Source: a virus (taxonomy: Duplodnaviria > Caudoviricetes). Taken from it: a stretch of 30,616 nucleotides of DNA. The stretch is taken from IMG/VR virus record IMGVR_UViG_3300011335_000420, positions 1-30,616 of that record. One strand, 5' to 3'. The notes beneath the pieces were generated by a model. It was not told the DNA's origin, did not search any database, and worked only from the letters and a program-made list of their open reading frames with translations. Shown here piece after piece: positions 1 to 30,616 of this stretch. The translations under genes and the position numbers were made by a program. How positions within the stretch are numbered: the stretch's first letter is position 1; each line of letters begins with the position of its first letter.

Positions 1-629
1 TCTGGGTTGACCTGATCTAGTGCTGCCTCTTGTTCCCTGTGCGGGTCATCGATTATTAGTATGTCTGCACCCTTACCCGTTACAGCTCCACCTACACCAA
101 TAGCAAAATAGTCACCACCCTTACTCGTGTTCCATCGTCCCGCTGCTTTTGAGTCGGCTTGTAATGCTAGCTCTGGGAAGATTTTTTTGTACGCTTCGGA
201 GTCGACGAGATTACGGACTTTTCGTCCGAACCCAACAGCGAGTTCTGCTGTGTGCGACGTTTGGATAACTTTTTTGCCCGGGTATTTTCCGAGGAACCAT
301 GCTGGGAGGAGATAGGAGGCAAATTCACTTTTGGTGTGTCGGGGTGGCATATTGATGATAAGACGCTTACATTCACCTCGAGCCACTCTTTCAAACGCTT
401 CAGCCATTCTCGCATGATGTCTACCTCCAATAAATGTGGGCCATACTTCGTTCACAAAGGATAGGAATTTATCCTGTGCTAATTCTTTACGCTTTAATTC
501 TTGTAGGGTTTCTAGCTCGACCAAAAGCTGACGCTGCTCCTGCTCTGACAACAGAGGGAGAATCTGGGGTATATCTTTCAAAGAGACGCTACTAAGTAGG
601 CTCTGTATCTGGGTCTGGGTCTGGGTCAT
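1..629 (-). CDS. terL: Terminase large subunit, N-terminal ATPase part (runs off window start; not in ORF track)
   Basis: Manual translation from ATG at 629: MTQTQTQIQSLL...KRLIINMPPRHTKSEFASYLLPAWFLG...TSHTAELAVGFGRKVR...GVGGAVTGKGADILIIDDPH. These are the Walker A (PPRHTKS) and Walker B (LIIDD) regions of phage TerL. Confidence 0.95.
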   Translation of the reverse strand, partial: MTQTQTQIQSLLSSVSLKDIPQILPLLSEQEQRQLLVELETLQELKRKELAQDKFLSFVNEVWPTFIGGRHHARMAEAFERVARGECKRLIINMPPRHTKSEFASYLLPAWFLGKYPGKKVIQTSHTAELAVGFGRKVRNLVDSEAYKKIFPELALQADSKAAGRWNTSKGGDYFAIGVGGAVTGKGADILIIDDPHREQEAALDQVNP

Positions 630-1209
630 CTATGCTTGGGTTTGGATCAAGCCTTGGATCTGGGTCGGCAACGCCTAACTCCTCGTCCAAACTATCAGTC
701 AGTGGGGTCACGTCAACAATGTTGGCATTAAGTAAGCGTTTGATGCGTTCTTTAATCGCCTCTTCCAAACCTTCGGAAGTCTTGTGGTTAACAGTAATCT
801 CACTACGTTCAGTAAATAAGCCAATGTCACTATGCTTACCTAATAACTCTAACGCCTTTAACTCATACCTTGGGTCACCGCAGTTGGCGATTTCCAAAAG
901 TTTAGCCGTGATAGCTGAACGGACTTCATTGGCATCCGCAGCTAACTTATTAGCGTAGGTCTTCAAAAACAATGATGCAGCGAAAGCAGTCTCGGGGCGC
1001 TTGAACTCCTTAACAGCTTTGGTTCTTGACTTAAACAAATCAACCGTCTTGTCTAGGTCGGCAGTATCGATCTCAATAGAGGCACCGAGTTCTTGCAACA
1101 GATCTACTGTGTTGGCAGCAACGACAACTTGGTCGTGGAAAGTTTTGGCTTCCTCTGGCTCTGTAGTGTAAGGGACCGGCTTGCCCTCTGTGGGTTCTAT
1201 ATTGACCAT
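592..1209 (-). CDS. Probable terminase small subunit
   Basis: 205 aa directly upstream of and overlapping terL; KALELLGKH..GLF segment typical of TerS oligomerisation region; acidic DP-rich tail. Confidence 0.65.
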   Translation of the reverse strand: MVNIEPTEGKPVPYTTEPEEAKTFHDQVVVAANTVDLLQELGASIEIDTADLDKTVDLFKSRTKAVKEFKRPETAFAASLFLKTYANKLAADANEVRSAITAKLLEIANCGDPRYELKALELLGKHSDIGLFTERSEITVNHKTSEGLEEAIKERIKRLLNANIVDVTPLTDSLDEELGVADPDPRLDPNPSIDDPDPDPDTEPT

Positions 1210-1214
1210 GCGCG

Positions 1215-1245
1215 ATTATATAGCATAAATAGTAATACGTGTCAA
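1215..1245 (-). promoter_or_regulatory. Sigma70-type promoter for terS/terL, probably leaderless
   Basis: On - strand: TTGACA (1245-1240), 17 nt, TGcTATATA extended -10 (TATAAT also at 1220-1215); ATG begins at 1209 with no SD. Confidence 0.7.
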
Positions 1246-1267
1246 AAACGTTTTGGGACTCCTACCC

Positions 1268-1470
1268 GGGGGGTGTTCTGTGGCGAAGTAAAAATAAATG
1301 TAGTCCAGAAAAACGAAGGGGGTGGGGGTATGTAAGACAATGTTAGGGAAGTTATGGGGGGTGGTATTGGTTGTGCAAAATAGTGTGTATAGGAACTATG
1401 GGACTCCTTCCTGCCTATATTGGGGGGTGGGGTGTCACTCTGGCACCGGAGTTTATTCAGAACCCCACTC
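1268..1470. other. G-tract-rich non-coding segment between divergent late and early units (possible terminus/pac region)
   Basis: Runs GGGGGG (1268), GGGGGTGGGGG (1318-1328), GGG (1346), GGGGGG (1356), GGGGGGTGGGG (1422-1432) next to terS. Confidence 0.4.
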
Positions 1471-1619
1471 CACTCTGGCGAAACCATCGTTGTGATCCAC
1501 TAGCTAGTTATGCCGCCATGCTGCCAACGCTCTACGGACAAGCCCGCTGCAGGCGAAATTTTATCTTATTATTGCTTGCGTATCTGTAAGACATTTAAGG
1601 CTAAACTCTGTACAATGTA

Positions 1620-2080
1620 ATACATGGGAAGCACAAAACGATGTTTCCTGAAGCACCGAAGTATACGAAGTGGGGCGGGGTCGATTGATACGTCATTCGA
1701 TTATCTGGTCTGCAAAGTATGGTGCGGGTCTTTAAAAATTCGGATGTAGTACCAGTCGGGCAAGGTATATCTATAAGGACACTAGATACCGGCTAGGGCG
1801 GAGTTTAGAATTGAATTGATGAAGTATGCGACACGTGATTTTTCGGGGCGGTCGTAGAGATAATCTCAGTATTTTCTAAGCGATAGGTCAACGGTTTGAG
1901 GATACGTTGATAACCCTAGATGTGGGCATGTGAGAGCCGATATACTCTGGAATGAAAAAGACAGCGACTGTAAGGCGGTAACGTAGTAGGGCAAAACTAC
2001 GCTATCGCTACGCTCTGGCAGGTGGCGTTAATAACCTGCTAATTTGCAAGGGTTTTCTTTTCGAGAGTCCTTGTTTATTA
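1620..2080 (+). ncRNA. Long structured early leader / ncRNA candidate with boxA-like site
   Basis: No credible ORF. Hairpins at 1681-1700, 1754-1794, 1888-1910, 1975-2008, 2016-2041, 2046-2074; boxA-like GGTCTTTAAAAATT at 1727-1740; TACAAT -10-like hexamer at 1611-1616. Confidence 0.5.
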
Positions 2081-2099
2081 ACTAACCTAAGGAAATATC

Positions 2100-2579
2100 A
2101 TGGAAAATATCGCTCTGTTTAATTCTGATTCTGTTAACTCTGCTATCGCTGAGTATCCTACAGCGCAAGTCATTGTTGCCGGTTTAACAGTAACGGAAAA
2201 GAAATTATCTGTTGTGAAACAAGCTAGCACATCGGCTTTGATGTATCTCAGTAATAACAAGGGCAAAATCGGCAAAGCTGCTCGTGAAAATATGTCATCT
2301 ATCGGTGAAGCTGCTATCGCTAAGCACGCTCGCTCTGGTAATTATAAGCCTTTGGCGGACGCTATCGCTGCGCTGTTAGGTTCAAGCCTGACTATCTCTA
2401 ATCGCTCGAGCTATGACACTTTGGCGGATCGCTTCGAGGATCAACTGCGTGACCTGAAAAATGATGGATTCGTAGTATGTAAGAAAACCGGTGCAATGAA
2501 GCCAAGTGCCAAGCGTAATACTTTGGTTCAGGTTATCAATCTGGTAACTGAGGTTCAATCCATCGCTGCATCGCTGTAA
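2100..2579 (+). CDS. Hypothetical early protein (159 aa)
   Basis: SD AAGGA upstream, clean ORF, followed by terminator. Confidence 0.85.
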   Translation: MENIALFNSDSVNSAIAEYPTAQVIVAGLTVTEKKLSVVKQASTSALMYLSNNKGKIGKAARENMSSIGEAAIAKHARSGNYKPLADAIAALLGSSLTISNRSSYDTLADRFEDQLRDLKNDGFVVCKKTGAMKPSAKRNTLVQVINLVTEVQSIAASL

Positions 2580-2601
2580 TCCTATGGTGTTAGGTATAAC
2601 A

Positions 2602-2627
2602 AGGGGCTTCGTGCCCCTATTTTTATT
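2602..2627 (+). terminator. Rho-independent terminator
   Basis: AGGGGC-TTCGT-GCCCCT followed by ATTTTTATT. Confidence 0.7.
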
Positions 2628-2638
2628 GGGGAATCGTT

Positions 2639-2821
2639 ATGACTACATTCGTAATAGCTAAGGGCAAGCTAGGTATCGACATGCCTAAACTGAAACAAGG
2701 TTGGATTGGCAAGCGTGTACAAGGTGGTCACGCACCTATGCCTTATCGTCAACGTAGTAATGATTATGGCATGGCAAACAAGGTCGCACGTGTAGCGCAA
2801 GCTGGTGTATGGGCGGACTAA
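2639..2821 (+). CDS. Hypothetical protein (60 aa, basic)
   Basis: GGGGA upstream, ORF in early-gene orientation. Confidence 0.6.
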   Translation: MTTFVIAKGKLGIDMPKLKQGWIGKRVQGGHAPMPYRQRSNDYGMANKVARVAQAGVWAD

Positions 2822-3197
2822 TCTTACAATGTCATACAATGTAAGGGATTCTGTTGCTTTGTAAGAAACTTTTAGTTGCTTTGTAAGAATCTTACAATAC
2901 AAAATCCCTTTTAGTATCAATAACTTACGCTTATATGCCATACAATGTAAGGTTGTAAGAACTTTTTTGCAGTGACTTTGGGAAATCGAAGTCGCTCGGA
3001 CTATCTCGCAAGTCCAGAAAATAGCAAGCCTCACGTAGAGTCAATTTCTTAAATTCTCTTACATTATTACAATATACTATATCTATTAGGTAGACCAAGC
3101 TATAACCCGCATAGATACTAGGTTTCACTTTGTAAGAAAACTTTCTTACAATACCCTGCATTTTTCTTACAATCTTACAATACATTTCTTACATTAC
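2821..3197. repeat. Iteron-like repeat cluster, putative replication origin
   Basis: About a dozen CTTACA/TGTAAG copies; direct repeats GTTGCTTTGTAAGAA (2853, 2875) and CATACAATGTAAGG (2833, 2939); palindromes 2881-2897 and 3130-3151; AT-rich. Confidence 0.75.
2915..2927 (+). promoter_or_regulatory. IHF consensus site
   Basis: TATCAATAACTTA matches WATCAANNNNTTR and lies inside the repeat cluster. Confidence 0.6.
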
Positions 3198-3207
3198 GGG
3201 AGCTAAC

Positions 3208-3372
3208 ATGAAAGCATCAGATATCCTAATGCTAACCGGCACTATATTGCATCTTATGTTCTTAGGTTCGGTTATGTTCGTCAGTCTACCTTTGCTACCC
3301 ACTGCTATCTTAGTAGTGCTAGGCATTGCGTATCAGGTCTACGGTGTTCTTTTATCTTACGAAGGGAGTTAA
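3208..3372 (+). CDS. Small membrane protein (54 aa, two hydrophobic segments)
   Basis: Manual translation MKASDILMLTGTILHLMFLGSVMFVSLPLLPTAILVVLGIAYQVYGVLLSYEGS; RBS GGGAGCTAAC. Confidence 0.75.
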   Translation: MKASDILMLTGTILHLMFLGSVMFVSLPLLPTAILVVLGIAYQVYGVLLSYEGS

Positions 3373-3374
3373 TC

Positions 3375-3554
3375 ATGGGTGAACTATTACGCAAAGCATT
3401 CGATGACACCATCACCGAATCAGAGGAAGCTATGTTAGACAAGATGTTAAAAGATTGGTATGACAAGGCACATTGTATGGAGCTTGAAGATTTTGATATG
3501 TGGACTGTCGCACCTGCTAATGAACCAATGATATGTAAGACATCACTTAACTAA
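3375..3554 (+). CDS. Hypothetical protein (59 aa, acidic)
   Basis: Manual translation MGELLRKAFDD...KTSLN; RBS AAGGGAGTTAA; tight gene packing. Confidence 0.7.
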   Translation: MGELLRKAFDDTITESEEAMLDKMLKDWYDKAHCMELEDFDMWTVAPANEPMICKTSLN

Positions 3555-3564
3555 GGGGAACGAC

Positions 3565-3855
3565 ATGGCATGGAGATACGGATTAAAGCGTCAGATGTGG
3601 GGCGACACACTCGAGGGCTATCAAGTTATAGAAGTGTTTGACTTTGACCGCCCTGCAATACAGCGTTCATGGTGTGAAACATCGGCTTACTCGGACGGCA
3701 TGAATGAAATGCTAACAGTACTAGACCGCATGAAGAAAGATATCGTGCGTTACAACATTGATAACAACGTGCCTGATGTGGTCGAGGACTTGGAATTAAA
3801 AATGTGGTGGTGGGATGATGCACCTGCTAAGTTATACCCAAGCGAGGAGGTCTAA
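3565..3855 (+). CDS. Hypothetical protein (96 aa)
   Basis: RBS AAGGGG; tight packing. Confidence 0.8.
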   Translation: MAWRYGLKRQMWGDTLEGYQVIEVFDFDRPAIQRSWCETSAYSDGMNEMLTVLDRMKKDIVRYNIDNNVPDVVEDLELKMWWWDDAPAKLYPSEEV

Positions 3856-3935
3856 TGGATATAGATGATTGGTTAACCCTGTTTTGTATGGCAGCTATAT
3901 TTGCTGCCTTTTTTATCGGCAGGTTTTTTGGGTAA
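3855..3935 (+). CDS. Very small membrane peptide (26 aa)
   Basis: MDIDDWLTLFCMAAIFAAFFIGRFFG; strong SD GAGGAGG; TAATG stop/start overlap. Confidence 0.6.
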   Translation: MDIDDWLTLFCMAAIFAAFFIGRFFG

Positions 3936-3998
3936 GGGAACTGGCATAAGCAGACGCTAGCCCTATTTTGTGGAGAGGCATAAAAGAAAGGAAACAAC

Positions 3999-4223
3999 AT
4001 GAGTAAAAGCGCAATCAAGGAAATGCAGTTGCGGCAAAGATGGGACAAGATACTTAAGACCAAGCAACACATGGAGGAGTTAGTACTTAAGCTGATGGCT
4101 AACCCCGACACCGAAGCCGAGCACTTGGTACAGGCGCATGCTATGTATGCTGACATATGCCGACGTGTCTCTGAGAGCAGCGACCAGATAGTACAAACAT
4201 TACAAAACAAGAGGACAACATGA
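3999..4223 (+). CDS. Hypothetical helical protein (74 aa)
   Basis: SD AAGGA; ORF track. Confidence 0.75.
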   Translation: MSKSAIKEMQLRQRWDKILKTKQHMEELVLKLMANPDTEAEHLVQAHAMYADICRRVSESSDQIVQTLQNKRTT

Positions 4224-4354
4224 TTAAGTCTGATTTTCATTTACTTATGGCTAACCTATATTTTGCAGCAGCCTTATCAGGTAGGGTTTCCGCTATGTGT
4301 GTGGGGCTTTTCTTTGCGGTGGTTTCGTTTTACTACGCTTTTAAGGGGGATTGA
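4220..4354 (+). CDS. Small membrane protein (44 aa)
   Basis: MIKSDFHLLMANLYFAAALSGRVSAMCVGLFFAVVSFYYAFKGD; ATGA overlap; SD GAGGA. Confidence 0.6.
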   Translation: MIKSDFHLLMANLYFAAALSGRVSAMCVGLFFAVVSFYYAFKGD

Positions 4355-4355
4355 T

Positions 4356-4568
4356 ATGACATGGGTAACAGTAGATGTAAGCATAGATGAGTTCGATGAC
4401 CAAGTACTAATAGAAGCATTGGTTAAGCGTGGCTATGTAGTACGTGACCCTGATGAAGCAGATGCCGAACTAACACGTATCTACGAAGCGTTGTATCTAG
4501 GTAAGCAGGGAGAAGCAATGGAACGTATGAAGGAGTATGTGTCTGACAAAGTTGGGAGGCTGCTATGA
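4356..4568 (+). CDS. Hypothetical protein (70 aa)
   Basis: Start reassigned to MTWVTVDV at 4356 after SD AAGGGGG. Confidence 0.75.
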   Translation: MTWVTVDVSIDEFDDQVLIEALVKRGYVVRDPDEADAELTRIYEALYLGKQGEAMERMKEYVSDKVGRLL

Positions 4569-4744
4569 ACGAGGTAGTGCTGCTAGGTCTGATTAACTTA
4601 GGTCTAATCGGGTGGATATATGCACTACACAAGAAGCACGAACGCACAATCCTGATGCTGCATAGTCTGTTTGAAGGAATCTATCATAAGAAAGTTGAGA
4701 TAGTTAAATTCAATGAACTTTATGTACCAAGACCAATAGAATAG
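4565..4744 (+). CDS. Small protein with N-terminal TM helix (59 aa)
   Basis: MNEVVLLGLINLGLIGWIYALHKKH...; SD GGGAGG; ATGA overlap. Confidence 0.7.
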   Translation: MNEVVLLGLINLGLIGWIYALHKKHERTILMLHSLFEGIYHKKVEIVKFNELYVPRPIE

Positions 4745-4810
4745 TAGTAGAATGTAAGACGATGTAAGAAGTACCCTAACTATAAACAACACAATAAGGA
4801 GCTAAGTATC

Positions 4811-5878
4811 ATGGCTGAAATTAATTTCGGTAAGACCGTCACACTCACACAAGCTGCAAAGATTATCGTAGCTTCCCCAAAGAATCGTTACTTACTACGT
4901 GGTGAGCCGGGCATTGGCAAGTCATCGTTGACCGCTACGCTTAAGACACTACTACCAAGACACCACGTGGCATACATGGATGTGCCGAACATGGACTTAG
5001 GCGATATCGCCATGCCCGTAGTAGACAAGGACACCAAGACCACACGCTACTATCCCAATGCAAGATTCATGTTCCACACAGGCGAGCCAGTCATCGTCAA
5101 CCTTGACGAGTTCACCAAAGGCGCAGAGCCTATCAAGAACATGCTGCATCCCCTACTCGAAGCGCACAATCCTAGACTAGGTGACGTGCCAGTACATAAC
5201 GAGTCAATCATATTCCTTACGGGTAACTTAGCTACGGACGGAGTGGGCGACAGCCTTAAAGCACACAGTCTTAACCGTATCATCCCGCTTAACATTCAGA
5301 AACCTAGCTTTGACGAGTGGGCAGATTGGGCTATGAATAACGGTATCGCACCAGAAATCTTAGCGTTCGGTCGTATGATGCCGCAGATATTCGCAAGCTA
5401 TACCGATGCAAGCCAGAAAGAAAATCCATACATCTACAACCCACTTAAACCTACGCAAGCCTATGTATCCCCTCGTTCACTCGAGCGAGCAAGTAACATC
5501 GTCAATGTAAGACAGCAGTTGGATAGCGAGAGCGTGATAGCTGCGCTGAGTGGAGCGATAGGTGAATCAGCAGCACGTGACTTCCAAGCCTACCTCGAAT
5601 ACTCCGATCAGTTACCTACGTGGGAGTCGACGATCAAAGACCCACGAGGTGCGTTAGTGCCTAAGTCAGCAGGTGCAGCAGCAATCGTTGTATTCGGTGC
5701 AATCCAGAAGGTTGACAAGACAACGATCGAACCATTCATGCAATACCTAGAACGCTTCACTGAGGAATGGCAAGCAGCGTTCGCAATCAACATCGCTAAG
5801 TCCAAGACCAAGCAACCTGTAGCGTTTAGTTGCAGAAAGTTTAGCGAGTGGGTAGCTAAGAACGAGGACTTGTTATAA
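4811..5878 (+). CDS. AAA+ ATPase (MoxR/dynein-related type)
   Basis: Walker A GEPGIGKS, Walker B VNLDEF, sensor TGN, SLNR arginine finger, SPRS. Confidence 0.9.
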   Translation: MAEINFGKTVTLTQAAKIIVASPKNRYLLRGEPGIGKSSLTATLKTLLPRHHVAYMDVPNMDLGDIAMPVVDKDTKTTRYYPNARFMFHTGEPVIVNLDEFTKGAEPIKNMLHPLLEAHNPRLGDVPVHNESIIFLTGNLATDGVGDSLKAHSLNRIIPLNIQKPSFDEWADWAMNNGIAPEILAFGRMMPQIFASYTDASQKENPYIYNPLKPTQAYVSPRSLERASNIVNVRQQLDSESVIAALSGAIGESAARDFQAYLEYSDQLPTWESTIKDPRGALVPKSAGAAAIVVFGAIQKVDKTTIEPFMQYLERFTEEWQAAFAINIAKSKTKQPVAFSCRKFSEWVAKNEDLL

Positions 5879-5885
5879 GGGGGCG

Positions 5886-6113
5886 ATGATGAATAGGGTC
5901 TATTACAGTAGGCGAAAGGATACATGGGAAGGCAAAGACATACTAGACAAACTACACGTGCAAGATATGGGTGTGGAGTATGACAGGACGAAGCGCAGGT
6001 ACAGGCTTACCCAACTAGAGGACTACGAAACCCTCAGAACTATGACTAACTGGATGAACCATATAGAACTTAACCGAACTATTAAGTTATTTGTAGGGAG
6101 TGATGATGAGTAA
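5886..6113 (+). CDS. Hypothetical protein
   Basis: SD AAGGGGG; ORF track. Confidence 0.7.
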   Translation: MMNRVYYSRRKDTWEGKDILDKLHVQDMGVEYDRTKRRYRLTQLEDYETLRTMTNWMNHIELNRTIKLFVGSDDE

Positions 6114-6321
6114 TGAACCAACTAGATACTTTGTAGCATGGGTGAGTGAGGACAATGCAGGTAAACCTAACATGGCATACGAGGCAGCACGGAGGGAATA
6201 TATGTACCGAGTGTTTAGGGATGATGGAGGTACTAAGTCAGAGCCTGTAACAGAAGTAATGACGTACCAAGAAGCAAAGCATAAGTTAAAAGAAATTAAC
6301 CTGTTAACCATAGGGAGCTAA
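6106..6321 (+). CDS. Hypothetical protein
   Basis: SD AGGGAG; start could be 6103 or 6106. Confidence 0.7.
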   Translation: MSNEPTRYFVAWVSEDNAGKPNMAYEAARREYMYRVFRDDGGTKSEPVTEVMTYQEAKHKLKEINLLTIGS

Positions 6322-6323
6322 GC

Positions 6324-7520
6324 ATGACAGATATAGACAAGGAAGAACGTAAGGTTAAGAAGGTCAAGATTAGTCTAATGCGTGAGCCTAAGTTTGCATT
6401 GTGGCAGGGTGCAATGATGATAGGTAAGACTAGTGTCGAGGACGATATACCAACGGCTGCAACCAACGGTCGTGACGAGTTCTATGGGCGAGAGTTCGTC
6501 AAGGACTTATCAGAGAAAGAACTGGCATTCGTGGTTCTTCATGAATGTATGCACAAAATTTATCGTCACTTAACTACGTGGAAGAAGCTCTATGACGAGG
6601 ACAAGTACCTAGCTAACTGTGCTTGTGACTTTGTTATTAACCTAGAGTTATTCGACATGGACAAGGAAGGTAAGTACATAGCTAGACCTGTTAAGAATGG
6701 TAAGCCTATAGGTTTACTTGACGAGAAGTATCGTGGCATGAATACCAAGCAAGTCTACGATCTACTTAAGCAGGAGCAAGACGAGAACGGTGGCGGGTTC
6801 GGTAATAACTTTGACGAGCATGACTGGGACGGTGCAGAGAACATGACCGATGCCGAGAAGAAAGAGTTATATAAGGAAGTCGAGCAAGCCATACGTCAAG
6901 GCGCAATGACACACCAGAAACTTAATGGTGGTGGCGCAGGTGGTATGAGTCGTGAGATGGGTGAGTTGCTTGAACCAAAAGTTAATTGGCGAGAGCAGCT
7001 ACGTGAGTATGTTAAATCAATTTGTGCAGGGAAGGACGCATCATCATGGAGACGAGTAAACCGCAGGTACATTGGGCAAGACGTATACATGCCCACGTTA
7101 ATCAGCGAACGAGTAGGACACATAGTAATCGGGATAGATACAAGTGGGTCTATCGGGGGCAAGGAATTAAACGACTTCCTTTCTGAGGTCAAGGGTGTAG
7201 CAGAGGAAGTATCACCTGAGAAGGTTGACTTACTGTACTGGGACTGTGAGGTGGCGGGACATGAAACATCCGATGCTGCAACGGTGGGTTCAATAGTTGC
7301 TTCTACTAACCCAAAGGGTGGTGGTGGCACTTCGCCTAGTTGTGTTAGCAGCTACCTTAGAGATAAAGGAATCAAGCCGGAATGCACAATCATGCTCACC
7401 GATGGGTATGTGGGTTCGGATTGGGGTAGCGATTGGGAATCACCGGTACTCTGGGTTGTCGTGGGTGGTAACACTGCCACTGCACCTAACGGTAAAACTA
7501 TTCACATCAAAGGAGATTAA
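6324..7520 (+). CDS. DUF2201-type metallopeptidase plus vWA domain protein
   Basis: PTAATNG, HECMH (HExxH), N.ACD..IN, W+R.NRR, MIDAS DTSGS, GGGT, LTDG. Confidence 0.9.
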   Translation: MTDIDKEERKVKKVKISLMREPKFALWQGAMMIGKTSVEDDIPTAATNGRDEFYGREFVKDLSEKELAFVVLHECMHKIYRHLTTWKKLYDEDKYLANCACDFVINLELFDMDKEGKYIARPVKNGKPIGLLDEKYRGMNTKQVYDLLKQEQDENGGGFGNNFDEHDWDGAENMTDAEKKELYKEVEQAIRQGAMTHQKLNGGGAGGMSREMGELLEPKVNWREQLREYVKSICAGKDASSWRRVNRRYIGQDVYMPTLISERVGHIVIGIDTSGSIGGKELNDFLSEVKGVAEEVSPEKVDLLYWDCEVAGHETSDAATVGSIVASTNPKGGGGTSPSCVSSYLRDKGIKPECTIMLTDGYVGSDWGSDWESPVLWVVVGGNTATAPNGKTIHIKGD

Positions 7521-7521
7521 G

Positions 7522-7770
7522 ATGGCTAAGATCGTACTTGATATGGGGTACAAGTCATTCGTTATGGATACTAAAGATGGTGTAGCGTTGATGGAAGTAC
7601 TAGGTAGAGCTGAGATATACGAAGAGAAGTACCACAGAGAAGAGGGTGCATCGAGTTCAACCTATACGTATCACGTGTACCCAATGGACGTTCGTAGCGG
7701 TATATCAATGCGGTTACTGGGTGACGAGTTGTATCAGATGTACAAGATAGCAGGTAAACCACAAGACTAA
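7522..7770 (+). CDS. Hypothetical protein (82 aa)
   Basis: Start reassigned to MAKIVLD after AAGGAGATTAA. Confidence 0.8.
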   Translation: MAKIVLDMGYKSFVMDTKDGVALMEVLGRAEIYEEKYHREEGASSSTYTYHVYPMDVRSGISMRLLGDELYQMYKIAGKPQD

Positions 7771-7793
7771 TTAAACACAACAAGGAGCTAATC

Positions 7794-8651
7794 ATGGGTA
7801 TATCATCAAGCGCAGTATTGGTAGAGTTAAACGTATCTAACTGGGGTGCAAGCAAGTTAGACCGTAACGTAGCAGATACAGTGAATGCAAATCACAACGC
7901 AGCACATGACGCAAGCAAGGTCTATAAGAATCTAACAGCAGGTTCAACACTATGCTCAGACATCGGCAAGTACGCAGCTAAGATTCGCCTGTACCACAAC
8001 GAAGTAACAATGCCGTGGGCATCCAAAGGGGCAAGGCTTCTACCTACTAGCTTAGTCTTAGAGTACAAGCAGCAGATCAACAACATGAAGATTACATACG
8101 AGACGATGTGTAATAACTTCTTTACTCAGTATCCAACAATAGTAGCTAATGCACAGACACACTTAGGTGCATTGTTCAAGGCTGATGACTATCCAACGCT
8201 TGACGAGGTTAAGCAGAAGTTCGGTTTCAAGTTAGTGTTCTCACCGTTACCCGAAGCAGGTGACTGGAGATTAGATGTAGGTAACGAGGACTTGCGTGAG
8301 TTAGCCGCAAGCTACGAAGCTGACTTCAATGATCGATTAGCTGAAGCAGTACGTGCCCCGTGGGATAAGTTACATAAAGAATTAACAGCACTATCCGCTA
8401 AGTTGAAAGACGATGCTACTGACCCTGACAAGAAGAAACGATACCACGATAGCTTGCTTGAGAATCCTCAAGAGTTGTGTCGCCTACTTACTCACTTGAA
8501 TGTAACCAATGACCCTAAGTTAGAGGAAGCAAGACGTGACCTTGAACGTGCCCTAGTAGGTGTAGATATCGAGGACATCAAAGAGTACGAGACTGCACGT
8601 AGCGATGTGAAGAAACGTGTCGATGCAATCTTAGATAAGTTCGATTGGTAA
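7794..8651 (+). CDS. DUF3150-like protein (usual partner of the phage AAA/vWA module)
   Basis: 285 aa; T.PW...GARLLP and DYP....+..KF.F motifs; helical C-terminus; gene context. Confidence 0.6.
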   Translation: MGISSSAVLVELNVSNWGASKLDRNVADTVNANHNAAHDASKVYKNLTAGSTLCSDIGKYAAKIRLYHNEVTMPWASKGARLLPTSLVLEYKQQINNMKITYETMCNNFFTQYPTIVANAQTHLGALFKADDYPTLDEVKQKFGFKLVFSPLPEAGDWRLDVGNEDLRELAASYEADFNDRLAEAVRAPWDKLHKELTALSAKLKDDATDPDKKKRYHDSLLENPQELCRLLTHLNVTNDPKLEEARRDLERALVGVDIEDIKEYETARSDVKKRVDAILDKFDW

Positions 8652-8674
8652 TGTGGAAGAAAAGGATAATTAAT

Positions 8675-9040
8675 ATGGGATACCGAAGCGATGTAGTAGC
8701 ACTGCTATACACAAACAAACCCGAGCACTTACCACTACTTAAGTTATGGCTAACAGCTAACTTCCCCTTAAAAACATTTGAGAAGAGTATCAAGTGGTTC
8801 GATAGAGGGATCATACTTAAGGAAGAACATGTTAAGTGGTATGACGATGACAAAGATGTTCTAGCATTTAACGAAGCAGTACATAAGTTTGTTGAAGAGT
8901 TCTGTGAAGCTAAGGGAGCGTTCGATGGTGCGTATGAGTTCATGCGTGTAGGTGAATCGGAAGATGATATAGAGAGTGATTGTTGTGGTGACTACGACTA
9001 CTTACTTAGCCTAGAACGATCAATCAATATAGATATTTAA
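8675..9040 (+). CDS. Conserved phage hypothetical protein (MGYRSDV... type)
   Basis: Start at MGYRSDVV after AAGGA; KWY and RVGE..DD+E motifs. Confidence 0.8.
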   Translation: MGYRSDVVALLYTNKPEHLPLLKLWLTANFPLKTFEKSIKWFDRGIILKEEHVKWYDDDKDVLAFNEAVHKFVEEFCEAKGAFDGAYEFMRVGESEDDIESDCCGDYDYLLSLERSINIDI

Positions 9041-9051
9041 GGGAGAATAAT

Positions 9052-9933
9052 ATGACCTATAGAAACAGTGGAATACAACGCTTGCGTGATTATAAGCAAG
9101 CAATGGAATGGTATGAAGCAACACCACCTATCAAAGGTACAGGTAGGAACGGAGGGCTAAAGCCTTTAGGACATCGTAACCGTACACACTTTCAAATACT
9201 CAAGGGTACAGATAACGAGATCAAGTGCAGACTATATGACACCGATGTTGTTACGTTCTACCCTGATGACACAATCAAGATTATCAATGATAAATATACA
9301 ACACAAACAACAGCTAACTTTATAGAAGATGTGTTAGGTATATTCGCAGCAGTACAAGATCATGACATCGTAGTAGGCATACATGGTATGCGTTATCGCT
9401 TAGGTGATGGTGTGGTAATGAAGCGTGACGAGCAAGGCATACTGCGGGTACTTAAGGTTGACAAAGCATACGTACACATTATTAACCGCAAGGTTATGGC
9501 TAAGCTACGCAACAACGTCAAAGACTTCATGCAGTATCTTAACGGTAGCATCAAGATCAGAGACAACGGTAGGTTTAATGAGGAAGAGAAGGAAGCATTG
9601 TTAGAACATCTTGGCATGGATGACTATGGCTTTGGTCTTGCTTGTATACCCACATGGCGCACTGAAACAGAAGAGCTACGTAAAAGATTGGGTACGTTCT
9701 TTGATATGGTCAAGAGTGGGGACATGGAGAACTGGTATAGGGCTTCTTGTTGGATGGCTTTCTCGCAATACACGTGGGTTAAAGCAATTAGCCTAACACC
9801 AAAACAAGCTAAGATTATTATGGATAACTTCATACTTGCAGTATACCCAGAAGCACTAACTAAAATAGAAGTACCAGAAGGTACGGTTAAACGTGATCGT
9901 TATAGACAAGTAGCGTTAATGAGTGGAGCTTAA
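9052..9933 (+). CDS. Hypothetical protein (293 aa)
   Basis: RBS AGGGAGAATAA; long ORF. Confidence 0.85.
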   Translation: MTYRNSGIQRLRDYKQAMEWYEATPPIKGTGRNGGLKPLGHRNRTHFQILKGTDNEIKCRLYDTDVVTFYPDDTIKIINDKYTTQTTANFIEDVLGIFAAVQDHDIVVGIHGMRYRLGDGVVMKRDEQGILRVLKVDKAYVHIINRKVMAKLRNNVKDFMQYLNGSIKIRDNGRFNEEEKEALLEHLGMDDYGFGLACIPTWRTETEELRKRLGTFFDMVKSGDMENWYRASCWMAFSQYTWVKAISLTPKQAKIIMDNFILAVYPEALTKIEVPEGTVKRDRYRQVALMSGA

Positions 9934-9934
9934 C

Positions 9935-10795
9935 ATGGCATATAGATACCCAAATGTAATATCAAATACAAAGTACACATCGTACGGCGAAACAAAAGAC
10001 ATAGATGTACACGAGGACATAGTACCATTCATAGATGCCCTAGCCGTGAAGTATCCGCAGTGGGAGTTTGTCACTGATGGAGTTAGATACACGGGTAAAG
10101 AAAATGAGATAGTAAAGTCAATTAGGTTTAAAGTATATAACGATGCTAACCCACGTGAGCAAGTAGGTGAGATTAAAGGCGACTATAAGTATAACAATGA
10201 TGGTAATAGAGTGCCGTCATATATAGTGTACAACCAGAGACTAGCGCATGATAGGGAGCGTGGTCATTATCTTGAGACTACTAAGTTACCTGTAGCTATG
10301 AAAGCTGTACATAAATACTTCAACCCTCCACCCGTTACAGCCCTGCTTGAACAAGTAATGACAAGAGGTGTAGGTCAGTTCAATCACTTGGTGGCACACA
10401 AGGAAAGGTTAGCAAGGAACACTGAGTACCAATTGCAAGTATCTAAGGAAGAGTTTATCAAGGCTAACTGGGACAAGTACTTAGGTAGTCTAGCTGATAC
10501 GTTACTAAATGTAGCCCACAAGTACAAAGAAGAGTTCGATGAATACCTGCGCCTGTTCAATGTACAAAGAAATAATTATGCTCTTGCAGTTGTCATACAG
10601 AATGATAAATATGTGGTATCCTGTAACGACAAGATAACTACCTACGATGTAAACACTATCCCGATTGATCTAAGAGCGCAGTTAGGTCTGCTCAAATTGA
10701 TAGAGGAAGGTGAGGTGTTAGAGGATGTAGGTGTACGTACTAAAGATGGTTTCCTAGTATTTTTACCTAAGGATAAGAAAGATGAAGTGTCCTAA
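9935..10795 (+). CDS. Hypothetical protein (286 aa)
   Basis: Start reassigned to ATG 9935 after GGAGCTTAAC. Confidence 0.85.
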   Translation: MAYRYPNVISNTKYTSYGETKDIDVHEDIVPFIDALAVKYPQWEFVTDGVRYTGKENEIVKSIRFKVYNDANPREQVGEIKGDYKYNNDGNRVPSYIVYNQRLAHDRERGHYLETTKLPVAMKAVHKYFNPPPVTALLEQVMTRGVGQFNHLVAHKERLARNTEYQLQVSKEEFIKANWDKYLGSLADTLLNVAHKYKEEFDEYLRLFNVQRNNYALAVVIQNDKYVVSCNDKITTYDVNTIPIDLRAQLGLLKLIEEGEVLEDVGVRTKDGFLVFLPKDKKDEVS

Positions 10796-11102
10796 GTGTG
10801 GCGATGAGCATACTAAAGTAACGCAGACTGAGAAGCGTGGCACGGGGGTGTGGCGCAGACGCAAGTGCGTGGAGTGTAGTCATAACTTCCAATCATTTGA
10901 GGATTTGTATACCCCCAAACAGCGTACACAGAAAGCACCTGTACTACCTAAGATGCACAGTGATAAGAAGCAACCCGCAATGCCCAAGAAGGACAAAGAT
11001 CTAATCAAGAAGATTAAGACTGAGATTAGACATAAGCACGAAGATAGAAGAAGTAAAGTAGCAGACTATTACATCGAAGATGATTACGATGATATTTACT
11101 AA
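10782..11102 (+). CDS. NrdR-like N-terminal zinc-ribbon protein lacking ATP-cone
   Basis: MKCPKCG...TKV......RRRKCVEC...F.SFE matches the NrdR Zn-ribbon pattern; basic then acidic tail. Confidence 0.75.
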   Translation: MKCPKCGDEHTKVTQTEKRGTGVWRRRKCVECSHNFQSFEDLYTPKQRTQKAPVLPKMHSDKKQPAMPKKDKDLIKKIKTEIRHKHEDRRSKVADYYIEDDYDDIY

Positions 11103-11116
11103 CCAAAGGAGCTAAT

Positions 11117-11401
11117 ATGTTAATTGAACAACAGCAGGTCTATCTACAATCCGTAGCTAAGCATGGGGTAGATGAGATTGATAAGGTAACTAGAATGTTA
11201 CAGCGCATGAGTCCAGAGTTATTCTTAAACGAGTCTAAGGCTGTTATGAAAGAGCGTAAGTTCTTTGACCAACCTGCGTCACTTAAAGCAGGTGATGACT
11301 ATGCTAGCCACGAGGTAGACATGGTTGATGGACACGAGCGTTACGCTATACATGAAGCACGTAGTATCAAAATCTTACGTAGAGGGATGGGATACAAATG
11401 A
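11117..11401 (+). CDS. Hypothetical protein
   Basis: RBS AAAGGAGCTAA. Confidence 0.8.
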   Translation: MLIEQQQVYLQSVAKHGVDEIDKVTRMLQRMSPELFLNESKAVMKERKFFDQPASLKAGDDYASHEVDMVDGHERYAIHEARSIKILRRGMGYK

Positions 11402-11751
11402 ACGAGCAAACAGAAAACATAGATGAATTAGAGGATGTAGAAGCTATAGATGACAAGGAAGAAAAGCTATTCGCTAAGGAGATAGAGAGACAAAAGTCTT
11501 TAGCCCTTGAAGAATCTAAGGTAGCACGGGATGAATTCGTAGTGTGGTATCAAAGCACTATAGCTAAGGAAGTAGCATGGGATCATCCTGTTACTAACTT
11601 AATGTATCACGCATGGATAGCGTCACATGGTGAGAAGAAGTGGGAGTCACAAGAGAGTATAGAGAAACGCAAACTCGTTAGGTTAAAACGAGCTGAGACT
11701 CTAGCTAAGAATAAAGCATTAAAGGCTGAAAAGGAGAAACGACATGGCTGA
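11398..11751 (+). CDS. Hypothetical charged protein
   Basis: ATGA overlap; ORF track. Confidence 0.75.
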   Translation: MNEQTENIDELEDVEAIDDKEEKLFAKEIERQKSLALEESKVARDEFVVWYQSTIAKEVAWDHPVTNLMYHAWIASHGEKKWESQESIEKRKLVRLKRAETLAKNKALKAEKEKRHG

Positions 11752-11944
11752 TAGATTTGACTTAGAACATAACATACTTAATTGCTGGGGCATCACCGAT
11801 GAGATGAAGATGCTTGATGAGCAAGGGGCTAGCGTTGCTGATATGAGATGCTTGATAACCCTGTATGAGTATAAGTTCCAGAAGTTATGGTCTGTGTTCG
11901 AGGATATGGTACACGAGGGCAAGTTTAAGAAGCGGGAGGAGTGA
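11744..11944 (+). CDS. Conserved phage hypothetical protein (DRFDLE...CW type)
   Basis: RBS AAGGAGAA; DRFDLE..I..CW.ITD and LYEYKFQKLW..FE. Confidence 0.8.
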   Translation: MADRFDLEHNILNCWGITDEMKMLDEQGASVADMRCLITLYEYKFQKLWSVFEDMVHEGKFKKREE

Positions 11945-12105
11945 TGCGCTTCTGGGTATACGACGAGGACAACGTGTTGGTTCGCAAGTTCTGGGATAAG
12001 TTTTCCGCAGAGAAGTTCTTGCAAGACGGATGGAGAATCGAAGTACAACCAATACAGAAGAAGCAGTTACCTACACCTGATACACATGGAGAAGCGAGAT
12101 GGTGA
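11944..12105 (+). CDS. Hypothetical protein (53 aa)
   Basis: Manual translation MRFWVYDEDNVLVRKFWDK...GEARW; SD GGAGGAG; TGATG overlap. Confidence 0.75.
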   Translation: MRFWVYDEDNVLVRKFWDKFSAEKFLQDGWRIEVQPIQKKQLPTPDTHGEARW

Positions 12106-12106
12106 T

Positions 12107-12298
12107 ATGACATACGAAACTGGATGGAAGCAAACACCTGAGATGAAAGCAATAGAGCAACACCGCATAGAAATGTTTGAACGCTTAGAGAGAGAAAGGA
12201 AACGTGACTTGCGTAGGGCGGAGGTAGCACTTGGTGTATCAGTTTTTCTCATAGTGTTAGCCCCTCTTATACCTTTAATTGTGAGGGCTTTTAGATGA
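12107..12298 (+). CDS. Small protein with C-terminal TM helix
   Basis: MTYETGW...VALGVSVFLIVLAPLIPLIVRAFR. Confidence 0.7.
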   Translation: MTYETGWKQTPEMKAIEQHRIEMFERLERERKRDLRRAEVALGVSVFLIVLAPLIPLIVRAFR

Positions 12299-12504
12299 CA
12301 AGCAAAGAAATAGAAGAACTCGCAGGGCATAGACAAGTACCTGCATGGGTTGTGAAGTTAGTTGCTGATGCTGTAGCAGCACAAAAGAAAGAATGGGTAG
12401 GTATTAGCGAAGAACAGTATGAATACATTAGGAAAACTAATGGAGATGATTTTTATTTCTTTGCGTACGCAATTGAACAAGACTTAAAGGAGAAGAACAC
12501 ATGA
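12295..12504 (+). CDS. Hypothetical protein with phage 'WVG+..E...FA.AIE..LKEKNT' module
   Basis: ATGA overlap; C-terminal LKEKNT motif. Confidence 0.8.
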   Translation: MTSKEIEELAGHRQVPAWVVKLVADAVAAQKKEWVGISEEQYEYIRKTNGDDFYFFAYAIEQDLKEKNT

Positions 12505-12725
12505 AAGAAAAGATTATGAACGACTTAGCTACAATTTGGTTAGGGATTATGGGTTTTTGTTTAGCTGCAATTATATGTAAGCTTACCTATGATTTTGTAG
12601 GCGCACCAAATGTATTTGCAAAGAAAGAAGGAGTGCTAACACAAAGACAAATGGATGACATGTGCGTAGCATGGTGGTTTGATTCCGACTTAACCGCAGC
12701 TAGAAAGCGAGTGTGTGGAAAATGA
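12501..12725 (+). CDS. Small membrane-anchored protein
   Basis: N-terminal hydrophobic helix; C.AWWF...RVC motif; RBS AAGGAGAA. Confidence 0.75.
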   Translation: MKEKIMNDLATIWLGIMGFCLAAIICKLTYDFVGAPNVFAKKEGVLTQRQMDDMCVAWWFDSDLTAARKRVCGK

Positions 12726-12829
12726 CTTGGATACAAGGTATGTTCATATTCATAGGTATGCTGTTTGGTGTAGCCTTAAGCGCATTTGCAGCGTGGTGTA
12801 TACTTTATAAATTTTTTAATCAGGAGTAG
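12722..12829 (+). CDS. Small membrane peptide (35 aa)
   Basis: MTWIQGMFIFIGMLFGVALSAFAAWCILYKFFNQE; ATGA overlap. Confidence 0.6.
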   Translation: MTWIQGMFIFIGMLFGVALSAFAAWCILYKFFNQE

Positions 12830-12833
12830 AAGT

Positions 12834-13022
12834 ATGTCAACCGTAGTAACAAGGCAGTCTAAAAAGATACGTATGAAGTCTATGACTATCCGAGTACCAG
12901 AACATATCATCGAACACTTTAGAGACAACTATTCTAACGGTAGTAAGAAGGTACGAGAAGTATTAGAAGCCTTTATACAATCACAAGGAGCTAAGAGTGA
13001 GAAAGCAAAAGCCAAAACATGA
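12834..13022 (+). CDS. Ribbon-helix-helix DNA-binding protein
   Basis: MTIRVPEHIIEHFR....GSKKVREVLEAFI resembles BrnA/Arc-type RHH; SD AGGAG. Confidence 0.65.
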   Translation: MSTVVTRQSKKIRMKSMTIRVPEHIIEHFRDNYSNGSKKVREVLEAFIQSQGAKSEKAKAKT

Positions 13023-13215
13023 TGTAGTTAATAACCCTGACCACTACACAGCAGGTGGTATAGAGACTATTGATTTCATAGAAGCTAAAGAATTAGACTA
13101 TCACTTGGGTAACGTAGTTAAGTATGTTAGTCGTGCAGGTAAGAAGAGTGCAGATAGTTTAGAGGATTTAAAGAAAGCACAATGGTATTTAAATCGAGCT
13201 ATACAGAAGAGGTAA
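12997..13215 (+). CDS. DUF3310 (SaV / T7 gp1.7-like) protein
   Basis: VNNPDHYT.GGIETID.I...GNVVKY.SRAGKK...EDLKKA.WYL. Confidence 0.9.
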   Translation: MRKQKPKHDVVNNPDHYTAGGIETIDFIEAKELDYHLGNVVKYVSRAGKKSADSLEDLKKAQWYLNRAIQKR

Positions 13216-13217
13216 TC

Positions 13218-13514
13218 ATGGCTATGACACCCGAAGCAAAAGTAAAAGCGCAAGTAGTTAAGCTACTAAGAAGATACGACGCATACTATTTTTTCCCCGC
13301 AGCAAATGGCTACGGACGTGCGGGTATACCTGACATCATCTCTTGTGTTAACGGTAAGTTCATAGCTATAGAGTGCAAGGCAGGGAGCAATACAACCACA
13401 GCACTACAGAAAAAAGAGCTTGATGAGATTCAAGAAGCTAAAGGTATAGCCGCAGTGATTAACGAAACCAACATAGACCTAATAGAGCAGATACTAAAGG
13501 AGCTTACACAATGA
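13218..13514 (+). CDS. VRR-NUC nuclease (Holliday junction resolvase-like)
   Basis: TPEAKVK, GIPDII, IECKAG, TALQ. Confidence 0.9.
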   Translation: MAMTPEAKVKAQVVKLLRRYDAYYFFPAANGYGRAGIPDIISCVNGKFIAIECKAGSNTTTALQKKELDEIQEAKGIAAVINETNIDLIEQILKELTQ

Positions 13515-13942
13515 GCGAAGAATTTTGCGATGGAGTAAAGATTCTACTTAAACGTATGGAGTCTAACCCTGAGGAGTTTAAGGGGGCAGATAATAAATGG
13601 CATAACTTGATACCCAAAGGAATTGGTGGGTACGTAGACTGGAGTCATGCACTAACAGAAGAAGAAACAAAAGCATTAGCTGAAGGTGTACGTAAGATAC
13701 ATAGAGTTGTATACACCGAGAAGGTTATGTCTACGCTGCTATATAGTACGGAAGAGGAAAATGTAATGAATGCGGTTGAATCGGGTGGGAGAGTAAGTAT
13801 TGATCGATATAAAGCAGGGGCAATACACCCCTTACCTATCAACCCATATCAAAACGCATATTCATACCAAGAACAAACAACCACAGAAGTAAAGAAACCA
13901 ACACTAGGTGAGATGTTAAAAGCAAAGTTAGCCATACTATGA
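13511..13942 (+). CDS. Hypothetical protein (143 aa)
   Basis: RBS AAAGGAGCTT; GV.ILL.RM..NPEEF motif. Confidence 0.8.
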   Translation: MSEEFCDGVKILLKRMESNPEEFKGADNKWHNLIPKGIGGYVDWSHALTEEETKALAEGVRKIHRVVYTEKVMSTLLYSTEEENVMNAVESGGRVSIDRYKAGAIHPLPINPYQNAYSYQEQTTTEVKKPTLGEMLKAKLAIL

Positions 13943-15765
13943 AAATAATCGCACTTGACTTTGAGACTTACTACGACAAAGAGTTTAGTCTATCAAAGAT
14001 AACTACTGAAGAATACATCCGTGACAAACGGTTCGAAACTATAGGAGTGGGGATAAAGGAGGATGGAAAAGATGCTGAATGGTTTAGCGGAACACAGACC
14101 CAGATTGAGAGCTATCTCCAGTCACTCAATCTTGAACAACACCTTGTACTGGCTCACAACGCTATGTTTGATGCCGCTATACTTAGTTGGCGTTTTGGGA
14201 TTAGTCCTCGGGGGTGGCTCGATACGCTTAGCATGGCACGTGCACTACACACTATTGAAGTGGGTGGAAGCCTTGCTGCGCTTGCCGAGTATTATGAGCT
14301 TGGTAAGAAGGGAACGGAGGTTGTCAATGCACTCGGTAAAAGACGTGTGGACTTCACCGCCCAAGAGCTAGCAGAGTATGGTGAGTACTGCAAGAACGAC
14401 TGCCACTTAACACTAGAGCTATTCAAGATACTGTCACAGGGTTACGACAAGGATGAGCTTAAGCTTATTGACTTGACCATACGTATGTTTAGTGAACCGG
14501 TGTTGCGGTTAGATGGAAGTGTATTAATTGAACATCTACACCACGTTAAGCTTAACAAAGAAGAGTTAATGAATGCGGTTGAATCGGTTGGTAGGGATCA
14601 ACTCATGTCTAACGATAAGTTTGCTGAGATGTTAAGGAAGCTACAGGTTGAACCACCTACAAAGGTAAGTGCTGCTACAGGTAAGGAAGCCTATGCGTTT
14701 GCTAAGACTGACGAAGAGTTCAAAGCTTTACTAGAACATCAAGACCCACGAGTACAAACTCTTGTAGCTGCGAGACTAGGTGTTAAGTCTACGATCGAAG
14801 AAACAAGAACCCAACGCTTTATTGACATTGCCTCCCGTGGATGTATGCCAGTTCCCCTACGCTACTATGCGGCTCACACAGGACGGTGGGGTGGTGACGA
14901 GAAAGTTAATTTACAAAACCTTCCCAGAAATTCTCCTATTAAGTACGCTATTTATGCACCACGTGACCACTTAATGATTGACTCTGACTCTTCACAGATT
15001 GAAGCACGAACACTTGCTTGGTTAGCTGAGCAGAATGATCTTGTCGATGCTTTTGATAGGGGCGAAGATGTATATAAGAAGATGGCAGCTGCCATTTATA
15101 ATAAAGCGGAAGATGACATTACTAAGAACGAGAGGTTTGTTGGTAAGACAACGATTCTTGGGGCAGGGTACGGTATGGGCGCGGCTAAGTTCCAGACACA
15201 GCTTAAGACATTTGGGGTGCAGGTTGACGAAGATGAATGCAAGAGGATCATACAGGTCTATCGGCAGACTTACCCAAAGATACCTGAGTTCTGGAGAGCT
15301 GCGGGTAAAGCGCTAGATTGTATAAAAGACAACACACTATCTACACTAGGTCGTGACGGTATTTTAGTAATTGAAGGCAGCAAAGGAATCAAGTTACCGA
15401 ACGGTATGTACCTTAAATATCCGAACCTACGCAAGGTAATTAAGGAGGACGGTAATACAGAAATGGTGTATGATACGAAGAAGGGTAGAGCAATTATACC
15501 TAACAGGATATACGGCGGTAAGGTAACAGAGAACGTATGTCAAGCATTAGCAAGAATAGTTATTGGTAAGCAGATGTTATTGATAGCTAAGAAGTACAAA
15601 GTCGTGATGACTGTGCATGATGCGATAGCTTGTATCGTACCTATAGAAGAAGTAAAAAATGCACAAGAGTTTGTTGAGATGTGCATGAAGATAAGACCTG
15701 AGTGGGGTATGGACTTACCCTTGAACTGTGAAGCTGGAAACGGCATGAGTTATGGAGCGTGTTGA
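13939..15765 (+). CDS. polA: Family A DNA polymerase with 3'-5' exonuclease
   Basis: Exo I LDFET, Exo II HNAMFD, Exo III YCKND, HTGRWGG..NLQN, motif A DSSQIEAR, motif B RFVGKTTILGAGYG, motif C VHDA. Confidence 0.95.
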   Translation: MKIIALDFETYYDKEFSLSKITTEEYIRDKRFETIGVGIKEDGKDAEWFSGTQTQIESYLQSLNLEQHLVLAHNAMFDAAILSWRFGISPRGWLDTLSMARALHTIEVGGSLAALAEYYELGKKGTEVVNALGKRRVDFTAQELAEYGEYCKNDCHLTLELFKILSQGYDKDELKLIDLTIRMFSEPVLRLDGSVLIEHLHHVKLNKEELMNAVESVGRDQLMSNDKFAEMLRKLQVEPPTKVSAATGKEAYAFAKTDEEFKALLEHQDPRVQTLVAARLGVKSTIEETRTQRFIDIASRGCMPVPLRYYAAHTGRWGGDEKVNLQNLPRNSPIKYAIYAPRDHLMIDSDSSQIEARTLAWLAEQNDLVDAFDRGEDVYKKMAAAIYNKAEDDITKNERFVGKTTILGAGYGMGAAKFQTQLKTFGVQVDEDECKRIIQVYRQTYPKIPEFWRAAGKALDCIKDNTLSTLGRDGILVIEGSKGIKLPNGMYLKYPNLRKVIKEDGNTEMVYDTKKGRAIIPNRIYGGKVTENVCQALARIVIGKQMLLIAKKYKVVMTVHDAIACIVPIEEVKNAQEFVEMCMKIRPEWGMDLPLNCEAGNGMSYGAC

Positions 15766-16035
15766 ATGAGAACATTTAGTATACGTGACAGAATTAGAGG
15801 ATTGTTTGAAGCTAGAGGTGATATTACGCTAGTTAGTAGACCCGAAGTAGACCCCCGCACTCGCATAACTATGTATAACGCAATTAACGGTAAGGTTATA
15901 GAGGTAGCTACGTACGATCCTAAACCACACTCACATGACCCTGATTGGGACTATGAGTTCTATGTTATACCAGAAGGTGAATCACTTAGTGCGGCTGTAT
16001 CTACAGTAATGACGATGAAGGGTCTAACCAAATGA
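15766..16035 (+). CDS. Hypothetical protein, paralog of the next gene
   Basis: Shares NG++.E+AT...DWD.EFY.IPEGE.LS.A with 16032-16319. Confidence 0.8.
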   Translation: MRTFSIRDRIRGLFEARGDITLVSRPEVDPRTRITMYNAINGKVIEVATYDPKPHSHDPDWDYEFYVIPEGESLSAAVSTVMTMKGLTK

Positions 16036-16319
16036 TAAAGCTTATTAAAAGATGGTTAACTGCACAAACGATGCAGATGGAATCAACAGTTACCCAAGAC
16101 TATAAACATCTAAGCCCACACAACACTAACCCGTCGCTTAAGGTTTCTTTGTATCACGGGCTTAACGGTAGGATACTAGAGATAGCAACGCACTCGACTG
16201 TAACCCAAGGCAGCTTTAAACATTCTGATTGGGACTTTGAATTTTATTCTATCCCTGAGGGCGAGACACTAAGTACTGCTATAGCTACTGCGTTTACTCT
16301 AAAGGAACTTTCAAAGTGA
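16032..16319 (+). CDS. Hypothetical protein, paralog of the previous gene
   Basis: As above; ATGA overlap. Confidence 0.8.
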   Translation: MIKLIKRWLTAQTMQMESTVTQDYKHLSPHNTNPSLKVSLYHGLNGRILEIATHSTVTQGSFKHSDWDFEFYSIPEGETLSTAIATAFTLKELSK

Positions 16320-16987
16320 CAGTGCCAGCTTGGTCTTACAGCAGCATCAAAACTTTCGATCAATGCCCAAAGAAGTATTACCACTTACGGATACTAAAAG
16401 ATGTCAAAGATTCGGACACGACTGCAACGGTCTACGGTAAGGAGCTTCATAAGGCGGCGGAAGACTTTATCAGAGACGGAACGCCAATACCCCCTCGTTT
16501 CAGCTTTGTGGCAGATGTTTTGGGTGCGCTTCAGAAGATCGAGGGTGAGAAGCACTGTGAGATTAAGATGGGAATTGCAAAGAAAGACGGAGAGTTCACA
16601 CCATGTGAGTTCTTTGACAAAGATGTATGGTGGCGAGGTATAGCTGACTTACTTATAGTACAAGGTGAGAAAGCTTTCTTAGTCGATTATAAAACCAGTA
16701 AGAATGCGAAGTACGCAGATACTAAACAGCTAGACTTGCTTGCAGGGGCAGTGTTCACGCATTACCCTCAGGTTAAAACCATAAAGTCGGCACTGTTGTT
16801 TGTAGTAAGTAACGAGGTGGTACAGAAAGAGCATGATGCTTTATTTAGAACCGCCTATCTATCAGCGATGCAACCAGAGTTAACAAGACTGGAAGCCGCA
16901 ATTAATAACGATGTATGGAACCCCAATTCTGGTCCGCTATGTAAGTTCTGCCCAGTCGTGGAGTGTCCGCATAATAGAAGAGGTTAA
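16316..16987 (+). CDS. PD-(D/E)XK Cas4/RecB-like exonuclease
   Basis: WSYS....FDQCP, G..LH, GIADL, VDYKT, QL, C-terminal CKFCP...C (four Cys, Fe-S-like). Confidence 0.9.
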   Translation: MTVPAWSYSSIKTFDQCPKKYYHLRILKDVKDSDTTATVYGKELHKAAEDFIRDGTPIPPRFSFVADVLGALQKIEGEKHCEIKMGIAKKDGEFTPCEFFDKDVWWRGIADLLIVQGEKAFLVDYKTSKNAKYADTKQLDLLAGAVFTHYPQVKTIKSALLFVVSNEVVQKEHDALFRTAYLSAMQPELTRLEAAINNDVWNPNSGPLCKFCPVVECPHNRRG

Positions 16988-16989
16988 TC

Positions 16990-17265
16990 ATGCCGTACGT
17001 AAATAAGAAGCGCCCTTACAAAAAAGAATATGAGCAACAAGTAGAACGTGGTGAACACGAGACAAGAATGGATAGACAACGTGCTCGTAACGAGATGGAC
17101 AAGAAAGGTATAGACCGCACGGGTAAGGATATAGATCATACTGTGCCCCTATCTAAGGGTGGTACTAATGCACCATCTAACCTAAAACTAAAATCGCCTA
17201 GTGCTAACAGATCGTTTAGTCGTAACTCAGACCATACGGTTAAAGTAAACAAACCTAAAAAATAA
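16990..17265 (+). CDS. HNH endonuclease (small)
   Basis: KDIDH..PLSKGGTN..SNL......NRS. Confidence 0.85.
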   Translation: MPYVNKKRPYKKEYEQQVERGEHETRMDRQRARNEMDKKGIDRTGKDIDHTVPLSKGGTNAPSNLKLKSPSANRSFSRNSDHTVKVNKPKK

Positions 17266-17266
17266 A

Positions 17267-18829
17267 ATGCAAATCGTAGATGATAAGTTGTTGGTTGTAC
17301 GTACCCGTAGACCGCACCTAGTAACAGAGAAGATTAAGCGTAGTAAAGTTGTACAAGTCTTAGTCGATGGGCTACATGACGTAGCTGTGTACTGGGGGTT
17401 AAAGGAAGCACAAGACTTAGCCGGTCTAAAGATTAAGAACGTACCGTCTACGATTAACCGTGACTACGAATACCCCGGTCAGTTTAAACCCTTTGCACAT
17501 CAGAAAGAAACAGCAGCGTTCCTAACACTACGTAAGAGAGCATTCTGTTTCAACGAGCAAGGTACAGGTAAGACAGCAGCAGTTATATGGGCGGCTGATT
17601 ATCTAATGAAGCTAGGTCTTATTCGTCGTGTACTTATTATTGCACCGCTATCTATCTTGAAGTCAGCATGGCAACAAGACTTATTCCGTTTTGCTGTACA
17701 CCGTAGCTGCGACATAGCCTATGGTAAACGTGACATACGTAAAGAAATTATTAGAGGTGACGCTGAGTTTGTAATCATTAACTTTGATGGTCTTGACATT
17801 GTTAAGGACGACATCATAGAAGATGGTAGGTTTGATCTGATCGTAGCTGATGAAGCTTCTGCGTACAAGAACATGCAGACTAATCGTTGGAAAGCATTGA
17901 AGTCCACAATAACACCTGATACATGGTTATGGATGTTGACAGGTACACCGGCTGCACAGTCACCAGTAGATGCGTATGGTCTGGCTAAGTTAGTTAACCC
18001 TGATGGTATCCCTAAGTTCTTTGGTCAATTCCGTGACAAGGTAATGGAGAAGGTTGGTCAGTTCCGTTGGGTTCCACGTCCTAACGCTGAAGTGATTGTA
18101 CATAATGCACTGCAACCTGCTATTCGTTTTGAGAAAGCACAATGCCTAGACTTACCAGATGTTACTTTTGTAGAACGTGAAGCACCACTCACACCACAGC
18201 AGAAGATGTACTACAAGACTCTAAAAGACTTGATGGTTATGGACGCGGCAGGTGAAGAGGTTACAGCTATTAACGCAGCGGTAAAGATTAATAAGTTGTT
18301 ACAGATATCCGGTGGTGCAGTTTACTCAGATACAAAAGAAGTTATCGAGTTTGATGTTAGCAATAGATTAAATGCAGTTCAAGAAGTTATCGAAGAGTCA
18401 AGTCATAAGGTGTTAGTGTTCGTGCCTTTTTCCCATACAATTCAACTACTTAAAGAACATCTAACTAAATCAGATATCAAAGCCGAGATCATTAGCGGTC
18501 AAGTTCCTGTTAATCAACGCAACGACATCATCAAGCGTTTCCAAGAACAGCAAGACCCTAAGGTATTAATTATTCAACCGCAAGCTGCATCGCATGGCTT
18601 GACACTAACCGCAGCGGATACGATAATATGGTACGCACCTGTCACCTCAGTAGAAACATACTTGCAAGCTAATGCCCGTATCAATAGACCGGGGCAAAAA
18701 CATCCTATGACTATCGTACATATTAAAGGTAGTGAAGTAGAAGCAAGAATGTACAGTATGTTGCGTAACAACATTAAGAATCACAATCGAATCATCGAAC
18801 TCTATAAACAAGAATTATCGGAAAAGTAG
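17267..18829 (+). CDS. SNF2-family SF2 helicase
   Basis: PFAHQ, QGTGKT, DEAS, LTGTP, HGLTL, QANARINRPGQ. Confidence 0.93.
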   Translation: MQIVDDKLLVVRTRRPHLVTEKIKRSKVVQVLVDGLHDVAVYWGLKEAQDLAGLKIKNVPSTINRDYEYPGQFKPFAHQKETAAFLTLRKRAFCFNEQGTGKTAAVIWAADYLMKLGLIRRVLIIAPLSILKSAWQQDLFRFAVHRSCDIAYGKRDIRKEIIRGDAEFVIINFDGLDIVKDDIIEDGRFDLIVADEASAYKNMQTNRWKALKSTITPDTWLWMLTGTPAAQSPVDAYGLAKLVNPDGIPKFFGQFRDKVMEKVGQFRWVPRPNAEVIVHNALQPAIRFEKAQCLDLPDVTFVEREAPLTPQQKMYYKTLKDLMVMDAAGEEVTAINAAVKINKLLQISGGAVYSDTKEVIEFDVSNRLNAVQEVIEESSHKVLVFVPFSHTIQLLKEHLTKSDIKAEIISGQVPVNQRNDIIKRFQEQQDPKVLIIQPQAASHGLTLTAADTIIWYAPVTSVETYLQANARINRPGQKHPMTIVHIKGSEVEARMYSMLRNNIKNHNRIIELYKQELSEK

Positions 18830-18830
18830 A

Positions 18831-18860
18831 TTGCATTGTAAGAAAATAGTGTAATATAGA
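18831..18860 (+). promoter_or_regulatory. Putative promoter for the replication operon containing a TGTAAG site
   Basis: TTGCAT (18831) with TAATAT/TATAGA -10 candidates; TGTAAGAA directly follows the -35. Confidence 0.45.
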
Positions 18861-18865
18861 AGTAC

Positions 18866-19045
18866 CAAGAAGCCTGAGGGTTAGGATGTTGTATTTGTTT
18901 ACGGCATAGCAAAAGCGATGGGAATCCTTTCCCTAGCCCTCAGACTTGTTTGACTAGCCCAGCCGGAGGTGGCGCATATAACACCGGCAGTGGGAGCTAA
19001 GCACCTTCCTTTCGGTCTTTGGCTTTGCCCGTTTAGTGATCCCAC
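18866..19045 (+). ncRNA. Structured leader RNA (three stem domains)
   Basis: 18874-18885 pairs with 18932-18943 (inner 18886-18907); 18962-18988 hairpin; 18990-19045 hairpin. Confidence 0.6.
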
Positions 19046-19067
19046 ACTTACAATAAAAGGAGCTAAT

Positions 19068-19466
19068 ATGGAAGATGAAATACCCGCAGATAGATTAGTG
19101 AAAGCGTATATAAAAATACGTGATGCTAAGTCAGAATTAGTAAAGCAGCACGAAGCAGAGTTGGCTAAGTTAGAAGAGCAAATGGATGTACTGTCTAAGA
19201 AGATGCTAGATATTTGCAAAGATAATGGAGCTGATTCAATCAAGACTAATGCAGGTACTATTATGCGTAGTGTGTCCACAAGATACATGACCAATGACTG
19301 GGATAGCCTGTATAAGTTTATTAAGGAACATGATGCAATTGGGTTACTCGCAAAGTTTATCCATCAAGGCAACATGAAGCAGTTCATCGAAGAAAACCCC
19401 GATGTGTTCCCACCCGGCATGTTAGTTGACAGCCAATATAAAATCGTTGTGAGGAGAAGTAAATGA
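19068..19466 (+). CDS. Conserved phage replication-region protein (132 aa)
   Basis: Start reassigned after AAAAGGAGCTAA; LVKAYIKIRD coiled coil, SIKT.AGT, DWDSLY.FI. Confidence 0.85.
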   Translation: MEDEIPADRLVKAYIKIRDAKSELVKQHEAELAKLEEQMDVLSKKMLDICKDNGADSIKTNAGTIMRSVSTRYMTNDWDSLYKFIKEHDAIGLLAKFIHQGNMKQFIEENPDVFPPGMLVDSQYKIVVRRSK

Positions 19467-20365
19467 GCGAAGTCTCTATTTTTAAGAACCGTGCAGTTGT
19501 AGTAGGCGGTAAGAAAGCACCTAGTGCCTTAACCCAATCGCTGATGAAAGCGAACTCGGGTAGCCGCATCCCACGTATTTCACCACGTAACGGTATGTTC
19601 AAGCGTATTGTTAATGGCGAAGATGTAGGTAAGTTGAAGAGTCCTTTACGTGTAGTTATTGTGGGTGTAGCACCTGCGACTGCACAGCGTACGTTCTACG
19701 CTAAGACATGGGATCCAAATGCTGAAGCAGCTCCACCAGATTGCTGGACTAACGATGGTCAAAAGCCTGATGCTAGTATCAAAGCACCTCAAGGTAAGAA
19801 CTGTGAGACATGCCCACAGAACGTAAAAGGTTCAGGTCAAGGTGATACTAAGGCTTGCCGTTTCAAACGTCGTATTGCTGTGATATTGCCAGAGGAAACT
19901 GAAGGTAATAATAGCGGTCAGGTGTATCAGTTTGAAGCAGCATCTAAGTCTATCTTCGGTAAGGGCAACAACCATGTGTTCCCACTGAATGCTTATATCG
20001 ACTACATCATTGCTAACGGTGAAGACATCGATGGTGTTGTTACTGAAATCTCTTTCAATGAGAACAATGACAACCAAAGCGTTCTGTTCCGTGCAGTTGA
20101 TTTTGTAGGTAGCGATCCAGACTTAGCTGAAGTTGTAGCTAAAGCAGTTGAGTCTACCGAAGCACACAAAGCAGTTATGTTGACTGCCGGTGCTATTGAC
20201 AAAGGCGAGACTGAAATCCCTAAAGCTATCGCAGCACCACAGGTAGCCGATGAACCTGAAGAGCCAGTAGCTGCACCTACCAAGCGTGTCAGTAAGAAAG
20301 CTGAAGTAAGTGAAGCACCGAAAGCCAACCTAGCCGATGTGGTTAGTGCTTGGAGCGACGACTAA
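19463..20365 (+). CDS. Putative single-stranded DNA-binding/annealing protein
   Basis: PDCW..DG..PD, C..CPQN.KGS, C+..RR+AV; acidic flexible tail ending WSDD; upstream of the primase. Confidence 0.6.
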   Translation: MSEVSIFKNRAVVVGGKKAPSALTQSLMKANSGSRIPRISPRNGMFKRIVNGEDVGKLKSPLRVVIVGVAPATAQRTFYAKTWDPNAEAAPPDCWTNDGQKPDASIKAPQGKNCETCPQNVKGSGQGDTKACRFKRRIAVILPEETEGNNSGQVYQFEAASKSIFGKGNNHVFPLNAYIDYIIANGEDIDGVVTEISFNENNDNQSVLFRAVDFVGSDPDLAEVVAKAVESTEAHKAVMLTAGAIDKGETEIPKAIAAPQVADEPEEPVAAPTKRVSKKAEVSEAPKANLADVVSAWSDD

Positions 20366-20391
20366 ACTAACTGTCCCGCACGTAGCGGCTT

Positions 20392-20413
20392 GGGGGGCTT
20401 GCCCCCCTTTTTT
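20392..20413 (+). terminator. Rho-independent terminator
   Basis: GGGGGG-CTTG-CCCCCC-TTTTTT. Confidence 0.85.
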
Positions 20414-20427
20414 ACCTCTATAAAAAC

Positions 20428-23289
20428 ATGGCTAACTTTGACCTATTAGATACAGTACTTGCTACCGAAGGGTGGTACGCTGTTGTGGGTATTAAGGAAA
20501 AGTCAGTACTACAAGAATTAGTTCAAACTCGTGAAGAAGTAGACGCATTAGTAGCTAAGTTTCTAGCAGCAGAACGTAACGTATATTTTGGATGTGCCAA
20601 GTACGAGACAGGCGAGAACCGTAAGAAAGAAAATGCTAAGTACTTCAAAGCGTTCTGGATGGACATTGATTGTGGTGCGGACAAAGCAGTACCAGACCCC
20701 ACGACTGGAAAAGTAGACGGCTATATAGACCAAGCTACAGGCTTAGCTGAGCTACAAAGATTTTGCAAAACTATAGGATTACCAAGACCAACATTGGTTA
20801 ACTCAGGACGTGGTATACACGCATACTGGGTGTTGGACGAAGCAATATCAAGAGAAGAATGGGAGCCTGTATCTAATCGAATACACGCACTCTGCGATAT
20901 ACATGACCTGTTAGCAGACCCATCGTGCTTTGAGGCTGCGCGTATCCTGCGTATACCTAACACGTTAAACTTTAAAGATTCACCCCCCTCGAATGTCGAG
21001 GCTATTTCTTTAGGTAAGACCACAAGTCTTGCCCAAATGCGCGAGTTACTAGGTGTGGTGGATGAGCCTAAAAAGCTTTTCACCCCTCGCCCATTACGCC
21101 AACGTAGTGCTTTGACCATGTCCCTTATGGGTAACCGTGTGTCGAAGTTTAAGACAATCATGATTAAGTCAGCACAAGGTCAGGGTTGTCAGCAGTTAGT
21201 GCATTGCTATCAGAACCAAGATTCCATTAGCTATAATCTATGGCGCTCGGCTATGTCGATAGCGGCTTTCTGTGAAGAAGGTGTTAACGCAGCACACAAG
21301 ATGTCTGAGAACTATCCGGGCTATAACCCTGAGGAAGTGGAGACTAAAGTCCATGACCTACAGCGTAACGGTGGTCCTCATTTCTGTGAGACTTTTGAGA
21401 AGGAAAACCCCGGTGGCTGTGATGGCTGCATACACAAGGGCAAGATCAAGACACCTATAGTATTAGGCAAAGAGATTGCACGTGATGAACCAACGGAAGA
21501 AGGTTATGTAGTTGAGGTGGAAGCGGAGGAAGAGGAAGAAGTTGAGGAGTATGTAATCCCTACGTATCCATTCCCATTCTACAGAGGTAAGGCAGGTGGT
21601 ATATACAAGCAAGCTAAGGATGACGATGCTGAAGATGATCTAGTCTATGAGCATGATTTGTATGTAGTTAAGCGTATGAAAGACCCAGAGCTGGGTGAAG
21701 TTGCTTTGATGCGCCTACACTTGCCACGTGACGGTGTTGCTGAGTTTACTGCACCACTTGACCACATCATAGCTAAGGATGACTTACGTAAAATCTTGGC
21801 TAAACGTGGTGTAGCAGGATACCCAAAACAAATGGAACTACTAGCACAGTTTGTACTGGCTAGCATAAAAGAACTACAGCTTGAACGAAAGGCGGAGCTT
21901 ATGAGAACACAGTTTGGATGGGCTGATAATGATAGTAAATTTATTATTGGTGACCGTGAAATAACAGCAGAAGGTATATATTACAGTCCACCTTCATCGC
22001 AGACTACGGCTATAGCACACTACATGACACAAGTTGGTACGCTAGAAGCTTGGAAAGAATGCTTTAACATGTATAATCGACCCGGACTAGAACCAAACGC
22101 GTTTGCTGCGCTGACAGGATTCGGCTCTCCGTTGTTGAAGTTTACAGGGCTGAGTGGCGCTATTGTTAACGTGATCTTCAAGAAATCAGGCTCAGGTAAA
22201 TCTACTACCTTAGCAATGTGTAACAGCATTTATGGGCATCCTAGCAGGTTGATGGCTATGCCTAGGGATACAATGAATGCACGTATGCAGAAGCTAGGTG
22301 TGATGAATAACCTGCCTTTCACGATGGACGAAGTCACTAACATGAAGTCAGACGAGTTCTCGGATTTAGCCTACGCTATGTCCCAAGGAAGAGGTAAGGA
22401 TCGTCAGAAATCGTCCGCCAACGAGCTGCGCCTTAACCTCACTTCTTGGCAAAACTTATCCCTCTCCAGTGCTAATGCCAGCTTCTATGAGAAGTTAGGT
22501 TCCTTAAAGGCTACACCTGACGGTGAGCGTATGCGTTTCATCGAGTACGAGATTGGCTACAGCGATGCTATATCTACCGAAGAAGGTAAGCGTGTATTTG
22601 ACCATGAACTGTTACAAAACTATGGACATGCAGGTGACATCTATGCACAATGGTTAGTAGCTAACAGAGAAGAAGCTATTCGTAACCTCCTTGAAGTACA
22701 AGCTAAGATTGACAAAGAGTTACGTCTTACCCAGCGTGAGCGTTTCTGGTCAGCAGTCGTAGCGTGTAATATTACAGGTGGCTTGATTGCTAAGTCGTTA
22801 GGTTTAATTAACTACGACATGAAAGCAATTTATAAGTGGGCTACTACGATGGTACGTGATGTTCGTGAGGATACTGTTGCTCCAGTTGATGATGCTTCTA
22901 ACATCGTTGGTGACTACATGAACCGCCACTTGCGTAATATCCTAATCGTTAACGGTGAGACAGATGCTAGGACTAAGTTAGCCCCTGCACCACTGCAAGA
23001 ACCATATGGTGAATTAGTTATACGGTATGAGCCAGATACTAAGAAGATGTTTATTGTATCCAAGCACTTTAGAGATGACTGCGTAGAACGTCAGGTTAAC
23101 TACAAGGACACACTAAAGCAGCTTACAGCTCGTGGGGTATATCAGGGAAGCACTACACGTCGCATGACTACAGGCACTAAGATTAAAGGACCGCCTGTTC
23201 ATGTAATGCAGTTTAACTGTGACACCCCAGACTTCATTAGCGTGGATGATTACTTAGATGCGAGTACAGGGAATACCGTATCAGATTAA
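20428..23289 (+). CDS. Primase-helicase: AEP/RepB-type primase, Cys-rich domain, DUF927 helicase
   Basis: WMDIDCG, NSGRGIHAYW, RILRIP; C..F..ENP..C..C.H; QFGW, SGSGKST Walker A, TMDE Walker B, QGRGK.R, NYGHAG. Confidence 0.9.
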   Translation: MANFDLLDTVLATEGWYAVVGIKEKSVLQELVQTREEVDALVAKFLAAERNVYFGCAKYETGENRKKENAKYFKAFWMDIDCGADKAVPDPTTGKVDGYIDQATGLAELQRFCKTIGLPRPTLVNSGRGIHAYWVLDEAISREEWEPVSNRIHALCDIHDLLADPSCFEAARILRIPNTLNFKDSPPSNVEAISLGKTTSLAQMRELLGVVDEPKKLFTPRPLRQRSALTMSLMGNRVSKFKTIMIKSAQGQGCQQLVHCYQNQDSISYNLWRSAMSIAAFCEEGVNAAHKMSENYPGYNPEEVETKVHDLQRNGGPHFCETFEKENPGGCDGCIHKGKIKTPIVLGKEIARDEPTEEGYVVEVEAEEEEEVEEYVIPTYPFPFYRGKAGGIYKQAKDDDAEDDLVYEHDLYVVKRMKDPELGEVALMRLHLPRDGVAEFTAPLDHIIAKDDLRKILAKRGVAGYPKQMELLAQFVLASIKELQLERKAELMRTQFGWADNDSKFIIGDREITAEGIYYSPPSSQTTAIAHYMTQVGTLEAWKECFNMYNRPGLEPNAFAALTGFGSPLLKFTGLSGAIVNVIFKKSGSGKSTTLAMCNSIYGHPSRLMAMPRDTMNARMQKLGVMNNLPFTMDEVTNMKSDEFSDLAYAMSQGRGKDRQKSSANELRLNLTSWQNLSLSSANASFYEKLGSLKATPDGERMRFIEYEIGYSDAISTEEGKRVFDHELLQNYGHAGDIYAQWLVANREEAIRNLLEVQAKIDKELRLTQRERFWSAVVACNITGGLIAKSLGLINYDMKAIYKWATTMVRDVREDTVAPVDDASNIVGDYMNRHLRNILIVNGETDARTKLAPAPLQEPYGELVIRYEPDTKKMFIVSKHFRDDCVERQVNYKDTLKQLTARGVYQGSTTRRMTTGTKIKGPPVHVMQFNCDTPDFISVDDYLDASTGNTVSD

Positions 23290-23452
23290 CTGGAAATCAT
23301 TCAAGCCGGGGACTTCGTTCTTTATCCCTTGCTTGGATACCAAAGCCGCTGAGGAAGAAATAAACTTTGTCGTTGCTCGACTACAAATGAACGTGGTTAT
23401 CAAAGTTGTAATCGAGGGTGGTGTGCAAGGTATGCGCGTTTGGCGAGTTTAG
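23258..23452 (+). CDS. Small conserved protein after the primase-helicase
   Basis: W..F..G.SFFIPCL...G+RVWR motif. Confidence 0.75.
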   Translation: MRVQGIPYQINWKSFKPGTSFFIPCLDTKAAEEEINFVVARLQMNVVIKVVIEGGVQGMRVWRV

Positions 23453-23460
23453 GCTATACT
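23432..23460 (+). promoter_or_regulatory. Candidate promoter for the small RNA
   Basis: TATACT at 23455-23460; weak -35 ATGCGC 17 nt upstream. Confidence 0.45.
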
Positions 23461-23466
23461 ATTTCT

Positions 23467-23547
23467 CAACGGCTTTTAGTTAGCTCCTTTTAGTCGTTTA
23501 TTCTCCTTCACAGAGAACTTCGCCCCCGGTTCGTCCGGGGGTTTTTT
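23467..23547 (+). ncRNA. Predicted anti-RBS small RNA
   Basis: Stem 23468-23474/23492-23498 with loop TTTAGTTAGCTCCTTTT; second element TTATTCTCCTT (23498-23508); then terminator. Both elements are complementary to recurrent phage RBSs. Confidence 0.7.
23522..23547 (+). terminator. Rho-independent terminator at the convergence of replication and late genes
   Basis: GCCCCCGG-TTCGT-CCGGGGGT followed by TTTTT. Confidence 0.9.
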
Positions 23548-26500
23548 ATTTAGACTCTTCTATTTCTTTTGCTAAGTTTCTCTCACTCTTATCTTGCAGT
23601 TTCAGTAAGTTTGCAATCTTCATCTCCATAGTAACGCCACTATTGTTAGTCATAATCAACTTCATACGACGATCAAAAGAACGTTCTATATCTGAAAACT
23701 CAATGGTTAACTCAGGGTTAGGATACATACTGTTAAACCTAACTGCTTTGTCTATCATCTTATCAAACCTATCTTGCCTATCTAACGTAGCAGACCGTTC
23801 AATTTGTTTAAGAATGTCAGATCGCATATTGTCTATCTTCATTTTTTCATTATTAATCAGGAACACATCTTTCTGACGTTCAGCCAAAGCTTTAGTTTTA
23901 TACCCAAGCAATGCTTGCATCAACAGTTGACTATCGGTAAAGTCTTTGGCTTCTTTTATAACTTGCAAGGCTCCGTTACGTTCCCCTTCTTCTTTTTGTC
24001 GCAAGCTAGTAAAGATACCTTTGAACATTGATGGCATACCTTTTTCCAAAGATCTAAGGTAATCACCGTTCTTAGTAGCAGCCTCTGCAGCACTCGCCCA
24101 TGTTTCTGCAAGACCTACTACGGCACCACCAATATTTGCTAGAGTATCTGCAACAGCATGCTTCCAATCACTAGACGTAGTCTCGTCCGCAAACCAGAAG
24201 TCCATAGACATACCTGATGCCATATCGTAGCCGGTTAAATTATCTAAAGTACCGTTAGCTATCCATTCACTTAGAGGTATACCATTAATCTCAGGCTCCC
24301 CAAAAGTTTCTGGCAGCCACACATTCTCAAAATACTTTTTAAAGTTTAATTCCCACAGCGGTACTTCATCATCGTCATCGTTTAAATAACGAATCAAATT
24401 AAGTAAACCTTGTATAGCACCCATGACTACGCTATACATAAACGCTCTGCGTACACCACCAATTAAAACTGAAGTACCAAGAGTCCCCGCAAATGCTTTA
24501 AACGCACCCCACCGTTCTTCCTTAGGTAACTTACTTACCATCTCCCCAAAGTTACGGCATAAAAACTCTATATTAAATACTTGGAATTTATAGTACTGCC
24601 CTGCTATTCGTGCAGGTATACTGCGCATTAATGTAGGAGTATTAGCTGGATCGTAGTTAAACAATGCTTCTTTAGTTACTTCTAAAGCCATAGCAATAGA
24701 CTTGTTAACTCGCACGTCATGGTTAGGCTCACTAGCAAACTTCTTCATAGCTAGGTTAAACGCAGACATATACATAATCTCACGTGATAACCGTTCACCT
24801 AAATGAAATGGCAATGTAATCGTATTTATAGCTGCAGTTGACAACTTACTGATTGCACCATAATTTTCTCTAGCTGTTTTACCACGACCTGTTAAGTCCA
24901 TAGTACGAGTAGCATCCGCTTGACCGCTTTCAGCAAAAGCTCTGAATGCTTTTATAGTGTCAGGGTTACTAAGTACTAATGACGACGAGCCAATAGAAGG
25001 AGCTGTATATATTACGTTACCCTTTGCGTCGTAGTTAGTAATACCAACCTGCCTATACCCATCTTTTGCAAACCGCAACATCTCCACAGTAGTACTACCC
25101 ACACCAAAATACTTCCACATAGTTGGCATACCATGAGTAATAATGCTAGACATCTGGTTAACTGCAGACTTAATTGCAGTCATCTGCCATAAGAAAGCAC
25201 TCTTAGTAGCAAACCGAGCCGCCTTCTCCCATCCATTATCAGACTCTGGTGGGTTAAGTTCTTCTTCAGCACGTTTCGCAATATGTCTAATGATCTGCTC
25301 TAGTCGTAATTTGTTGGGGTGCGCACGCACAGAATCCCTTGCCGCACTAATACCATTGCGTATCGTCGGACCATACTTAAGGTTAGACAACTGATTTGCA
25401 AAGCGGTTACCCATCACGATAAAGTCACGCATAGCATCTTTATTGAAACCAGCTATTTCTTCACGTGGTAAGAACTGTTTGCGGAACGTACCCTCTGGCA
25501 TAGCCAGCAAGTGCATAGAGAAGATATCTTTCTTTATGGATTCCTTAGTAGCTGCATCTGCTGCTGTCATGCCATCAACCATAGTAAATAACTTCTTCAT
25601 TATTTCACTAGAATCTTTAGCTTCTTCATCCATAAGCTCTTGCAGGTTATCACCATAGTTTATAAAACCATCGTCCAGCATCTTCTCTTTGGTTCTGGTA
25701 TCGCCTAGCTTACGCTGCTCTTTAATAAACTCATCTATATAGTCCTCACGTATTGTTGCGCTGTCGTCCATAATAAATATGCGACTATCGCCTGTACCCA
25801 AACGTGCCCAGTGGTCACCATAACGCATCAATGGGAAGAACGGGGCTAACTTAGCACCTGTCTCATACATCTTTTTTATCTCATCCATAAGCATCTGCTT
25901 GGATGTATTGCTTAGGTTTGCATTATTAATACGCTGGTTAAGTAACGCACGATATAAGTTGTAGTTGTTTATGTAGAAATCACGAACGTCCGCATACAAC
26001 GTCTTAGCTTTAGGAGACAGTAATTTCCACGTAGCGTCTAAGCTTGTATTCCCTGTCGGTCCAAGTGATGGATCCTTTTGAGACATTGTAGATATATGCA
26101 TAACAGAAGACAAACGCTCTGCATCACGTGTTTTTAACTTGCTCCAGTTACGGGCTAAGGTATCAACTATACGAAGAGTACGGTTTCTAAACTGATTCTT
26201 TTCATCTATGCCGTTCTTAATGTCATTAATTGCGTTAACCCCTACACCTAGTTCTTTGGCAATACGGTACAAGCGATCCGTAGGAGAAGCATTAAGCATT
26301 ATGTCTAACTTGTTTAGCGGTAGCTTTTCAAAGTTAGCTTTTATGTAGGTAATCCAGAGGCTAGGATCACGAGCCACAGCAAGCAACGACCCCAAAGCTT
26401 TACGTCTTTCGTCTGGAGTTTTAGTCGCAAAGTACCTCTCCTTAGCTTCTCTTACTGTTAGTATCCTTTTCTTTGCGTACTTAATAAGATTTTCTTTTTC

Positions 26501-29500
26501 CACATTTGATGCTGCAACTTTAGCTGGGGATACGGACTTAGCCTGTATTAACTCACTAGTTACAAGAACAAAATCTTTAAATCCAGTTTGCTCTTTAGGG
26601 TTTATACCTAGTATTTGCATTAAAGCATTTACAAAGGATGAAAACCCAGAAGTCTTAGTTGTCGTGCCGGGGATCTGCATCAAGAATGCTTTCATAGCAC
26701 TATCAGTTAACCCGTACGAAACAAATTCATTTACGTCAGTAAAAGCTTCAGAGGCAGCCATTTCGTCTAGTCTAGCTTCACCGCTTGTCTTTTGGTATGC
26801 AGCTTCTGCTCTACCCATTAGTTCTTCTAAGGACTTATAGGCATCCATCAATCTAGCAGGGACTTCACTTTCTCTTCCCATATCTATCATGTTTTGTACG
26901 TATTTTATTTTTGCATACGTAATGGCATGTAAACCCTCATGAAGAACTGCCAATGCATTGGTACCATTGTGTCCATATTTTGGATGAGCCAGAAGTACAT
27001 AACCCTTTTTAAAATCATCTGAAGGGAAGTACAAAGCGTTTGCATCTTTTAATTCACCCTGCATTTCTTGTGCAAACTGACTGCTGTATTTACTATCTGG
27101 TTCTATAGTTAAGAGACTTACATTGTCAGTTATTTTCTTGTTATCACCCGAGTATATGGCTGCAGCAATACCTGCATCTAACAACGTACCTGACTGTTGA
27201 ATATAGATCAACGCATCGGACAAGTTTTTTATATTTGCAAATGTAAGGTCTGATTCTGTTGAATGCTCATATGCAACTATCCGTGCTGCTTGCGCAGTCA
27301 GGGCAGCTAAGTCCGACAGATTCATTTTCTTAGCCACAGCAGTATTCAAAGTGCCGTCAATAATCTTATCAACTACAACACCCTCGTTAGTCTGTTCACC
27401 CTTCTTACGTCTACGTGCTGCAAGTGCGCCTGCAAAGGCAATACCCGCTGGCAACGCACCAGACTCTTCTTCTCTAGTAATAGCCTTAGCTTCACCGGTA
27501 GCTTTCTTTTCGCCCGGAGTTGTAGGTACTCTTTCTTTTACTTCTGTAGTTAATGGCTCTATCTTTTGGCGAACAAGATCTTTTGAAGCCGTTGCTTTGC
27601 CATTAATAAAGTCCATCGTATTGGCTGGGTTCTCAGGTACAACGAAAAGCAGTGCACCATCCATACGATCTTGCTGGGTATCTAATAAATACTTATAGAC
27701 TGGCTTGGGTGCATTAATACAACCAAAGGAATAGCGTGAGTCTTCAGCACCCGGTTTTTCTAATGCGGCTAAACGTTGCTTAGCATCTTTTTCATGCGTC
27801 CATACAGAATGGAACAGAGTTACAGAAGCTTTACCTTCAATGGCTTTATCTAATACAAATACTTTACCAAAGTCATAATGCCCAGCAGTTCTTTTCTCAT
27901 CCCCACCGTTATCCGTTACACCTCGAGCAGCATCACGTAATGCTAAAGTATATCCGCCAGCAGGGGTTATACGATGTGTAGGTATTTCATTATCGCCTTT
28001 AAAGTAGTCCCCTTCTTGCAGACCAAGCAATACTTTGCTATCCAGAACTAATTTACCATTAGGGTCAAAAATAAATAATGTTGCCGTTGGTTTATCAGTA
28101 ATGACAAAGTTCTTATTCTTTTCTTTTAACTTCTGCTTCATTGCTGGGTATATTACCGAGTAAGCAGTCTTTGCCCCTTCCGACATTTTAGCTGCAGCTT
28201 CTGCTGGTACTTCTGCTCTTACCTGAACCGTCTTGGTTTCGTACATAGGTATAGCCATAGCCATAGGCTTAGACATATAATCAGGATTCATTATTATCAC
28301 AGCTGCAAGCACACCAGCCTGTATACGTCTAATAATCTCATGCAGTACGCTTGATACAGCCTCAAGACCTTCACGCATGGCTAACTGTATGTCTGCTATA
28401 AACTCAGACTTAGCCCTTTTGTCAAACGAATCCCGACCATAATGGTCAGCTAGTAAGGCTTTGTCGTCCTCGTCTAACTCTTCCTCTATTACGTCATGTA
28501 AATCTTCCTGAGTTTCACCGTACTCATCTTCTTCTGTTTCTTCCTCTTCCTCTACTTTTACACCCAAGTCTTTTATCCGTTGCTCTAAAGACCTAGAAGG
28601 AGCCATTGCTTCTTTACGTAAACGACGGAACTCTGCTTCCTCTTCTTCAGTAGGAGTAAAGCGAGGTTGTGGTGTTTCAGTTGATTCAGTTTTCCAATCA
28701 AGACCAGTCGGCTCAGCTTCTTTCTCCTCAACTTGCTCAACCTTTTTAGCTTCTACTTGTTTAGGGGCAGCACTAGGCTTACCAGATTTCTTCTCTTCCC
28801 CGTGGAACTTCCTTATGCGCATCTTTTCTATTTTGTTTTTATATGCGTTAGCAGCAGAGCGTAAAGCTTTAGCAAACAACTGCTCTTTAGTTACAGCGCC
28901 ACTTCTACGTGCTTCTTTTTCCGACTCCCACAATGCTTCATACTTATCAAGCACATCTTCTTGTGGTACTAATATTCCACCTATACCATTTTCGTTAGGC
29001 ACCCATACCATCCCTGTAGGGGTTGGCGGTATTGGGTGTGGCTCAGCCGTACCTTCATGCAATCCTTTGGCACGTTCTAATTCATTTTCTTTTAAGTTAC
29101 GTATATAATTTTTGGCGGCAATATACCCTGCCTTAGGGTCACTTACTAATGACAGCGCATACAGCTTTTTACGTATTTCCTCAAGCGTTCTTATGCGTAC
29201 AGCTTCCGCATAGTCGTATTCTTGTGTCGTTGGGAAAAAACCTGTAGGTTGTTGTAATTTCTTAGCTGCTCCAATCAAGGTCAAAACATCACGATTAAAC
29301 TGGTTAATAGCATTGGTATCTTTTGTCCGTTGCTCTTGTGTCTTTGCCCCCTCAGATTTCTTACGACCACCACCCGGCGCACGTGGTTTAGGCGCTTTAG
29401 GTAGCGCAGCTTCTGATTGTGTAACTGTTGTTACCGCTGGGGGTACATATACTTCATCAGTTTCTATTTCTTCATTACGTGCAGCCTCTAGCTCTAGTGG

Positions 29501-30616
29501 GGCAGGTTCTTTTGTTTCTTTTTCTTTTTCTTTAGTGCCCAATAATCTTTCTTTTTCTTTTTTAAATTCTTTAAAGGCGTGGTCAAAAAGTACAGGATCT
29601 TTAATACCTTCTTCGTGTAAGGTTGCGATTGCATTATCTTCGTATGAGTCAAAAGCTTTTTGTGCGTCACCGCCATAATCATAACTGTCAATGTTATCAA
29701 ACGCGCTCTGTGCATTAACATGTGCAATACCCCTAACTTTATCAAACTCTGCTTTTTCAACTGCGTCGTACTTAGCTTGCGCAGCATCAAAATCTGCAAT
29801 GGTAGCGTTAGGGTCTTGTGATAATGTTTTTTCTGTTTCTTGCAGTTCGGCCCAAGCAGTTTGTAATGGTGTTTTATTTACTGCGGGTGCGGCTGGCTTG
29901 GGTGTTTCTTGTCTTTCTTCTTTTGCTTCGACGGCTTGAGGGGTTTCAGTGACACGTGGTGTTTCCTTTGCAGGTTGTGAAAATTCTGGTGCTTTACCAT
30001 CTAATTCTTCTAGGCGAGCATAAGCAGCCTCTTGGTATTCTTCAGGCGTTGGGTTTCTTGATAATGTTTGACGAGTCCAGTCTGCACCTAGTAGTACACC
30101 TAAGTCTGGATATGCTTCACGATTAAATGCTTGTGATATTTGGTTTTGGACACGTTGTTTATTAGCGTTTAATGAATCTCGCTCTCGTCCATCTCTTTCA
30201 TCAAATTGTCCAACCATTCTCCGACCAGCATCCAATCCTCTAGCGAGAGGTCCGCTAATTCCTTCGGTGGATAACTGTTGTCTGCTAGGCACTTCATTGC
30301 CGTACTGATCTGTGCTAGGCTCAGTGATATAAGCTGGTGGCTCGGTAGTAACATCATTTCCTCCCATCTGTAATAGCGCACGTTCAGCCTTTCCATCTAC
30401 AGTGCGTTGTTCATCTGCAGCCACATCTCTTTCTAATACTCTACCTGCACGGTTCTCACTAACTACCTGCTCTGCAAGCATCTTTGCATCATCTTCAGCA
30501 AACCCTTTAGCCATGAAGTCTTGGGTTAGTGCTTGTATTTTAGTTTCTACTTCAGCATCAGGAATAGGCTCAGCTTTAGGAGCTGCTGCCGGTGGTGCTG
30601 CTTCTATACCTTGATT
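23546..30616 (-). CDS. Giant virion/ejection (polyvalent-type) protein, >2350 aa, N-terminus outside window; contains YkuD-like and zincin domains
   Basis: Frame stays open from 30514 to the window end; FHSVW...SFGCIN; LHEGLH...EFVSYG; helical C-terminal half with F+Y..N.P motif and hydrophobic segments. Confidence 0.85.
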   Translation of the reverse strand, partial: NQGIEAAPPAAAPKAEPIPDAEVETKIQALTQDFMAKGFAEDDAKMLAEQVVSENRAGRVLERDVAADEQRTVDGKAERALLQMGGNDVTTEPPAYITEPSTDQYGNEVPSRQQLSTEGISGPLARGLDAGRRMVGQFDERDGRERDSLNANKQRVQNQISQAFNREAYPDLGVLLGADWTRQTLSRNPTPEEYQEAAYARLEELDGKAPEFSQPAKETPRVTETPQAVEAKEERQETPKPAAPAVNKTPLQTAWAELQETEKTLSQDPNATIADFDAAQAKYDAVEKAEFDKVRGIAHVNAQSAFDNIDSYDYGGDAQKAFDSYEDNAIATLHEEGIKDPVLFDHAFKEFKKEKERLLGTKEKEKETKEPAPLELEAARNEEIETDEVYVPPAVTTVTQSEAALPKAPKPRAPGGGRKKSEGAKTQEQRTKDTNAINQFNRDVLTLIGAAKKLQQPTGFFPTTQEYDYAEAVRIRTLEEIRKKLYALSLVSDPKAGYIAAKNYIRNLKENELERAKGLHEGTAEPHPIPPTPTGMVWVPNENGIGGILVPQEDVLDKYEALWESEKEARRSGAVTKEQLFAKALRSAANAYKNKIEKMRIRKFHGEEKKSGKPSAAPKQVEAKKVEQVEEKEAEPTGLDWKTESTETPQPRFTPTEEEEAEFRRLRKEAMAPSRSLEQRIKDLGVKVEEEEETEEDEYGETQEDLHDVIEEELDEDDKALLADHYGRDSFDKRAKSEFIADIQLAMREGLEAVSSVLHEIIRRIQAGVLAAVIIMNPDYMSKPMAMAIPMYETKTVQVRAEVPAEAAAKMSEGAKTAYSVIYPAMKQKLKEKNKNFVITDKPTATLFIFDPNGKLVLDSKVLLGLQEGDYFKGDNEIPTHRITPAGGYTLALRDAARGVTDNGGDEKRTAGHYDFGKVFVLDKAIEGKASVTLFHSVWTHEKDAKQRLAALEKPGAEDSRYSFGCINAPKPVYKYLLDTQQDRMDGALLFVVPENPANTMDFINGKATASKDLVRQKIEPLTTEVKERVPTTPGEKKATGEAKAITREEESGALPAGIAFAGALAARRRKKGEQTNEGVVVDKIIDGTLNTAVAKKMNLSDLAALTAQAARIVAYEHSTESDLTFANIKNLSDALIYIQQSGTLLDAGIAAAIYSGDNKKITDNVSLLTIEPDSKYSSQFAQEMQGELKDANALYFPSDDFKKGYVLLAHPKYGHNGTNALAVLHEGLHAITYAKIKYVQNMIDMGRESEVPARLMDAYKSLEELMGRAEAAYQKTSGEARLDEMAASEAFTDVNEFVSYGLTDSAMKAFLMQIPGTTTKTSGFSSFVNALMQILGINPKEQTGFKDFVLVTSELIQAKSVSPAKVAASNVEKENLIKYAKKRILTVREAKERYFATKTPDERRKALGSLLAVARDPSLWITYIKANFEKLPLNKLDIMLNASPTDRLYRIAKELGVGVNAINDIKNGIDEKNQFRNRTLRIVDTLARNWSKLKTRDAERLSSVMHISTMSQKDPSLGPTGNTSLDATWKLLSPKAKTLYADVRDFYINNYNLYRALLNQRINNANLSNTSKQMLMDEIKKMYETGAKLAPFFPLMRYGDHWARLGTGDSRIFIMDDSATIREDYIDEFIKEQRKLGDTRTKEKMLDDGFINYGDNLQELMDEEAKDSSEIMKKLFTMVDGMTAADAATKESIKKDIFSMHLLAMPEGTFRKQFLPREEIAGFNKDAMRDFIVMGNRFANQLSNLKYGPTIRNGISAARDSVRAHPNKLRLEQIIRHIAKRAEEELNPPESDNGWEKAARFATKSAFLWQMTAIKSAVNQMSSIITHGMPTMWKYFGVGSTTVEMLRFAKDGYRQVGITNYDAKGNVIYTAPSIGSSSLVLSNPDTIKAFRAFAESGQADATRTMDLTGRGKTARENYGAISKLSTAAINTITLPFHLGERLSREIMYMSAFNLAMKKFASEPNHDVRVNKSIAMALEVTKEALFNYDPANTPTLMRSIPARIAGQYYKFQVFNIEFLCRNFGEMVSKLPKEERWGAFKAFAGTLGTSVLIGGVRRAFMYSVVMGAIQGLLNLIRYLNDDDDEVPLWELNFKKYFENVWLPETFGEPEINGIPLSEWIANGTLDNLTGYDMASGMSMDFWFADETTSSDWKHAVADTLANIGGAVVGLAETWASAAEAATKNGDYLRSLEKGMPSMFKGIFTSLRQKEEGERNGALQVIKEAKDFTDSQLLMQALLGYKTKALAERQKDVFLINNEKMKIDNMRSDILKQIERSATLDRQDRFDKMIDKAVRFNSMYPNPELTIEFSDIERSFDRRMKLIMTNNSGVTMEMKIANLLKLQDKSERNLAKEIEESK

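Follow-up and report, generated by a model that had tools for sequence, protein, structure and literature searches.

What is encoded in the short gap that follows the primase operon of an uncultured phage, and why does a CU-rich loop within it mirror the ribosome-binding sites (RBSs) of the phage's own early genes? The window, by which we mean the whole stretch of 30,616 nucleotides that was analysed, is an IMG/VR-type virus record (30.6 kb, about 49% complete) from a group of uncultured aquatic phages. Our preferred reading, to which we assign a probability of roughly 0.7, is that the gap is the cassette of a predicted trans-acting small RNA (sRNA), of 55-90 nt across the family, whose seed would pair with the extended RBSs of the phage's own early genes and likely block 30S loading. 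Such a block is likely because the open, CU-rich seed both complements these RBSs and co-varies with them.

The + strand of the window carries the early/replication arm, including genes for an AAA ATPase, a DUF2201 metallopeptidase-vWA protein, a DUF3310 protein, a Hjc/VRR-type nuclease, DNA polymerase, exonuclease, helicase, a 132-aa protein (g132), a 300-aa protein, a DUF927 primase and a 64-aa protein (g64), and a 2322-aa DarB-like gene converges on it from the right of the window. A complete relative of 66 kb (G001), near-identical to the window, has terminase, portal, capsid and tail genes in the opposite arm. No integrase was found among 88 proteins of G001 and G003, 30 window proteins and 14 further proteins; because the scanned proteins are a subset, we call these phages only probably lytic. 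The portal shares about 43% identity with its counterparts in the pelagiphages HTVC023P/027P and several other phages, and phages with related portals infect many phyla. The sole good GTDB match is a 16.7-kb contig in a Nanopelagicales MAG, which was not taken as host evidence.

Within the 93-nt gap 3' of the primase operon lie a promoter of sigma-70 type, a hairpin whose loop is CU-rich, and an intrinsic terminator. These elements are arranged as follows:

23258..23452, + strand: g64, the 64-aa gene; overlaps the primase end, and the -35 box of the RNA gene falls within its final codons
23432..23437, + strand: -35 position, ATGCGC, degenerate, with a 17-nt spacer (TTGCGN with an 18-nt spacer in most relatives)
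23455..23460, + strand: -10 box, TATACT (TAnnnT directly after the g64 stop in relatives)
23467..23548, + strand: predicted sRNA of about 81 nt, its 5' end assumed 7 nt past the -10 box
23468..23498, + strand: hairpin 1, a 7-bp stem (23468-23474/23492-23498) with one G-U pair and a 17-nt loop (23475-23491)
23479..23492, + strand: seed 1, in the loop; complement of AAGGAGCTAA-type extended RBSs
23498..23511, + strand: seed 2, the second element; complement of GGAGAA-type RBSs (9052, 19463, 12501)
23522..23548, + strand: intrinsic terminator, hairpin (23522-23542) and U-tract

The -10 box, stem with its G-U pair, loop, second element (23498-23508) and terminator all lie where the preliminary description had placed them. 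The loop reads UUUAGUUAGCUCCUUUU. In the predicted fold, seed 1 has a mean unpaired probability of 0.8, and seed 2 is partly held in a weak 5-bp stem. Terminator included, the gap folds with z = -3.2, and none of 200 shuffles was equally stable. There is no ATG or GTG on the + strand between 23461 and 23548, i.e. the RNA is non-coding, and the stop codon of the convergent DarB-like gene sits at the terminator end. Logan contigs of three runs on record as RNA contain pieces of primase and g64 and not the RNA gene; contigs of at least 151 nt cannot show an RNA of 80 nt. The earlier statement that the RNA has no named family agrees with Rfam, in which no model reached its gathering score in the window. 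The best E-value matches were anti-hemB, PsrR1 and SuhB, with 9 matches at E<=10 in 23300-23700; SuhB/MmgR (RF00519) scored 16.8 of 41 bits and anti-hemB (RF02837) 24.5 of 49.5 bits, both below the gathering threshold, the latter aligned mostly on the terminator.

Is this arrangement kept in other phages? Relatives of g64 were drawn from viral contigs, metagenomes and GTDB, taking the best 80 of 177, 182 and 141 in three fetches. Of the resulting 176 loci, window included, 134 have the cassette, meaning that the g64 stop is directly followed by a -10 box and this in turn by a CU-rich body with a terminator; some contigs occur in two of the collections. Another 36 loci have g64 without a cassette call, and 6 are truncated. 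The 67 distinct RNA bodies form 30 clusters at 68% identity, and most members carry one or two CUCCU/UUCCU motifs. Among the first 51 distinct RNAs, lengths range from 53 to 92 nt and 43 have a TTGCGN-N18-TAnnnT promoter. By eye, the cassette is absent from the convergent-arm gap of the cultured phages with primase or g132 matches, namely Pseudomonas Rollin, Rhizobium RHph_TM3_14A, Xanthomonas Xp15 and Acinetobacter Effie, and a g64 homolog used as query matched nothing under E 0.2 in the phage collection.

The -35 box coincides with a Leu-Arg codon pair in the g64 motif GLRVWR. In the 26 clusters with Leu-Arg, the leucine codon is TTG in 20, TTA in 5 and CTG in 1, compared with a usage of 17.6% TTG and 26% TTA in the long upstream ORF. 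The window itself has a Met-Arg pair at this place and thus a weaker box than its relatives. Furthermore, 22 of the 30 clusters have a hairpin starting no more than 3 nt from the predicted +1, against 7.9 expected after shuffling. These features bear on the unlikely alternative that the element is only the 3' end of the primase-g64 mRNA, whole or processed, which would pair with the same RBSs and would not be a separate primary transcript. Between the primase start and the cassette terminator there is only a weak terminator-like site (20987, within the gene), so an operon mRNA would end at the cassette terminator, and the degenerate -35 of the window points the same way. Neither point accounts for the fixed place of the -10 box, a -35 box kept across clusters through codon choice, or a hairpin at the predicted +1.

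The g64 protein itself is kept in all related phages examined. It has neither a Pfam nor a PHROG match, and its predicted small alpha/beta fold bears a weak likeness to several RNA-binding domains. A role as RNA chaperone was considered and set aside, as there is no clear fold match (best Foldseek E 0.09; best VIA Z 5.5, rmsd 3.1, 63 aligned).

Strand is the next issue. The preliminary description had placed the RNA on the + strand, in keeping with the conserved + strand promoter and with a better fold for the + strand in 53 of 71 distinct RNAs. A different and very improbable view is that the gap is merely a terminator, the match arising from host 16S-tail bias or from the minus-strand RBS of a tiny ORF. 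Consistent with the latter, 10 of the 30 clusters have a minus-strand ATG or GTG at RBS distance; only these do, however, no such start exists in the window, the ORFs elsewhere are mutually unrelated, and no minus-strand ORF is conserved across clusters.

The RNA fold remains a prediction. In all 19 clusters with a match of at least 8 nt, the matched stretch is more unpaired than the remaining RNA in predicted folds. Changes in the stem of hairpin 1 occur in 5-6 sequences, one of them two-sided and several one-sided, and, taken over the window's clade, the stem shows no significant covariation (93/500 shuffles). A MAFFT alignment of 29 RNAs did not align the 5' hairpins by structure.

Several loci depart from the standard layout. 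In one clade (L061, L076 at 9169-9330, L077 and L078) the cassette in the gap after g64 looks inverted: on the minus strand, a promoter-like TTTACA-N17-TATAAT comes with roughly 120 nt of C-rich, structured sequence and with a terminator. The cassette that follows g64 in L293 is divergent: it contains a ATCCCGTATC-like repeat three times over and does not match the g132 RBS of that locus. Five marine- or brackish-looking loci (L174, L182, L190, L204 and L220) have short CU-rich stretches after g64 and no full promoter-terminator cassette, which might possibly be remnants of a decayed RNA gene.

Which genes, then, would the RNA reach in the window? The sequence AAGGAGCTAA has five + strand copies (4796, 7782, 11106, 12985 and 19057), each just 5' of a start, as had been claimed for all five, and its single - strand copy is the RNA loop itself. 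The predicted target sites, together with g132, are:

3198..3210, + strand: RBS of the 54-aa gene; from net energy
3361..3377, + strand: RBS of the 59-aa gene, with G-U pairs; from net energy
4796..4813, + strand: RBS of the AAA ATPase gene; AAGGAGCTAA copy and net energy
6312..6326, + strand: RBS of the DUF2201 metallopeptidase-vWA gene; from net energy
7782..7796, + strand: RBS of the 285-aa gene; AAGGAGCTAA copy and net energy
11105..11119, + strand: RBS of the 94-aa gene; from net energy
12985..12999, + strand: RBS of the DUF3310 gene; from net energy
13496..13513, + strand: RBS of the 143-aa gene, a moderate target; from net energy
19054..19070, + strand: RBS and start of g132, the predicted family-wide target; 13-nt match and covariation
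19068-19466, + strand: g132, 132 aa, Gam/Gp157-like
19447..19465, + strand: RBS of the 300-aa gene after g132, a possible seed-2 target; duplex -24.9, net -4.4 with opening costs

The 285-aa gene (start 7794) belongs to no identified family; it has neither a Pfam nor a PHROG match, and its earlier label 'DUF3150-like' is dropped. The 300-aa gene is called SSB-like by its place only, no family match naming it. The g132 site is real, with a length of 13 nt from 19054 (14 with a G-U pair) in place of the 12 nt from 19055 given before. Likewise, the described variants are present at 3198, 3364, 6313, 13496, 9040, 7510, 11731 and 12487, and only a 6-nt match exists at 9925.

Complementarity exceeds what the anti-SD cores alone would give. 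Matches of at least 8 nt occur at 11 of 37 + strand starts (shuffle mean 4.2, p = 0.011) and of at least 9 nt at 8 of 37 (shuffle mean 1.5, p = 0.007), as judged against 3000 shuffles of the RNA that left both CTCCTT cores in place; in this comparison with shuffled controls, which had been suggested, the number of matched starts was thus reached in about 1% of shuffles. Net energies, including the opening costs on both molecules, were computed for 32 hand-set starts of the window. Eight starts (11117, 3208, 4811, 7794, 19068, 12997, 6324 and 3375) reach -8.4 to -12.0 kcal/mol, all via the loop, and start 13511 reaches -6.4 kcal/mol. Pairing through the second element at 9052, 12501 and 19463 gives -4.4 to -5.6 kcal/mol, and starts 11744 and 7522 pair weakly, through the loop. 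No useful pairing by net energy is seen for 9925/9938 or for the polymerase, exonuclease and helicase, and an 8-nt site within the primase start has a net energy of -6.2 kcal/mol. Judged by these net energies at hand-set starts, the list of about 14 targets in the preliminary description shrinks to about 8-9 well-supported ones, and, of the replication genes, the polymerase, helicase and exonuclease have no usable site.

The same motif could in principle be a double-stranded DNA site for a phage protein, working in either orientation and with no RNA pairing. We regard this as very unlikely. A G-U asymmetry test was null, as this view would have it: G-U-compatible mismatches at the first position beside the core are not enriched (10 vs 14 of 63). 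Against it, the five exact + strand copies all lie at RBS position while the only - strand copy is in the loop, matches reach 18 nt and run over start codons, and the motif is single-stranded in predicted RNA folds.

If the RNA acts on RBSs, seed and target should change together. In a first scan of 27 contigs from 12 lineages, every RNA was compared with the start regions of 48 gene families. The best of these is g132, for which the own RNA pairs at -20.5 kcal/mol and others at -13.7 kcal/mol, with 0 of 20000 permutations as good. It is followed by the Hjc/VRR-type resolvase gene (p = 0.0006, 7 lineages), one late gene (p = 0.0043), the AAA gene (p = 0.0075, 6 lineages, which fails 48-fold correction) and the 300-aa gene (p = 0.018). 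Only g132 and the resolvase gene pass 48-fold correction, and the remaining 43 families are null. The simple gene caller used here set wrong starts for the window polymerase, primase and resolvase gene, which makes nulls for these genes weak.

The g132 result holds in a larger set. Over 24 RNA clusters, the own RNA pairs with the g132 RBS at -19.8 kcal/mol and other RNAs at -13.3 kcal/mol, and the longest exact match is 9.2 nt for own and 5.8 nt for others (p<=1e-5); these permutation p-values overstate independence because the clusters are related. By energy, the own RNA ranks first or second of 24 in 16 clusters and seventh or worse in 6. This test used 10-kb flanks, with the VRR and AAA genes lying outside. 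Matched g132 seed states are AAAAGGAGCTAA (window), AACAAGGAAA, AAGGAAAAACTT, AGGAAAACGAA, GGAGAGTGA, ACCAAGAGG, AAAGGAAAAGT and AAGGAAAAGC. On a FastTree phylogeny of g132, the 300-aa protein and primase, from which six rows without a cassette were pruned before pairing, own pairing of g132 beats swapped pairing in 10 of 12 non-overlapping pairs; each of the other two pairs joins sisters whose seeds are identical. The covariation with RBS extensions that the preliminary description had suggested looking for is therefore found at g132. In contrast, the 300-aa gene co-varies by permutation but splits 5 vs 5 in tree pairs.

Loci were also fetched via g132 instead of g64, and 31 of 65 reach the cassette place. 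They add new states, AAGGAGCAAACT and a seed that covers both SD and start codon, GTAGCATGG. Among ten chosen representatives, the own RNA is in the top 5 of 34 in 6 and 10th in 2; in L301 and L293 it is 16th and 26th, and neither shows a g132 match.

What is the product of this constant target? The g132 protein matches Pfam DUF7307 at 28.1 bits (cut-off 27), with weaker matches to Mu Gam/Gp157. Its model has a pLDDT of 84 and resembles, among viral models, Siphovirus Gp157 (E 4e-4) and a host-nuclease inhibitor (E 3e-3), for which reason g132 is probably a DNA end-protection or recombination factor; no solved relative was found by sequence or Foldseek. In most clades g132 has a near-consensus promoter, TTGACA-N16/17-TAGTAT, which looks stronger than that of the RNA. 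An apparent promoter in the window ending at 19054, just 5' of the g132 RBS, was discarded because it is not conserved and the promoter of the relatives lies further upstream. Upstream of g132 in L006, L011, L052, L202 and others, the -35 TTGACA forms half of a near-palindrome, TTGACnnnGTCAA/GTAAA, a pattern found in many clades that suggests a repressor site over the g132 promoter.

How far the regulon extends beyond g132 was assessed by counting, in each genome, the starts with an exact match of at least 8 nt to the own RNA in the early and in the late arm. In the window's clade the tag keeps to the early arm: G001 has 13 of 39 early vs 1 of 51 late, and the held-out G035 9 of 48 vs 0 of 34, including an 18-nt perfect match that ends at the AAA start. 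G006 has 11 of 38 vs 2 of 38, and G004 4 of 32 vs 0 of 47. The difference is smaller in G003 (7 of 38 vs 3 of 48) and G005 (3 of 20 vs 1 of 44), with p about 0.08, and there is no asymmetry in G002, G007, G008, G033, G034, G036 and G037. RNAs of other lineages have 1-3 early matches on average, and an arm test based on duplex energy is significant in only 1 of 8 genomes. The broad regulon is thus a trait of the GGAGCT clade and g132 the constant target; the wider claim of a broad regulon for the whole family is not borne out, e.g. in G002, G007, G008, G033 and G036.

In G001, GGAGCT itself is part of 9 of the 39 early RBSs and of none of the 51 late ones, even though GGAG is used by 14 late RBSs. 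Host 16S-tail bias would touch late genes as well and is therefore ruled out, which leaves the terminator-only view, together with its unrelated minus-strand ORFs, largely refuted. The arm counts also speak to the quite improbable idea that the RNA mainly attacks mRNAs of the host or of co-infecting phages, as a generic anti-Shine-Dalgarno weapon, with own-gene matches as a by-product. The CUCCU/UUCCU motifs of most members would indeed pair with many RBSs, and the tag is common to related phages: early genes of G002 match the window RNA 4-5 times. A weapon of this kind would not explain, however, why the seed has changed state many times in step with the g132 RBS of its own phage, nor why the late genes of the window's clade avoid the tag.

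Taken as an sRNA gene, the cassette suggests the following course of events. Small RNAs that cover the SD block translation initiation. Here, host RNA polymerase would make a short, terminator-protected RNA whose open seed could pair over SD and spacer, and in some clades over the AUG, so that initiation would be blocked. Specificity would come from bases beside the SD core, CTAA in the window and AAAACTT, AAACGAA, AGTGA, CAAACT or ACCAAG elsewhere, which the late genes of the window's clade lack. The presumed target in the whole family is g132; others would vary by clade, with the Hjc/VRR-type resolvase gene in several clades and some 8-9 early genes, AAA and vWA among them, in that of the window. 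Strong early promoters would allow a first burst of early expression. Because its promoter looks like a suboptimal host sigma-70 promoter, the RNA is expected to build up with time and template number, and as genome copies increase it may damp g132 and the tagged genes later in infection, without affecting late genes that lack the tag or the core replication enzymes, which would continue. Transcription, pairing in the cell, repression and timing, the early-to-late switch of the preliminary description included, are what we infer from the comparisons, and steady fine-tuning may apply just as well as damping in later infection.

Pairing could also have the opposite sign, stabilising or activating early mRNAs, or could merely fine-tune levels with no shut-off. 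We consider this highly unlikely. The long structured leader of g132 in the window's clade may fold onto its own RBS, as activation would call for; yet the SD is covered by the pairing, which in several clades also takes in the start codon, and SD occlusion represses in SviR/gp120 (bioRxiv 10.1101/2022.04.08.487710).

Comparison with known systems helps to place the RNA. One close likeness is SviR of the Vibrio cholerae phage satellite PLE, a trans-acting sRNA with two seed regions that lowers protein by RBS occlusion and targets the helper phage as well as operons of its own element (bioRxiv 10.1101/2022.04.08.487710). Both are sRNAs of viral elements with RBS occlusion in trans (here predicted) and regulation of own-element genes. 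Unlike the satellite, the present phage looks autonomous, and its seed and own RBSs co-vary; in the parts of the SviR preprint cited here, no shared private RBS tag is described.

The C4 RNA acts in lysogeny control via the icd-ant operon. It is an antisense RNA of phages P1/P7 (Rfam RF01695; PMC2864571), which regulates a gene of the phage by pairing with its transcript (PMC8201110), and to this extent the predicted control here is alike. It differs in its several unlinked targets, in a seed that is the complement of SD plus flank, and in the lack of an integrase in the proteins scanned. The neighbours are primase, g64 and the convergent DarB-like gene and not the immI-type operon before icd/ant, and the C4 model was neither at its gathering score in the window nor among the 9 matches at E<=10 in 23300-23700.

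The Cia-dependent csRNAs of Streptococcus are short and carry anti-SD and often anti-AUG sequences in an unpaired region between stem-loops (PMC3091779). The present RNAs likewise leave the anti-SD unpaired (19 of 19 clusters), with an anti-AUG in some clades only and not in the window, a likeness in working alone; csRNAs are chromosomal and CiaR-controlled, targets here are phage-internal, and no csRNA model of Rfam matched the window RNA. The cuckoo/CcsR RNAs of Alphaproteobacteria keep the anti-SD CCUCCUCCC fixed in 2-4 hairpin loops while stems vary (PMC4615179). They share with the present RNA an anti-SD motif in a hairpin loop, but here the seed itself varies with the target between clusters, the window loop differs, and there is no Rfam match. 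In T4, RegB cleaves early RBSs at GGAG but leaves late mRNAs intact, and RegA blocks about 30 initiation regions (PMC3014915); these are functional analogues but proteins, whereas the predicted agent here is a base-pairing RNA.

The RNA is thus a member of none of the csRNA, cuckoo, SviR and C4 families. It has several features of a trans-encoded base-pairing sRNA: a promoter of its own and an intrinsic terminator in an intergenic gap (by sequence and conservation), no coding capacity, and an accessible, co-varying seed. Among the phage sRNAs VpdS, PreS, 24B_1, Sar, OOP, aQ and DicF, as covered in the cited part of PMC12197685, none is of the anti-RBS covarying kind, and a literature search, with subscription journals mostly outside it, found no phage RNA that co-varies with the RBSs of its own genes. 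Six short motifs had no match in three supplement files of PMC10690425, and the RNA may be among the unnamed candidates of that study. In sum, the cassette is a real, conserved and uncatalogued gene for a predicted small RNA, with strong comparative evidence for RBS targeting of the phage's own genes, and is best read as belonging to an uncatalogued family of trans-acting anti-RBS sRNAs of probably lytic phages.

According to a 2024 review, what non-coding RNAs do in lytic phages has yet to be established (PMC10884466). The 81-nt predicted RNA with named targets provides a concrete testable case, and the seed-RBS pairs that occur ready-matched in nature, in over 20 clusters, can serve as compensatory mutants. 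It also illustrates that bases flanking the SD core can make an anti-SD RNA selective, and seed-RBS covariation offers a computational route to phage RNA targets without an isolate. More speculatively, and at somewhat less than an even chance, early genes may carry a private RBS barcode beside the SD core, read by one sRNA that switches the set off as infection proceeds. This would be an RNA counterpart of RegB/RegA, re-keyed many times, with a regulon that grows or shrinks by point changes in RBSs.

Four further observations concern the window. Between helicase and g132, the window has a structured leader of about 190 nt (18870-19060), found only in its clade (also L002, L003, L004, L162 and L010, and in part L164), with compensatory stem changes between relatives and an extra GGAGCTAA copy (18993) inside a predicted stem; it has no Rfam match at E<=5 and is possibly a cis-regulatory RNA or a second non-coding RNA. 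A strong terminator-like hairpin (20392-20415) lies immediately 5' of the primase start, which has no SD. At 10782-11102 a 106-aa protein with an NrdR-like zinc-ribbon domain is encoded, a candidate transcription regulator. Finally, the gene-poor region 2830-3200 and sites near 1584, 1612, 18835 and 19047 contain many CTTACA(A)/TTGTAAG repeats, some at putative promoters, which form a candidate origin or operator array.
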